This document shows, in pieces, positions 1 to 64,000 of a stretch of 64,000 nt of DNA (the stretch's first letter is position 1; each line of letters starts with the position of its first letter). The notes under the pieces were generated by a model. That model was not told the origin of the DNA. It ran no database searches and saw only the letters and a program-made list of their open reading frames with translations. Location: positions 14,987 to 78,986 of the forward strand of contig JAFQSM010000099.1 in the NCBI GenBank assembly GCA_017409575.1, given 5' to 3'. The DNA is from Clostridia bacterium. Its GTDB lineage: Bacteria > Bacillota > Clostridia > Monoglobales > Monoglobaceae. Made by a program: the position numbers and the translations under genes.

Positions 1-905
1 AGGCTGAGCACATCACCCATTCCCAAAATTCGTGATGCCATTCTTTCGGGATGAAAAACTTCCAGATCACCAAGCTTTTCACCCATACCGCAAAACTTGA
101 TTGGCTTGCCTGTGACCGCACGCACCGAAAGTGCCGCACCGCCTCGGGTATCGCCGTCAAGTTTGGTAAGAACAACGCCATCAATTTCAAGCTCGCTGTT
201 AAAGCTTTCTGCCACATTTACCGCATCCTGGCCTGTCATTGCATCAACAACAAGAAGGATTTCGGTCGGATTGACTTCGGATTTTATGTTCTTAAGCTCC
301 TGCATCAAATCTTCGTCTATGTGAAGTCTGCCGGCAGTATCTATAATCAAAATATCGTTTCCGTTTGAAATTGCATGACTGAGTGCCTTTTTTGAAATAT
401 CCACCGGGTCTTTGGAACCATCAACTGAAAAAACCGGGATGCCAATCTGTCCTCCGACAACGCGAAGCTGGTCAATCGCTGCGGGTCTGTAGACATCGCA
501 GGCACAAAGCAGAGGGCGTTTGCCCTGTTTTTTAAGAAGTCCGCCCAGCTTTGCAGCTGTGGTGGTTTTTCCCGCGCCCTGAAGTCCTGCCATCATAATA
601 ATTGTTGGCGGTTTTGAAGAAATCTTGATTTTTTCTTCGCTGCCCATAAGTTTTACAAGCTCTTCATTTACAATTTTTACAACCTGCTGTCCGGGGGTCA
701 GGGATTCCATAACTTCGGCTCCTGATGCACGCTCGGACACGCTGTTTATAAAGCTTTTTACAACTTTAAAGTTTACATCCGCTTCCAAAAGGGCCATTTT
801 GACTTCGCGCATAGCGTCTTTCAGGTCAGCTGCCGAAACCTTGCCCCTGCCGCGAAGCTTTTTGAAAGTGCTTTGCAACTTGTCTGTCAAGCTTTCGAAT
901 GCCAT
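1..905 (-). CDS. ffh: Signal recognition particle GTPase Ffh, 5' ~300 codons (3' end lies beyond the window edge)
   Basis: Absent from the ORF track because there is no stop in the window. The reverse complement from the ATG at 905 reads [24 protein letters not shown]...[21 protein letters not shown] (SRP54 N domain plus G-domain P-loop). It lies directly downstream of ylxM, as in other Firmicutes. Confidence 0.9.
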
Positions 906-942
906 AGCCAACTCCCCTTTCGGTCAAATGTAAATGTTTTTG

Positions 943-1314
943 TTACTTTTCATCATCATTGATTTCTTCAATAATGGTCAAAATACTGTTAATCTGCTTT
1001 TTTATATTTACAGAAAGTGTTTGTGAATCGGGCGATGACTCTATCTCAGCAATTATGCGGTCGATATCCGAAAGCTTTGATTTTATTCTTAAAAATCTTT
1101 CGGCAAGTCCAAGTCGCTTTTCTGTGTCATAAAGTATAGCCTCGGCACGCTTCAGGTTGTCCCTTACGCCCTGTCTGCTTATACCAAGTTCAGCCCCGAC
1201 TTCCGAAAGCGACAAATCCTCGTTGTAATAAAGCTCAACTGTGTCTGCTTGCCTGTCGGTCAGCATTTTTCCGTAAAAACTGAAAAGGAGTGAAATTTCA
1301 ACATTTTTTTCCAA
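943..1314 (-). CDS. ylxM: YlxM/UPF0122 helix-turn-helix protein (SRP-operon partner)
   Basis: 123 aa. Sigma-70 region-4-like HTH (LSLSEVGAELGISRQGVRDNLKRA). Conserved position upstream of ffh. Confidence 0.85.
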   Translation of the reverse strand: MEKNVEISLLFSFYGKMLTDRQADTVELYYNEDLSLSEVGAELGISRQGVRDNLKRAEAILYDTEKRLGLAERFLRIKSKLSDIDRIIAEIESSPDSQTLSVNIKKQINSILTIIEEINDDEK

Positions 1315-1376
1315 ATTTCTTCCTCCTTTTTTATTTGTTGTAAAGTTGTTTAGCTTTACACCTCAACTATTTTACT

Positions 1377-2183
1377 CTAATTTTCTTCTTTTGTCAAGTG
1401 TTTTTTTCGATTTTTTGCAATTAAAGTAAGTCCCATCACCAAAAGCACAACCGACAAGGCTTGGGATACACGAATCGTACCAAAATAAAGAGAATCTGCA
1501 CGGAGACCTTCAACAAACATTCTTACAAGTCCGTACCACACCATATAGCCGCAAAAGATTTCACCGTCAAACACTTTTTTCTTTTTGTAAAGGCAAAGAA
1601 GCAAAACCCCGACCGCATTCGCTAAAGACTCATACAAAAATGTCGGATGCACCATATTGGCAACAATTTTTCCGTCTTGTTCTATCGTCATTGCCCAAGG
1701 CAAATTGCACGCCGAGCCAAAAGCTTCGCCATTTACAAAATTCCCCCATCTGCCGATTGCCTGTCCGATGAGAAGTCCAACCGCCAGAATATCAAGCACC
1801 TTGCCTATATTAAGTTTCTTTAGCTTACAATAAATAAGTACTGCGGCGGCGGCTCCAATCACTCCGCCATAAATTGCAATTCCGCCGCCCCGGATATTAA
1901 GAATATCAAAAAGATTGTTCTGATAGTAATCCCAGTTGAAGATTACATAATAAATTCTTGCACATATTATCGCTGCCGGAACACCGATAAGAAACATATT
2001 GTAAAAATCATCCTGACTTATCCCGCACTTTTTCACTTCACTCAGGGCATACAAAAACCCCAGACAAAGTCCCAGTCCAATAATGAGTCCATAGGTATAA
2101 ATCGGCATACCAAACACCGAAAAAAGCGAACGACTGACCTCAAATTCAAGACCTAAACCGGGAAAAGAAATTACATTAAACAT
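1377..2183 (-). CDS. lgt: Prolipoprotein diacylglyceryl transferase
   Basis: 268 aa polytopic membrane protein with Lgt motifs (GGGIAIYGGVIG, GRWGNFVNGEAFG). Confidence 0.9.
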   Translation of the reverse strand: MFNVISFPGLGLEFEVSRSLFSVFGMPIYTYGLIIGLGLCLGFLYALSEVKKCGISQDDFYNMFLIGVPAAIICARIYYVIFNWDYYQNNLFDILNIRGGGIAIYGGVIGAAAAVLIYCKLKKLNIGKVLDILAVGLLIGQAIGRWGNFVNGEAFGSACNLPWAMTIEQDGKIVANMVHPTFLYESLANAVGVLLLCLYKKKKVFDGEIFCGYMVWYGLVRMFVEGLRADSLYFGTIRVSQALSVVLLVMGLTLIAKNRKKHLTKEEN

Positions 2184-3478
2184 TACTCTTCCTCCAGCGG
2201 CTCAATTACCGAAAGTACCGAATTTTCTGCCTTGAAGTGAGTCACAAGTCTTTGCATAAGTTCTTCTTTTGTCACATTCTGTGCGATTTTCTCAAAATCA
2301 AACGGATTTATTCCTGACATAAAGTCGCGTATGAAGTTGTTGCCTATGCGTTCCACATCATTATATCCACGGAGGTTTGCTCCAATCAGAACTTTCTTAA
2401 CGCGGCTTATTTCTTCATCATCAAGTCCTGATTTTTTTACACTTTCAATTCGTTCCAAAACTCTTTCATACACGGCTTTTGGGTCTTTGCTCTCGCCACC
2501 TGCCGACGAAAATCCATACTTCTTTTCAAGCTCCAGTTCGCTTGAAAAACTTCCGTCAATAAGGCCCTCTTCATAAAGCTTTATGAAAAAGCTGCTGCTT
2601 TTGCCAAACAGCAAAGTCAAAAGTATTTGTGTCTGGATTTGTTTTTCAAGAAGTTCTTTGCCCGAAATATCAGTCTCGGATTCTTTAAACCCTATCATAA
2701 ACTGAGGCTTTGAAACGCTCATCTTCTGATATATCTCGCGTTTGACCACAGTCTCGGGCTCGTCAACCTTCGGTCTTTCTATTCTTCCTCTGTCCTTTTC
2801 TGCCGTCACATACTTGTCCACAATCTTCATTGCTTTGTCAGCATCAATGTCTCCCACCATAACAAGAAACATATTCGACGGATTGTAAAACGCCTCGCAG
2901 CACTTGTACAAAAGCTCCGGTGTTATTTTTGATATACTTTCTACAGTTCCTGCAATATCGGTTTTGACCGGATTGTTTTTATACATCGCCTGAAGCATAT
3001 TAAAAAACAGCTTCCAGCCCGGGTCATCATCATACATTTTTATTTCCTGTCCGATTATCCCCTGTTCCTTGCTGACATTCTCGTCTGTAAAATACGGATG
3101 ATTTACAAAGTCAATCAGGATATCAAGGTTTTCATAAAAGCTGTCGGTGCACGAAAATAAATATGCTGTAATGTCAAAGCTTGTAAACGCATTGCTGTTT
3201 GCCCCTGTAAGTGCAAATCGGTCAAAAGCATTTCCGCCGCCTTCCTCTTCAAAAAGCTTGTGCTCCAGAAAATGCGCTATGCCGTCAGGAAGTTCTATAA
3301 CTTCGTTTGTTCCAGGGACCTTGAGTTTTGTATCAATCGAACCATATTCTGTACCATAAATTGCATAATATTTGCAAAATCCTGTTTTGGGGATTATATA
3401 AACTTTAAGACCGCTTTGGTGTACTCCATAAAGAATTTTTTCTTTAATTAACTTACTTTCAATTACATCAAACTTCAT
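2183..3478 (-). CDS. M16 (pitrilysin/insulinase) family zinc peptidase, catalytic-type subunit (YmfH-like)
   Basis: 431 aa. Inverted zinc motif HxxEH is present (GIAHFLEHKLFEEE). Its 5' end overlaps the upstream M16 paralogue by 11 nt. Confidence 0.8.
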   Translation of the reverse strand: MKFDVIESKLIKEKILYGVHQSGLKVYIIPKTGFCKYYAIYGTEYGSIDTKLKVPGTNEVIELPDGIAHFLEHKLFEEEGGGNAFDRFALTGANSNAFTSFDITAYLFSCTDSFYENLDILIDFVNHPYFTDENVSKEQGIIGQEIKMYDDDPGWKLFFNMLQAMYKNNPVKTDIAGTVESISKITPELLYKCCEAFYNPSNMFLVMVGDIDADKAMKIVDKYVTAEKDRGRIERPKVDEPETVVKREIYQKMSVSKPQFMIGFKESETDISGKELLEKQIQTQILLTLLFGKSSSFFIKLYEEGLIDGSFSSELELEKKYGFSSAGGESKDPKAVYERVLERIESVKKSGLDDEEISRVKKVLIGANLRGYNDVERIGNNFIRDFMSGINPFDFEKIAQNVTKEELMQRLVTHFKAENSVLSVIEPLEEE

Positions 3479-4760
3479 TCTCCTGTGCCCCCTTCAAGAA
3501 ATATACTGTATCCTCCTGCACAGTATTGGCAGCTTTGATTATTGCATCGCGGTCAACTTTCTGAACTTTTGAAATAAGTTCTTCGATGCTTTCGTCATTG
3601 TCAATAAGAATCTGTCCCATATAAAAATTCTCTATCGCTCCCATACTGTCATTTGCAGAAGAAAGGCTTGTCGAAAGATACTTCTTTGCCGACAGAATTT
3701 CATCGTCACTGAAGTCGCCTTTTTTCATCTTGTCAATCTGAAGCATAATCTCGTCATATGCTGCATCAAACTTGTCTGCCTCTATCCCTGCACTTATCTT
3801 CATATAGCTTTTTTGTCTGTCTGCTGACGAGAATACATAATATGCAAGACTGAGCTTTTCGCGCACATTGTTAAAAAGCTTTGAAAACGGACTTCCGCCA
3901 AACACACACGAAAACATCATAAGACCATAGTAATCTTCTGATTTGGGATCAATTCCGCAGTTAAAACCCATAACAAGCTTGCTTTGGGATGTTGGCATCG
4001 GCTCAACGACTTTTTTGACTTCTATATTTTCCTCAGGGCAAGCAAGTTTTGTCTTTGAGTATCCGCCTTTTCTGTCTGCAAAAGCCGAGAACGCCGTCTT
4101 AAGTTCCGCAACCACCTCATCTTCGTCAAAACTTCCGTTTGCAAAAATATCTATTGTCGAAGTATTTAAAAGATTTTTGTAAAATTCATAAAGATTTTTT
4201 TCATCAATATCTTTGAGATCCTCTACATAACCGTACTCGAATATTCCATAGGGATCACCCTCAAACATAATCTCGTTGCACTTGACCGAGGCATATTCCT
4301 TTTTGTCATTGATAAGTCCCTCGATAAGATTTTTAAGATTTTCTTTTTCCTGTTCAAGCCAGGTTTTGTCAAAGCTCTCGTTTTCAACCTTGGGGCAAAG
4401 CACAAGTTCCTTAAGCAGTTCAACTGCATCGTGTGTTATTTTGTCGTTTAAAAACTTGTCACTGACAAACTGGATATTAAAGCGTATCGCCTCGCCATCG
4501 CCTTTTCTTGCTATGCCAAGGCCGACAGATGCTCCATAAAGTTCCTCTGTCTGTCTTGAAAGTTCGGTAAGAGTCGGATACTTTTGGCTGCCCCGCTTCA
4601 AAATTCTGGGCAAAAGAGCAGCTTTTGTAACCGTCTTTCTTTCAAGTGGCAAATGAATATAAAGACTTATGCTGTTTGTCTTGAACTTTTCTGATTTGAA
4701 AAATCTTATGTTAACACCTTTTGAAATTTCATAAGTTTTTATGCTTTTCAAAATATTCAC
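3468..4760 (-). CDS. M16 family peptidase-like protein, non-catalytic partner (YmfF-like)
   Basis: 430 aa with M16 fold-like sequence but no HxxEH motif. Translationally coupled to the downstream catalytic paralogue. Confidence 0.7.
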   Translation of the reverse strand: MNILKSIKTYEISKGVNIRFFKSEKFKTNSISLYIHLPLERKTVTKAALLPRILKRGSQKYPTLTELSRQTEELYGASVGLGIARKGDGEAIRFNIQFVSDKFLNDKITHDAVELLKELVLCPKVENESFDKTWLEQEKENLKNLIEGLINDKKEYASVKCNEIMFEGDPYGIFEYGYVEDLKDIDEKNLYEFYKNLLNTSTIDIFANGSFDEDEVVAELKTAFSAFADRKGGYSKTKLACPEENIEVKKVVEPMPTSQSKLVMGFNCGIDPKSEDYYGLMMFSCVFGGSPFSKLFNNVREKLSLAYYVFSSADRQKSYMKISAGIEADKFDAAYDEIMLQIDKMKKGDFSDDEILSAKKYLSTSLSSANDSMGAIENFYMGQILIDNDESIEELISKVQKVDRDAIIKAANTVQEDTVYFLKGAQENEV

Positions 4761-4791
4761 TCCTTCTCATAAAGTATATTATCTGATATTA

Positions 4792-6147
4792 TCAATTTTG
4801 TATTCTTGAAAAAGTCTTTCTTCTGATAATAAAATAAACAATTCCCATCACAACAGATGCCGTAAACCAGCTTGCCGGATAAGCAGCAAACAGCATCGGA
4901 ACCGTGCGATTCATTGGCAAAATGGCCAAAATCCACAAAATTCTTAAAAGACAAGTGCAAACCAAATTTACCAGCATACCATGGAATGCTTTTCCCATAC
5001 CTTTAAGAACAGCATAAAACAGATTTGTCGGCACAAATAAAAGATATCCGACTCCCACCATCATCAGCTTAATCATACCAACATCTATGACATCAGCCTG
5101 GTTATCTCCGTCAACAAACATAGCAAGCAAATTTTCACCAAATCCAAAAATAACCGCTACAAGAACACCCATACATATATAAGCAAACACCAATCCTGTT
5201 TTAAGCGTCTGATCCACTCTTTTGAAGTTCCCCGCACCGATATTCTGCCCCGAAAATGTCATTACTGCCTGTTCGGACGATGCAATTACCAGATAAACAA
5301 AGTTTGAAATATTTCCTGCTGCAACTGTTGCTGCCATCACAATTTTACCAAACGAATTTACTGCAACCTGTATAATTACATTTGCCACACTAAACATCAT
5401 TCCGTTCATTCCTGACGGAATTCCTACAGCGGCAATTTTCAAAAGCTCTTTTTTATAAATTCTCAATTTTTTAAAGCTTAGCTTAAATTCTGCATCATTT
5501 TTCACAAGCAAGGTCAAGGCAAAAACAGCCGAAAGGACCTGCGATATTACCGTTGCAACAGCAACACCCAATACCCCAATTTCAAAAACAATAACAAACA
5601 GTAAATTCAGCAAAACATTGGTTATTCCTGCAGCCGTCAGTATGTAAAGAGGTCTTTTTGTATCGCCCGATGCACGCAAAACTGCTGCACTGAAGTTATA
5701 AAGCATCGACGCTGGTGCTCCTAAGAAATATACCTGCATATAAAGAGTCGCATCATCAAGAACCTCTGCAGGAGTTTTCATCATCATAAGAAGATTTCGC
5801 GAAAAAAGAAACCCTGCCAACGCCAAAAACACACCGGAAACAATACCAAGCATAATAGATGTGTGTATGGCTCTGTGGAGGGATTCCTTATCCCGTGCTC
5901 CAAAAAATCTGGCGCAAACAACATCTGCACCACCTGAAAGCCCCAGAAACATATTTAAAATAAGATTAGTGATTGACCCGGTTGCCCCCACCGCAGCAAG
6001 AGCCGATGCCCCGACAAATTTTCCAACCACCATTGTGTCAGCTGCATTATAAAGCTGCTGCAACAGCCCCGAAATCAATATGGGGACGACAAATGCTATA
6101 TATTTTTTCACAACAGAACCTTCTGTCAGGTTTGTCTGATAACTCAT
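4792..6147 (-). CDS. MATE family efflux transporter
   Basis: The ORF track gives 4792..6321. I trim the start to the ATG at 6147 (MSYQTNLTEGSVVKKYIAFVVPILISGLLQQLYNAADTMVVGKFVG, a typical MATE N-terminus), which follows GGTGGAG. 12-TM-like hydrophobic profile. Confidence 0.85.
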   Translation of the reverse strand: MSYQTNLTEGSVVKKYIAFVVPILISGLLQQLYNAADTMVVGKFVGASALAAVGATGSITNLILNMFLGLSGGADVVCARFFGARDKESLHRAIHTSIMLGIVSGVFLALAGFLFSRNLLMMMKTPAEVLDDATLYMQVYFLGAPASMLYNFSAAVLRASGDTKRPLYILTAAGITNVLLNLLFVIVFEIGVLGVAVATVISQVLSAVFALTLLVKNDAEFKLSFKKLRIYKKELLKIAAVGIPSGMNGMMFSVANVIIQVAVNSFGKIVMAATVAAGNISNFVYLVIASSEQAVMTFSGQNIGAGNFKRVDQTLKTGLVFAYICMGVLVAVIFGFGENLLAMFVDGDNQADVIDVGMIKLMMVGVGYLLFVPTNLFYAVLKGMGKAFHGMLVNLVCTCLLRILWILAILPMNRTVPMLFAAYPASWFTASVVMGIVYFIIRRKTFSRIQN

Positions 6148-6344
6148 AGTCTCCACCATCCTATTTTGTTTGACTTTAATATTCAAAATTATTCTACCCC
6201 TTAATACCCCTTTTGTCAAGACAATACGGCGGAAATTTGTGCCAAACTTCACTACTTTCAATTTTAAAATATCGGTCACAATTTGTCGCAAAAAAACATA
6301 ATATGTAATGTCGGTGAGCATATATTTATTAAGGAGTTGAAATT

Positions 6345-6527
6345 ATGGCAAATTTTGTTTTGAATACACCCGAAGGTTATGCTTATGTCCCAGTACAGAC
6401 AGCCAATGACCGAAACCTTTACTCCCCCGAAATGGGGCTTGCCCGCGGAACAATTTTCCCGACACTTGACCTTCCTTTGGGGGTATACGGAAATCAGGAT
6501 CTGACAAAGGAGGCAAACACAAAATGA
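6345..6527 (+). CDS. cotJA: Spore coat-associated protein CotJA
   Basis: 60 aa. First gene of a cotJA-cotJB-cotJC arrangement and overlaps cotJB by 4 nt. AGGAG Shine-Dalgarno upstream. Confidence 0.75.
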   Translation: MANFVLNTPEGYAYVPVQTANDRNLYSPEMGLARGTIFPTLDLPLGVYGNQDLTKEANTK

Positions 6528-6769
6528 CCGAACGCGAATCTCTTATGAAACAGATTATGGAATATAGCTTTGCGGCTCACGAGTGGAATCTTTATCTTGA
6601 CACTCATCCAACCAGCAGAATGGCTCTTGAATATTTTAAAAATATGAGTAAAAAAGCCGAGGAACTCAAAAAAATGTATGCCGAAAAATTCGGCCCGATA
6701 AAAGTTTCGGATGTAAACAGCGACACAGAATGGACCTGGGTAAGCGAACCCTGGCCCTGGTCAAACTAA
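6524..6769 (+). CDS. cotJB: Spore coat protein CotJB
   Basis: 81 aa. CotJB-like sequence (YSFAAHEWNLYLDTHP...WPW). Confidence 0.8.
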   Translation: MTERESLMKQIMEYSFAAHEWNLYLDTHPTSRMALEYFKNMSKKAEELKKMYAEKFGPIKVSDVNSDTEWTWVSEPWPWSN

Positions 6770-6784
6770 GGAGGTTAGTGACTT

Positions 6785-7378
6785 ATGTGGAGTTATCATA
6801 AAAAATTGCAGTATCCAATAAACATTAAAAACCCAAACCCCAAACTTGCAAGCTTTATCGTCAGCCAGTATGGTGGACCTCATGGTGAACTGGGTGCCTC
6901 AATGCGCTACCTTGCGCAGCGTTTTTCTATGCCCAATGGTATAACAAAGGCAACTCTTACTGACATCGGCACCGAAGAACTTGCGCATCTGGAAATGGTT
7001 GGCACTATTATTCATCAGCTTACAAAAAATGCTACAACCAGCGAAATTGAAAACAGTCCAATGGCACCATATTTCATAGACCACGGTAAGGGTGTTTATC
7101 CTATTTCAGCAGGAGGCAATCCTTTCTCCGCAGCAACACTTTCAGTAACCGGCGACCCGATTGCAGACCTTGTTGAAGATCTGGCCGCAGAGCAAAAAGC
7201 CCGTGCAACCTACGACAACATTCTTCGTGTCTCCGATGATCCTGATGTAAATGACGTAATTAAATTCCTGCGCGAACGTGAAGTTGTTCACTTCCAGCGT
7301 TTTGGCGAAGCTCTTGATTCGATCCAGAACAAACCGGCAAGCCGCAACACATTTTATATGGGAATGAAAACAAGATAA
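6785..7378 (+). CDS. cotJC: Spore coat protein CotJC (manganese catalase family)
   Basis: 197 aa. Ferritin-like di-metal motifs (GELGASMRYLAQ, EELAHLEMVG, REREVVHFQRF). Confidence 0.9.
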   Translation: MWSYHKKLQYPINIKNPNPKLASFIVSQYGGPHGELGASMRYLAQRFSMPNGITKATLTDIGTEELAHLEMVGTIIHQLTKNATTSEIENSPMAPYFIDHGKGVYPISAGGNPFSAATLSVTGDPIADLVEDLAAEQKARATYDNILRVSDDPDVNDVIKFLREREVVHFQRFGEALDSIQNKPASRNTFYMGMKTR

Positions 7379-7397
7379 AAGTTTTTAACATTTAAAA

Positions 7398-7426
7398 ACA
7401 GAGGCAGATTCTGCCTCTGTTTTTTC
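7398..7426 (+). terminator. Intrinsic terminator after cotJC
   Basis: ACAGAGGCAG-att-CTGCCTCTGT followed by TTTTTC. Confidence 0.8.
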
Positions 7427-7434
7427 TTATATAT

Positions 7435-7463
7435 TTGACAAATCAATTTTTTGATGTTATTAT
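7435..7463 (+). promoter_or_regulatory. Sigma-A type promoter for nrdR
   Basis: TTGACA (7435-7440), 17-nt spacer, TATTAT (7458-7463). Confidence 0.5.
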
Positions 7464-7500
7464 AATAAAAGTACATATATTATATTTGGAGTTGAAAAAT

Positions 7501-7956
7501 ATGCGTTGTTTATTTTGCGGACACCTTGAAAGTAAGGTTATAGATTCCCGTTCGACAGAAGAAGGTACAACAATCCGTCGCCGCAGAGAATGTCTTGAAT
7601 GCGGAAAAAGATTCACTACATACGAAAAAATTGAAACAATCCCTATGATTGTTGTCAAAAAAGACGGCACACGCGAGACCTTTGACCGCGAAAAAGTTTT
7701 GACCGGCATACTCCGCGCCTGCGAAAAACGCCCGGTTACACTCAGCGATATCGAAAAACTTATTGACGATATTGAGTCCAAACTTTACAATATGCTTGAG
7801 CGCGAAGTTACATCCGAGCGTATAGGCGAAATGGTTATGGAACGTCTTAAAGATATTGACGACATTGCATATGTGCGCTTTGCATCTGTCTACAGACAGT
7901 TTAAGGACATTAATTCATTTATGGATGAGCTTGCAAAAATTATAAAAAAAGCTTGA
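7501..7956 (+). CDS. nrdR: Transcriptional repressor NrdR
   Basis: Start trimmed to [18 protein letters not shown] (zinc ribbon CxxC...CxxC) followed by an ATP-cone. GGAG Shine-Dalgarno upstream of the ATG at 7501. Confidence 0.9.
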
Positions 7957-7981
7957 CATACCTACTGTTTTGTGTTAAAAT
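7953..7981 (+). promoter_or_regulatory. Candidate promoter of the rimP-nusA-infB operon
   Basis: TTGACA (7953-7958, overlapping the nrdR stop), 17-nt spacer, TGt-TAAAAT (7976-7981, extended -10). Confidence 0.45.
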
Positions 7982-8007
7982 AAATGTATCGTGAATATTG
8001 TTCAAGA

Positions 8008-8037
8008 AGAGTGAGGCAGACCTCACTCTTTTGTTTA
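8008..8037 (+). terminator. Intrinsic terminator hairpin (nrdR terminator and/or rimP-nusA leader attenuator)
   Basis: AGAGTGAGG-cagac-CCTCACTCT followed by TTTGTTT. It lies between the candidate promoter at 7953 and the rimP start at 8078. Confidence 0.7.
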
Positions 8038-8077
8038 TACTAAACGCTGCATAATAATCCCGAAAGGAAGGTTTTAA

Positions 8078-8542
8078 ATGGCATATTCAAAACTGGAGCT
8101 TAAAATTCTTGATCTGGCAAAACCAATTGCCGAAGAAAACGATTGCTACATCTATGATTTGGAATATCTTAAAGAGGGCAAGTCGCGCACACTCAGGATT
8201 TTTGCCGACAAAGAAGGCGGCGGTATATCGCTTGATGAATGTGAGGCAATAAGCCGAAAACTCAGTGAAGAACTTGACAAAAAAGACCCCATCCCCGAAA
8301 ATTATATGCTTGAGGTTTCGTCTCCCGGAATTGAAAGACGACTTCGAAACCCCGAACACTTTAGCCGATACATTGGTGAAACAATAGACATCGGTCTTTA
8401 CAAAGCCGAAAACGGCAGCAAGACCTTAAGCGGCAAGCTTGTTTCGTTTGAAGACGGAAAAATCACTCTTGAAACAGAGAGCGGAAATGTGTCAATTATG
8501 CAAAGTGAAACTACAGGCGTTAAGCTTCACTTTGATTTTTAA
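8078..8542 (+). CDS. rimP: Ribosome maturation factor RimP
   Basis: 154 aa. RimP-like sequence (LEVSSPGIERRL). First gene of the nusA-infB operon. Confidence 0.9.
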   Translation: MAYSKLELKILDLAKPIAEENDCYIYDLEYLKEGKSRTLRIFADKEGGGISLDECEAISRKLSEELDKKDPIPENYMLEVSSPGIERRLRNPEHFSRYIGETIDIGLYKAENGSKTLSGKLVSFEDGKITLETESGNVSIMQSETTGVKLHFDF

Positions 8543-8574
8543 ATATAAATATCAGATAGGAGAGATTTAAAAAA

Positions 8575-9615
8575 ATGAGCGCAGAATTATTTGTATTGTT
8601 AGATGAAATTGAAAAGGAAAAAGGCATCAGCCGCGACATAGTTCTTGATGTACTTAATGGTGCACTTCTGAGTGCCTACAAAAAGAACTTTGGTGCTGTA
8701 CAGGATGCCAAAGTCCTGATTGACGAAGAAACCGGCGAAATCAAAGTTTATGCACGCAAGAACATCGTCGAAGTGGTTGAAAACAGAGAGGCAGAAATTT
8801 CTGTTGAAGATGCAAAACAGATTAACCCCAACTATGAAGTTGGCGATGTTCTTGAAAGAGAAGTTACACCCAGTTCATTTGGCAGAATTGCTGCACAAAC
8901 CGCACGTCAGGTTGTTCTTCAGAGAATCCGCGAGGCAGAAAGAGAAAAGGCATTTGATGAATTCTCAAACAGAGCAAATGACATTATGACCGCAACCGTT
9001 CGCAAAATTGACAGGCGCAACATTATGCTTGAAATCGGCGATACCGAATCTGTACTTATGCCCAACGAGCAGGTGAAAAACGACAACTACAAGCCGGGCG
9101 AAAAGTTTAAGGTGTTTGTTGTTGAAGTTGCAAACTCGGTAAAGGGTGTTCACCTTATGGTTTCGCGTTCGCATCCCGGTCTTGTCCGCAGACTTTTTGA
9201 ACTTGAAGTTCCCGAAATCAAAAATGGTACTATTGAAATAAAAGGTCTTACCCGTGAACCCGGCTCAAGAAGCAAGCTTGCTGTTATGTCAACAGTTGAA
9301 GGTGTTGACCCGGTAGGTACCTGCATCGGTCCCAAGGGCATGCGTGTTCAGGCAGTTATTGACGAGCTTCGTGGCGAAAAAATTGATATCATCAAATACA
9401 GCGACAACCCTGCCGAATACATTACACAGGCACTTAGTCCCGCAAAGGTTGTTTCTATTGCCGTTGACGAAGAAAAGAAATCCTGCAGCGTAATAGTACC
9501 CGAAGACCAGCTTTCTCTCGCAATCGGAAAAGAAGGTCAAAACGCACGCCTTGCTGCCCGTCTTACCGGATGGAAGATTGACCTCAAGCCCGAATCAAGC
9601 GAGAAGGCTGAATAA
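8575..9615 (+). CDS. nusA: Transcription termination/antitermination factor NusA
   Basis: 346 aa with S1 and KH domains (GPKGMRVQAVIDELRGEKIDII, IGKEGQNARLAARLTGWKIDL). Confidence 0.95.
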   Translation: MSAELFVLLDEIEKEKGISRDIVLDVLNGALLSAYKKNFGAVQDAKVLIDEETGEIKVYARKNIVEVVENREAEISVEDAKQINPNYEVGDVLEREVTPSSFGRIAAQTARQVVLQRIREAEREKAFDEFSNRANDIMTATVRKIDRRNIMLEIGDTESVLMPNEQVKNDNYKPGEKFKVFVVEVANSVKGVHLMVSRSHPGLVRRLFELEVPEIKNGTIEIKGLTREPGSRSKLAVMSTVEGVDPVGTCIGPKGMRVQAVIDELRGEKIDIIKYSDNPAEYITQALSPAKVVSIAVDEEKKSCSVIVPEDQLSLAIGKEGQNARLAARLTGWKIDLKPESSEKAE

Positions 9616-9645
9616 TCTAATTAATTTTTTAGGAGAATATTTACC

Positions 9646-9900
9646 ATGAATCCACAGCGAATGTGTGTCGTATGCCGAAATCTTGTGCCGCGTGAAAAGC
9701 TTTTTAGGGTTGCAAAAACATCCGATGGTTTTTGCATCGACTTTGCTAACAAAATCAACAGTCGGGGTGCCTACATCTGCAAAGACAAAAACTGTATTTT
9801 GTCTGCACGAAAAAAAAGCGCATTCGAGCGCAGCTTCTCAAGTAAGATAGATTCCAAAATTTATGACACCCTGGAGGAATTGGTAAATGATGATAAATGA
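9646..9900 (+). CDS. ylxR: YlxR/RnpM family RNA-binding protein (DUF448)
   Basis: 84 aa, RMCVVCR...GRGAYIC motif. Conserved position after nusA. Confidence 0.85.
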   Translation: MNPQRMCVVCRNLVPREKLFRVAKTSDGFCIDFANKINSRGAYICKDKNCILSARKKSAFERSFSSKIDSKIYDTLEELVNDDK

Positions 9901-10198
9901 TAAGTTTTATCGGATGCTTGGCCTTGCAGTAAAATCAGGTAACGCTGTATTTGGCGAAGGTGCCGCGAAGGACAGCCTTAAGAGCAAATCACAGCTTGTT
10001 CTGGTTTCGGCTGATGCATCAGATAACACAAAAAAGAAGTTTAGAAATGGTTGCAGTTTTTATAACGTTCCATACATCGAATGCAGTGACAGATACTCTC
10101 TGGGAAAAGCAACCGGCAAAGGCTTTGCAGTGGTCGTTTCCATAACTGACAAAGGATTTGCTGACAGCTTGACAAATATCTTGGAACAAAGCTGTTAA
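9887..10198 (+). CDS. ylxQ: L7Ae/YlxQ family ribosomal-protein-like RNA-binding protein
   Basis: 103 aa, LGLAVKSGNAVFGE...LVLVSADASDNTKKK. Overlaps ylxR by 14 nt. Confidence 0.8.
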   Translation: MMINDKFYRMLGLAVKSGNAVFGEGAAKDSLKSKSQLVLVSADASDNTKKKFRNGCSFYNVPYIECSDRYSLGKATGKGFAVVVSITDKGFADSLTNILEQSC

Positions 10199-10276
10199 CC
10201 GTATTCCAAAATATTGTTTAGATTTGGTTCCTCCTCTATTCTTAGTCCAGGCAATCAAATCGGAAAGGAAAATACT

Positions 10277-12568
10277 ATGGTAAAAATTAAAGCATATGAA
10301 ATTTCGAAGGGTTTTGGCATCCCAAGCAAGGATGTTGTAAAAGTTCTTCACGATTACAATGTTTCGGACAAAAATCATATGAGTGCGCTTGACGAAAACG
10401 AGCTCAATGTTATTTTTGAATATTTTACTCAGAAAAACCAGGTCGAAGATTTTTCTGCTCTTTTTGCAGCGGTTGAAGCTGTGATTGAAGAACCAAAAGC
10501 AAATCCTGAAAAGGCTGGAGAAAAACCCGAAGAAAAGTCCAAAAAGGCAGCTGAAAAAATCGATACCGACCCATCGTTCAGCGACGAGCCTGTGCAGGCA
10601 CGCAAGACCCGTGTTGTTGACACCCGTGCAAACAATGTGGACCTTGACCGTCTTGACAACGAAAAGCTTGAAGAACTTGTCCCCGACAATGTAAAAGAAG
10701 CCGGCGGAAGCAGCAACAAGCAGAAAATAAAGACCGGAAATAAAAAGAGCAAGCTTGTAAAAGAAAAATCAGGTCAAAAAGAACCTGAAAAACCGGTTAA
10801 AAAAGAAAAGAAAGAAGTTCTGGAGGTTCTTGTTCCGGACAACATCACCGTTGGCGAACTTTCTGAAAGACTTGGAAAGCCATCAACCGAAGTTATCAAA
10901 AAACTTATGATGCTTGGCATTATGGCATCTGTAAACGAAACTCTTGACTTTGACACAGCATCTCTTATTGTAGAAGATTTTGGCGGCACAGTTGAACATG
11001 AAATAATTTTGACCGAAGAGGATAAACTATTTAACGATGTTGAAGACGCTCCCGAATCACTTGTTCCCCGTTCGCCGGTTGTGGTTGTTATGGGACACGT
11101 TGACCATGGTAAGACATCGCTTCTTGATACAATCCGCAATACCAATGTAACCGATGGCGAATTTGGCGGTATAACACAGCATATCGGTGCTTATCGCGTC
11201 AGAATAAACGACAAGAAAATCACATTCCTTGATACTCCCGGACACGAAGCATTTACTGCAATGCGTGCACGCGGAGCACTTGTTACTGACATTGCAATTC
11301 TGGTTGTTGCAGCAGACGATGGTATTATGCCGCAGACAATCGAAGCAATAAACCATGCAAGAGCGGCAGAAGTTTCGATAATTGTAGCAATCAACAAAAT
11401 TGACAAAGACGGTGCAAATCCCGACCGTGTTCGTCAGGAGCTTACCGAGCATGGTCTTGTTCCCGAAGAATGGGGCGGTGACACCATCTGTGTAGAAGTT
11501 TCGGCAAAGAAGAAGCTTAACATCGACAAGCTTTTGGAAATGGTTCTTCTTGTTGCCGAAATGAAAGAACTTAAAGCCAATCCCAACCGTCTTGGCAAGG
11601 GAACAGTTATTGAAGCCCAGCTTGACAAGGGCAGAGGTCCTGTTGCAACACTTCTTGTTCAAAACGGAACACTACGCGCAGGTGACATTGTTGTTGCCGG
11701 AACAGCAGTCGGCAGAGTTCGTGCAATGAACGACGACAAGGGTAAAGCCATCAAAAAAGCAGGTCCCTCCATCCCGGTTGAAATTCTTGGTCTTTCCGAA
11801 GTCCCCGAAGGCGGCGATGTATTCTATGTTGTTGAAGACGAGCGCAAAGCCCGTGAGGTAGTTGAGGCAAGAAAGTTCAAACAAAAGCAGGAAATGCAAA
11901 AAGCAAGCCAGGCTGTTTCGCTTGACAACCTTTTTGAACAGATTGAGGCAGGTAAGACAAAAGACCTTAATATTATCGTGAAAGCTGATGTTCAGGGCTC
12001 GGTTGAAGCTGTTCGTCAGTCACTTGAACGAATTGCAAACGAAGAAGTCCGCGTAAATGTTATTCACGGTGCAGTTGGTGCCGTTACTGACTCGGATGTT
12101 ATGCTTGCAACCGCTTCAAATGCCATTATTGTCGGCTTTAATGTTCGCCCGACCCCCGGTGCAACCATTTCGGCAGAGGCATCAAATGTTGATATAAGAC
12201 TTTATCGTGTTATTTATGACGCTATTGAAGATATCGAAGCTGCTATGAAGGGTATGCTTGCGCCCAAATTCCAGGAACAAATCACCGGTCATGTCGAAAT
12301 CCGTACCACATTCCGCGTATCAGGTGTTGGCACAATCGGCGGTGCTTATGTTACCGACGGAAAAATCCACCGCAACAGCCTTGTCCGCATTGTGCGTGAT
12401 GGTATCGTTATTCACGAAGGCGAGCTTGCTTCCCTTAAGCGCTTTAAGGATGATGTCAAGGAAGTCGCAAGCGGATACGAATGCGGCATAGGAATTGAAA
12501 AATTCAATGACATCAAGGAAGGCGACATTGTTGAGGCTTATGTAATGGAACAAATCAAGCCTCAGTAA
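10277..12568 (+). CDS. infB: Translation initiation factor IF-2
   Basis: Start trimmed to [20 protein letters not shown] (IF-2 N domain) after GGAAAGGAA. G domain [28 protein letters not shown]. Confidence 0.95.
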
Positions 12569-12593
12569 AGACTAACAGAAAGGCGGTATAATT

Positions 12594-12932
12594 ATGCCTG
12601 CTTACAACAGAATTGATAGAATTTCGGAAGAAGTTAAAAAAGAATTAAGTGCTATAATAAGAGAACTTAAAGACCCTCGCGTCTCCACCCTTGTTTCGGT
12701 GGTAAATGTTTCGGTAACAAAAGATTTGAAGTTTGCCAAAGCATATATCAGCGTTTTGGGAAACGAAAAAGCTCAAAAAGATGTAATTGATGCGCTGAAA
12801 AGCGCATCAGGATTCATCCGTCGCGAAATCGGACACCGAATCAATCTTCGTGCCACTCCCGAATTTACATTTATCCTGGATAATTCAATCGAGTATGGTG
12901 CTCATATCAATCAGGTTCTTAAAAACCTGTGA
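12594..12932 (+). CDS. rbfA: Ribosome-binding factor A
   Basis: 112 aa, RbfA-like (RISEEVKKELSAIIRELKDPR...TPEFTFILD). Confidence 0.9.
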   Translation: MPAYNRIDRISEEVKKELSAIIRELKDPRVSTLVSVVNVSVTKDLKFAKAYISVLGNEKAQKDVIDALKSASGFIRREIGHRINLRATPEFTFILDNSIEYGAHINQVLKNL

Positions 12933-12949
12933 TTTTGAGGTGTAATATT

Positions 12950-13912
12950 ATGTTTTGTGAACTGATAGAAAAAATCAATTCTTCCAAAAAAATTGCAATA
13001 TTCAATCATACAAATCCCGATGGCGATGCACTTGGCAGCGCCTTTGGACTTAAGCTCTGTCTGCTTGCCCTTGGCAAACAGGCAGATGTTTTCTTGCGCG
13101 AAGGTGACGACCTTACAAAAGAATATAAACTTTTGAAAGGTACCGAGTCGCAAGGCCTCAGCATCAAGGACTGCGACCTTAAAATCGCGGTTGACTGTGC
13201 GGACCTTGAAAGGCTTGGTGCTTTTTCTGCTGATTTTGTCGGTGAAACTGCGGCAATAGACCATCACGTAACACACAAGTCTTTTGCCAACACCACAATC
13301 GTTGTCCCCTCCGCTCCTGCTACCGGTGAAATTATATTTGATCTTGCAAAAGCTATGGGTGTTTCGCTTACACATGATATTGCCTACAATCTTTATCTGG
13401 CAATTGTCTGCGACACCGGCAGTTTCAAGTTTTCGTCAACAACTCCAAAAACTCACATTGCGGCTGCCGAGCTTATGGAAACCGGTATCAATATTGCAGA
13501 TATGACAAAAAAACTCTTTGACACAAAGACCCCCGAATATCTGGCTATGTATAAAAAAGGCATCGAAAATCTTGAGCTTTTTTCAAACGGCAAAGTTGCC
13601 TTGCTTGCATTTTGTGAAAATGATTTTGCAGATGCGGGTTTAACTGAAGCTGATGCTGATGCAATTGTAAATCTGCCAAACAGTATCCAAGGTGCAGAGG
13701 TCGGGGTTTATATCCGTCAGCGCGAAGACGGGTTTAAGGTCAGCCTCAGGTCAAACAGCATACTTGATGTATCGAAAATTGCGGTACATTTTGGCGGTGG
13801 TGGTCATGAACGTGCAAGCGGCTTTACATTAAAAATGCCGCTTGATGAGGTCAAAAAAATTGTCACTGATAAGCTTGAATCAGAATTAAACGCACAACCT
13901 ATGGAGAAATAA
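12950..13912 (+). CDS. nrnA: DHH/DHHA1 family phosphoesterase (NrnA-like oligoribonuclease/pAp phosphatase)
   Basis: Start trimmed to the ATG at 12950 after GAGG. Motifs HTNPDGDALGS, DHH (AIDHHVT), GGGGHERASGF. Confidence 0.85.
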   Translation: MFCELIEKINSSKKIAIFNHTNPDGDALGSAFGLKLCLLALGKQADVFLREGDDLTKEYKLLKGTESQGLSIKDCDLKIAVDCADLERLGAFSADFVGETAAIDHHVTHKSFANTTIVVPSAPATGEIIFDLAKAMGVSLTHDIAYNLYLAIVCDTGSFKFSSTTPKTHIAAAELMETGINIADMTKKLFDTKTPEYLAMYKKGIENLELFSNGKVALLAFCENDFADAGLTEADADAIVNLPNSIQGAEVGVYIRQREDGFKVSLRSNSILDVSKIAVHFGGGGHERASGFTLKMPLDEVKKIVTDKLESELNAQPMEK

Positions 13913-13913
13913 G

Positions 13914-14804
13914 ATGAACGGAATTATCAACATAAACAAGCCAATTGGCATAACCTCGCACGATGTGGTTTACAAACTGCGAAAGATTTTGGGCATAAAA
14001 AAAATAGGACATACGGGGACTCTTGACCCGGATGCCACAGGGGTTTTGCCGATGTGCATCGGCAAGGGAACAAAGCTTGCCGAGCTTCTTACTGCATCGG
14101 ACAAACAATATCTTGCCGAAATGACCCTTGGCGCAATCACCGACACTCAGGACAAAAGCGGCAATATACTTGAAAGCTTTGAAGTAAATGTAAGCGAAGA
14201 TTCAATAAAAAAAGCTGTTAAAAGCTTTATAGGAGAAATCGAACAAATCCCCCCTATGTATTCCGCAATCAAAATTGACGGAAAAAAGCTTTATGAACTT
14301 GCACGCGAAGGAAAAACCGTCGAGAGAAAGCCGCGTAAAGTTTTGATAAAAAACATTGAAATACAAAACATCGACCTTGACAAAAACACAGTTACAATGC
14401 TTGTTGACTGTTCTAAAGGCACATACATAAGAACACTGTGCGAGGACATAGGCAAAAGTCTTGGTTCGGGCGGATATATGTCGTCGCTGATGCGGACAAA
14501 GTCCGGCAGGTTTGACATCAAGGATTCATATTCTTTGGAAGAGGTTGAAAAAATGTATGCAGATGGCAACCTTGACTTTTTTGTTCCTGTCCAGGATGCT
14601 CTTCCTGAATATCCCAAAATTGTTCTTGCCGAAAAAAAGGCAAAAAAAGTGCGTTTTGGCATAAAGATAAATGTTGAGGGACTGGAAATTGGTCAGGCTT
14701 ACCGCGTATTTGACGAAAAAGGTGACTTTTTGGTTATAGCACGCCAGCAAACTGACCATCTGGAGATTTTGAAAACATTTTTTGACGGAAGTCAGGGTGC
14801 TTAG
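13914..14804 (+). CDS. truB: tRNA pseudouridine(55) synthase TruB
   Basis: 296 aa, GHTGTLDPDATGVLP catalytic Asp motif. Confidence 0.95.
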   Translation: MNGIININKPIGITSHDVVYKLRKILGIKKIGHTGTLDPDATGVLPMCIGKGTKLAELLTASDKQYLAEMTLGAITDTQDKSGNILESFEVNVSEDSIKKAVKSFIGEIEQIPPMYSAIKIDGKKLYELAREGKTVERKPRKVLIKNIEIQNIDLDKNTVTMLVDCSKGTYIRTLCEDIGKSLGSGGYMSSLMRTKSGRFDIKDSYSLEEVEKMYADGNLDFFVPVQDALPEYPKIVLAEKKAKKVRFGIKINVEGLEIGQAYRVFDEKGDFLVIARQQTDHLEILKTFFDGSQGA

Positions 14805-14814
14805 GAGATTTAAT

Positions 14815-15699
14815 ATGGTTGTTTTAAACAGTTTAAATGCAAAAGACCTTTTGCCATTCAAAACATCTGTGGCTCTTGGTTCGTTTGATTCCATACACAA
14901 AGGGCACATCAAGGTAATAAAATCAGCTATTGAATATGCAAAGAAAAACAATCTGGTGTCGCTTGTTCAGCTTTTTGACACTTCGTTTTTTGCCGAGCCT
15001 GTAAACACTCTTGAAAAACGCATAAAGATTATTGAAGAGTTGGGTGCCGACTTTGCCGTTGTAGAAAACTTTGACGAAGCTTTCAGCAAAATATCTTACC
15101 GTGACTTTGTTTGTGACCGGCTTAAAATCGCATATAATGCCGAAATTGTGTTTGCCGGTGCGAACTATCGTTTTGGACACCTTGCAAAAGGTGACAGCGA
15201 TTTACTCGTTTCGGAATGTAAGAACTTTGGTATCAAAGCCAAAATTATTGATTGCATTGAGCTTGACGGAATTGTTTCAAGCACAAAAATCCGAGACTGC
15301 CTAAAAAATGGTATGGTCGAAAATGCGGAAAGGTATATGCTTCGTCCGTTTTCGCTTGAGGGGAAAGTAATCCATGGCAACGAAATCGGTCGCAGGATAG
15401 GCTTCCCTACTGCAAATATAACTATCCCCAAAAACATCCTTCTTCCAAAAGACGGTGTATATCTTACAAGAGTAATTTTGCCCGAGGGGATTTTCTTTGG
15501 AATAACAAACATAGGAGGAAAACCTACCATAAACGAAACCGACCGTTGCATAGAAACTTATATATCGGATTTTTGCGGCGACCTTTATGACAAAACAATC
15601 GAAATCGAGTTTTTAAAGCGAATTCGCGACATAAAAAAATTTGACAGTCTTGATTCGCTCAAAGCTCAGCTTGAAGATGACAAAAAATATTTAAACTAA
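14815..15699 (+). CDS. ribF: Bifunctional riboflavin kinase / FMN adenylyltransferase
   Basis: Start trimmed to the ATG at 14815 after AGGAG. Motifs GSFDSIHKGH, GFPTANI, and the C-terminal kinase domain. Confidence 0.9.
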   Translation: MVVLNSLNAKDLLPFKTSVALGSFDSIHKGHIKVIKSAIEYAKKNNLVSLVQLFDTSFFAEPVNTLEKRIKIIEELGADFAVVENFDEAFSKISYRDFVCDRLKIAYNAEIVFAGANYRFGHLAKGDSDLLVSECKNFGIKAKIIDCIELDGIVSSTKIRDCLKNGMVENAERYMLRPFSLEGKVIHGNEIGRRIGFPTANITIPKNILLPKDGVYLTRVILPEGIFFGITNIGGKPTINETDRCIETYISDFCGDLYDKTIEIEFLKRIRDIKKFDSLDSLKAQLEDDKKYLN

Positions 15700-15735
15700 A
15701 AAACCTCTTGCAACTTAAATTGCAAGAGGTTTTTA
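15699..15735. terminator. Bidirectional intrinsic terminator shared by ribF (+) and trpB (-)
   Basis: AAAAA-ACCTCTTGCA-acttaaat-TGCAAGAGGT-TTTT. Confidence 0.8.
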
Positions 15736-15740
15736 ATATG

Positions 15741-16982
15741 TTAAATTTCATAATCCAGTTTAAACTGCTCTCCACAGCCGTACTTTTCATAAACATAGTC
15801 AATGTCCTTATCCCCTCTTCCCGAAAGACAAGTGAGGATTGACCCTGACTTATGTTCCTTTGCATATCGTATAGCATACGCCAAAGCGTGTGCACTCTCG
15901 ATTGCAGGAATGATACCCTCGTATCTCGAAAGCAGGAAAAACGCTTCCATAGCTTCTTCATCCGACACAGTCTCATAATGAACTCTGTTCAAATCTCTGA
16001 GGTGTGCATGTTCGGGACCTACGCCGGGATAGTCAAGTCCGCTGGCAATCGAATAAACAGGCAACGGCTCGCCGTTTTCGTCTTGGAGCACATAAGTATC
16101 AAATCCGTGAATTCTGCCCTTTGTGCCAAACTTCATTGTTGCAGCATGATCGCCAACATTTTCGCCTCTGCCAAGAGGCTCAATTCCATAAATTTCTACC
16201 GGGTCTGCAAGGAATGGTGTAAACATTCCAAGCGAATTTGACCCTCCGCCAACACAAGCACATACAGCGTCAGGCATAATACCCGTCATTTCTAAGAACT
16301 GCTCTCTTGCTTCTATACCTATAACAGACTGGAAATCCCTTACCATTTTGGGAAAAGGATGCGGACCAAGCGCCGAACCTATACAGTAAATAGCGTCCTT
16401 ATATTCCTTAAGATATGCCTCAAATGCTGCATCAACAGCCTCTTTAAGAGTTTTGAGCCCATGTGTAACCGGTATAACATTTGCTCCAAGCATCTTCATA
16501 CGGATAACATTGGGGTACTGCTTTTCAATATCAACCTCGCCCATATATACATCACATTCCATACCAAAATATGCGGCAGCAGTCGCAATTGCCACACCGT
16601 GCTGACCCGCTCCGGTTTCGGCAATAAGCTTCTTTTTGCCCATATACTTTGCCAAAAGTCCCTCACCCATACAATGGTTAAGCTTGTGAGCGCCTGTATG
16701 GTTTAAATCCTCGCGCTTTAAATATATCTGGCAGTTGCCGAATATTTTTGAAAGTCTTTCACAATGATAAACAGGAGTCGGTCTTCCCTGAAATTCCTTT
16801 CTTATTCTGCGAAGCTCGTTTATAAACTGTGCAGAGTGGCATATTGCCTCGTAAGCATCGTCTGCTTCTTTGAATGCAGGCTCAAGTTCTTTTGGCAAAA
16901 ATGCCCCGCCGTGCTGACCAAAATACCCGTCGTGTGTGGGGGTTTCTTTTAAGTAATTTTCAAAATCTTTATAGTTGTTCAT
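15741..16982 (-). CDS. trpB: Tryptophan synthase beta chain (orphan, no adjacent trpA)
   Basis: Start trimmed to the ATG at 16982 ([13 protein letters not shown]...) after GGAGG. PLP-enzyme motifs [29 protein letters not shown]. The 39-codon upstream extension in the ORF track is an artefact of translating the leader repeats. Confidence 0.9.
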
Positions 16983-17004
16983 TTTATGTTCCTCCGCTCT
17001 TATT

Positions 17005-17036
17005 AAAAAATCTTCTGAACAGAAAATCAGAAGATT
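17005..17036 (-). terminator. Leader (attenuator) intrinsic terminator upstream of trpB
   Basis: Minus strand: AATCTTCTGA-ttttctgt-TCAGAAGATT followed by TTTT. It ends ~20 nt before the trpB Shine-Dalgarno and lies downstream of the candidate promoter. Confidence 0.7.
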
Positions 17037-17062
17037 AAGACGCCAAAACAATATTCTTATCG

Positions 17063-17108
17063 TTCTCATCTCATCTAATCTCAGCATATTCAATCTCATC
17101 TAATCTGT
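17063..17108 (-). promoter_or_regulatory. Phased NAG triplet array (TRAP-binding-site-like) in the trpB leader
   Basis: Minus strand reads CAG-at-TAG-at-GAG-at-TGA-at-ATG-ct-GAG-at-TAG-at-GAG-at-GAG. That is 9 triplet slots at a strict 5-nt period, of which 6 are (G/U)AG and one is CAG. Confidence 0.5.
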
Positions 17109-17117
17109 TCTTTTATA

Positions 17118-17147
17118 AATATATCACAAAACTTTGACATTTGTCAA
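17118..17147 (-). promoter_or_regulatory. Candidate promoter for the trpB leader
   Basis: Minus strand: TTGACA (17147-17142), 17-18 nt spacer, ATATAT/TATATT. Confidence 0.45.
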
Positions 17148-17185
17148 TAAAAAAATCGGCTGTGACAAAATGTTTTGTCACAGCC
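17148..17185 (-). terminator. Intrinsic terminator after the ceramidase-like gene
   Basis: Minus strand: GGCTGTGACAAAA-ca-TTTTGTCACAGCC followed by GATTTTTTT. Confidence 0.8.
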
Positions 17186-17200
17186 AATGATATACAACTT

Positions 17201-18547
17201 TTATTTGCGGAGTTCGTTCAAAACTTTTGTGCCTTCTTCGATAAAGAGCTCTGCTACACCTGCTTTAAACGGTGAGCTCTTTGCTTCGTATCCGCCCTCG
17301 TCATAAGCGTCACGAGCCGGGAAGTAACCCTCGCAGCCATTTGTAAGACCGCAGGGGCAAACCAAATCCCATCCCTCTGCCATCTTCAATCCTCTGCCTA
17401 TGCTTGTAAATCCTTCGCCGGGGATTGTAATAAAGGCAACATTGCCGATTGAAATACCTGTAATCTTCATATCAAATGCGTCAGGTCCGTTTTCAAGTCT
17501 TACCATACGCATAGCCTCAGCAACAGCTGTTGTAAGTTCCATTGCTTCAAACGGAATTTCGTCATCTCTGCCCGCAAGATGGAGGTCGTTATATTTGTGA
17601 GCAAGAGGCAACTCTTCGGGCTTTGCCTTGTTGGACGGAACGCTTATGGTTTTTTCGATTACTTTTATATCGTCAGCATCTGTGTAATTAACCTTTGCAT
17701 AAACCTGCATAACTGCACCTGCAACAACATTTGCAATATGTATTGCATGTCCATATCCTCTTGCAACATCGTCGAAGTCATTTGCAAGATCATTCATATC
17801 GCCATCTTTTGCGTTAACATCAACATGGTTTACATCACCCTGTGTACCATTTATAAACAAGCTCTTTACTCCGGGCAGACATCTTTCAATAATACCGGTA
17901 AGAAGTCCCGGCCAGTCTGCCGAAATCTTGCTACCGCCAACAACATCAGGATGGTTAGCGAAGTTTACCAAAAGGATGGTATCTGCACCTTCGCGGTCAA
18001 AACGAATAACATTTACTCTTTCGTCAACATCACCAAGCGGAGCCAGAATATCGGGATTGCCAACGCCGGGATTTGTGCGAACCTTGCCGTCTTTCATTCT
18101 GAAACGGCGGACAAATGCAACATTGGGAGCGTTGCCAACCTTCCAGCCCATTTTTGCAGGCTTCATATCACTGATAGCAAAGTCTGCAGCATCTGCCATT
18201 TTTTGGCCTACAAACTCACGGTAAACATCAACCTTTTCGCCGCCTCTTCCGTAATCCAAATGCGGTGCGGTGTGTGTATGTGTTGCAGCAATATTGATGT
18301 TTTCTGTCGCAATACCTGTTCTCTCACTTATAATCTTTTTGTAGTAATCGCTTAAATCCTTGTATATACCACAATGATCAAACGAAATAAAAAGCACAGT
18401 TGTTTTGCCGTTTCCGACAGCAATTGCATTTGCATGAAGCGGGTCAAGAACGCCTTCTGCCTCGCGTTTTTGATAATATCCTGCTATTTCTATTCCCATA
18501 CTGGGAGTAATATCCACTCTCCCAAATCCTGCCTTCAAGTTGCTCAT
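17201..18547 (-). CDS. Neutral/alkaline ceramidase-like hydrolase family protein (function unknown)
   Basis: Start trimmed to MSNLKAGFGRVDITPSMGIEIAGYY after GGAGGG. The N-terminal pattern (AG..VDITP...G...AGY...DPLHA.A) resembles the ceramidase N-domain family as I recall it. Confidence 0.5.
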   Translation of the reverse strand: MSNLKAGFGRVDITPSMGIEIAGYYQKREAEGVLDPLHANAIAVGNGKTTVLFISFDHCGIYKDLSDYYKKIISERTGIATENINIAATHTHTAPHLDYGRGGEKVDVYREFVGQKMADAADFAISDMKPAKMGWKVGNAPNVAFVRRFRMKDGKVRTNPGVGNPDILAPLGDVDERVNVIRFDREGADTILLVNFANHPDVVGGSKISADWPGLLTGIIERCLPGVKSLFINGTQGDVNHVDVNAKDGDMNDLANDFDDVARGYGHAIHIANVVAGAVMQVYAKVNYTDADDIKVIEKTISVPSNKAKPEELPLAHKYNDLHLAGRDDEIPFEAMELTTAVAEAMRMVRLENGPDAFDMKITGISIGNVAFITIPGEGFTSIGRGLKMAEGWDLVCPCGLTNGCEGYFPARDAYDEGGYEAKSSPFKAGVAELFIEEGTKVLNELRK

Positions 18548-18606
18548 AACAAACCCTCCACGATATGTCATTTTTAATATGTATTTTGATGTCTCCATCA
18601 GCCTTA

Positions 18607-18635
18607 ATTCTATCACAGCGGCAATTGATTGTCAA
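18607..18635 (-). promoter_or_regulatory. Candidate promoter for the ceramidase-like gene
   Basis: Minus strand: TTGACA, 17-nt spacer, TAGAAT. Confidence 0.5.
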
Positions 18636-18713
18636 CCGATAAATGTAGTTTTTTCCAAGAAAATGTTCGTATTTTGAAACTGGCTAAGAAAGGGTAAAAT
18701 ATTTCGTACAGGC

Positions 18714-18742
18714 TTGACATTCAGCACTTAATTTACTATAAT
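18714..18742 (+). promoter_or_regulatory. Candidate promoter for trkA-trkH
   Basis: TTGACA (18714-18719), 17-nt spacer, TATAAT (18737-18742). Confidence 0.55.
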
Positions 18743-18811
18743 TGTTTTATTAAATATCTTAGTTGGAATATGTAAAAGAAACAAACGCATTTTTTGCAGA
18801 TTGGAGATTTT

Positions 18812-20170
18812 ATGAACACTATCATCATAGGCTGCGGAAAGGTCGGTCAAAAGCTTGCCGAAAAGCTCAGCCAGGAAGAAAATCAAAATATAACAGTTGT
18901 TGATCTTGACTATGATGTGGTTCAGGATGTCATCAGCCGTTGCGATGTTATGGGCATTGTAGGCAACGGAATAAGCCACGAAATACTGATTGAAGCAGGT
19001 ATAAAAGATGCGGATATTCTAATTGCCGTTACAGGCTCTGACGAGGTAAACCTTCTCACCTGCCTTATTGCAAAAAAGACCGCAAACTGTCAAACAATTG
19101 CAAGAGTAAGAAAACCCGAATATACAAAAGAATTGAGCTTGTTTAAGGATGACCTTGGTCTTGCTATGGTCATAAATCCCGAAAATACTGCCGCAAGTGA
19201 AATGGCAAGAGCGTTGAGGTTCCCCTCAGCAATCGAAATAGATACCTTTGCCAAAGGCAGAATCGAAATTCTCAAATTCAAAGTGACCGAGCGTTCGCCC
19301 CTTGTTGATATCAGGGTTGCCGATATCAATTCACGCTTTAATACAGATATACTGGTATGTGGCATCGAACGCGGCGAAAAAGCTTTTATACCTGGCGGTA
19401 ACTTTATAATCAAAAAGGGTGACCTTGTAAGCATAGTGGCAGCACCATTGAACGGCTCGGATTTCTTCAGAAAGATTGGAATTACCACCAACCGCGTAAA
19501 GGACACAATCATCGTCGGTGGCGGTGAAACTGCCTACTATCTGGCAAAAAGGCTTTTGCATCGTGGTATAGATGTAAAACTTATTGAAAAAAACAAGGAG
19601 CGTTGCGAGGAACTTTGCCTTGCCCTTCCAAAAGCCACAATCATCAATGGCGACGGAACTGACAGAGGTCTTTTGGAGCAGGAGGGCATCGACAGTGCCG
19701 AGTCTTTTGTTGCTCTCACAAACATTGATGAAGAAAATATCATGCTTTCGCTTTTTGCGAAAAGTCAGTCAAACGGAAAGGTTATAACAAAAGTAAACCG
19801 AGTTTCTTATGACGACATAATTGCAGGGCTTGACCTTGATACTGTTATCTATCCAAAAGACATTACCGCCGAATACATCGTGCGATTTGTCAGAGCAAAG
19901 CAGAACTCTCTTGACTGCGATATCGAAACAATGCATCTTATCCTGGACGGAAAAGCCGAGGCTCTTGAATTTTTGATAAAAGAAAATTCGCCTGTGTCCG
20001 GCATATCACTTGAAGAAATGCAGCTTAAAGACAATGTCCTTGTTGCATGTATTCACCGAAACGGCTCGGTTATTATCCCCAGAGGCCGCGACAAAATTCT
20101 TGCCGGTGATACAGTAATTGTCGTTACTACTCACGCAGGCTTTAAACAAGCAAGCGATATATTGGAATAG
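18812..20170 (+). CDS. trkA: Trk potassium uptake system NAD-binding subunit TrkA
   Basis: Start trimmed to MNTIIIGCGKVG (Rossmann GxGxxG) after GGAG. Two RCK N/C repeats (second: IIVGGGETAYYLA). Confidence 0.9.
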   Translation: MNTIIIGCGKVGQKLAEKLSQEENQNITVVDLDYDVVQDVISRCDVMGIVGNGISHEILIEAGIKDADILIAVTGSDEVNLLTCLIAKKTANCQTIARVRKPEYTKELSLFKDDLGLAMVINPENTAASEMARALRFPSAIEIDTFAKGRIEILKFKVTERSPLVDIRVADINSRFNTDILVCGIERGEKAFIPGGNFIIKKGDLVSIVAAPLNGSDFFRKIGITTNRVKDTIIVGGGETAYYLAKRLLHRGIDVKLIEKNKERCEELCLALPKATIINGDGTDRGLLEQEGIDSAESFVALTNIDEENIMLSLFAKSQSNGKVITKVNRVSYDDIIAGLDLDTVIYPKDITAEYIVRFVRAKQNSLDCDIETMHLILDGKAEALEFLIKENSPVSGISLEEMQLKDNVLVACIHRNGSVIIPRGRDKILAGDTVIVVTTHAGFKQASDILE

Positions 20171-20185
20171 GGGAGTTGTTTTTGA

Positions 20186-21622
20186 ATGAATAAAAAAATA
20201 GTTATTCATGTACTTGGCTTATCCCTTGTTCTGGAATCAGCCTGCATGCTTTTACCTCTTATATGCTCGCTTATATACCGCGAAAGTGACGCATTTGCTT
20301 TTGCTGTATCTGCTGCAATCTGCTTTGTTTCGGGCTTTCTTCTTAAATCAATCGTTCCCAAAAAGCGTAATATGTACGCCAAGGAAGGCCTTGCTGCAGT
20401 TTCGCTCAGTTGGATATGTATGAGTTTGTTTGGTGCACTTCCCTTTATTATTTCAGGAGCAATACCAAATTTCTTTGATGCACTCTTCGAGACTGTATCG
20501 GGGTTTACTACAACCGGTGCAAGCATTCTGAAAGATGTCGAAAAGCTTTCACACGGAATGCTTTTTTGGCGAAGCTTTACCCACTGGATTGGCGGTATGG
20601 GTGTTTTGGTTTTTCTGGTGTCGCTCCTCAAGCTTTCGGGTGGAGACAATCTGTATCTGCTTAAAGCCGAAAGTACCGGACCTGCCGTCGGAAAAATTGT
20701 GCCGCGTGTCCAGTCAAGTGCCAAAATTCTTTATGCAATGTATACATTTTTCACTATCTTGGAAATACTTCTGCTTTTGATTGGAGGTATGCCGCTTTTC
20801 GATTCAATAACCATCTCGCTTGGAACAGCCGGCACAGGCGGCTTTGCTGTCAGAAATTCCGGTATGGCTGGTTATACTGCTTTTCAGCAGAATGTGGTCA
20901 CTGTGTTTATGATTCTCTTCGGTATTGATTTTTCGCTTTATTACCTGCTTCTTATGCGAAAATTTAAAGCCGTATTCAAATCAGAAGAACTTCGCGGATA
21001 TCTTGGTGTTATATTGGCTTCAATCATATTGATTTGCATCAATATTTCAGGATTGTTTGACAATATCTGGACCGCCCTCAAACACAGTGCTTTTCAGGTA
21101 GCATCAATCATCACAACTACCGGATATGCCACAACCGACTTTGACAAATGGCCCGAATTCTCAAAAACCATTCTGCTCTTGCTTATGTTCATCGGTGCCT
21201 GTGCAGGAAGTACCGGTGGCGGAATGAAAGTTTCGCGAATTATAATTGCTTTTAAAACAGTAATCAAAGAGCTTAAAATCACCGTACATCCTCAAAGTAC
21301 CCACAAGATAACAATAAACCGACAGCTTGTGGCACATGAAACTATCCGGGCAGTAAATGTGTATATGGTTGCATACTTTGTTATATTTGCATTTTCTCTT
21401 TTGCTTGTAAGTATGGACAAGTTCGACTTTGCAACAAACTTCTCTGCAATTGCTGCAACCATTAACAACATTGGTCCGGGATTTGCCAGAGTTGGTCCAA
21501 CCTGCAATTTTGGGGACTACTCATCATTTTCAAAAATTGTCTTTATTTTTAATATGCTTGTGGGAAGATTGGAGATTTTCCCTATGCTGATACTGTTTTC
21601 TCCATATACCTGGAAGAAATAA
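20186..21622 (+). CDS. trkH: Trk/Ktr potassium transporter membrane subunit TrkH
   Basis: 478 aa polytopic protein. Selectivity-filter-like TTTGAS, GTAGTGGF and TTTGYAT repeats. Confidence 0.9.
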   Translation: MNKKIVIHVLGLSLVLESACMLLPLICSLIYRESDAFAFAVSAAICFVSGFLLKSIVPKKRNMYAKEGLAAVSLSWICMSLFGALPFIISGAIPNFFDALFETVSGFTTTGASILKDVEKLSHGMLFWRSFTHWIGGMGVLVFLVSLLKLSGGDNLYLLKAESTGPAVGKIVPRVQSSAKILYAMYTFFTILEILLLLIGGMPLFDSITISLGTAGTGGFAVRNSGMAGYTAFQQNVVTVFMILFGIDFSLYYLLLMRKFKAVFKSEELRGYLGVILASIILICINISGLFDNIWTALKHSAFQVASIITTTGYATTDFDKWPEFSKTILLLLMFIGACAGSTGGGMKVSRIIIAFKTVIKELKITVHPQSTHKITINRQLVAHETIRAVNVYMVAYFVIFAFSLLLVSMDKFDFATNFSAIAATINNIGPGFARVGPTCNFGDYSSFSKIVFIFNMLVGRLEIFPMLILFSPYTWKK

Positions 21623-21626
21623 GCTT

Positions 21627-21658
21627 TGGTGCCTCTTTCGTTTGAGGCACCATTATTT
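21627..21658 (+). terminator. Probable terminator after trkH
   Basis: TGGTGCCTC-tttcgttt-GAGGCACCA followed by TTATTT. Confidence 0.5.
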
Positions 21659-21673
21659 AAAGGAGTTATACAT

Positions 21674-22570
21674 ATGAAAAAACTTAAATCAAACCTGCTT
21701 TTGCTGATGACTGCAATGATTTGGGGCTTTGCCTTTGTGGCACAAAGAATCGGTGCCGATTCAGTCGGGGCATTTACCTTTAATGGTACGCGCTTTCTTC
21801 TGGGCGCGTTTTCACTTATCCCGGTAATCTTAATTTTTGAAAAAAAAGAAGCCGAAAAAACAATTCATTCCGGCAAAATAACTGTCACCATCAAGTCAGG
21901 TGCTTTGGCAGGCTTGATCCTCTTTATAGCCTCGGCTCTTCAACAATGGGGAGTTGAAATAACCGGCAGTGCCGGAAAATCAAGCTTTCTGACCGGTATT
22001 TACACCGTTTTGGTACCCATTTTGGGGATATTCCTTGGCAAAAAGACCACCCTTAATGTGTGGCTTGGGGCTTTTTTTGCCGTTGTTGGAATGTTCCTGA
22101 TTTGCATAAATGAGAAATGGCAAATAAGCTACGGCGACTGTGTTTTGCTTATCGGTGCAATTTTCTGGGCACTGCATATTCTGGTTATTGACAAGTTTGT
22201 TGACGGAATATACCCAATCCGCTTTGCATTTACACAATTTTTCGTCTGCGGTATTTTGGGTCTTTTGTGTGCATTATCTTTTGAAGATATCTCACTTTCG
22301 GTACTTCAGGCTGCCTCAATCCCCATACTTTACAGCGGAGTACTTTCTGCCGGTGTTGCCTATACCTGTCAGATAATCGGGCAAAAGTCAGCAGACCCCA
22401 CCTATGCCTCCATCATCCTTTCGACCGAATCTATGTTTGGTGCAATCGGCGGCGCCGTTGTTTTGGGCGAGACCATGACTCTTAGGGCATACATCGGATG
22501 TCTTCTTATCTTTGCCGGGATAATAGTTTCGCAGATTGTTTTTAAAAAGAAGCCGCTCAAAACCGCATAA
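21674..22570 (+). CDS. EamA/DMT superfamily transporter
   Basis: Start trimmed to MKKLKSNLLLLMTAMIWGFAFVAQ after AGGAG. 10-TM-like profile with two EamA repeats. Confidence 0.8.
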   Translation: MKKLKSNLLLLMTAMIWGFAFVAQRIGADSVGAFTFNGTRFLLGAFSLIPVILIFEKKEAEKTIHSGKITVTIKSGALAGLILFIASALQQWGVEITGSAGKSSFLTGIYTVLVPILGIFLGKKTTLNVWLGAFFAVVGMFLICINEKWQISYGDCVLLIGAIFWALHILVIDKFVDGIYPIRFAFTQFFVCGILGLLCALSFEDISLSVLQAASIPILYSGVLSAGVAYTCQIIGQKSADPTYASIILSTESMFGAIGGAVVLGETMTLRAYIGCLLIFAGIIVSQIVFKKKPLKTA

Positions 22571-22587
22571 TACCGCGTTTTCGACAA

Positions 22588-23091
22588 ATGACATTCGTGC
22601 CGATGATAATCGGTGAAATACGCCGTTATCTTCGTGACAACACCGCCATCCGTGTCAGCCGCTCTCTTCGCGATACTGCTTACAAAGCCTTATCTGCAAA
22701 AGAAAAGCTTATAAATAAAAATTCAAAAGAGCCTACTCTTGAAGAAATAGCAAAAGAACTTGACCTTTCAAACAAAGAAGTGTCTGTTGCACTTGATGCA
22801 ATAATGGACCCTGTTTCACTCTACGAGCCGATTTACCACGACAGCGGCGGCGATGCGATTTTTGTTATGGACCAGGTCAGGGACGAAAAAAACATTGACG
22901 ATTCGTGGCTTGAAGAGATTTCGATAAAGGAAGCTATGAAGCATTTGAGCGAACGCGAAAAAAACATTCTTGAAATGCGGTTTTTCTCGGGCAGAACTCA
23001 AATGGAAATCGCTGACGAAATCGGCATTTCGCAGGCACAGGTCTCAAGACTGGAGAAAAACGCTTTGGGACATATGAAAAAATATCTTTGA
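22588..23091 (+). pseudogene. sigG: 5'-truncated sporulation sigma factor SigG (only end of region 2 through region 4 present)
   Basis: The 167-aa ORF reads PMIIGEIRRYLRDNTAIRVSRSLRD...DPVSLYEPIYHDSGGDAIFVMDQ...GRTQMEIADEIGISQAQVSRLEKNAL. This matches the C-terminal ~165 residues of Bacillus/Clostridium SigG from memory. About 100 N-terminal residues are absent, and the in-frame upstream sequence runs into the eamA 3' end and a stop at 22543. Confidence 0.8.
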
Positions 23092-23146
23092 TTTCTGCCG
23101 CTGCCAAAAAATATTGTAAAATTTGATATTTTTTTAAAAAAATCCC

Positions 23147-23175
23147 TTGACAAATACAAAAAAAAAGAGTATACT
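23147..23175 (+). promoter_or_regulatory. Candidate promoter for tRNA-Lys
   Basis: TTGACA (23147-23152), 17-nt spacer, TATACT (23170-23175). Confidence 0.55.
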
Positions 23176-23199
23176 GTTATTCGTTGTGAAACACGACAT

Positions 23200-23275
23200 G
23201 CACCATTAGCTCAGCTGGTAGAGCACCTGACTCTTAATCAGGGTGTCCACGGTTCGAGTCCGTGATGGTGTACCA
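23200..23275 (+). tRNA. tRNA-Lys (anticodon CUU)
   Basis: Manual cloverleaf: acceptor GCACCAT/ATGGTGT, D-arm GCTC-AGCTGGTA-GAGC, anticodon arm CCTGA-CTCTTAA-TCAGG, T-arm CACGG-TTCGAGT-CCGTG, encoded CCA. Confidence 0.9.
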
Positions 23276-23280
23276 AAAAA

Positions 23281-23307
23281 AGCATCGACTTTGTCGGTGC
23301 TTTTTTC
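23281..23307 (+). terminator. Terminator after tRNA-Lys
   Basis: AGCATCGAC-ttt-GTCGGTGCT followed by TTTTT. Confidence 0.7.
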
Positions 23308-23335
23308 AATAAAAATATGCAGAAATATACCAATT

Positions 23336-23365
23336 AAAAAATCCTGTCATACGACAGGATTTTTT
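23336..23365. terminator. Bidirectional terminator (serves the aldose-epimerase gene on the minus strand)
   Basis: AAAAA-ATCCTGTC-atac-GACAGGAT-TTTTT. Confidence 0.75.
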
Positions 23366-23372
23366 AATTTTC

Positions 23373-24239
23373 CTATATCGAAAAAGTCATACTGTGTACC
23401 GCAGAATATTCTTCGCCTTTTAAAAGTCTTATCATATCCGGTTTTTCGTCGATTTTTCCAACCATATGCGGCACATCGCTTATCATTGACCAGGGCTCGA
23501 TGCAAAGGTATTTTTCGTCCGCATTCTGCCATACAAGCAGATGTTTGAAGTCGTCATACTTTACTGTCACCTTGCGTGTACCATTTTTGTGAACAATCGA
23601 ACATTCTTTGCTTTTTATGTCAGGAAGCACAAGTGCCCCTGCCTTTTCGTCACGGAAAGAAGTCTCGTCAAAATTCAGCGTGTCCGAATCTTTTACAATA
23701 CCCCTGTTTAACTCGCGTACTTTTGTTCCCGACACATCATATCCGTCAAGGGTCAGCTTTTGGTCAAAAACAACCTTGTATTCGGTCAACCCCTCGGGGA
23801 TAGCATATGCCTCATGTCCGCCGAATGCAAAAAACATTTCGTCCGAATTTGCATTCTTTGCAGTATAGCAAACATATAAGGTGTTTTTTACAAGCTTGTA
23901 ATTAACGCGGAACTCAAATTCAAAAGGATAGCATTCCCGGGTCTCGTCATTTGCTACAAGCAAAAATGTAGCCTCGTCCTCGCACTTTTTCTCAAGCTCA
24001 AACTCCATTTTTTGGGCAAAGCCGTGTATCTGGAGTGTATACTCCTTGTCTTTGTATATGTACTTATCATCGCCAAGCAAGCCGCATATGGGGAACGCTA
24101 TAGGCGCTGTTCTGCTTTCGGGCTCGTTTCCCATTTTAGCCATAAATTCTGTTCCGTCGTTATTTTTTATACTCTTGATTTCTGCTGCAAATGTTTCTAT
24201 CTCTGCAACAAGTTCCTGTGACTGTATTTTTACCAGCAT
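23373..24239 (-). CDS. Aldose 1-epimerase family protein (LacX-like)
   Basis: Start trimmed to MLVKIQSQELVAEI after GGAGGAAG. Beta-sandwich mutarotase-like sequence (FPFEFEFRVNY, HEAYA, CIEPW). Confidence 0.7.
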   Translation of the reverse strand: MLVKIQSQELVAEIETFAAEIKSIKNNDGTEFMAKMGNEPESRTAPIAFPICGLLGDDKYIYKDKEYTLQIHGFAQKMEFELEKKCEDEATFLLVANDETRECYPFEFEFRVNYKLVKNTLYVCYTAKNANSDEMFFAFGGHEAYAIPEGLTEYKVVFDQKLTLDGYDVSGTKVRELNRGIVKDSDTLNFDETSFRDEKAGALVLPDIKSKECSIVHKNGTRKVTVKYDDFKHLLVWQNADEKYLCIEPWSMISDVPHMVGKIDEKPDMIRLLKGEEYSAVHSMTFSI

Positions 24240-24268
24240 CTTTCTTCCTCCGATTCTCAAATATAAAT

Positions 24269-24802
24269 TTATTTTTTTATTATATCATATCTCACAATTC
24301 CCACAACAACCGAAATCAGTATGCAAAGATGTGTAACCATATTTGCTGTTGCTATCGGAGTTGCCATAACATCATATGCTATCCAGACAAGCATATTGGC
24401 AAGAAACAAAAATCTTGTCGCTGTTGAGTTTTTTATACTTACACCAATCAGGAATATCAAAGACCCAAAAAGCGGCAACAAATCATACGGAACTTTTACC
24501 GTTTCGGCAATACAAAGTGTAAATACCGATGCTGCAACATACAGTGCAAGAAAAACCACTGTCAATGCGCGCGGCGGAGTTTTCTCTTTTTTGAGGTAGA
24601 AAAAGTTGGTCAAAGTCTGAAGAGCTCCCACCAGGCAGACTGCCCCTCCCGACATTTTTTCAACGCCCAAAAAAAGATAACTCAGTGCGACAAACGCATT
24701 TGAAAAAAACTGCGAAAGGATTATTTGCCATTGCTTTTTCAACTGAAATCCAATAATCGAAACAATTGTTGCGGCATATCCAAAAATCTGTGACATATCC
24801 AT
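24269..24802 (-). CDS. YgjV-like inner membrane protein
   Basis: 177 aa, 5-6 predicted TM helices, resembles the YgjV family. Weak assignment. Confidence 0.45.
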   Translation of the reverse strand: MDMSQIFGYAATIVSIIGFQLKKQWQIILSQFFSNAFVALSYLFLGVEKMSGGAVCLVGALQTLTNFFYLKKEKTPPRALTVVFLALYVAASVFTLCIAETVKVPYDLLPLFGSLIFLIGVSIKNSTATRFLFLANMLVWIAYDVMATPIATANMVTHLCILISVVVGIVRYDIIKK

Positions 24803-24825
24803 TTACCCCTCTTTTGTTTCAAAAA

Positions 24826-26184
24826 TCAGTTTTTAAGACTGTGTATGGGTGCAGGAATTCTTCCGCCTCTGTCGACAAATTCCTGACTTGAGTAACCATG
24901 CACCGGCATAATCGGGGCATATCCCAAAAGTCCGCCAAATTCAACCGTCTCGCCAACGCCTTTGCCGATAACCGGAACAACCCTGACTGCTGTTGTCTTT
25001 TGGTTTATCATACCTATCGCCATTTCGTCTGCAATAATTGCCGAAATAGTCGATGCCGGGGTATCGCCCGGGATTGCTATCATATCAAGACCAACCGAGC
25101 ACACGCAGGTCATTGCCTCAAGCTTATCCAATGTAAGAGCGCCACATCCTGCAGCCGCAATCATGCCTGCATCTTCGCTGACCGGAATAAATGCACCACT
25201 GAGTCCGCCAACATAGCTAGATGCCATAACTCCGCCTTTTTTGACAGCGTCATTAAGAAGAGCAAGAGCTGCTGTTGTGCCGTGTGTTCCGCATTTTTCA
25301 AGACCCATTTCCTCCAAAATATAAGCAACACTGTCGCCGATTTCGGGGGTGGGTGCAAGTGATAAGTCAACTATCCCAAACGGAACATTAAGCCGCCTTG
25401 ATGCCTCCTGCGCAACAAGCTGACCCATTCGGGTTATCTTAAACGCCGTCTTTTTGATTGTCTCGGCAACCGTTCCAAAATCGCAACCTTTTACCTTTTC
25501 GAGTGCCGATTTTACAACTCCGGGACCACTTACGCCTACATTTATTACGGCGTCGCCTTCGCCAACGCCGTGGAAAGCGCCTGCCATAAACGGATTATCC
25601 TCAACCGCATTTGCAAATATAACCAGTTTTGCACAGCCCAAAGAATCACTGTCCTTTGTAAGCTGTGCGGTTTTTACAACGGTTTCGCCCATAAGCTTTA
25701 CCGCATCCATATTAATTCCGGCTTTTGTTGTTGCAACGCCCACAGACGAGCAAACTCTCTCGGTTGTGGCAAGAGCCTCGGGGATTGAATTTATCAGAAT
25801 TTCGTCGCTTTTTGCAAAGCCTTTATGTACAAGTGCCGAAAATCCGCCGATAAAATTAACCCCTGTTTCTATTGCCGCTTTGTTGAGGGTTTTTGCAAAG
25901 CACACATAATCTTTTGCATCACTTGCCCCTGCAATAAGCGAAATCGGAGTAACCGAAATACGCTTGTTTATAATCGGTATTCCGTACTGACGGCTGATTT
26001 CCTCGCCTGTTTTTACCAAATCTTTTGCATATCCTGTGATTTTGTCATAGATTTTCTGGCAAGCCTTATTGGCATCGCTGTCTATGCAATCAAGAAGCGA
26101 TATACCCATTGTAATCGTTCTTACATCAAGATGCTGGTCATCAATCATTTTGATTGTTTCTGTAATTTCGCGTGTGTTAATCAT
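24826..26184 (-). CDS. UPF0210 (DUF711) family protein
   Basis: Start trimmed to [33 protein letters not shown], the typical UPF0210 N-terminus. Paired with an ACT protein, as is usual for this family. Confidence 0.8.
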
Positions 26185-26202
26185 ATTTCCTCCCAAAAAC
26201 GG

Positions 26203-26472
26203 TTAAATTCTGTGCATTGAGTTGAAAATCTCTTCGTTTTGCATGCGGATATCAACGCCAATCTCTTTTCCGATTTTTTCGAGGTCCTTAAGAATCTCGT
26301 CACTGCTGTCATTTGCACCTTTAAGGTCAACCAGCATAACCATTGTGAATATATCCTGCATTATGGTCTGGTTTATGTCCATTATGTTTACTCCGTGTCT
26401 GTAAAGGCAGTCACTTACCTTTGCAATAATACCTGTGCGGTCAATTCCCATAACCGTAATTATTGTTCTCAT
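26203..26472 (-). CDS. ACT domain protein (UPF0237)
   Basis: 89 aa, IITVMGIDRTGIIAKVS ACT signature. Upstream partner of the UPF0210 gene. Confidence 0.8.
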   Translation of the reverse strand: MRTIITVMGIDRTGIIAKVSDCLYRHGVNIMDINQTIMQDIFTMVMLVDLKGANDSSDEILKDLEKIGKEIGVDIRMQNEEIFNSMHRI

Positions 26473-26529
26473 AGTTGTTCTCCTTTTTCTGTTTTAATTA
26501 ATGTTTGTTTTCCTTGTTAAATCCCTATT

Positions 26530-26558
26530 ATTATACAACCTTGCACAAGTGTAGTCAA
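26530..26558 (-). promoter_or_regulatory. Candidate promoter for the ACT/UPF0210 operon
   Basis: Minus strand: TTGACT, 17-nt spacer, TATAAT. Confidence 0.5.
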
Positions 26559-26581
26559 GTAAAATTTATACAAAAAAGCAG

Positions 26582-26610
26582 TTGAAAAAATTTACTTTTT
26601 GTGGTAGAAT
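26582..26610 (+). promoter_or_regulatory. Candidate promoter for ygiQ
   Basis: TTGAAA, 17-nt spacer, TGg-TAGAAT (extended -10). Confidence 0.5.
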
Positions 26611-26646
26611 AAAAGTGTTATTTATTTTGATTGAGAGGTTTTTTTA

Positions 26647-28587
26647 GTGTTTCTTCCCATTTCGGAAAGCGATATGAAAAAACAAAATATAAAACAGCTT
26701 GATTTTGTGTATGTAATAGGCGATGCCTACATCGACCATTCAAGCTTTGGTCACGCGATTATATCCCGTGTTCTGCAGGCTGCAGGCTTTACCGTCGGGA
26801 TTATTTCGCAACCTGACTGGCACAGTTCAGCCGCCTTCAAAGCACTTGGTGAGCCAAGGCTTGGTTTTTTGGTTTCGTCAGGAAACATAGACCCTATGGT
26901 CAATCATTACACTGTCTCAAAAAAGGTCCGCTCGGTTGACCTTTACTCCCCCGGCGGAAGACCGGGCCGGCGACCCGACCGTGCAACAATTGTATATTGC
27001 AACCGCATCCGCGAGGCATATGGCAAAAAAGTCCCGATAATAATCGGCGGTATTGAGGCAAGCCTCAGGCGTTTTGCTCACTATGATTACTGGTCGGACA
27101 AGGTGCGTCGCAGTATACTTATCGACAGCGGTGCCGACCTGCTTATCTATGGTATGGGCGAGCATCAGATTGTCGAAATTGCAAATCTTCTTGAAATGGG
27201 TGTACCGGTAAACGGAATCAAAAGTGTTGCCGGCACCGCATACATCGAAAATACAAATGGGATACTGCCCGACAATTCGGTCATAATCCCGTCATACACC
27301 GAAGTCACGGAAAACAAAAAGCTTTATGCAAAAGCGACCCGGCTTCAGTATGAAGAACAAGACTCAATAGCCGGAAGACCGGTTGTCCAGATGGATAATG
27401 ACGACAAATTTGTTGTTCAGCTTCCTCCATCACCGCCTCTTACCACAGAGGAGCTTGACAGGGTCTATGAACTTCCATACGAGGGAACATATCACCCGAT
27501 TTATGAAAAAGACGGCGGAGTCCCTGCCATAACCGAAGTCGAATTCAGCATAACTTCGTGCCGCGGATGCTTTGGCTCGTGCAATTTTTGTGCACTTGCC
27601 TTTCATCAGGGTCGCACGGTAACCGCACGAAGTCACGAATCAATCCTGCGTGAGGCAAAAAAGCTTACCGAAAAACCGGGGTTCAAAGGATATATTCACG
27701 ATGTCGGCGGACCTACAGCAAACTTCCGTGCACCGTCTTGTCAAAAGCAACTTAAATATGGTGTGTGCAAAAACCGCCGGTGTCTTTTCCCCGAGCCTTG
27801 CAAAAATCTTGAGGTTTCGCACCGCGATTACCTTGAACTTTTGCAAAAGATACGAAAGCTCCCAAGGGTAAAAAAAGTCTTTGTCCGTTCGGGAATACGT
27901 TTTGACTATCTGCTTGCTGACAAAAACACCGATTTTTTCCGCGAGCTTTGCGAAAATCATATCAGCGGACAATTAAGGGTTGCACCCGAGCATATATCGG
28001 ATAATGTCCTCAAAGCTATGGGAAAGCCACAACACAGTGTTTATGAGAAGTTTCTTGAAAAATTTGACCGTATCAACTCAAAAACCGGCAAAAAGCAGTT
28101 TGTGGTGCCTTACCTTATGTCTTCTCATCCCGGAAGCACTCTTAAGGACGCAATAAAGCTTGCGGAATATCTGAAAAAAAATCACATAAACCCCGAACAG
28201 GTTCAGGATTTTTATCCGACTCCCGGCAGTATATCCACTTGTATGTATTATACAGGTCTTGACCCAATGACAATGAACTCAGTTTATGTCCCGAGTGACT
28301 ACAACGAAAAAAAAATGCAGCGGGCACTTCTGCAGTTTGGGTCGCCCCAAAACTATTCACTTGTCCTTGCCGCTCTTAAAAAAGCAAAACGACTTGACCT
28401 TGTGGGTTTTGGGCCGGATTGTCTGATAAAACCAACCTCATACCAAGCAAAAGGAGAGAAAAAAAATGGCAACAATACTCAGCGGAAAGGTAGTATCCGC
28501 ACGGATAAAAGAAAACCTGACAAAAGAAATAGCCGACCTGAAAGCAAACGGAATTCTTCCGGGTCTCGCCGTAATCATAGTAGGTGA
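26647..28587 (+). CDS. ygiQ: YgiQ family (UPF0313) radical SAM protein
   Basis: GTG start after [17 protein letters not shown]-terminus, radical SAM cluster motif [11 protein letters not shown], lysine/arginine-rich C-terminal tail. Confidence 0.85.
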
Positions 28588-29317
28588 AGACCCTGCATCA
28601 AAAGTCTACGTAGGCAGAAAGGAAGCAATGTGCACCGAGCTTGGTATGCACTCCGAAAAGTTTGCTCTGCCTGAAAATACAACCCAGGACCAGCTTTTGG
28701 AATTGGTTGAAAAACTGAATAATGACGACAAAATCCACGGCATTCTGGTACAGCTTCCGCTCCCCAAGCATCTGGACGAAAAGGCTGTCATCAACAACAT
28801 CCGTCCCGAGAAGGATGTTGATGCGTTTCACCCCGTAAATGTCGGAAAAATTATGATTGGCGACTATGACTTTGTGCCCTGTACCCCTGCCGGAATTATG
28901 GAACTTATTGCAGAAAGCGGCGTAGAGGTTGAAGGCAAGACCTGTGTAGTTGTTGGCAGAAGCAACATTGTAGGCAAGCCTATGAGTATGCTTCTCCTTC
29001 ACAAAAACGGTACCGTGACCACTTGCCATTCCAGAACAAAAAATCTTGCCGAGGTAGTAAAAACAGCGGATATTTTGGTTGCAGCCGTTGGCAAAGCAAA
29101 CTTTATCACTGCAGATATGGTAAAACCCGGGGCTGTTGTCATTGACGTTGGCATGAATCGTCTTGAGGATGGCAGACTTGTAGGCGACGTAGACTTTGAA
29201 GCGGTCGAAAAGATTGCAGGGGCAATCACTCCTGTACCGGGCGGTGTTGGGCCAATGACAATCGCAATGCTTATGAAAAACACATTTACCGCAGCAAAAA
29301 ACAGCCGCAATAAGTAA
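28466..29317 (+). CDS. folD: Bifunctional methylenetetrahydrofolate dehydrogenase/cyclohydrolase FolD
   Basis: 283 aa, [10 protein letters not shown]..., [39 protein letters not shown] Shine-Dalgarno. The start lies 122 nt inside ygiQ. Confidence 0.95.
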
Positions 29318-29338
29318 AAAGCGAGGTATACCTTTGTT

Positions 29339-30709
29339 ATGAAAGCAAAAACCGTCTTTGTTTGTTCGGAATGCGGAGCAAACTTTCCAAAATGGATGGG
29401 CAAATGTACCTCCTGCAATTCGTGGAATACAATTGAAGAGGAAGTTATTTATGACGCATCCAAATCCGGCAAGGTTTCGGTTATGTCCACACAGTCAGTT
29501 GGTACATCGGTACCAAAACCCATTGCCGACATAAAAACAACCGATGAAGAACGCACGCTTACAGGCATGAGCGAGCTTGACCGCGTTCTTGGCGGTGGTT
29601 TGGTCAGAGGTTCGCTGGTGCTTGTGGGCGGCGACCCCGGAATAGGCAAATCTACTCTTCTTCTGCAGATTTGTGAGCATATCGGCAAAACAAAAAAAAT
29701 TCTTTATGTTTCGGGCGAAGAGTCCCAGAAACAAATAAAGCTGAGAGCAGACCGACTTGGAATAACAACTCCAAACCTCAAGGTTTACTCTGAGACAAAT
29801 ATGAGTCTCATTCTTGATTCTGTGTTTCGCGAAAGTCCGGATGTATTGATTGTGGATTCGGTACAGACAATGTTTAACCCCGAGATACAGTCAACCCCCG
29901 GCAATATTGCTCAAATCCGTGATGTTGCCACAGTTCTTATGAAAGTTGCAAAAGAAAATTCTATATCAGTTTTTCTTGTTGGACATGTAACCAAAGAGGG
30001 CGCTCTTGCCGGTCCGAAAATCCTTGAACATATTGTGGATACTGTGCTTTATTTCGAGGGTGAAAGGCATCAGGCATTCAGAGTGCTGAGAGCGGTGAAA
30101 AACCGTTTTGGCTCGACCAATGAGATTGGTGTTTTTGAAATGGGCGGCAGCGGTCTTGAAGAAATTCCAAATCCGTCACAGGCAATGCTTTCAGGCAGGC
30201 CAAAAAATGTATCCGGCTCGTGCATAATCTGCACAATGGAAGGAACGAGACCGGTTCTTGCCGAAATTCAGGCACTTGTATCACCCACCTCCTTCGGCAA
30301 TCCGCGCCGTATGGCAAGCGGACCCGACCTTGGCAGAACACTTATGCTGATGGCGGTCCTGGAAAAACAATGCGGACTCAAGATGTCTCTTCTGGACGCT
30401 TATGTCAACATTGTCGGCGGACTCAGGATTACCGAACCCGCTGCAGACCTTGGTATTGTTCTTGCGACAGCTTCAAGCTGCACCGGGGTCGCAATTGACG
30501 CAGATACAGTTGCAATCGGCGAAATCGGTCTTACGGGCGAACTTAGACCATGCAGTTTTTTGGAAGCCCGAATAGCAGAATGTGAAAAACTGGGTTTTAA
30601 GAGGTGTATTGTTCCTGCAACCAATCTTGAAAAGCTAAAAAAATTCAAAGCCATAGAGCTTTGTCCATTTTACGACATAAAATCCGTAATCGACAAATTT
30701 TGCAAATAA
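29339..30709 (+). CDS. radA: DNA repair protein RadA
   Basis: 456 aa. N-terminal zinc finger CSECGANFPKWMGKCTSC, Walker A GDPGIGKST, KNRFG motif, Lon-like C-terminal domain. Confidence 0.95.
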   Translation: MKAKTVFVCSECGANFPKWMGKCTSCNSWNTIEEEVIYDASKSGKVSVMSTQSVGTSVPKPIADIKTTDEERTLTGMSELDRVLGGGLVRGSLVLVGGDPGIGKSTLLLQICEHIGKTKKILYVSGEESQKQIKLRADRLGITTPNLKVYSETNMSLILDSVFRESPDVLIVDSVQTMFNPEIQSTPGNIAQIRDVATVLMKVAKENSISVFLVGHVTKEGALAGPKILEHIVDTVLYFEGERHQAFRVLRAVKNRFGSTNEIGVFEMGGSGLEEIPNPSQAMLSGRPKNVSGSCIICTMEGTRPVLAEIQALVSPTSFGNPRRMASGPDLGRTLMLMAVLEKQCGLKMSLLDAYVNIVGGLRITEPAADLGIVLATASSCTGVAIDADTVAIGEIGLTGELRPCSFLEARIAECEKLGFKRCIVPATNLEKLKKFKAIELCPFYDIKSVIDKFCK

Positions 30710-30777
30710 TTTTAAAAACAATTTAATATAATATATCAAAAATAAAAAACTTAAATGTTTGAAGGGAAGTCTTTTGA

Positions 30778-31248
30778 GTGTTTCACATAGGCGACAAAAT
30801 AGTTTATCCAATGCATGGCGCCGGCATCATTGTCGACATCGAAGAAAAAAAGATTTTAGGCGAAGTACATAAGTATTATGTTCTGCAAATACCCGTCAGC
30901 GATATGAAGGTTATGCTTCCGGTCAATAACACCGAAACCATAGGAATCAGAAATATCGTTTCTGATTCTGATGCCTCTGAGGCTATCACTCACTTTAAAA
31001 ATTGTGGCGAAAGTGAAAACAACAACTGGAATCAAAGATACCGCGAAAATATTGAAAAACTTAAAGGCGGAAATTTGATTGATGTGGCTACTGTTGCAAA
31101 AACGCTTCTTTTGCGTGACCAGAAAAAATCTCTTTCCAACGCCGAAAGAAAAATGCTTTCAAATGCAAAAAACATCCTTATATCCGAGCTAGTTTTGGCA
31201 AAAAACAAAAGCTACAGCGAGATTGAATCTCTTTTGTCCGAAGGATAG
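30778..31248 (+). CDS. CarD/CdnL family transcriptional regulator
   Basis: GTG start. MFHIGDKIVYPMHGAGIIVDIEEK (RNAP-interacting Tudor-like domain). Confidence 0.85.
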   Translation: MFHIGDKIVYPMHGAGIIVDIEEKKILGEVHKYYVLQIPVSDMKVMLPVNNTETIGIRNIVSDSDASEAITHFKNCGESENNNWNQRYRENIEKLKGGNLIDVATVAKTLLLRDQKKSLSNAERKMLSNAKNILISELVLAKNKSYSEIESLLSEG

Positions 31249-31257
31249 GAGGTCATT

Positions 31258-31962
31258 ATGACACAAAAAACAAAAAAATCCGCATCGGCAATAATTGTTG
31301 CGGCAGGCAGCGGCAACCGAATGGGAACTGATATCAACAAACAGTTTCTTTTGATTGACGAAATTCCCGTCCTTGCCCGCACCCTTAAAGCCTTTGACAA
31401 ATCAAACAGTATTGATAATATAATCGTAGTTGCAAAACAAGAAGATATCCTTTTGGTAAATGATCTTGTCCGCGAATTTGATATCTCAAAAATAAAAGCA
31501 ATTGTCCCCGGAGGAAAAACCCGGCAGGAATCAGTAATGAATGGTCTTAACCAGATTAAAAATGATGGTTTTGTCGCTGTCCACGACGGAGCAAGACCCT
31601 TTGTTTCGCCAAAGCTTATTGACAAACTGGTCAATGATGCTTTTGAATACGGAGCGTCAGCTCCCGGTGTTGTTCCAAAAGATACCGTCAAGGTTGCAGA
31701 CAATCTGGATTTTGTCGAAAAAACTCCAAATCGTGAAACTTTGCGCCTTATACAAACGCCTCAGGTTTTTCGCACAGATGAGCTGAAGCTTGCCTATATC
31801 CGTGCCAAAGAATCAGGATTTGAAGGAACAGATGACTGCTCGATTGTCGAAAACATGGGCATCCCGGTCCATCTGACATCAGGTGAATACACCAATATAA
31901 AGGTTACCACCCCCGAAGATTTGCCGATTGCTGAAGCAATCTGCGCCTACCTTGAAAAATAG
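31258..31962 (+). CDS. ispD: 2-C-methyl-D-erythritol 4-phosphate cytidylyltransferase
   Basis: 234 aa, [13 protein letters not shown]...VHDGARPF. Confidence 0.9.
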
Positions 31963-31988
31963 ATTACTGCTTACAAAGGAGTGATTTT

Positions 31989-32456
31989 ATGCGTATTGGA
32001 TTTGGATATGATGTCCACGCTTTTTCCGAAAACCGAAAACTTATACTTGGCGGAGTCGATATACCTCATTCGATCGGACTTCTGGGTCATTCTGACGCAG
32101 ATGTCCTTGTCCACGCCATTATGGATGCCCTTTTGGGTGCTGCTGCACTTGGCGATATAGGAAAACATTTCCCTGACACAGACGCCTTGTATAAGGATGC
32201 AGACAGCCTAAAACTTTTGACCGCTGTAGGTAATATTATTAAGGAAAACAATTATTCCATTTCCAACATTGACGCAACCATAGCAGCGCAAGCGCCAAAG
32301 CTTGCACCTTTCATTGACGAAATGCGATTGAACATAGCAAAGGCGCTTTCGCTTGATATATCCCAAATCTCGGTAAAAGCAACCACAACCGAGCATCTTG
32401 GTTTTGAGGGCAGAAAAGAGGGTATTTCTGCCTATGCTGTATGCCTTATTTTGTAA
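31989..32456 (+). CDS. ispF: 2-C-methyl-D-erythritol 2,4-cyclodiphosphate synthase
   Basis: 155 aa, [12 protein letters not shown]...[19 protein letters not shown]. Confidence 0.95.
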
Positions 32457-32535
32457 AATATTCCGTATTCGCAAGATTTTGGTATATAAGCCGTATTAAT
32501 CGTCAATAATCAACTGTAATCAGTTGTAATCAAGT

Positions 32536-32564
32536 TTGAAATATTATATTTTTGTAATTATAAT
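32536..32564 (+). promoter_or_regulatory. groESL promoter
   Basis: TTGAAA (32536-32541), 17-nt spacer, TATAAT (32559-32564), immediately upstream of CIRCE. Confidence 0.65.
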
Positions 32565-32569
32565 AAGTG

Positions 32570-34577
<2,008 letters not shown>

Positions 34578-34591
34578 ACAATTTTTGATTC

Positions 34592-34642
34592 AAAAAGGGG
34601 CTGTTTCAAAAGTCGATTTGACTTTTGAAACAGCCCCTTTTG
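34592..34642. terminator. Strong bidirectional terminator after groEL
   Basis: A ~22-bp stem, AAAAGGGGCTGTTTCAAAAGTC / GACTTTTGAAACAGCCCCTTTT. Confidence 0.85.
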
Positions 34643-34672
34643 TATGAGGGATAGGAAAAAAACTTCTGGATT

Positions 34673-34797
34673 AACAAACTGATCCAAAGCTTTAGCTTTG
34701 GGTTCCCCGAAGGCGTACTTGTGTACGTCAAGAGGCGAAGTTTGTTGATAGCAAGAAAAGATTGTTTCTTAAGAAAAAACGAAAAACTTCGCTTTTT
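34673..34797 (+). ncRNA. Candidate structured RNA: three-way junction plus overlapping terminator-like helix (unclassified)
   Basis: P1 AACAAACT(34673-80)/AGTTTGTT(34739-46). P2 CCAAAGC-ttta-GCTTTGG. P3 GGCGTAC-ttgt-GTACGTC, which has one G.U pair that is only valid on the plus strand. GCGAAGTTT(34735-43)...AAACTTCGC(34784-92)+TTTTT competes with P1. Confidence 0.3.
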
Positions 34798-34917
34798 CTA
34801 CCTTTTTACAATTAATATTATGACAATTGAATTGATGCTATTCTATTATTATCCTCTTTTCTTGCGGTCAGGAGTTTTTTAACATCCCTCCACCTTCCTC
34901 AATTTTCCTAAAACCCC

Positions 34918-34946
34918 TTGACAAATATCGGTTTGTGAATTAAAAT
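34918..34946 (+). promoter_or_regulatory. Candidate promoter for the amino-acid ABC transporter operon
   Basis: TTGACA (34918-34923), 17-nt spacer, TAAAAT (34941-34946). Confidence 0.5.
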
Positions 34947-34985
34947 ATCTTTATAATATTTACATATCCTTAGGAGGAGATTAAA

Positions 34986-35732
34986 ATGAAAAAAATTATC
35001 GCATTAACACTTGCTCTTATGCTGATGGTTTGCTGTCTTGCAGGCTGCGGCGAAAAGAAAAACGAAAATGTACTTACAATGGCTACAAACGCTGAATTCC
35101 CTCCCTTTGAATATCTCGAAGGTGAGACAATCGTTGGCGCTGATGTTGATATCGCAAACGCAATAGCTGAAAAGCTTGGCAAAACACTTGAAATCACAAA
35201 CATCGACTTTGACGCAGCACTTACCGGCGCTGCTACAGGCAAATACGATGTTGCAATCGCAGGCGTTACCGCTACCGATGAAAGAAGACAGAATATGGGC
35301 TTTACAAATGACTACTACACAGCATCTCAGGCAATCATTGTTACTGCTGACAGTGCTATCAAAGCAGCCAGCGACCTTGAAGGCAAGACAATCTCATGCC
35401 AGGAAGGTACAACAGGCGAGCAGTATCTCCTTGACAACAGCTACACCGTACAGTCTTTCAAAACAGGTGCCGAAGCTATCACAGCTCTTGTTTCGGGCAA
35501 AGTTGACGCTGTTGTAATTGACGATGCTGTTGCAAGAGCTCTTTCTGCAAAGCAGGACGGCAAGACAGTTGTTCTTGACGAAGCTCTTACAGAAGAAGCT
35601 TACGCTATCGTTACAAAGCTTGGCAATGACGCTTTGATCGAGGAAATCAACACCGCTCTTGCTGAACTTAAAGAAGAAGGAAAGCTCGCAGAAATCTTTG
35701 AAAAGTACGAACTTCCCTATGACGCTGAATAA
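34986..35732 (+). CDS. Amino-acid ABC transporter substrate-binding lipoprotein (PAAT family)
   Basis: 248 aa. Lipoprotein signal with lipobox LAGC. Type-3 SBP sequence (FPPFEY, DVAIAGVTATDERR). Confidence 0.85.
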   Translation: MKKIIALTLALMLMVCCLAGCGEKKNENVLTMATNAEFPPFEYLEGETIVGADVDIANAIAEKLGKTLEITNIDFDAALTGAATGKYDVAIAGVTATDERRQNMGFTNDYYTASQAIIVTADSAIKAASDLEGKTISCQEGTTGEQYLLDNSYTVQSFKTGAEAITALVSGKVDAVVIDDAVARALSAKQDGKTVVLDEALTEEAYAIVTKLGNDALIEEINTALAELKEEGKLAEIFEKYELPYDAE

Positions 35733-35756
35733 TCAGTCAGTTTGATTTGAAACAAC

Positions 35757-35788
35757 AAAAAAGCGGCGAACATTTGTCGCCGCTTTTT
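35757..35788 (+). terminator. Intra-operon hairpin/partial terminator between the SBP and permease genes
   Basis: AAGCGGCGA-acatttg-TCGCCGCTT followed by TTT. Confidence 0.6.
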
Positions 35789-35809
35789 AATTAGAGAAAG
35801 GTTTTTATT

Positions 35810-36505
35810 ATGGATTGGCTTTTCAATTGGTTTGATACATTATACAACACTTTTATTGTTGCCGAAAGATATAAAACTTTGATAGAAGGTTTTGGCAAGA
35901 CAATAATCATTACCATCGGTGCACTTGTCATAGGTGTAATCATCGGAACGATCGTTGCCATTATCAAGGTTTTTGCAGACCGCAACAAAAAGCTCAGAAT
36001 TTTTGATATGCTGTGCAATCTGTACCTTACAGTCATCCGAGGAACGCCGGTTGTTGTTCAGCTTCTTATTTCGTTCTTCATCATTTTTGTAAATGCAAAA
36101 GATGGTACATGGGTTGCAATAATTACCTTTGGTATAAACTCAGGTGCATATGTAGCAGAAGTTATCCGCTCGGGCATAATGGCTATTGACAGCGGACAAA
36201 CAGAAGCAGGCCGTTCCCTCGGCTTTTCGCGGGTCCAGACAATGTGGCTTATTATCCTTCCGCAGGCATTCAAAAATATTCTTCCTGCTATAGGAAACGA
36301 AATGATTGCTCTTCTTAAGGAAACATCTGTTGCAGGCTATGTTGCAGTTGTAGAACTTACAAAAGCCGGCAACCAAATCAAAAATACAACCTATGACCAG
36401 ATAAACCCCATTTTGTTGGTTGCCATTGTTTATTTGGTTATGGTTGTAGGACTCACCAAACTCCTTAGCATATTTGAAAGGAGATTAAGAAAAAATGAAC
36501 GCTAA
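35810..36505 (+). CDS. Amino-acid ABC transporter permease (His/Glu/Gln/Arg/opine family)
   Basis: 231 aa, EAGRSLGFS...ILPQA EAA-loop motif. Confidence 0.9.
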
Positions 36506-37238
36506 TTCTCTTATCTCTACAAACAATCTTTGCAAATATTATAACGGCGGAAAAATCAAAGCTCTTGACGGAGTAACCTCCGAAATCAAAAAAGGCGAAG
36601 TTGTTGTTGTAATCGGTCCGTCAGGTTCGGGCAAATCTACATATCTGCGTTCGCTCAATCTTCTTGAAAATCCCACTTCAGGTCAGATTATTTTCGAGGG
36701 AACAGATATAACCGACCCAAAGACAAACATCAATCTTCACAGGCAAAAAATGGGAATGGTTTTTCAGCAGTTTAACCTTTTTCCGCATATGAATGTACTC
36801 AAAAACCTGACCATTGCCCCTATGAAGTTGCTTAAAATGGATAAAGCTGAAGCCGATAAGAAAGCTATGGCTCTTCTCAAACGAGTGGGTCTTGCAGACC
36901 GCAGCGAAGCTTATCCTGCTCAACTTTCGGGTGGACAGAAACAGCGTGTTGCAATTGTGCGCGCTCTTATGATGAGTCCTGATGTTATGCTTTTTGACGA
37001 ACCCACCTCCGCCCTTGACCCCGAAATGGTCGGCGAAGTTCTGGATGTTATGAAAGAGCTTGCCAAAGAGGGTATGACCATGGTTGTCGTTACTCACGAA
37101 ATGGGTTTTGCACGCGAAGTTGCCGACCGTGTAATCTTTATGTCAGACGGCAAAATAGTCGAAGAGGGCACACCTGATGAAATCTTCACTAATCCTCACG
37201 ACCCAAGAACAAAACAATTTTTGCAGAGTATTTTATAA
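36495..37238 (+). CDS. Amino-acid ABC transporter ATP-binding protein (GlnQ-like)
   Basis: 247 aa, Walker [10 protein letters not shown], signature LSGGQKQR, Walker [12 protein letters not shown]. Overlaps the permease gene by 11 nt. Confidence 0.95.
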
Positions 37239-37242
37239 TTTC

Positions 37243-37274
37243 AAAGCGGTATTCAGATGAATACCGCTTTTTTA
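37243..37274 (+). terminator. Terminator after the ABC transporter operon
   Basis: AAAGCGGTATTCA-ga-TGAATACCGCTTT followed by TTT. Confidence 0.85.
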
Positions 37275-37343
37275 TATTGATTTTTTTGCAAAATAATGGT
37301 ATACTTTAGCTGAAAGATAACTAAAGAGAGGATTGTTTCACTT

Positions 37344-38108
37344 ATGCTACTTGCAATTGACATCGGAAATACAAACATTGTACTTGGCGGCTTTGTCGGG
37401 GATAATCTTGAATTTGTTGCCCGTATTGCTACAAATGCCAACAAAACAGCAGATGAATATGCCACAAAAATCCGCAGCATTCTTGCTCTGCACAATGTTG
37501 ACAAATCTTCTGTCGAGGGGGCAATTATTTCTTCGGTTGTTCCTCCTCTCAACTCGGTAATCAGCAACGCCATAAGCTTTGTTTACAGCGTTACACCAAT
37601 TATGGTTGGTCCCGGAATCAAAACCGGAATAAACATCCAGTGTGACAATCCGTCTAGTGTGGGCGCGGACCTTGTTTGCGCTTGCGTTGCCGCTCATCAC
37701 CTTTACGGTAGTCCGTCTTTGATCGTTGATATGGGAACAGCCACAAAAATTATGGTTGTTGACAAAACAGGCACCTTTATCGGCGTTTCTATCATCCCTG
37801 GCGTAAACATCGCACTCAAGGCTCTTTCAAGCGGAACAGCACAGCTTCCGCAAATCAGTTTAGAGGCACCAAAATCTGTTATCGGAAAAAACACTATCGA
37901 CTGTATGAAATCCGGTATAGTATTTGGTAACGCAAGTCTTATTGATGGTATGATAGACCGTTTCTGTGACGAAATGGGCGAAGAATTGCCGGTATATGGC
38001 ACAGGTGGTCTTGCCCCCACCATACTTTGCCATTGCAAGCACAATATTATAATTGATGCTGATATGGTCCTTAAAGGCCTTAACATTTTATACAAAAAGA
38101 ATATCTGA
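37344..38108 (+). CDS. coaX: Type III pantothenate kinase
   Basis: 254 aa, MLLAIDIGNTNIVLG...GADLV...VDMGTATK. Confidence 0.9.
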   Translation: MLLAIDIGNTNIVLGGFVGDNLEFVARIATNANKTADEYATKIRSILALHNVDKSSVEGAIISSVVPPLNSVISNAISFVYSVTPIMVGPGIKTGINIQCDNPSSVGADLVCACVAAHHLYGSPSLIVDMGTATKIMVVDKTGTFIGVSIIPGVNIALKALSSGTAQLPQISLEAPKSVIGKNTIDCMKSGIVFGNASLIDGMIDRFCDEMGEELPVYGTGGLAPTILCHCKHNIIIDADMVLKGLNILYKKNI

Positions 38109-38195
38109 TTGTGTATATTATCCTCTTTCAGAGGTTAGTATGAAAAATTTTATGCGTTGTATCGCATTTTGCGAACGACAGCAAGGAGGAATTTT

Positions 38196-38780
38196 ATGAA
38201 AACACAAAAGAAACTGTCAACAAAGAACCTGGTTCTTGCTGCAATCCTTACCGCACTGGTAATTATACTGCAGTTTATGGGCGCATTTGTCCACTTTGGA
38301 CCATTTTCAATCTCACTGGTTTTGATACCAATTGTCATCGGTGCCGCATCATGTGGCAAAGGCATTGGCGCATGGCTCGGCTTTGTTTTTGGAATTGTGG
38401 TTCTGGCAAGCGGTGATGCAGCAGCTTTTCTTGCCATCAACCCGCTTGGCACAGTCCTTACAGTTCTGCTCAAGGGCACAGCCTGTGGATTTCTTGCAGG
38501 ACTTGCTTACAAATCACTTGAAAAAACAAACAAAACTCTTGCCGTTGTTTTGGCAGCAATTGTTTGCCCGCTTACAAACACAGGCGTTTTCTTGCTTGGT
38601 TGCCTTGCTTTCTTTATGGGTACCATTGCTGAATGGGCATCCGCCTTTGGCTTTGAAAACAATGTTGCACAGTATATGATTTTTGTTCTTGTGGGTGCAA
38701 ACTTTTTGTTTGAGCTTTTGACCAACATAATCCTAAGTCCGATAATTGTAAGACTTTTAAACATCAGAAAGGCAAACTGA
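38196..38780 (+). CDS. ECF transporter S component (FolT/PanT-like)
   Basis: Start trimmed to MKTQKKLSTKNLVLAAILTAL after AAGGAGG. About 6 TM helices, small S-component size. No adjacent ecfA/ecfT. Confidence 0.65.
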   Translation: MKTQKKLSTKNLVLAAILTALVIILQFMGAFVHFGPFSISLVLIPIVIGAASCGKGIGAWLGFVFGIVVLASGDAAAFLAINPLGTVLTVLLKGTACGFLAGLAYKSLEKTNKTLAVVLAAIVCPLTNTGVFLLGCLAFFMGTIAEWASAFGFENNVAQYMIFVLVGANFLFELLTNIILSPIIVRLLNIRKAN

Positions 38781-38781
38781 T

Positions 38782-39489
38782 ATGTCTGAAAAATTTTCAC
38801 GAACCGAAATGCTTTTAGGAACTGAAAATATGAATAAACTACAAACCGCCCATGTGGCGGTTTTTGGTCTTGGCGGAGTCGGCGGGCACGCGGTTGAAGC
38901 ACTTGCACGCTCGGGCGTTGGTTGTTTTTCGCTTTTTGACGCCGATACAGTTGCTGAAAGCAACTTAAATCGCCAGATTATCGCAACAATCGATACAGTT
39001 GGCAAAAATAAGACCGAAGCAATGAAAAATCGTATTCTAAGTATCAATCCTGACGCGAAAGTAATTACTCACAAAATCTTCTATCTGCCCGAAAATGCCG
39101 ACAATTTTCTGCTTTCAGGCTATGATTATGTAGTCGATGCAATCGACACAGTAAGCGCAAAAATCGAGCTTGCGGTCAGATGCGAAAACGAGGGGATACC
39201 TCTTATCAGCTCTATGGGTACAGGCAACAAGTTAAACCCTGCCGAGCTTAAGGTAACAGATATTTACAAAACCTCGGTTTGTCCATTGGCACGAGTAATG
39301 CGCCGTGAGCTTAAAGCCCGGGGAATCAAAAAACTAAAGGTTGTATATTCCGAGGAGAAACCTATCACTCCTCTTTTTGCCGAAAGCTCTACGAATGGTA
39401 AGCAATCCCCCGGCAGTACAGCCTTTGTTCCATCCGTTGCAGGACTTATTATTGCCAGTGAAGTTATAAAAGATTTGTGTGACATTTAA
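38782..39489 (+). CDS. tcdA: tRNA threonylcarbamoyladenosine dehydratase (ThiF/MoeB-family, TcdA-like)
   Basis: 235 aa, VAVFGLGGVGGHAVEALARSGVG Rossmann motif, about 235-aa E1-like core only. Confidence 0.75.
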   Translation: MSEKFSRTEMLLGTENMNKLQTAHVAVFGLGGVGGHAVEALARSGVGCFSLFDADTVAESNLNRQIIATIDTVGKNKTEAMKNRILSINPDAKVITHKIFYLPENADNFLLSGYDYVVDAIDTVSAKIELAVRCENEGIPLISSMGTGNKLNPAELKVTDIYKTSVCPLARVMRRELKARGIKKLKVVYSEEKPITPLFAESSTNGKQSPGSTAFVPSVAGLIIASEVIKDLCDI

Positions 39490-39514
39490 AAACCGCCCAA
39501 TCAGGACGGTTTTT

Positions 39515-39991
39515 TTATAATGTTTTTGCAATATCATTTGCAAGTTCAAGTGCTTTAACTGCAGTTTGTTCTCTTACCTCGTCACGATTTCCGTCAAACA
39601 AAAACCTCTCTGCCTTGCAAATTTCTTTACCGCAAACTCCAATCCACACAGTTCCGACAGGTTTTTCAGGCGTTCCGCCTGTTGGACCTGCAATACCGGT
39701 GACCGAAATACCAATATCCGCTTTTGCAAGCTTTCTTACTCCCCTGCACATTTCCAATGCGGTTTCTTTGGATACTGCTCCGTGATTTTTAAGAGTCTTT
39801 TTGCTTACTCCCAAAAGTTTGTGTTTTTGCTCGTTTGAATAAGTCACAACTCCTGCATCAAAGCAATCCGATGCCCCCGAAACCGAGGTTATCTTTGCCG
39901 CGATCATACCTCCGGTACAGCTTTCGGCGGTCGCAATTTTAAGCCCTTTTTCAAGCAAACTTTGGCAAAGTATTTTTTCTGTACATTCCAT
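39515..39991 (-). CDS. CinA-family nicotinamide-nucleotide amidohydrolase domain protein (PncC-like)
   Basis: 158 aa, ATAESCTGGMIAAKITSVSGAS...GISVTGIAGPTGG. Confidence 0.85.
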   Translation of the reverse strand: MECTEKILCQSLLEKGLKIATAESCTGGMIAAKITSVSGASDCFDAGVVTYSNEQKHKLLGVSKKTLKNHGAVSKETALEMCRGVRKLAKADIGISVTGIAGPTGGTPEKPVGTVWIGVCGKEICKAERFLFDGNRDEVREQTAVKALELANDIAKTL

Positions 39992-41166
39992 TATTTAATC
40001 ACCAGAACTTCTTCCTCTGAAATCGCTTTTTCTATCATTTCTTCAATATCATCAAGTGCTTTTTCAGCCTCGATTATTTCAGCAAGGTCAGGTTTTGTTT
40101 TTGGATGTTTGGGTACAAATATGGTGCAGCAGTCCTCGTACGGCAAAATTGAAGTTTCGTAGGTTTCAATCTTTTTCGAGATTGTCACAATCTCCTCCTT
40201 ATCCATTCCGATAAGTGGTCTGAAAACCGGCATTTCGACAGCGTTGTCGGTGCACACAAGGCTTTCCATAGTCTGGCTTGCCACCTGGCCTATGCTTTCG
40301 CCTGTAATAAGCGCCGCCGAGCCGTTTTGCCGTGAAACTTTTTCGGCAATCTGCATCATAATTCTGCGCATAATTATTGTCAGGTAATTTTCGGGGCATT
40401 TTTCGATAATCGCAAGCTGAATTTCGGTAAACGGTACTATATGAAGCTTGATTTTTCCGCAATACTGCGAAACCTCTTTGGCAAGGTCAATCACCTTTTC
40501 CTTTGCTCTGTCGCTTGTGTAAGGATGGCTGTGAAAGTGCACCGCCTCAATCTCGACGCCGCGCTTTGCAATCATATATCCTGCAACAGGGCTGTCTATG
40601 CCGCCCGACAAAAGCAGGGTCGCTTTTCCGTTTGTGCCGACAGGCATCCCTCCTGCTCCCTTTATCTTTTGGGTATAAACATACGCCTCACCACGAATTT
40701 CTACATTAACCACGATTTCGGGGTTGTGAACATCAACACGAAGTCCCTCAACCCTGTCAAGAAGAATTCCACCAAGCTCCATACAAAGCTGAGGAGAGTT
40801 AAGCGGGAATTTTTTATCTTCTCTCTTTGCCTCAACCTTGAAGCTTTTTCCCGAAGGGTCAAGCCCGCTCAAACATTCCTGAGCAGTCTTTGCAATGCTT
40901 TCCATATTTTTTTCACACTTTACAACAGGGCAGATATTAACTATTCCAAAAATCTTTTTAAGGATTTTTAATGCCTGGTTCATATCAGCCGCATCATCAA
41001 GAGGCTCAACATACACAGTTGACTGAGCGCGTCTTACACTAAACTTTCCAATTTTATCAAGACGGCTTTTGATATTGTCAAGCAGCTTTCTTTCAAATAT
41101 TGGCTTATTCAAACCCTTGAGTGCAATCTCTCCGTACTTTAATAAAATCAAATCTATCTTTTGCAT
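39991..41166 (-). CDS. thiI: tRNA 4-thiouridine synthase ThiI
   Basis: 391 aa, THUMP domain plus PP-loop LLSGGIDSPVA. Confidence 0.9.
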   Translation of the reverse strand: MQKIDLILLKYGEIALKGLNKPIFERKLLDNIKSRLDKIGKFSVRRAQSTVYVEPLDDAADMNQALKILKKIFGIVNICPVVKCEKNMESIAKTAQECLSGLDPSGKSFKVEAKREDKKFPLNSPQLCMELGGILLDRVEGLRVDVHNPEIVVNVEIRGEAYVYTQKIKGAGGMPVGTNGKATLLLSGGIDSPVAGYMIAKRGVEIEAVHFHSHPYTSDRAKEKVIDLAKEVSQYCGKIKLHIVPFTEIQLAIIEKCPENYLTIIMRRIMMQIAEKVSRQNGSAALITGESIGQVASQTMESLVCTDNAVEMPVFRPLIGMDKEEIVTISKKIETYETSILPYEDCCTIFVPKHPKTKPDLAEIIEAEKALDDIEEMIEKAISEEEVLVIK

Positions 41167-41181
41167 ATCGTATCTCTCCTG

Positions 41182-42345
41182 TTATCTTTTCATCAGTTTT
41201 CGTATATTTTTTACATTTTCAACAAGTCTTTCAACGGTGTAATCAATTTCTTTTTCTGTAGTAAATTCAGACAAGCTGAACCTGATGCTTCCGTCAATCA
41301 TTTTGCGGTCAACTCCAAGCGCCGAAAGAACATAGCTGGGACCTTTTTTGTGGCTGGAACACGCCGAGCCCGACGAAACATAAATTCCATCGTTTTCAAG
41401 TGAATGAAGCAAAACCTCGGATTTTACATATGCAAACGACACATTCAGTATATGCGGTGCCGCATTCGCATCGGGTGTGTTGATCAAAACATCCCCTATA
41501 TTATTCAAAATTCCGTTCTTCAACCTTTGCTTCAGATATTCCATCTTTTCAATCTTTTGGTTCATATTATTGTGGCACATCTCTGCTGCCAGACCAAATC
41601 CAGCAATTCCCGGGACATTCTCGGTCCCCGGTCTTATTCCATTTTGCTGACCGCCGCCAAATTGCACCGGCAAAAGTTTGGATTTGCTGCGGACATAAAG
41701 TGCGCCAACGCCCTTTGGCCCGTGAATCTTGTGGCTGCTGAGTGAAATAAAGTCTGCATTCAGCGACCCAACATCAATCGGAAGCTTTCCATACGCCTGT
41801 ACCGCATCTATATGAAACAAAGTTCCCGGATTTGTCTTTTTTATAATTTTCCCCATACTTTCTACCGGCTGAACAGCACCAGTCTCGTTGTTGACAAACA
41901 TACAAGTAACAAGCACCGTATCTTTGCGCAGCATCTTAGAAAACCTGGCGGTATCAATAATTCCATTTTTTTGAACAGGAATATACTCAACGATATAGCC
42001 TTTCTTTTCTAATTGTTGCAGAGCAGACATTACTGCCGGATGCTCAACATTTGAGCTCAAGATATGATTGCCGCGGTTTGCATTGCAGCCGCCGATAATA
42101 GCAAGATTATCCGCCTCGGTCCCGCCGGATGTGAAATATATTTCTGCGGGCGAAGCTTTGATTGTCACCGCTATTTGCTCTTTTGCTTTTTTGATTAGTT
42201 TTTCCGCTTCTATTCCTTTTCGATGCAGCGAAGAAGGGTTTCCATAAGAACTGCACATTGCATCAAGTGCAAGTGCGGCGCTCTCGCTGTATACACGGGT
42301 TGTCGCGCTGTTGTCAAGATATACTGTTTCCAACGCTGAATTCAT
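41182..42345 (-). CDS. Cysteine desulfurase (NifS/IscS family)
   Basis: 387 aa, SSHKIHGPKGVGALY PLP-lysine motif and SGSACS active-site cysteine loop. Upstream of thiI. Confidence 0.9.
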   Translation of the reverse strand: MNSALETVYLDNSATTRVYSESAALALDAMCSSYGNPSSLHRKGIEAEKLIKKAKEQIAVTIKASPAEIYFTSGGTEADNLAIIGGCNANRGNHILSSNVEHPAVMSALQQLEKKGYIVEYIPVQKNGIIDTARFSKMLRKDTVLVTCMFVNNETGAVQPVESMGKIIKKTNPGTLFHIDAVQAYGKLPIDVGSLNADFISLSSHKIHGPKGVGALYVRSKSKLLPVQFGGGQQNGIRPGTENVPGIAGFGLAAEMCHNNMNQKIEKMEYLKQRLKNGILNNIGDVLINTPDANAAPHILNVSFAYVKSEVLLHSLENDGIYVSSGSACSSHKKGPSYVLSALGVDRKMIDGSIRFSLSEFTTEKEIDYTVERLVENVKNIRKLMKR

Positions 42346-42505
42346 CGCCTTTCTTTCCGCCCTTTTACTTAAAATAACGCCTATCAGCGGAACAGATAAG
42401 CGTATTTTTTAGGATGATTAAAAACCACCTGATATTATATTATGTAATATTTTTGGTATTGTGAGATTTATTATAACGACAGTCTTTAACAAAACACTGA
42501 TTATA

Positions 42506-43081
42506 TTAATCCCCGATTGGCTCTACAATATGCACAGGAATTGTCCTTTCTGCATCAGAAAAACTTTCAAGGTTTGTACCTCTGTCAGCATACTCCATTG
42601 CAGAATTTACATAAGCCGAACTGTTTTCTGTCATTCTTCCCACCTGTCTCAGTTCTGCTTCAAAACGCCTGATTGCTTCAAGCGAGCTTTCGCGCATACG
42701 TTCGACATCGCTTCGGATTTGCTCAATTTTTTTGTTTTCGTTCATATAATAATTTTTGACAGCCTTGCGCTTGATTTCTATCTCGCGGTTTACAAGTTCT
42801 TTTTTCTCGCGTGCATCGTTTTCGGCCCTGGTCAAAATTTCCTCTGCCTCTTCGCGAGCCGAATCAACCATTTTTTTGGCATTTGCCTCGGCTGTCTGGA
42901 GAACACTTATTATAGCTTCGCGATTCTTTTCGAGGTCTGTTATGCGGTCCTTAAGTTCGGTTATTTCCTTTTCTTTTTCCACAATCCTTGCCTCTGCCTT
43001 TTCGTCAAGCTCACAGATATAGTCAAATACATCTGACTTCTTAAATCCAAAAAGACGGCTTCTCAATTTTTTACCAGCCAT
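42506..43081 (-). CDS. DivIVA domain-containing coiled-coil protein
   Basis: 191 aa. N-terminal FGFKKSDVFDYICELDEK DivIVA-type motif followed by a long coiled coil. Confidence 0.7.
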   Translation of the reverse strand: MAGKKLRSRLFGFKKSDVFDYICELDEKAEARIVEKEKEITELKDRITDLEKNREAIISVLQTAEANAKKMVDSAREEAEEILTRAENDAREKKELVNREIEIKRKAVKNYYMNENKKIEQIRSDVERMRESSLEAIRRFEAELRQVGRMTENSSAYVNSAMEYADRGTNLESFSDAERTIPVHIVEPIGD

Positions 43082-43227
43082 AATTCACGCCTCCAAAAAA
43101 TAATATCACAATTATATAATATTATATATGTTTTTTTGTCGTTAGTCAACTGTTTTTGTCAAAATCATCCCAAACTTTCAACCTTTTGTGCTGCGCCCCA
43201 TATACTCTTTAACAAAGGAGTGTTTTT

Positions 43228-43617
43228 ATGCTGTATGTATTTTTGTTTTTGTCAACTTTCTTTTTCATTTCTTATATACTCAAATTATTCCTTTCGTGCC
43301 AATCCGGGTGCAGAAAAAAAATAACGCCCTTTTATACAATCATAACCGTCAAAAACAACGAAGATTGCATAGAGGGCATTGTTTGCAGTATAATCAAGGC
43401 TTTTGAAAAAAGTACAGGATTTTCCTGTTGTCAGATAATATTAGTTGATATAAATTCCTCGGATTCCACTTATCTTATTGCCGAAAGACTTGCCAAAAGA
43501 TATCCTTTTGTAACGCTTTTAAATTTTGAAGAACTTAAAGCTTTAAATAAGCATAGCGAGAACAAGAGCACCTGTGACATTTCCATCTTCAACATAGGCA
43601 CCGAAAATAATTGTTGA
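43228..43617 (+). CDS. Hypothetical membrane-anchored protein with a short GT-A-like segment
   Basis: 129 aa. N-terminal TM helix, then TIITVKNNEDCIEGIV...IILVDINSSDSTYLIAERLAKRYP, which resembles only the first ~70 residues of family-2 glycosyltransferases. Confidence 0.4.
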   Translation: MLYVFLFLSTFFFISYILKLFLSCQSGCRKKITPFYTIITVKNNEDCIEGIVCSIIKAFEKSTGFSCCQIILVDINSSDSTYLIAERLAKRYPFVTLLNFEELKALNKHSENKSTCDISIFNIGTENNC

Positions 43618-43671
43618 CACGATAAACACAAACTTCAAAAATCTTTTTCCATTAAATCTCACTTTTTTCAT
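43543..43671 (-). CDS. Candidate 42-aa single-pass membrane peptide divergent from the LexA-like repressor
   Basis: MKKVRFNGKRFLKFVFIVSTIIFGAYVEDGNVTGALVLAMLI. AAAGGA Shine-Dalgarno ~8 nt upstream. It has its own TTGACA-17-TATTAT promoter and an operator-like inverted repeat. This is the internal start of the 90-aa track ORF. Confidence 0.35.
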   Translation of the reverse strand: MKKVRFNGKRFLKFVFIVSTIIFGAYVEDGNVTGALVLAMLI

Positions 43672-43703
43672 AATTATTTTCCTTTCAACAATTTTGTTTA
43701 TTT

Positions 43704-43720
43704 CGAAACTTTTCGTTTCG
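43704..43720. promoter_or_regulatory. Perfect inverted repeat CGAAAC-N5-GTTTCG (candidate repressor operator)
   Basis: Lies between the small-peptide promoter and its Shine-Dalgarno. The 12-mer TTCGAAACTTTT (43702-43713) recurs at 43796-43807, next to the -35 of the repressor gene promoter. Confidence 0.45.
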
Positions 43721-43740
43721 TTATTCTTAACTTTTTTATC

Positions 43741-43769
43741 ATAATAGCACGCTTTTGTTTCGTTGTCAA
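43741..43769 (-). promoter_or_regulatory. Candidate promoter for the 42-aa peptide gene
   Basis: Minus strand: TTGACA (43769-43764), 17-nt spacer, TATTAT (43746-43741). Confidence 0.45.
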
Positions 43770-43809
43770 CAACTTTTTTAAAAATTTTTATGAAATTCGA
43801 AACTTTTTC

Positions 43810-43838
43810 TTGCAATTTCGGAAAAAATGTGTTAGAAT
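43810..43838 (+). promoter_or_regulatory. Candidate promoter for the XRE/S24 repressor gene
   Basis: TTGCAA, 17-nt spacer, TAGAAT. Confidence 0.5.
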
Positions 43839-43880
43839 GAGTATAGAAATAAAAGCAAAATCATTCAGGGAGTGATAAAA

Positions 43881-44537
43881 ATGTATAATTTCGGTGATAA
43901 GTTAAAAGAGTGCCGCAGGGCAAAAAATATGACGCTTGAAGAACTTGCCCTCAAATACAACCGTCGTTTTGACGGAGGTCTCAGCAAGGGTACACTTTCG
44001 AAATACGAAAACAACAAGCAAGAACCTCTTGTAAGTGTCGTTCACAACCTGACCGAAATACTTGACATATCCTCTGACTATCTTTTGGGCCGTTCTGACA
44101 ATCCAAACATAAACGACGCTGCACCTGACAACTTTTCAAACGACAATGTGTACAACATTCCTGTTTTTGACAGCGTTTCGGCAGGCTTTGGCAGACTTGC
44201 CGACAGTACCCCAAAGGATTTTGTGCCAACATTTTTGCCGTTTGGTGCCCAGCCTGATGAATATGTACGTATAAATGTTTCGGGCGACAGCATGTCACCA
44301 CTGATTGATGACGGAAGTCAAATTCTTGTAAGAATTCAACCAAATGTAGAAAACGGGACCATTGCAGTGGTTATGCTTGACAATGAAGAAGCCTTTGTCA
44401 AAAAAATAAACTACGGTATGAATTATATCGAGCTTGAATCCATAAACCCCTACTACCCTCTTAAGCGATTTGAGGACTCTGAGGTTTCACGAATTACCAT
44501 ATTGGGCGCAGTTAAAGAAGTTACAAAGTATTTGTAA
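43881..44537 (+). CDS. LexA-like self-cleaving repressor: XRE-type HTH fused to an S24 peptidase domain
   Basis: Start at MYNFGDKLKECRRAKNMTLEELA (HTH_3). Probable cleavage site SAGFG. Catalytic Ser in VSGDSMSP and Lys in AFVKK. Confidence 0.8.
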   Translation: MYNFGDKLKECRRAKNMTLEELALKYNRRFDGGLSKGTLSKYENNKQEPLVSVVHNLTEILDISSDYLLGRSDNPNINDAAPDNFSNDNVYNIPVFDSVSAGFGRLADSTPKDFVPTFLPFGAQPDEYVRINVSGDSMSPLIDDGSQILVRIQPNVENGTIAVVMLDNEEAFVKKINYGMNYIELESINPYYPLKRFEDSEVSRITILGAVKEVTKYL

Positions 44538-44540
44538 TAC

Positions 44541-44573
44541 AAAAAAAGGTCTGCAGATGCAGACCTTTTTTTA
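44541..44573. terminator. Bidirectional terminator shared by the repressor gene (+) and hpf (-)
   Basis: AAAAA-AAGGTCTGCA-ga-TGCAGACCTT-TTTTT. Confidence 0.85.
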
Positions 44574-44579
44574 TTTTGA

Positions 44580-45116
44580 TTATTCTGTTTCAATCAATCC
44601 ATAATTCCCGTCTTTTCTGCGATATACAATACTGCTTTTCTTTGTATCGGGACTTTGGAATATATAAAAATCATGACCAAGCATATTCATTTGCAAAACA
44701 GCCTCTTCTGCCGTCATCGGCTTGGACTCGATTTTCTTTGTTTTTATAATCTTAAACTCTGAGCTATCCTCTTCGACAGGCTCTGAATTTTCGATTATTG
44801 ATGAATATTGTTCGATTGCCGATTGATGCAGATGTTTTGCAAGTTTTGTTTTGTGTTTTCTTATCTGTCTGTCAAGGATTGACAAGCATTCGTCAGCAGC
44901 GGCAATCAAATCCCGGTTGTGAGCCTCTGCCCTGAGGATAAATCCTTTGTTAAAGATTGTAACTTCCATAACAATCTCGGACTTTTGCTCCGAAACAAGA
45001 ACTTTGCACTCAATGTCCTGGTCAAAGAACTTGTCAAGCTTTTTAAGCTTTGCGAGAAGTTTTTCCTTGCGGCTGTCGGATAAGTCAACTTTTCTTTGAA
45101 TAACATTGTACTTCAT
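44580..45116 (-). CDS. hpf: Ribosome hibernation promoting factor (long HPF)
   Basis: Start trimmed to MKYNVIQRKVDLSDSRKEKL after GGAGGCAAG. C-terminal dimerisation domain (KPMTAEEAVLQMNMLGHDFYIF). Confidence 0.9.
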   Translation of the reverse strand: MKYNVIQRKVDLSDSRKEKLLAKLKKLDKFFDQDIECKVLVSEQKSEIVMEVTIFNKGFILRAEAHNRDLIAAADECLSILDRQIRKHKTKLAKHLHQSAIEQYSSIIENSEPVEEDSSEFKIIKTKKIESKPMTAEEAVLQMNMLGHDFYIFQSPDTKKSSIVYRRKDGNYGLIETE

Positions 45117-45179
45117 ACACTTGCCTCCGTTCGAACTTAAATTGCATCCGGACAAACCAAATTGCCCTTCTGTACTTTA

Positions 45180-45208
45180 ATTATACATCAATTTGGTTAA
45201 AATTGCAA
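45180..45208 (-). promoter_or_regulatory. Candidate hpf promoter
   Basis: Minus strand: TTGCAA, 17-nt spacer, TATAAT. Confidence 0.5.
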
Positions 45209-45474
45209 GTATTTTGTACTTATCGGTTTTATTCCCAATCACCTGTCTTCCATCCTGCTTTTGCACGTCTTACAAAACTTTCGTCATCCTTAAACAGCTT
45301 GTAAGCGTGAGCTGTAAGCTCGCTTGTCAGTCATAGTGATGCTTTGCCGATTTACTATTGGTCTGTCGCCACACACCACATTTTGCTATCATTATCCCTC
45401 AGTCTGCATAAGATATATGAATGTCTGTTTCAAGCAAAGATCCAAATTTAACAGACTGGTCAAAGGCTCTTTCA

Positions 45475-46641
45475 TCAATCATAAATAAAATCAATGTTTA
45501 TAACAGCATTAAACCGAGGGTCCTCCTCCTTTATTTTTTTTGAAATAAGTTTTTTTGCTGTATCAATATCACCAAAATCTGCCGGGACTTCTATGTCAAA
45601 AATAAGGTTTATCGCATTTTCACCATTTGTCATTCTGAAGTCATGTATTCCCATCCGCTTATCTATACCCTCAACAATCTCTTTTACGAGTTTTCGTGCG
45701 TTTGCCGTTTCCTCGCAATTTGCCGAAATGGGGTCCATATGCACAACTATCCGAATACCCAAATCAGTCTCAATCAATTTTTCCAGATTGTCAATTTCTT
45801 CATGCATTTTTACAATATCGCAATCAGCCAAGACCTCGACATGAAGAGATGCTATCTGCCGTCCCGGGCCATAGTCATGAACAATCAAATCATGAACACC
45901 GGTAACGCCCGGAGTCTTCAGGGCATAGTCGCGTATCGCAAGCACAGTTTCTTTTTGGGGTGGAGTCCCAAGCAAAAGTCCTGTGGTATCAACGGTTATT
46001 TTTATGCCCGAATACATTATCACAAGCGAAATGATTGTGCCTACAGCTCCATCCAGCCAGTCAGCCCCCAAAAGCTTACCCAGAACCGTACTCAAAATAA
46101 TTCCGGTTGTAGCAATTGCATCATTTGCGCTGTCCCTTGATGCCGCCAGAAGAACTGCCGAATTTATTCTCTTACCCAGAAATTTGTTGTAACTGTACAT
46201 CCAAAGTTTGATGGGGATGGATATACACAAAACGACCAGCAAAATGGGGTTTAGCAAAATCTTTTCGGGTGCAAAAATTTTTGTCACCGAGGATTTTAGC
46301 AATTCAAACCCCACAAGCATAATTATAAACGAAACTATAAGCGAAAAAACATATTCTATTCTGCCGTGCCCAAAAGGGTGCTCTTTGTCCGGCTTTTTAG
46401 CACTGAGTTTTGCACCTGCAATCGAAATCACGGATGTTCCCATATCGGACAGATTGTTAAATGCATCCGAAACAATTGCAATGCTCGAAACGGATATTCC
46501 AACCAGCAGTTTCAGCAAAAAAAGAACTATGTTGCATATTATTCCTAAGACACCTGCAAATACAGAGTATTCTGCACGCATCTGCAAGGCTTCTTTGGTG
46601 TCAATATCTTTAAGAAAAGTCTTCAGCAACAGTTTAGTCAT
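45475..46641 (-). CDS. Cation diffusion facilitator (CDF) family transporter
   Basis: 388 aa, 6 TM helices plus a cytoplasmic C-terminal domain. AIVSDAFNNLSDMGTS and HPFGHGRIEY motifs. Confidence 0.85.
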   Translation of the reverse strand: MTKLLLKTFLKDIDTKEALQMRAEYSVFAGVLGIICNIVLFLLKLLVGISVSSIAIVSDAFNNLSDMGTSVISIAGAKLSAKKPDKEHPFGHGRIEYVFSLIVSFIIMLVGFELLKSSVTKIFAPEKILLNPILLVVLCISIPIKLWMYSYNKFLGKRINSAVLLAASRDSANDAIATTGIILSTVLGKLLGADWLDGAVGTIISLVIMYSGIKITVDTTGLLLGTPPQKETVLAIRDYALKTPGVTGVHDLIVHDYGPGRQIASLHVEVLADCDIVKMHEEIDNLEKLIETDLGIRIVVHMDPISANCEETANARKLVKEIVEGIDKRMGIHDFRMTNGENAINLIFDIEVPADFGDIDTAKKLISKKIKEEDPRFNAVINIDFIYD

Positions 46642-46694
46642 AAAACGAACATTCCTCCTTTATAAGAGAATATTCCACACAGCTTGTTTTTGTT

Positions 46695-49600
46695 TCAGAC
46701 AAATTTTGCACAAGTTTCGCCCAAAATAGTTTTAAGTTCCTTTATATCATCTTCGCCGGATACCCACATACTTTTGGGCGCCTGCACCGATTTTTTTGTA
46801 TCCTCATAATAAATTATCACCGGGATATTGCCATTTTTGTTCTTGAGCAATTCTTTGACCGTTTCAAACTTCTCTTCATCTTTTGAATTAAGCTTTAGAT
46901 AAAGTTTGCTGATCTTAGGGGCAGCCTGTGCCAAAGGCATAATACTTTCAAGTCGTATTTTTGTAGGTTTTTCTTCCTGAACATCAAGGTTTCCGGTCAA
47001 AAGGCATATACTTTCCTCATTAAGATACTGTCCAAATCTTTTTACCTGACTTGGGAACACAATAACTTCTATTTCGCCGCTCATATCCTCAAATGTCAGA
47101 TAAAGCATAAGCTCGCCACGCTTTGTCAGTTGTTCGCGTCTTTTTGAAATCATACCGCCAAGACTTACCTTAAGGTCCGACACATACTGACCGTTTTCGT
47201 TTTCACTTATATCGAGTACAGTTGTGCTTGATACTCTAGCAATCAAGTCCTCCATTCCATCAAGCGGATGACCCGAAACATAAGTTCCCAGATATTCCTT
47301 TTCCATATTCAAAACTTCGCGTTTTTCAAGCTCAGGAATTTTTTCAAAGCTATCCTCCAGCATATTTGAAGATTCGTCTTCGAACATAGAGAAAAAGTCC
47401 AGCTGACCCGAAACCGCATTTTTCTGGTCTTTTACAGCAGAATCAATAATGCGCTCGTAAACGCTCATCAGTGTTGCTCTTGTGAGATTCAGGCTGTCAA
47501 AAACGCCACTTTTCAGCATAGACTCAACAAGTCGTTTGTTAAGTTTTTTGTCTGCCATACGATTGCAAAATTCGGTAAACGACAAAAACTCGCCGTTTTG
47601 TCTGCGTTCCTCTGCCATATCGTCAATAAACGCGGCTCCCACATTCTTTATTGCCGCAAGCCCAAATCTTATGTTTTTGCCATCAGGAACAAAACTTGAA
47701 AAGCTCTTGTTAATGTCAGGCGGCAAAAGACGGATACCCTGTTTTTTTGCCGAATTTATATACTTTGTAACTTTTGTAGCCTGTCCCAGAACACTTGTAA
47801 GGGTTGCCGCATAAAACTCGGTCGGATAGTGGCATTTAAGCCATGCTGTCTGATATGACACAAAAGCATATGCTGCTGCATGCGACTTATTGAAAGCATA
47901 TTTGGCAAAATCCATCATTTCGTCAAATATAGAGATTGCAGTCTTTTCGTCAATTCCACGGCTCATTGCGCCCTCTACCTGCACATTCCCGTCCTCGTCT
48001 TTGATTCCATATACAAAGTTCTTTCGTTCCTGCTCCATAACCTCGGTCTTTTTCTTTGACATAGCTCGTCTTACCAAATCGGCTCTGCCCAAGGAATATC
48101 CGCCAAGCTCACGCACAATCTGCATAACCTGCTCCTGATAAACTATACAGCCATAGGTTACATTAAGAATATTTTCAAGAAGCGGGTGCTTGTATTCAAT
48201 TTTTCCGCTGTTTTTATTTGCAATATACTGTGGAATTGAATCCATTGGTCCCGGTCTGTAAAGTGAAATTCCTGCTATTATATCTTCAATAGACGACGGC
48301 TTCAGTTCTTTCATAAACTCTTTCATTCCTGCACTTTCAAGCTGGAACACGCCATCGGTATCGCCCTGAGAAATCATCCTGTATGTATCAGGGTCGTTCA
48401 TATCTATACTGTCCATATCAATACTTATGCCGTGAGTCTTTTTTATGTTATCAACTGCATCACGAATTACGGTAAGGGTTCTGAGTCCCAAAAAGTCCAT
48501 CTTAAGAAGCCCCAATCTCTCGATTGTGGTCATGGTGAACTGTGTTGTTATTACATCGTCGTTTCGCGAAAGCGGAACATATTTTTGTACCGGCTCGCGA
48601 GTGATTACCACACCTGCCGCATGGGTCGAGGTATGGCGAGGAAGGCCCTCAAGTTCTGACGAAACATCAATAAGCCGTTTTACCTGTGGGTCGGATTCAT
48701 ACATAGCTTTAAGCTGGTTGTTGCTCTCAAGAGCTTTTTCGATTGTGATGCTAAGCTCGTTTGGGATTTGTTTTGCAACACCATCAACAAATCCGTACGG
48801 CATATCAAGTGCCCTGCCTGTATCACGGATTGCAAGCTTTGCCGCCATTGTACCAAAGGTAACAATCTGCGCCACCTTATCGGCTCCGTACTTTTGATTT
48901 ACATAGTCAATAACCTCGCCCCGACGCTCGTAACAAAAGTCGATATCAATATCAGGCATGGTCACACGCTCGGGGTTCAGAAATCTTTCAAAAATCAAAT
49001 CATATTTAATCGGGTCTATGTTTGTAATTTCAAGACAATAAGAAACAAGACTGCCTGCTGCACTTCCTCTGCCGGGTCCGACCATTATTTTGTTTTCGCG
49101 TGCGAATCGTATAAAGTCCCACACTATCAAAAAGTAATCGACATATCCCATCTTTTCGATTGTCTGAAGTTCGTAAGCAAGTCGGGATTTAAGCTCGTCA
49201 TCCGCATCAGGATAGCGTTTTTCAAGGCCTTTTTTGCAAAGCTCGGTCAGATATTCATATGAAGTATAACCATCCGGCAAATCAAACTTAGGCAAATGCA
49301 GTTTGCCAAATTCAATTTCCACATTACACATTTCGGCTATTCGCTGTGTGTTTTCAAGTGCTTCGGGGATGTACGAAAACAGCTCGTTCATTTCTGATTC
49401 TGATTTGACATACATCTGGTCCGATGACATCTTCATTCTGTCCTCATCATATATAGTCTTTCCCATCTGGATACACATAAGAACATCCTGAAACTCCGCA
49501 TCTGACTGTTTGACATAGTGTATGTCGTTTGTCGCAACTATGCCCAGATCAAGTTCCCTTGCAAGCTTTATGAGCTCGCGATTGAGCATTTTTTGTTCGT

Positions 49601-50138
49601 ATATCCCGTGGTCCTGAATTTCGATAAAATAGTTTTCTTTGCCAAAAATTCCGGCAAATTCAATCGCAGCGGACTTTGCTTCATCATAAGCCCCCGCAAG
49701 AATCTTTTTGGAAAGTACCCCCGACATACACGCACTGAGGGCAATCAAACCCTCGCTGTTTTCGCGCAGTGTCTCAATATCTATTCGGGGTCTGTAGTAA
49801 AAACCCTCGACATAACCGATTGAAACAATATTCATCAGATTTTTGTAACCTTCGTTGTTTTTTGCAAGCAAAATAAGATGCGAGCTTGACGAATCGAATT
49901 CGTGAATTTTGTCTTTGCGACCGCGTGCCGCAACATACACTTCGCATCCAAGTACAGGTTTTATGCCTATGCTTTTTGCATACTCATAAAAATCAATCAC
50001 ACCAAACATACAGCCATGGTCGGTAATCGCCATTGCTGTTTGTCCAAGTTCCTTTGCTTTGTCCAAAATCTTTTTTACAGTCCCTTCGCCATCCAAAAGG
50101 CTGTACGCTGTATGAGTATGCAGATGAGCAAATGCCAC
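46695..50138 (-). CDS. dnaE: DNA polymerase III alpha subunit DnaE
   Basis: The ORF track starts at a TTG at 50171. I prefer the GTG at 50138 (MAFAHLHTHTAYSLLDG, PHP domain) preceded by GGAAGAAGG. The start is uncertain. Confidence 0.9.
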   Translation of the reverse strand: MAFAHLHTHTAYSLLDGEGTVKKILDKAKELGQTAMAITDHGCMFGVIDFYEYAKSIGIKPVLGCEVYVAARGRKDKIHEFDSSSSHLILLAKNNEGYKNLMNIVSIGYVEGFYYRPRIDIETLRENSEGLIALSACMSGVLSKKILAGAYDEAKSAAIEFAGIFGKENYFIEIQDHGIYEQKMLNRELIKLARELDLGIVATNDIHYVKQSDAEFQDVLMCIQMGKTIYDEDRMKMSSDQMYVKSESEMNELFSYIPEALENTQRIAEMCNVEIEFGKLHLPKFDLPDGYTSYEYLTELCKKGLEKRYPDADDELKSRLAYELQTIEKMGYVDYFLIVWDFIRFARENKIMVGPGRGSAAGSLVSYCLEITNIDPIKYDLIFERFLNPERVTMPDIDIDFCYERRGEVIDYVNQKYGADKVAQIVTFGTMAAKLAIRDTGRALDMPYGFVDGVAKQIPNELSITIEKALESNNQLKAMYESDPQVKRLIDVSSELEGLPRHTSTHAAGVVITREPVQKYVPLSRNDDVITTQFTMTTIERLGLLKMDFLGLRTLTVIRDAVDNIKKTHGISIDMDSIDMNDPDTYRMISQGDTDGVFQLESAGMKEFMKELKPSSIEDIIAGISLYRPGPMDSIPQYIANKNSGKIEYKHPLLENILNVTYGCIVYQEQVMQIVRELGGYSLGRADLVRRAMSKKKTEVMEQERKNFVYGIKDEDGNVQVEGAMSRGIDEKTAISIFDEMMDFAKYAFNKSHAAAYAFVSYQTAWLKCHYPTEFYAATLTSVLGQATKVTKYINSAKKQGIRLLPPDINKSFSSFVPDGKNIRFGLAAIKNVGAAFIDDMAEERRQNGEFLSFTEFCNRMADKKLNKRLVESMLKSGVFDSLNLTRATLMSVYERIIDSAVKDQKNAVSGQLDFFSMFEDESSNMLEDSFEKIPELEKREVLNMEKEYLGTYVSGHPLDGMEDLIARVSSTTVLDISENENGQYVSDLKVSLGGMISKRREQLTKRGELMLYLTFEDMSGEIEVIVFPSQVKRFGQYLNEESICLLTGNLDVQEEKPTKIRLESIMPLAQAAPKISKLYLKLNSKDEEKFETVKELLKNKNGNIPVIIYYEDTKKSVQAPKSMWVSGEDDIKELKTILGETCAKFV

Positions 50139-50178
50139 TTTCCTTACCTTCTTCCTATGTAAAAAATTCAACCTGTCA

Positions 50179-51057
50179 TCAAAGCTTATTTTCGGCTATA
50201 TCCAAAATCTTTTTAATGCGGTGATTAACCCCGGATTTTGTCAAACGGGGGACCATCTTTTCGCCCAAAGCTTCAAGACTCAAATCTTTGTTTTCTTTTC
50301 TTAAAACTGCAACTGCTCTCAGTTCATCAGGCAAACTGTCAAGGCCTATTGTTTTTTCAATTTTCTCGATTGCCTGTATCTGTCTTATAGCAGCGGTTAT
50401 AACCTTGTCAAAGTTTGCATTTTCGCTGTTTGCGACCCTGTTCCAGTCATTGCGCATCTCACGCTCGATTTTGACATTCAAAATTTCCATTTGTGCCGCA
50501 TATGCCCCTATGCTTGTAAGCAAATCACAAATGGTGTCGCTTTGCTTGGAGTATAAAACAAGGCTGCTTTTTCGTTTTGCCGATTTAAACTCAAAGCCCA
50601 TTTCGGCAAGCAATTCGCCAAAGTCCCGGACTACATTCGGACTTGAAGTTATAAACTCCATATTATAATTCTTCTTCGGGTCGATTAAAACCCCACCGCC
50701 CAAAACTGCTCCTTTCAAAAGAGCGTTCTTGCAGCAATCGTTGTTTGCAAAAAGGTCCGAAAGCTTTTCTGTTGATGATTCGTACCTGATAATCATATCA
50801 ATCAGCTTTTTGTGCGGAAGAACACAAAAGTATCCGTTTTTTGCAGATTTAACCTCGACCGGCGAGCCGGTACTCCGCTTAACAAGCACCGCAAAATGTT
50901 TCAATATTTCGGCACTTTCCGAGCTCACCCTTATACCACCGTTGTCAATCCGTCCTGCAAAAAGCAAAACACCCATAATTTCGGCATCTATGCAACATGA
51001 TTTGTTTGGAAAAGTTTTGCAAATCGATTCTTTTGTTTTTAAAGAAAATGATTTCAC
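50179..51057 (-). CDS. whiA: DNA-binding sporulation/cell-division regulator WhiA
   Basis: LAGLIDADG-like middle domain and C-terminal HTH (SLEALGEKMVPRLTKSGVNHRIKKI). The track start is a GTG at 51066. The GTG at 51057 (MKSFSLKTKE) has better Shine-Dalgarno spacing. Confidence 0.85.
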   Translation of the reverse strand: MKSFSLKTKESICKTFPNKSCCIDAEIMGVLLFAGRIDNGGIRVSSESAEILKHFAVLVKRSTGSPVEVKSAKNGYFCVLPHKKLIDMIIRYESSTEKLSDLFANNDCCKNALLKGAVLGGGVLIDPKKNYNMEFITSSPNVVRDFGELLAEMGFEFKSAKRKSSLVLYSKQSDTICDLLTSIGAYAAQMEILNVKIEREMRNDWNRVANSENANFDKVITAAIRQIQAIEKIEKTIGLDSLPDELRAVAVLRKENKDLSLEALGEKMVPRLTKSGVNHRIKKILDIAENKL

Positions 51058-51086
51058 GCTGCACACCGCCTTTCTTTTTTCAATTC

Positions 51087-51986
51087 CTAAAACTCGCCGA
51101 CAAACTTTATCTCGGTTTCAAGTTTTACTCCGTTCTTCTCATACACAGTTTTTTGTATATGCTCAACCAAATCAAGTACATCCTTTGCAGTTGCATCCCC
51201 TTTGTTTATAATAAACCCGGCATGCTTTTCAGAAACCTGCGCTCCGCCTATTGAAAAGCCTTTAAGTCCCTCGCCCTCAATAAGAGCACCTGCAAAATAC
51301 CCCTCGGGTCTTTTGAATACACTCCCGGCACTTGGTTTTTCAACCGGTTGCTTGGTGACGCGCCTTTGGGTAAAGTCATTTATTCTCTCTCGTATTTGCT
51401 CTTTGTTGCCTTTTTTAAGTTCAAAAATACATCCCAGAACAATATACCCTTTTTCGGCAAAAATGCTTTTGCGGTATCCAAATTTGCAATCACTGCCTGA
51501 TATTTGTGATATATTCCCTTCGCTGTCCATATAGTCTACCGACTCCACTATATCTTTCAACTCGAAGCCATACGCGCCTGCATTCATATATATACCGCCG
51601 CCGATTGTGCCCGGAATGCCCGAAGCAAACTCAAAGCCCTCTAGTTCTGCCGAAAGGGCAGCCGATGCTACTGTCGACATAAGAGCGCCGCACCCTGCAT
51701 AAAGCTTTTCGCCATCAACCACGATCTTATTCATTTTTTTATAAAGAGACACCACAGCACCTCTTATACCTTTGTCTCCCACCAAAAGATTGGAACCGTT
51801 TCCCATAACAAAAAGAGGGATATTCTGTTCTTTTGCCACAGTCAAAATCTGTCGCAACTGCCCGTGTGTCTCGGGCATCAGAAACAAATCTGCCGGCCCA
51901 CCGATTTTAAAGCTTGTGTGTTTAGACATCGGCTCCGAAACAAGCACATTATCGGCGCCTAAAAAGCTTTTAAAAAGTTCATACAT
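51087..51986 (-). CDS. murB: UDP-N-acetylenolpyruvoylglucosamine reductase
   Basis: 299 aa, FAD-binding PMSKHTSFKIGGPADLF and GNGSNLL. Confidence 0.95.
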   Translation of the reverse strand: MYELFKSFLGADNVLVSEPMSKHTSFKIGGPADLFLMPETHGQLRQILTVAKEQNIPLFVMGNGSNLLVGDKGIRGAVVSLYKKMNKIVVDGEKLYAGCGALMSTVASAALSAELEGFEFASGIPGTIGGGIYMNAGAYGFELKDIVESVDYMDSEGNISQISGSDCKFGYRKSIFAEKGYIVLGCIFELKKGNKEQIRERINDFTQRRVTKQPVEKPSAGSVFKRPEGYFAGALIEGEGLKGFSIGGAQVSEKHAGFIINKGDATAKDVLDLVEHIQKTVYEKNGVKLETEIKFVGEF

Positions 51987-52067
51987 ATTGTCTGTTCTCC
52001 AAAATCATTTTTTAAGTATTCTATGAATTTTTTAAGTTCCAAATTCCTTATTGTAAAATTTTTTGGC

Positions 52068-53006
52068 TTATAATTCCTCTGTCATTTGCTTAAGAAGCCT
52101 GTTGTTAAGTTCCTCTGCCGCATTGTAACCCATTCGTCTTTGACGGTTGTTCATAGCTGCAATCTCAAATATTACCGCAAGGTTTCGGCCCGGCTTTACA
52201 GGAATGGTGAGCGACGGGATATCTATTCCCAAAATATTGGTGCAGTTGTCAACAAGCCCCAGCCTGTCATACTGCTTGTCCTTTTGCCATGGCTCAATAT
52301 GGATTATCAAATCAATCTTTTCGGTATCTTTGACTGCACCCATACCAAAAATCTTTTTAACATCGACAATACCTATGCCTCGCATCTCAATAAAATGCCT
52401 GATTACCTCAGGGGCACTGCCGACCAGCGTTTTTGATGATACTCTTTTTATCTCTACGGCATCATCAGCAACAAGGCGGTGACCTCTCTTCATAAGTTCA
52501 ACGGCAGTTTCACTCTTACCTACACCGCTTTCGCCAAGTATAAGAACACCCTCGCCATAAACTTCAACCAAAACGCCGTGACGGGTAATTCTGGGTGCAA
52601 GTTCAACATTCAAAAAGGCAATCAGTGCACTCATAAATCCAGAAGTCGAAAGTTTTGTCTTGAGAATATTGATTTTGTATTTTTCGGCAGTTTCCAGAAT
52701 TTCGGGAAAAACTTCCATATCTCTTGTTATAATAAGAGCAGGTATGCCGGTCTTAAAAAACTTGTCCATAATTTCAAGCTTTTTCTCTGAAGGAAAACCT
52801 TCCATATAAGTTTTTTCAACCATGCCGAAAACTTGTATACGCTTTGGGTCAAAATAGTCAAAGAATCCCGCAATCTGAAGTCCTGGTCTGTTTACATCAA
52901 CCGCTTCAATCAAAATATCCCTTTGCGGAGTATAAACCTCTTCCAGTTTGAATTCCTCGATTATTCTACTAAGTTTAACCGTAAATACCTTTTCGTTTTG
53001 TTGCAT
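52068..53006 (-). CDS. hprK: HPr kinase/phosphorylase
   Basis: 312 aa, Walker A GESGVGKSE, LVADD, IEMRGIGIVD signature. Confidence 0.95.
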   Translation of the reverse strand: MQQNEKVFTVKLSRIIEEFKLEEVYTPQRDILIEAVDVNRPGLQIAGFFDYFDPKRIQVFGMVEKTYMEGFPSEKKLEIMDKFFKTGIPALIITRDMEVFPEILETAEKYKINILKTKLSTSGFMSALIAFLNVELAPRITRHGVLVEVYGEGVLILGESGVGKSETAVELMKRGHRLVADDAVEIKRVSSKTLVGSAPEVIRHFIEMRGIGIVDVKKIFGMGAVKDTEKIDLIIHIEPWQKDKQYDRLGLVDNCTNILGIDIPSLTIPVKPGRNLAVIFEIAAMNNRQRRMGYNAAEELNNRLLKQMTEEL

Positions 53007-53130
53007 AATCTTTCGCTCCCATTTATAAAAATTTAAACCTACTCAAGATACAGTATAACATATTTTGTCTGATTTGCAAATAGATAATAAGTATTTTTAT
53101 TTATTCTTTTGTGTTTTTTATTTTTTAGCC

Positions 53131-53159
53131 TTGACTTTTTCACAACTTTATGTTATTAT
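53131..53159 (+). promoter_or_regulatory. Candidate promoter for the tRNA-Asp/tRNA-Thr pair
   Basis: TTGACT, 17-nt spacer, TATTAT. Confidence 0.5.
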
Positions 53160-53177
53160 CTTAAATGGCTTTAAAAT

Positions 53178-53254
53178 GGTCCGGTAGTTCAGTTGGTTAG
53201 AATGCCAGCCTGTCACGCTGGAGGTCGTGGGTTCGAGCCCCATCCGGATCGCCA
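53178..53254 (+). tRNA. tRNA-Asp (anticodon GUC)
   Basis: Manual cloverleaf: acceptor GGTCCGG/CCGGATC, anticodon arm CCAGC-CTGTCAC-GCTGG, T-arm GTGGG-TTCGAGC-CCCAT, encoded CCA. Confidence 0.9.
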
Positions 53255-53258
53255 TTTT

Positions 53259-53334
<76 letters not shown>

Positions 53335-53335
53335 A

Positions 53336-53371
53336 AAACAAAAGCACTCGAAAGAGTGCTTTTGTTTTTTT
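53336..53371 (+). terminator. Terminator after the tRNA pair
   Basis: AAAAGCACTC-gaaa-GAGTGCTTTT followed by GTTTTTTT. Confidence 0.85.
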
Positions 53372-53408
53372 ATTTGCTTTCATAATGATCCACCAGCATT
53401 ATCCCCAC

Positions 53409-53444
53409 AAAAAAACTTCTGCCAGCATTGACAGAAGTTTTTCT
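53409..53444. terminator. Bidirectional terminator (serves the guaB/Cys-rich operon on the minus strand)
   Basis: AAAAA-AACTTCTG-ccagcattga-CAGAAGTT-TTTC. Confidence 0.7.
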
Positions 53445-53447
53445 TTA

Positions 53448-53852
53448 TTATTTCTTGATTTCACCAAGTTTTTGCATCGTTTCGCCAAGTCGTTTCGAAA
53501 AGGTTGACTTCATATCATACTTCTCGCCACAAACACATTCGACATAAAACGAATATGCCCTGACCCTGTCTGAAATCACGCCCAACAGCGGTCTGCCGCA
53601 TCTTTTACAAATCTGGACTCCGTATTTTTCTTTGGGCATTTTGTTTACCCTTTTTGACGGGTCTGATGTGTTTTCAGGCTTTGCAACTTCTATACTCCCA
53701 TAATTTCCGCAAGTACAGACGATGCTTACATTCAGGAACTTATAGGCATCTTTGTTGGAGCTGCCCAAAATCTTTTCGCAGTTGTCACAAAAAATCAAAC
53801 TGCCGTTTCGCGACAAAGTATGAAGCCCCGACTTTTTATTGCATACTTTCAT
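53448..53852 (-). CDS. Hypothetical cysteine-rich protein with two CxxC-x20-CxC zinc-ribbon-like repeats
   Basis: 134 aa. The repeats FCDNCEKILG...VSIVCTCGNY and ICKRCGRPLLG...YVECVCGEKY have identical Cys spacing. The start lies 2 nt after the guaB stop. Confidence 0.5.
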   Translation of the reverse strand: MKVCNKKSGLHTLSRNGSLIFCDNCEKILGSSNKDAYKFLNVSIVCTCGNYGSIEVAKPENTSDPSKRVNKMPKEKYGVQICKRCGRPLLGVISDRVRAYSFYVECVCGEKYDMKSTFSKRLGETMQKLGEIKK

Positions 53853-53854
53853 TT

Positions 53855-55363
53855 TTATTTGGGTGATGAAATGCTTTTTTCTTTAAGAACAACATCGTGT
53901 GCGCCGCCCTCGACAATACTTGTAGCCGAAACCAGTGTCATTTTTGCTTTTTGCTGAAGTTCGGGGATTGAAAGCGCACCGCAGTTGCACATTGTTGATT
54001 TTACCTTGTTCAATGTAAGTGCAACATTATCCTTAAGGCTTCCCGCATAAGGAACATAGGAGTCAACGCCCTCTTCAAACGAAAGCTTTTGTGCACCGCC
54101 CATATCATAGCGCTGCCAGTTTCTTGCTCTTGCCGAGCCTTCGCCCCAGTATTCCTTCATATAGTTGCCGTTGACCGAAACCTTGTTTGACGGACTTTCG
54201 TCAAATCTTGCAAAGTATCTGCCAAGCATAACAAAGTCAGAACCCATAGCAAGCGCAAGTGTGATGTGATAATCGTGCACAATTCCGCCATCAGAACAAA
54301 TCGGGATATAAATACCGGTTTTTTCATAATATTCGTTTCGTGCTGCCGCAACTTCCTGAACCGCAGTAGCCTGACCTCTGCCTATACCCTTTTGTTCGCG
54401 GGTTATACAAATCGAACCACCGCCGATACCGATTTTGATGAAGTCAGCACCAGCTTCTGCAAGGAACATAAATCCCTCGCGGTCAACCACATTTCCTGCA
54501 CCGACCTTTACTGTATCGCCGTATTTTTCGCGTATGAAGTTTATAGTTCTGAGCTGCCACTCCGAAAATCCCTCTGACGAGTCAATACAAAGAACATCTG
54601 CACCTGCCTCAATAAGAGCAGGAACTCTCAGTTCATAGTCACGGGTGTTTATACCCGCACCAACAACATATCTTTTTGAAGAATCCAAAAGTTCTGCCGG
54701 ATTTTCCTTGTGTGCATCATAGTCTTTTCTGAAAACAAATTCAACCAGTCTCTGCTTGCTGTCAACAATCGGAAGTGAGTTGAGTTTGTTGTCCCAGATT
54801 ATATCATTTGCTTCCTTAAGGCTGGTACCCTCAGGAGCGTATATAAGCTTTGAAAAAGGAGTCATAAAGTCTTTAACCAATGTATTGGGGTCCATACGGC
54901 TTACACGGTAGTCACGGGGTGTAACTATACCCAAAAGAACGCCTTCTGATGTACCATCTTCGGTAACTGCAACAGTATTGTGGCCGGTTCTTTCTCTAAG
55001 AGCAAGAAGCTCGGTCAGAGTCTGGTCGGGTCTTATATTTGAATCACTTGCAACAAAGCCCGCTTTGTGGTTTTTAACGCGTCTTACCATTGCTGCCTCG
55101 TCTTCGATTGACTGCGAGCCATATATAAATGACACACCACCCTCTTTTGCAAGAGCAACCGCAAGCTTTTCACCCGAAACAGCCTGCATAATCGCCGAAA
55201 CCATCGGGATATTCATTGTAATTGCCGGCTCTTCGCCCTTTTTGAACTTAACAAGCGGCGTTTTAAGACTTACATTGCTTGTCATACATTGCGATGAAGA
55301 GTATCCCGGAACAAGCAAATATTCGCTGAATGTATGCGACGGTTCGTTAAAATAATATGCCAT
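53855..55363 (-). CDS. guaB: IMP dehydrogenase
   Basis: 502 aa. TIM barrel with a CBS pair insertion and the catalytic loop [14 protein letters not shown]. Confidence 0.9.
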
Positions 55364-55466
55364 TTTAAAAATCTCCTATCTCTTGTTTTTGATATTTCAA
55401 AATATTATATACTATTTTTTTGCAAAAATCAAGCAATACTTTGATTTTTCCACTATTTTGTCAATT

Positions 55467-56603
55467 TTAGTACTTAACACAAACGGTATCATAGCCAAAA
55501 AATGTATCGTCCACTAGATCACGCCAGCGTTTGACACTAACCGGTCCGTCTTTTTGTGCAACACCGTGTGCCCCTGCCAGACCGTCATTATATTCCGAAA
55601 GTCTGTAAACCGCAAAATTTTTATATGCCATGTCATAATGCGTCACTATCGGCACAAAAGAATAATCGTGGATATATACTCTTTCACCATTGAACTTAAG
55701 CTCTACATCAGCAATACCACCAAGAAGATTGCGAGCCTCAAGCTGCCTTGAAACAAAATTCCCCAGCGAATAATAGACAAGCATCTCGTTTCCGTTTTGG
55801 TATCTGTACCATTCGACAGGCTCAATCACATGCGGATGTGACCCGATTATAAGGTCTACACCCCACCTGCACATAAGTTCAGAAAGCCTTTTTTGAGCAT
55901 CATCGGGACTTTGTGAATACTCAGTCCCCCAATGCATAAAAGCTATGGTGAAATCCGCATTTTCTTCGGCATAAGTCACATCTTTTTCGATTTTTTCTTC
56001 GTCGATATAATTTACAAGATACTGTTTTTCATTTGGCAAAACAATTCCGTTTGTTCCATAGGTATAATTCAAAAGAGCAAGTTTTGCTCCTTTTACTTCC
56101 TTTATTACAACTCTTTGTTTTTCTTCTTCACTTTTGTTTATGCCAAGAATAGTCGCATCGGGATAATTATCCCAGAATTCAAGCGTTTTTTCAACGCCAT
56201 GTACCATCTTGTCGAGAACATGATTTGAAGCGTGTAAAATCACATCAAAACCCTCGTTCATCAGGCTTTTTCCCATATCCGATGGTGAATTAAACATCGG
56301 ATACCCCGAATAACCAAGGTCCGCTCCGCCAAAAACTGTTTCCTGTCCAATGACTGCTATGTCAGCATCTTTTATCATCGGCTGAAGTTTTTGAAAAAGA
56401 TGTGAATATTCATAACTTCCGTCAGCCTGCTTTCCGCTGTTTACGACAGGCATATGCAAAAGATTGTCACCAAACGCGACTATCTGTATTGTTTCGTTTA
56501 GTTGTTTCTTCTCGGAAAAAGCATCCTCCGTTTTGTCACCGGCACATGCTGTCAACAGTACCACAAACAAAAGAATCGCTAAAAAGCATTTGATTCTGTG
56601 CAT
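55467..56603 (-). CDS. CapA-family (PGA_cap) metallophosphatase-like lipoprotein
   Basis: 378 aa, lipobox LLTAC. FGDNLLH, HASNH, FMHWGTEY, IIGSHPHVIEP motifs. Confidence 0.8.
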   Translation of the reverse strand: MHRIKCFLAILLFVVLLTACAGDKTEDAFSEKKQLNETIQIVAFGDNLLHMPVVNSGKQADGSYEYSHLFQKLQPMIKDADIAVIGQETVFGGADLGYSGYPMFNSPSDMGKSLMNEGFDVILHASNHVLDKMVHGVEKTLEFWDNYPDATILGINKSEEEKQRVVIKEVKGAKLALLNYTYGTNGIVLPNEKQYLVNYIDEEKIEKDVTYAEENADFTIAFMHWGTEYSQSPDDAQKRLSELMCRWGVDLIIGSHPHVIEPVEWYRYQNGNEMLVYYSLGNFVSRQLEARNLLGGIADVELKFNGERVYIHDYSFVPIVTHYDMAYKNFAVYRLSEYNDGLAGAHGVAQKDGPVSVKRWRDLVDDTFFGYDTVCVKY

Positions 56604-56681
56604 ACTCGCGCCTCCTTTAAAGGCTATTTTACTACCATTTTAAATAAATTTCAAGTGGTTAATCTTTTTTGTCGGCTTTTG

Positions 56682-56710
56682 TTGACTTTTTTTGCCGCCA
56701 GTGGTATACT
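56682..56710 (+). promoter_or_regulatory. Candidate promoter for the anion permease gene
   Basis: TTGACT, 17-nt spacer, TATACT. Confidence 0.5.
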
Positions 56711-56746
56711 CATACGCGGAAAACTTGATTTTTGGAGAAAATTATT

Positions 56747-57844
56747 ATGTCTTTTGCAAAGAAAAACCCGGTAATGTGTATCGCACTGTGCGTAGCAATT
56801 ATTTCGGCATTTTTTGTTCCGCCCGATGCAGAATATCTGTCATACTTTGACCTCAAAACCCTTGTCTCTCTTTTCTGCACCCTGGCTGTTGTGTGTGCGC
56901 TTAAGAATATCTACTTTTTCAGGATTATCGCATCAAAGATTGTCTCGGTCTTTAAAACAACCCGCGCGGCAATCACAGCACTCGTTTACATAACCTTGAT
57001 CGGTTCTATGCTGATTGCAAACGATATGGCGCTGATTACATTTTTGCCGCTTGGCTACTATGTAATCACATCAACAGGAAGCAAAGACCACCTTGCTTTT
57101 ACATTTATTATGCAAAATATTGCCGCCAACCTCGGCGGAATGCTGACTCCTTTCGGCAATCCGCAGAACCTTTATCTTTACAATTACTTTCAGATTCCCA
57201 ATCTGGAATTTATGCAGATTATGCTTTTGCCGTTTTTGATTTCGGTGTCACTGATTACCCTGTGCTGTATATTTGTAAAAAACGAGCCGCTTGTCATCCA
57301 CCGCAGCTACGATGCTGAGCTTAATCCATACAGAGCAGTCCTTTATACAACACTTTTTGTGATTTCTATTACAATCGTATTCAACATCATCCCCTACCTG
57401 ATTGGGCTTGCAATAATTGTCATTGCATTGTTTTTTGCAGACTGCAAAGCACTCAGGGATGTTGATTATCCGCTGCTTGTTACCTTTTGCGCATTCTTTG
57501 TATTCTCGGGCAATGTGGCACGCATACCCGCTATTCACGCCTTTGCAGGGGAGTTGATTTCAAAACACACCCTTTTTTTTGGCACACTGTCCTGTCAGGT
57601 TATCAGCAATGTTCCGAGTGCAATTTTGCTATCGCACTTTACTCACAATTACCCCGCACTTCTTGTCGCGGCCAACATCGGCGGTACAGGGACTTTAATT
57701 GCATCACTTGCAAGTCTTATCACCTTTCGCGAATATCTTAAAAACGACCCTGAAAACATCAGAAAATATCTTATTAAGTTCTCGGCTTACAATTTTGCAT
57801 TTTTATTAATCTTGCTTATTGTAATGAGCATTGCAGGATTTTAA
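56747..57844 (+). CDS. ArsB/NhaD-superfamily (citrate-transporter-like, YbiR-type) anion permease
   Basis: Start trimmed to MSFAKKNPVMCIAL. About 10 TM helices. NLGGMLTPFGNPQNLYL and NIGGTGTLIASLA repeat motifs. Confidence 0.7.
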   Translation: MSFAKKNPVMCIALCVAIISAFFVPPDAEYLSYFDLKTLVSLFCTLAVVCALKNIYFFRIIASKIVSVFKTTRAAITALVYITLIGSMLIANDMALITFLPLGYYVITSTGSKDHLAFTFIMQNIAANLGGMLTPFGNPQNLYLYNYFQIPNLEFMQIMLLPFLISVSLITLCCIFVKNEPLVIHRSYDAELNPYRAVLYTTLFVISITIVFNIIPYLIGLAIIVIALFFADCKALRDVDYPLLVTFCAFFVFSGNVARIPAIHAFAGELISKHTLFFGTLSCQVISNVPSAILLSHFTHNYPALLVAANIGGTGTLIASLASLITFREYLKNDPENIRKYLIKFSAYNFAFLLILLIVMSIAGF

Positions 57845-57880
57845 AAAAACAAGGTGGGATGTATCCCACCTTATTTTTTT
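57844..57880. terminator. Bidirectional terminator between the permease (+) and the 211-aa gene (-)
   Basis: AAAAAAAC-AAGGTGGGAT-gt-ATCCCACCTT-ATTTTTTT. Confidence 0.8.
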
Positions 57881-58506
57881 AGAAGATTTTCAAAATATTC
57901 CGCCAATTTTTCTGCAAGACCGTATTTTTTAACAAGTTCGTCACCGTCTTCTTTTCCCTCATATTCGGGCAATACCACAAAATACAGTTTTTCATCGTCT
58001 CCAAGTTTCAGTTCTTCCTTTATCTCAGGAATTTGGCTTATTTCAACTGATGTTTTTACGCCGTCAGGAAAGGCCTTCAAAAGAATCTCTTTGTAATATT
58101 CGTCCACAATATAGGCAGGCCATCTGTTTGACGAAAGTTCTGCCTGAAGTTTTGACAAAACAGCCTCTACTTTTTCGTCATATACATCAGGAGTTGATAT
58201 ATCCGCAAAATACTGGAACACACCGATATCCACCACCCCGTTATCGTTGATGTCATAGCTTTGCTCCTTTATTGTCTGTTCAAGAAAATCAACATTTTCC
58301 TGCAAAAGTCCTTTGCTTGTATAAAGCGAAATTTCAAGGTCATAATCAATCTGCTGAGCGCACTGCACAGCGGTTATTATCAACATAACAGCCAAAAAAA
58401 GCACCAGCAATGTGTGATTTTTGTAATATTCCCAAAAATGCTTTACTTTTTCTTTAAAAGGTAATTCTTTTGCCATTTTTTTTGCTTCTGCTCTGTCTTT
58501 ATCCAA
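57871..58506 (-). CDS. Hypothetical membrane-anchored protein
   Basis: 211 aa. One N-terminal TM helix (LLVLFLAVMLIITAV) followed by an acidic extracytoplasmic domain. No family recognised. Confidence 0.5.
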   Translation of the reverse strand: MDKDRAEAKKMAKELPFKEKVKHFWEYYKNHTLLVLFLAVMLIITAVQCAQQIDYDLEISLYTSKGLLQENVDFLEQTIKEQSYDINDNGVVDIGVFQYFADISTPDVYDEKVEAVLSKLQAELSSNRWPAYIVDEYYKEILLKAFPDGVKTSVEISQIPEIKEELKLGDDEKLYFVVLPEYEGKEDGDELVKKYGLAEKLAEYFENLLKK

Positions 58507-58601
58507 GCTAATCGCTCCTTTTTTCAGTCTTTTAAAAATTTTAACACGAAGTCACAAAATTTTCAATCATTTTGGAGCATTATTAAAAATTTATTAACTT
58601 T

Positions 58602-59630
58602 TTACCAAACCTCTGCGATTTCCTTAATAAGCTTTTCGGTTTTTCCCCATCCAAGGCATGGGTCTGTAATGGACTTACCGTAAATACATTCACCGATTTT
58701 TTGCGAACCATCCTCTATATAACTTTCTATCATAAATCCTTTGAGCAATTTTTTGATTTTTGCATCGTGTCTTGCGCTGTGCAGCACTTCCTTTGCAATC
58801 CTTGTTTGCTCAAGATATTTCTTGCCCGAATTCGCGTGGTTTGTGTCAACAATCACCCCGGGATTTTGAAGTCCGCTTGACTCATACATATCACAAAGAT
58901 GAATCAAATCTTCATAATGATAATTAGGCATAGACTGCCCTTGCTTGTTTACATATCCGCGCAAAATTGCATGCGCAAGAGAATTTCCCTCAGAATGGAC
59001 TTCCCACCCTCTGTATATAAAGGTATGCTTGTGCTGAGCCGCGGTAATTGAGTTCATCATAACCGAAATATCACCGCTCGTGGGATTTTTCATACCCACA
59101 GGCAAATCAAGTCCGCTTGCAGTAAGGCGGTGCTGCTGGTTTTCTACCGACCTTGCACCAACGGCTACATAAGCAAGAATATCACTGAGGTACCTGTGGT
59201 TTTCGGGATACAGCATTTCGTCAGCGCACGAAAATCCTGTTTCGGACAGCGCACGCATATGAAGCTGGCGTATCGCAACAATCCCCTTGTACATATCAGG
59301 TTTTTCGGTTGGGTTTGGCTGATGAAGCATACCCTTGTAGCCGTCACCTGTTGTGCGAGGCTTGTTTGTGTAAATCCTCGGGATTATAAGAATTTTTTCT
59401 TCAACTTCTTCCTGCACTTTTCTAAGACGCGAGATATAATCTATTACACTATCCTCATTATCTGCCGAGCACGGACCTATTATAAGCGCAAGCTTTTCGG
59501 ATTTCCCCGAAAAAATATCACTTATCTCGTTTGCTCTTTTGCTGACCACCTTTGCAAGCTCGTCCGAAAGCGGATATTGCTCCTTTACCTCTTTTGGTAT
59601 TGGTAATTTCTTTTCAAAAATCATATTCAT
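58602..59630 (-). CDS. aroG: 3-deoxy-7-phosphoheptulonate (DAHP) synthase, class I
   Basis: Start trimmed to MNMIFEKKLPIP (ATG at 59630, AAGAGG 9 nt upstream). IIGPCSADNEDS and KPRTTGDGYKGM motifs. Confidence 0.85.
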   Translation of the reverse strand: MNMIFEKKLPIPKEVKEQYPLSDELAKVVSKRANEISDIFSGKSEKLALIIGPCSADNEDSVIDYISRLRKVQEEVEEKILIIPRIYTNKPRTTGDGYKGMLHQPNPTEKPDMYKGIVAIRQLHMRALSETGFSCADEMLYPENHRYLSDILAYVAVGARSVENQQHRLTASGLDLPVGMKNPTSGDISVMMNSITAAQHKHTFIYRGWEVHSEGNSLAHAILRGYVNKQGQSMPNYHYEDLIHLCDMYESSGLQNPGVIVDTNHANSGKKYLEQTRIAKEVLHSARHDAKIKKLLKGFMIESYIEDGSQKIGECIYGKSITDPCLGWGKTEKLIKEIAEVW

Positions 59631-59668
59631 AATATTCTGCCTCTTTTCTATCCGGTTAAATTTGATTT

Positions 59669-59911
59669 TTATGCTTTGCGCCTTTTTTGAGTTAGCCTGG
59701 ATTTTTGCTCCCCGCAAAATCTGCATTTGTATATAGTTTCATATACCTTGACTTTGCCGGGAACAAACCTTTCTGATTTTATGTGAATTTCGCCTCTTAA
59801 ATTCGGCTCAGTAAGGGTTTCAAGAATCTGTGTTTGCTCTTCTTTCACAAGCTTTTTTTCAACCTTTTTCATCGCAAATATTCTGCCGCATTTTAAACAT
59901 TTTTTAAACAT
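59669..59911 (-). CDS. Hypothetical 80-aa basic zinc-ribbon protein
   Basis: CLKCG...CRFCG (CxxC-x55-CxxC) with a lysine/arginine-rich C-terminus. Sits between the DUF2500 gene and aroG on the same strand. Confidence 0.5.
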   Translation of the reverse strand: MFKKCLKCGRIFAMKKVEKKLVKEEQTQILETLTEPNLRGEIHIKSERFVPGKVKVYETIYKCRFCGEQKSRLTQKRRKA

Positions 59912-59933
59912 CTTTCTACCCCCTTAATAAAAG

Positions 59934-60242
59934 TCATTGAAAGCTTACTATTCTATTCCCCTTGTATTTCAAGGTGCCTTTTGTCTTAATTTTGTAGCTG
60001 TTGTACGAAAACTCCGAAACAGCAAAAGAAAGTTTTTTGTCCTTTGTTTTAAATACCACTATGTACCGCTGCCTTTTGAATGTCCCCTGAACTTTGGAAA
60101 CTATGTCCGTCCTGTATTTGTCAACAACTTCTGCCTCGACAGTTTTTACAGGTGCCAGTTTGTCTGCAATGATTTTTTTGATAATCAAAAACCAACACAG
60201 CAAAAACAGGCTTGCAAAAATTATATTAACTACATCAGACAT
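59934..60242 (-). CDS. DUF2500-like membrane-anchored protein
   Basis: 102 aa. N-terminal TM helix, then the pattern VEAEVVDKY...RQRYIVVFKTKDKKLSFAVSEFSYNSYKIKTKGTLKYKGNRIVSF typical of DUF2500 as I recall it. AGAGGTG Shine-Dalgarno. Confidence 0.6.
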   Translation of the reverse strand: MSDVVNIIFASLFLLCWFLIIKKIIADKLAPVKTVEAEVVDKYRTDIVSKVQGTFKRQRYIVVFKTKDKKLSFAVSEFSYNSYKIKTKGTLKYKGNRIVSFQ

Positions 60243-60288
60243 TTTATCACCTCTTTTACCCCTGTATCAAGTCAGTAGAACAGTGAAT

Positions 60289-60515
60289 AATAAGAACCAC
60301 GACCCGGTAACGCAATCAAAGATTGCGACCGGGTACCCCGGAACCTTGTTGTATTTCTCTACAATAAGAACCACGACCCGGTAACGCAATCAAAGATTGC
60401 GACCGGGTACCCCGGAACCTTGTTGTATTTCTCTACAATAAGAACCACCACGAAATATAACGAAATCAAATATTTCTATATTTCGGAGAGCCTTGTTATG
60501 CCAAGGCATAATATG
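60289..60515. repeat. Tandem array of three ~74-nt two-hairpin modules (two identical, one diverged with compensatory changes)
   Basis: 60289-60362 and 60363-60436 are identical. The third module (60437-60515) keeps AATAAGAACCAC, TAACG-AATCAAA and CCTTGTT but rebuilds both stems from different bases. Confidence 0.9.
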
Positions 60516-60592
60516 GACCTACCAAATTTCCAATAAAAATTTCACTAATTTTCTTTAGAGCCTGCGAGAATACTGGATTCTCTCGCTATTGT

Positions 60593-60621
60593 ATTATATC
60601 ATATATATCTAAAAATTGTAA
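60593..60621 (-). promoter_or_regulatory. Candidate promoter that would give a ~340-nt leader across the repeat array into the DUF2500 operon
   Basis: Minus strand: TTACAA (60621-60616), 17-nt spacer, TGa-TATAAT (60598-60593, extended -10). Confidence 0.45.
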
Positions 60622-60873
60622 ATTAATCTTTAAAAATCGGGGACTTGACACAAGTAATATTCCATTGCCGTCAATCCTATATTTACTTTTTGGGGCTCCC
60701 TTTCTATTAATCATTCCTCTCCTTGATATTTAGTTTTTTTCTATTAAACTTTTCTGTCAGTCTCCTCCTTGTTGGATATATTTCAGAACGCATCTGTTGC
60801 AAAGAATATCGTTGCTTAAAGCAGAATTTTATGCATTCTGATTTTTTTAATCACGATTTCTCAACTTCATCTT

Positions 60874-61890
60874 TCATTTCATCTTGTTGCTACTATTTTT
60901 TCTCTGCTTCAACAAAAGAACTTTTGATGGAAAGAAGAAAAAATTCAAACACTTAACTTTCTTCGCAATTTTTGCTGACAATACCGAAAATACTAATCCG
61001 CAAGCAGTTCCCAAAAGAACATGAATCCACCACTGGTTTATATTCAAGCGAAGCAGGATTATTCTTATTCCTGCAGTAAATATGGTATGCAACAAATAAA
61101 TCTGAAAAGAATATTTGTTTATAAAATCGAGAAAACGAGCGATTATCTTACTGTTCTGGAGTATAGAAATAAACATAATACTTGAATATATTCCGAACAG
61201 TATCATTATTTCCTTTATGAATGGGGCTTCTATTTTGTTTAGTAAAACAAAAATGATACCTGTTACTATATGCAGTATCACAACCAGGCATTTAGCCCAG
61301 GTTGAAAGTTTAGTAAGGCTTTTAAAATCGATGCATGTGCCAATTCCAAAAGCAAGTGCCGAATAAAATACCACATCCAAACTTCCAAGCGGAATATCAA
61401 AAATCGGTGCTAAATAGCCTATTAAAACAGCTATAATTGTAATTTGCCAATTTTTTAATATCCCTGAAAAAGTTGTCCAGATACAAAACAAAAAGAATAG
61501 TGCATATAAGAACCAATATTGTGCAACAGGAGATTTCCATATATTCAGAATATCTGATGGTTCAAAACCGGTATTCGATTCTCCAACTAAACTGTTTATC
61601 AATACATATATAGCAGAAAAAACTATGTATGGAATAGCGAGATTGTAAAGCTTATAGAGAAGAAATCCACATTTGGTTTTTTTGTTTTTCCACTCTCCGG
61701 TAACTTTATACACAACACCGCTTAAAAACAGAAATAGTGAAACATGGAAAGACCATATAAACTTTTCCATTCCCCCAAAAAACTCAGGGATATGTATGCC
61801 TCCAAGTCTTATTCCCATAATAACATGGCCACACAAAACCAAAAAACAAGCATATCCTTTCAGCCTGTCAACCAGTACATTTCTTTCCAT
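60874..61890 (-). CDS. Acyltransferase 3 family membrane protein (O-acyltransferase of glycans)
   Basis: Start trimmed to MERNVLVDRLKGYACFLVLCGH (typical acyl_transf_3 N-terminus with a conserved His) after AAGGAGGTG. About 10 TM helices. Confidence 0.8.
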   Translation of the reverse strand: MERNVLVDRLKGYACFLVLCGHVIMGIRLGGIHIPEFFGGMEKFIWSFHVSLFLFLSGVVYKVTGEWKNKKTKCGFLLYKLYNLAIPYIVFSAIYVLINSLVGESNTGFEPSDILNIWKSPVAQYWFLYALFFLFCIWTTFSGILKNWQITIIAVLIGYLAPIFDIPLGSLDVVFYSALAFGIGTCIDFKSLTKLSTWAKCLVVILHIVTGIIFVLLNKIEAPFIKEIMILFGIYSSIMFISILQNSKIIARFLDFINKYSFQIYLLHTIFTAGIRIILLRLNINQWWIHVLLGTACGLVFSVLSAKIAKKVKCLNFFFFPSKVLLLKQRKNSSNKMK

Positions 61891-61907
61891 ATTCCACCTC
61901 CTTAAAT

Positions 61908-62837
61908 TCATTTTACCTTTTCCTTGCTTCTGCAAGCTGCAGAAACAATATATTTCGGTCTTCCTTTAATTTCATCATAAATACGGGCAACATAATATCC
62001 GATAATACCAAGACTTATCATCATAATACTTCCTATAAATATCAGGATAATTATAACAGTTGTCATACCTTCAAGTGCAATGCCACGGATTTTATCAACA
62101 AGTGCCCAAATGCTGAAAACAGCAGTAATAATAAGCATCATAACGCCAAGCACGGTTACAATCTGCATCGGCGCTGTTGAATAGGCAGAAATGTTTGAAA
62201 CGGCATATTTCAAAAGGCCTATGGCAGACCATTTTGATTCACCCTCTAATCTTTCGTTAACCTCAAACTCAACCGTTGTTTTGTTAAATCCTACCCAAAA
62301 TGAAATTGCTCTGAAGAAGCCCTTTCTTTCAGGAATTCTGTTGAGTATATCTACAACTTTGCGGTCAAGCAGTTTAAAATCAGAAGCGTTTGACATATCA
62401 AACCCTACTACCGAACTGATAATTGAATAAAAACTTCTTGCAGCAAAACCATGCATTTTGCTTTCTTTGCCTCGTGTTTTTTTTATGCCCTCAACAATTT
62501 CATATCCTTCCTGCCACAAACGATACATTTCCACAATTTTCTCAGGAGGGTGCTGAAGGTCGCAATCAATTACTACAACTGCATCTCCTTTGGCACTTGC
62601 AAGTCCTGCCGATATGGCTGCTTCTTTCCCAAAATTTCTTGAAAAATGAAGTCCATGTATATTTTTTTCTTTATCGGCTAAATTCTTTATTTTCCCATAT
62701 GTAGTATCCGCAGAGCCATCATCAATAAAAATAATTTCATTGTCAATCTGAGCTTTTTCTAAAATCTCCGATATCGTATAATATGCTCTTTCCACGGATA
62801 ATTCCTCATTATATGCAGGAATAATTACGGACAGCAT
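61908..62837 (-). CDS. Family-2 glycosyltransferase, GtrB/polyprenyl-phosphate glycosyltransferase type
   Basis: 309 aa, LSVIIPAYNEE, FIDDGSAD, DCDLQHPP, and two C-terminal TM helices. Confidence 0.85.
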   Translation of the reverse strand: MLSVIIPAYNEELSVERAYYTISEILEKAQIDNEIIFIDDGSADTTYGKIKNLADKEKNIHGLHFSRNFGKEAAISAGLASAKGDAVVVIDCDLQHPPEKIVEMYRLWQEGYEIVEGIKKTRGKESKMHGFAARSFYSIISSVVGFDMSNASDFKLLDRKVVDILNRIPERKGFFRAISFWVGFNKTTVEFEVNERLEGESKWSAIGLLKYAVSNISAYSTAPMQIVTVLGVMMLIITAVFSIWALVDKIRGIALEGMTTVIIILIFIGSIMMISLGIIGYYVARIYDEIKGRPKYIVSAACRSKEKVK

Positions 62838-63962
62838 TTAAACACCCCCTGAATTTTCATTAAAAACTTTCTCAAGCTGAGCCACCGGCATAGGTCTGTA
62901 ATAATAATAACCCTGAAGGAGATCACAACCTGCTTTTATCACCGCTTCTTCTTGCTCTTTCGTTTCAATTCCTTCGCATAATGTCTTAAAACCAATATCC
63001 CCGGCAGTACGGATAATATTTTTCAAAATGATAAATCCTGTATCGGTAACCGAATTATGTGTTATTGATTTATCAATCTTCACAACAGAAATATCAAGAT
63101 TTTGCAAATCACCAAAGGTTGTATATCCACTTCCAAAATCATCAAGAAAGATAGACATGCCTTTTTCTTTAAGAACTGCTAAATTATTTATCATTTGCGT
63201 TCTTTCTTCTCCGGTTATGTTTTTATCCTCTAATATTTCAACCGCCAGACACGAAAAATTCAAATCGTATTTTTGTGTGATAGCTATTATCTTCTCCGCA
63301 AACTGCGGTTCACACAATGTTGATCTTGAAAAATTGATGGTATATTTATAAGCTTCTCTTCGTTTTTTATCGTTTGAAATCCATTTGCAGTTTTTTTCAA
63401 AAATATAATAATCAAATTTATCACTGATTCCAACAGAATCCACCGCAGACAAAAAACTACCCGGTGTTAATACACCCTCGCTTTCTGAATTTAGGCGGGA
63501 CAGTACTTCAGCTCCTATTATTTTCTTTGTTTTTGCATCCAAAACAGGTTGATATTCAAGGAAGAAACGATTGTTATCAATTTCTTTTTCTATATTATTT
63601 TCTATTTTTATCTTTTTTTCAAGTGCCTTTCCGCCAGATACATTCCACTCAGCGTATGGAACATTTTCATTCTTCGCAAACAAATAAGCCTGTTTGGCAC
63701 GGCCTATTGCATCATCAAACGACACTTGTGTGCCAAACGCAAAATATACACCAATTCTGATGTCAATAATATTAAGCGCGCTGTGTTTTAAGAGACATTT
63801 GTTCAACTCACCAAAACAAGTTTCGATTTTTTTGCGCGCCTTTTCCATATTCCATTTTGAAAGAACAACAAAGTTTTTTTCTCCATATATGGCAATATTG
63901 CTGTCATCACCATCTGAGAAAGTTTCCAGCAAAACTATTTTTATTGCAGAAAAAACATTCAT
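62838..63962 (-). CDS. EAL-domain c-di-GMP phosphodiesterase with a degenerate GGDEF-like N-terminal domain
   Basis: 374 aa. EAL-domain motifs YQPV, EVLSR, DDFGSGYTT, KIDKS, EGIET, QGYYYYRP. Its stop TAA directly abuts the ATG of the GT2 gene. Confidence 0.85.
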   Translation of the reverse strand: MNVFSAIKIVLLETFSDGDDSNIAIYGEKNFVVLSKWNMEKARKKIETCFGELNKCLLKHSALNIIDIRIGVYFAFGTQVSFDDAIGRAKQAYLFAKNENVPYAEWNVSGGKALEKKIKIENNIEKEIDNNRFFLEYQPVLDAKTKKIIGAEVLSRLNSESEGVLTPGSFLSAVDSVGISDKFDYYIFEKNCKWISNDKKRREAYKYTINFSRSTLCEPQFAEKIIAITQKYDLNFSCLAVEILEDKNITGEERTQMINNLAVLKEKGMSIFLDDFGSGYTTFGDLQNLDISVVKIDKSITHNSVTDTGFIILKNIIRTAGDIGFKTLCEGIETKEQEEAVIKAGCDLLQGYYYYRPMPVAQLEKVFNENSGGV

Positions 63963-64000
63963 AGTCTGATGTGCTGAATAAAGACTTCTGAAATTGTCCA

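Follow-up and report, generated by a model that had tools for sequence, protein, structure and literature searches.

A tandem array of two-hairpin modules upstream of a DUF2500 gene is the central part of a larger intergenic element found in Clostridia

The stretch of Clostridia DNA analyzed here (64 kb, 64,000 nucleotides; hereafter, the window) contains three adjacent two-hairpin units upstream of a gene for a DUF2500 protein. This locus raises the question of whether the units form a leader that is dedicated to the operon behind them or belong to an element that is used in front of other genes as well. Homologous loci are designated below by L and a number.

The array and the element that contains it

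The array was located in an intergenic gap at 60243-60873, which agrees with the gene-free region of about 630 nt that the initial annotation had described. Both flanking genes, an acyltransferase gene that ends at 60874 and the DUF2500 gene that starts at 60242, are on the minus strand. The downstream genes and the modules of the array are the following:

59934 to 60242, minus strand: DUF2500 gene (PF10694), the first gene downstream of the element
59669 to 59911: gene for an 80-aa CxxC (zinc-ribbon) protein, after DUF2500
58602 to 59630: DAHP synthase gene (aroG; PF00793), after the gene for the 80-aa protein
60289 to 60362, minus strand: module M1, type a, exactly identical to M2 (repeats and matches to covariance model R1)
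60363 to 60436, minus strand: module M2, type a, with H2' GUA/UAC and H1' ACCCGGU+CGCAAUC (repeats and R1 matches)
60437 to 60523, minus strand: module M3, type b, with H2' AUGCC/GGCAU and H1' CGAAAUAUA+GAAAU

TRF revealed an array of period 74 at 60289-60448 (2.2 copies, 100% matches), and a repeat search found 60289-60362 and 60363-60436 to be identical 74-mers, so that both programs agree with the two identical units claimed at first. The repeat search also showed that AATAAGAACCAC, TAACG.AATCAAA.ATT and (G)CCTTGTT were kept in the third unit, and the helix sequences that had been reported for H1, H2 and the rebuilt third unit were exactly as read from the DNA. M3 matched R1 with 74.0 bits (E 2.6e-15) and was nearly identical to the single module of L035; the type-a H1 of M2 was common to L018, L020, L026, L027 and L048.

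The number of units in the array is at least three, with assemblies that break within it. Same-species scaffolds carried a 100-N gap inside the array, five contigs (L003-L005, L058 and L059) broke off inside it, and L058 reached into a third type-a module. The three units originally described were thus present, but since copies elsewhere have one module or none, the three-module arrangement is not a fixed one. Likewise, the array was found at the position first assigned to it (60289-60515), but the conserved feature extends beyond these limits. Alignment of the homologues placed the array in the middle of a larger element, which occupies about 60251-60658 of the window in the minus-strand reading.

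Without its modules, this element is a backbone of about 200 bp. In the alignment of the longer homologues, read toward the gene, an imperfect inverted repeat with the consensus TTACTCGTGTCAAGT comes first and is followed by the promoter block (GTTTGCCGAT..TATTTACATATACTATCGG) and the hairpin named P0. After P0 come GGGUUCUAA, a stretch rich in purines and AAUAGUAGGUCC(A)UAUU, where the module is inserted. Behind the module, AUUCACUGUUCUCC leads to the other inverted repeat, GACTTGACAC, which contains TTGACA and lies at the end of a pyrimidine-rich tail. The corresponding features of the window are the following:

60642 to 60658, minus strand: left imperfect inverted repeat (plus strand GACTTGACACAAGTAAT), pairing with 60263-60273 (11 nt, 91% complementary)
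60593 to 60622, minus strand: sigma-70-type promoter, TTTACA-18-TATAAT (11/12, with TG), directed toward DUF2500 and aligned with the promoter block of the homologues
60564 to 60586, minus strand: 5' hairpin P0, RNA GCGAGAG-AAUCCAGUA-UUCUCGC (RNAalifold, nine copies)
60524 to 60563, minus strand: purine-rich segment from P0 to the modules, ending in the 5' arm of a small hairpin (..UUUGGUAGGUCC; alignments)
60251 to 60298, minus strand: pyrimidine-rich tail GGUUCUUAUUAUUCACUGUUCUACUGACUUGAUACA, with the right inverted repeat (60263-60273) and a -35-like TTGATA (TTGATA-18-TAAAAT)

The conserved tail corresponded to positions 173-219 of the nhmmer profile (E 5e-07), and in single-sequence folds the purine-rich segment was complementary to this pyrimidine-rich tail. 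A GCCGAT..ATCGG inverted repeat was conserved within the promoter block. The small conserved hairpin, AAUAGUA-GGUCC-UAUUAUU, holds the module in its loop and 3' arm, and direct repeats of 9-10 nt (GGTCCTATT and GGTTCTTATT) bound the module. The junction reads ..TAGGTCCTATTATTCACTG.. in a copy without a module and TAGGTCCTATT-(66 nt)-GGTTCTTATTATTCACTG in L027, which carries one; these junctions identify the module as an insert bounded by the direct repeats. We also found a GGUUC motif after each hairpin (GCGGGUUCU, AAGGUUC and GUGGUUCUUAUU).

Helix covariation and the strand of the element

The plus strand of 60270-60540 folded with an energy of -90.6 kcal/mol (z = -9.3; 0/200 shuffles), and the hairpins described in the initial annotation were formed. 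The minus strand of the array folded well too (z = -5.5). A covariance model of the module was built and searched, as had been proposed, and it matched modules in other Clostridia as well. In a model-guided alignment of 14 distinct modules, 92.1% of the cells were paired; this alignment was fitted to the structure and so leans towards it, but the margin is large, with pairing falling to 31-43% in slid controls whose partners were moved by 1-3 columns. Compensatory changes on both sides were present in 11 of the 19 module base pairs, which was reached by none of 500 shuffles. The claim that the hairpins are conserved while their sequence changes was thereby upheld.

At least four versions of H1 were observed, namely ACCCGGU+CGCAAUC, CGAAAUAUA+GAAAU, GGCGU+CAAAAUU and ACCCAAC+GAAAUC (the last in L014), together with the H2 versions AUGC/GCAU, UUGC/GCAA, GUA/UAC and CACGC/GCGUG. 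The linkers AACAAGGUUC and GUGGUUCUUAUU were almost invariant across the modules. P0 also covaried among nine copies in RNAalifold (GCGAGAA/UUCUCGC, GCAGGAA/UUCCUGC): pair 8-26 was GC in five, AU in three and GU in one, pair 9-25 was AU in four, GC in three and GU in two, and pair 12-22 was GU once.

The modules themselves did not reveal the strand. Their wobble cells were divided into 6 in the minus sense and 5 in the plus sense, so that strand assignment by module wobble pairs failed, and the RNAalifold energies of the two strands were alike (-27.6 and -25.7 kcal/mol). Only P0 and the small hairpin were informative; on the gene-sense strand, P0 contained four G.U cells and no A.C cell, and the small hairpin had an invariant G.U on the same (minus) strand. 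The G.T pair in the outer part of H2, which had been noted as a wobble valid on the plus strand only, is indeed invariant and pairs on that strand only; the module itself may fold on either strand, and the minus-strand reading of the element comes from other features, among them the G.U pairs of P0.

A promoter-like block was present immediately upstream of P0 in every complete copy. In the window, the minus-strand promoter proposed at first was located at 60622..60593 (TTTACA-18-TATAAT), and a promoter scan found TTGCCG-16-TATACT in L014 and L067. Additionally, the backbone pointed at the adjacent gene in 11/11 copies, with the gene start within about 140 nt. On the basis of the promoter block, the G.U pairs of P0 and this uniform orientation, we assigned the element to the minus strand of the window as a 5' leader. 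The array is thus probably part of a leader that would be transcribed from the minus-strand promoter toward DUF2500.

Other copies, module number and downstream genes

A genome collection was scanned with the pattern AGAACCAC-N4-14-TAACGNAATCAAA, which requires a module. Five of the 21 loci found were real (L018, L020, L026, L027 and L035); all were from Clostridia MAGs, one of them from Acutalibacteraceae, and each contained one module with extended conserved flanks. A metagenome scan, again with a module-requiring pattern, added L045, L048 and L056, with two modules arranged back to back in inverted orientation in L045. The remaining rows of both scans were set aside as mostly chance matches in coding DNA, and each MAG gave one match in these module-requiring scans. 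With filters off, R1 found nothing in the 64-kb window other than the three units of the array. Outside the window, it matched single modules in L014 (a further copy, at 5796-5882, found by R1), L018, L020, L026, L027, L035, L048 and L056, and two in L045. Six of the nine module loci outside the window were within about 1 kb of a contig end, as would be expected if copies, strains or co-occurring species had the sequence in common.

The module-stripped backbone was searched against 75 collected loci by local blastn and with an nhmmer profile. Complete backbones without a module were found in L066 (9747-9950), L067 (12494-12678, L067a) and L068-L071 (3347-3532), truncated copies in L067 (13293-13380, b; 14249-14331, c), and tail fragments in L026 (2565-2609) and L014 (3317-3344). 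The 20-kb locus L067 therefore holds three backbone copies within 2 kb; the 64-kb window holds one. The reading as a single-copy housekeeping RNA, which was plausible until then, was rejected because of these multiple backbone copies in one locus. The module count was 0 in L066, L067a and L068, 1 in six other loci (among them L014, L018, L026, L027 and L035) and at least 3 in the window and L058. Conserved end parts with 0 to n internal modules correspond to the architecture of BOX elements. Species with only 66-69% identity between their DUF2500 proteins had nearly identical elements.

The genes after the element encode DUF2500 (window, L066), YitT (L035, L068), His_Phos_1 (L026), DUF559 (L018) and RhuM (L014); those after the L067 copies encode a 151-aa ORF, Bro-N and a GDSL lipase, and L027 has one truncated short ORF. 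The initial annotation had named copies at unrelated intergenic sites as a finding that would speak against its reading, and such copies were found across genomes, with the backbone present three times in L067.

The DUF2500 protein has many homologues, and the two closest loci, L012 and L013, have the same order of DUF2500, 80-aa protein and DAHP synthase genes (DUF2500 86% and 80% identical, AroG 95-96%). The element was absent upstream of both operons, where the sequences were unrelated to the window. From the gene side, homology between the window and these relatives reaches only to about 20 nt before the DUF2500 start codon. Beyond the element, the GC content of the window is 0.34-0.35, as against about 0.42, and the genes there, for the acyltransferase, for a glycosyltransferase and for an EAL protein, are missing from the relatives. 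The element was also absent near DUF2500 in L060-L065. L066, in which a module-less backbone lies directly upstream of another DUF2500 gene with no zinc-ribbon or aroG gene after it, was the only second case, and DUF2500 synteny was rejected after L012, L013 and L060-L065.

A similar result was obtained for His_Phos. The His_Phos protein of L074 is 97% identical to that of L026, and the element was absent in L074; it was also absent upstream of His_Phos in L067, L068 and L072, and from L072-L073, so that His_Phos synteny was rejected after L067-L074. A tail-like remnant was seen upstream of His_Phos in L068. Homology between L026 and L074 starts about 33 nt before the ATG, which places the tail TTGACA of L026 18 nt upstream of a native TATTGT; the two look like a putative hybrid promoter.

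As the element is missing from L012 and L013 and near DUF2500 in L060-L065, and precedes unrelated genes elsewhere, no operon-specific association was found. The comparison gives no support to a regulator specific for aromatic amino acids or for the zinc-ribbon protein. The proposal of a leader of about 340 nt for the DUF2500 operon consequently stands in part: the promoter, the conserved promoter block and the wobble pairs of P0 agree with it, but an operon-specific link is missing, with the closest operons lacking the element.

Mobility was assessed from the flanks and neighbouring genes. The inverted repeats were perfect in L067a (13/13) and matched at 10/11 positions in the window, 10/12 in L014 and 8/9 in L066; they were weak in L027 and L035 and absent in L026. 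Terminal inverted repeats of the kind carried by MITEs are therefore present, and no target-site duplication was seen at the element flanks. Pfam scans of 50 ORFs, together with the annotations of the rest, revealed no transposase, integrase, recombinase or cas gene in the window, which is ordinary core chromosome (nusA-infB, groEL, dnaE, hprK, guaB), and the gene tables of the loci contained no transposase next to the copies. The presence of the element was patchy at orthologous sites (L012, L013, L074, L060-L065 and L072-L073 lack it), and it was located at synteny breakpoints in the comparisons of the window with L012/L013 and of L026 with L074.

Interpretation and comparison with known systems

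The array belongs to a real, conserved, structured non-coding element without a curated family. Rfam 15 matched only three tRNAs in the whole window, all elsewhere; at 60200-60900, with E up to 10, it gave nothing better than E = 2.4, and no match overlapped the element in seven homologous loci and the module-less copies; both gathering and permissive thresholds were used. The statement that the element matches no known RNA class was thus confirmed by the Rfam search that had been suggested, T-box included. Phage and plasmid collections gave only chance AT-rich matches, viral contigs contained no copy of the element (six chance coding matches), and a literature search with the conserved sequence strings returned nothing relevant.

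Several specific candidates were considered and dropped. An integron attC array (CALIN) was rejected since neither GTTGTAT nor GTTATGC obeys the RRR rule, the AAC is part of a bulge and no cassettes separate the units. A type III toxin-antitoxin system (ToxI-like) was dropped in view of the DUF2500 gene downstream and the lack of a terminator. A leader peptide encoded by the GTG/ATG-initiated ORF MVLIIHCSPDLT in the tail was dropped because it has no Shine-Dalgarno sequence, its ends vary among the copies and its substitutions are mostly non-synonymous. By inspection, a hammerhead (CUGAUGA in L014 only), a tRNA-like fold, a PyrR loop, an ANTAR dual hairpin, DnaA boxes and sigma-H, sigma-K or sigma-E promoters were unsupported. 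A pC194/IS91-type nick site was rejected (CTTGATA in the window only, CTTGACA elsewhere), as was sequestration of the ribosome-binding site by a UUCUCC tail (UUCUAC in the window).

On balance, we lean towards reading the array as the amplified internal module of a BOX-like, modular and re-used promoter and 5'-leader element. In this element, an A part, n copies of a B module and a C part would be arranged as in pneumococcal BOX, and, in a clade of uncultured Clostridia from gut or rumen, copies of the backbone would have come to lie before unrelated genes, each directed toward its gene. This constant direction suggests that the backbone would supply a promoter and a structured leader. The module number (0, 1 or at least 3) would change most simply by unequal recombination or slippage at the direct repeats. 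At this locus, one type-b and at least two type-a modules would give the three genes of the operon (DUF2500, zinc-ribbon and aroG) a leader some 340 nt long, and the type-a amplification, beside an older type-b module, is probably recent because the two 74-mers are 100% identical. The anatomy of the element, its covariation and orientation, the sites with and without it and the strand of P0 are observations, whereas its transcription, recombination at the direct repeats, an effect of module number on expression and the way in which copies spread are inferences.

Points counted against the BOX-like reading are the single copy in the window, the lack of a transposase, integrase or cas gene in the window or beside the copies, the lack of a clear target-site duplication, the inverted repeats that are weak or absent in L026 and L035, and the invariant G.T of H2, which pairs on the plus strand only. 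With regard to a selfish repeat, we note that the very high conservation, the invariant linkers with GGUUC and the 11/11 orientation fit a selected regulatory RNA at least equally well.

We would class the element as a new family within a kind already known, and not as a new kind of regulator, unless the module binds a factor. Such binding is unlikely though conceivable: the module with its GGUUC linkers would then be a portable, dose-adjustable platform for a protein or RNA polymerase, bringing accessory genes under one post-initiation control, with its number tuned by tandem amplification. If so, it would represent a new class of modular cis-regulatory leader. A related alternative, which we also regard as rather doubtful, is a selected cis-regulatory leader RNA domain in which the hairpins with GGUUC are candidate sites for a protein or RNA polymerase, the genes are under common control (stability, antitermination or translation) and tandem modules multiply the sites. 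The linkers that stay invariant while the stems vary with compensation, the 11/11 orientation toward the gene, the inverted repeat GCCGAT..ATCGG in the promoter block, the near-identity between species and the recurrence of DUF2500 and YitT, each downstream in two species, would all be expected of this domain. However, the downstream genes share no function, the module is dispensable (some copies have none), the truncated copies b and c of L067 still precede genes and no protein that might bind the element is linked to it.

A small RNA gene of its own, with a product acting in trans, is improbable. Such a gene would have its own promoter; its RNA would carry a hairpin at the 5' side, then an A-rich stretch, the other hairpins and a 3' part rich in U, and its 3' end would be formed by processing or non-canonical termination after H1' (GUGGUUCUUAUUAUU). 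The conserved promoter and 5' hairpin, conservation across species at the level of structural RNAs and the U-rich run that begins 5 nt after H1' on the minus strand agree with this arrangement. The terminator scan of the window found no intrinsic terminator at the hairpins on either strand, consistent with the early remark that none of them is directly followed by a U-tract, and scans of the window, L014, L066 and the L067 region also found none; the combination of a G+C-rich hairpin and a U tract that defines a terminator or attenuator was not observed. Moreover, the tail runs directly into the ribosome-binding site of the next gene, and the truncated copies join the promoter directly to a gene, both of which argue against a separate RNA.

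We give an equally low probability to a site that acts at the DNA level, be it an invertible promoter segment, a site for recombination or attachment that borders a variable island, or palindromic operators of a transcription factor. Inverted repeats bracket the promoter, synteny breaks at the element in each of the two comparisons with close relatives, the GC content past it drops to 0.34 and the module wobble is balanced between the strands (6 versus 5). In contrast to what an inverton would show, the eight same-species contigs have one orientation, as do the 11 copies, and no recombinase is present in the window; the inverton was rejected on these grounds. The differing stem sequences in one array argue against a single sequence-specific DNA-binding protein, and the G.U pairs of P0 are strand-specific.

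The weakest reading, a dedicated riboswitch-like or zinc-ribbon-bound leader through which aromatic amino acids would control the DUF2500/zinc-ribbon/DAHP-synthase operon, is very improbable and, judged from the compared loci, largely refuted: in the window, the array has a good promoter on one side and the operon on the other, and a module-less backbone precedes DUF2500 in L066 too, but the closest operons with the same genes lack the element, L066 has neither the zinc-ribbon gene nor aroG after DUF2500, unrelated genes follow the element elsewhere, and there is no terminator or other expression platform and no Rfam match, T-box included. For annotation, the case is a warning that a leader whose helices covary strongly need not be a riboswitch specific to a ligand or an operon.

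If the BOX-like reading is true, uncultured gut and rumen Clostridia possess a BOX-like element that gives a ready-made promoter and structured leader to unrelated genes, and the expansion and contraction of its hairpin module would be a simple route to rewire and tune the expression of accessory genes. It would, in addition, cause MAG assemblies to break and offer a candidate marker for strain typing.

Compared with known systems, the array resembles a CRISPR mini-array in that conserved stretches of about 31 nt alternate regularly with stretches of about 43 nt. A CRISPR array was nevertheless rejected, as the 'spacers' are conserved hairpins common to several species, two of them are identical and no cas domains were found in the window. 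Tandem riboswitches and structured 5' leaders share an adjacent promoter, covarying helices, conserved unpaired linkers and repeatable domains with the element, which differs from riboswitch leaders in its lack of an Rfam match and of an expression platform, its mixed downstream genes and its dispensable module. REP, BIME and REPIN sequences are likewise intergenic hairpin repeats whose stems pair while the sequence drifts, with tandem or inverted arrangements as in L045; REPs are 20-40 nt long, occur in hundreds per genome and have RAYT transposases, and nothing comparable was found here. Promoter-bearing MITEs such as Neisseria Correia elements, and mobile promoters, are also short and non-coding, have terminal inverted repeats and provide promoters and structured RNA to unrelated genes (PMC3049150, PMC3575422); that promoters are re-used before unrelated genes is known more generally (PMC3575422). 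Unlike promoter-bearing MITEs, the copies described here showed no target-site duplication, cognate insertion sequence or high copy number, and their inverted repeats are imperfect or missing in some cases.

The comparison with BOX of S. pneumoniae is one of architecture only, and the lineages differ at the phylum level. The module described here has 74 nt and two covarying hairpins, whereas boxB is 45 nt long. BOX occurs in both orientations with an enrichment between convergent genes and in over 100 copies per genome; in contrast, the element has its own promoter block, a single orientation (11/11) and a copy number that is at least locally low. Both are composite intergenic elements with conserved, mutually pairing ends, terminal inverted repeats and variable tandem internal modules that fold alone (PMC3049150); in particular, boxB folds independently of boxA and boxC and can hence be absent or repeated (PMC3049150). 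BOX is transcribed with its neighbouring genes and can alter their expression (PMC3049150), to which the probable transcription of the present element is likened. As boxA and boxC stimulate downstream genes and boxB can inhibit them (PMC3049150), the module number may, by analogy, tune the folding, stability or translation of the leader as BOX modules do.

Small reading frames overlapping the element

Public assemblies include a small gene call upstream of DUF2500, as follows.

Window 60586-60714, minus strand: 42-aa ORF, gene call in public assemblies

We consider this 42-aa ORF to be probably spurious because both the inverted repeat and the promoter of the element lie partly or wholly within it and because Pfam gave no match for it. 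By inspection, the pyrimidine-rich tail of the element (60251-60300 in the window, and its homologues) was also readable as a short ORF, (G/A)TG-MVLIIHCSPDLT.., which is probably untranslated; inspection further revealed that its end point differed between copies and that it was not accompanied by a Shine-Dalgarno sequence in the window or the homologues.

Surroundings of the element and the closest element-free operons

Directly after the element, a stretch with a GC content of 0.34-0.35, compared with about 0.42, was observed in the window.

Window 60874-64000: low-GC stretch, coding for Acyl_transf_3, glycosyltransferase 2 and EAL proteins
Window 23200-23272, 53178-53251 and 53259-53331: three tRNA genes

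In L012 and L013, the closest relatives, the region upstream of DUF2500 lacked this low-GC stretch, which looks like a surface-polysaccharide islet that varies by strain or species. The remaining window was core chromosome, containing nusA-infB-truB-ribF, groEL, radA, dnaE, whiA, murB, hprK and guaB. The element-free DUF2500-aroG operons of L012 (2840-3000) and L013 (2870-3000) had their own long, hairpin-rich leaders of about 130-150 nt, which were positioned after extended -10 promoters; these two leaders were unrelated both to one another and to the window.

Arrangements at other loci

In L067, a run of accessory genes at 10700-15400 included HNH_2, small ORFs, Bro-N and a GDSL lipase, and three genes in this run each had a copy of the element backbone, either full or truncated, in front of them.

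L067 12494-12678: backbone copy
L067 13293-13380: backbone copy
L067 14249-14331: backbone copy

This run looks like a cassette-like region in which the promoter is repeated. In contigs L068-L071, the His_Phos (histidine phosphatase) protein was identical, and the sequences downstream of it (from about 10640 onward) differed between L068/L069 and L070/L071: DUF559, serine recombinases and KilA-N followed in two contigs, and RelB/YafQ in the two others. This site is an insertion hotspot at the strain level. L045 (640-850) contained two modules of different types, placed back to back and inverted relative to each other. In L056 (1470-1720), the position of one of these two modules was occupied by two other features: a canonical terminator (1540-1570), and an ORF of 12 codons (MKATERKVSACV) that had a good ribosome-binding site.

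Motifs within the module and near the tail

At the 5' foot of H1', one of the two module hairpins, type-a modules contained a palindrome, GGGTACCC, with a KpnI site within it.

Window 60326-60338 and 60400-60412, plus-strand coordinates: GGGTACCC palindrome, type-a modules
L018 ~225-250; L027 ~95-125, minus strand; L068 9905-9935; L014 5900-5930: TGTCGAA sites

The palindrome was kept in L018, L026, L027 and L048 and partly in L014 and L045A; type-b modules had no palindrome. In several element copies, the TGTCGAA motif followed the TTGACA of the tail at a distance of 15-17 nt downstream, and L068 also carried it within a remnant of the tail that lies upstream of His_Phos. This motif resembles a Spo0A box.
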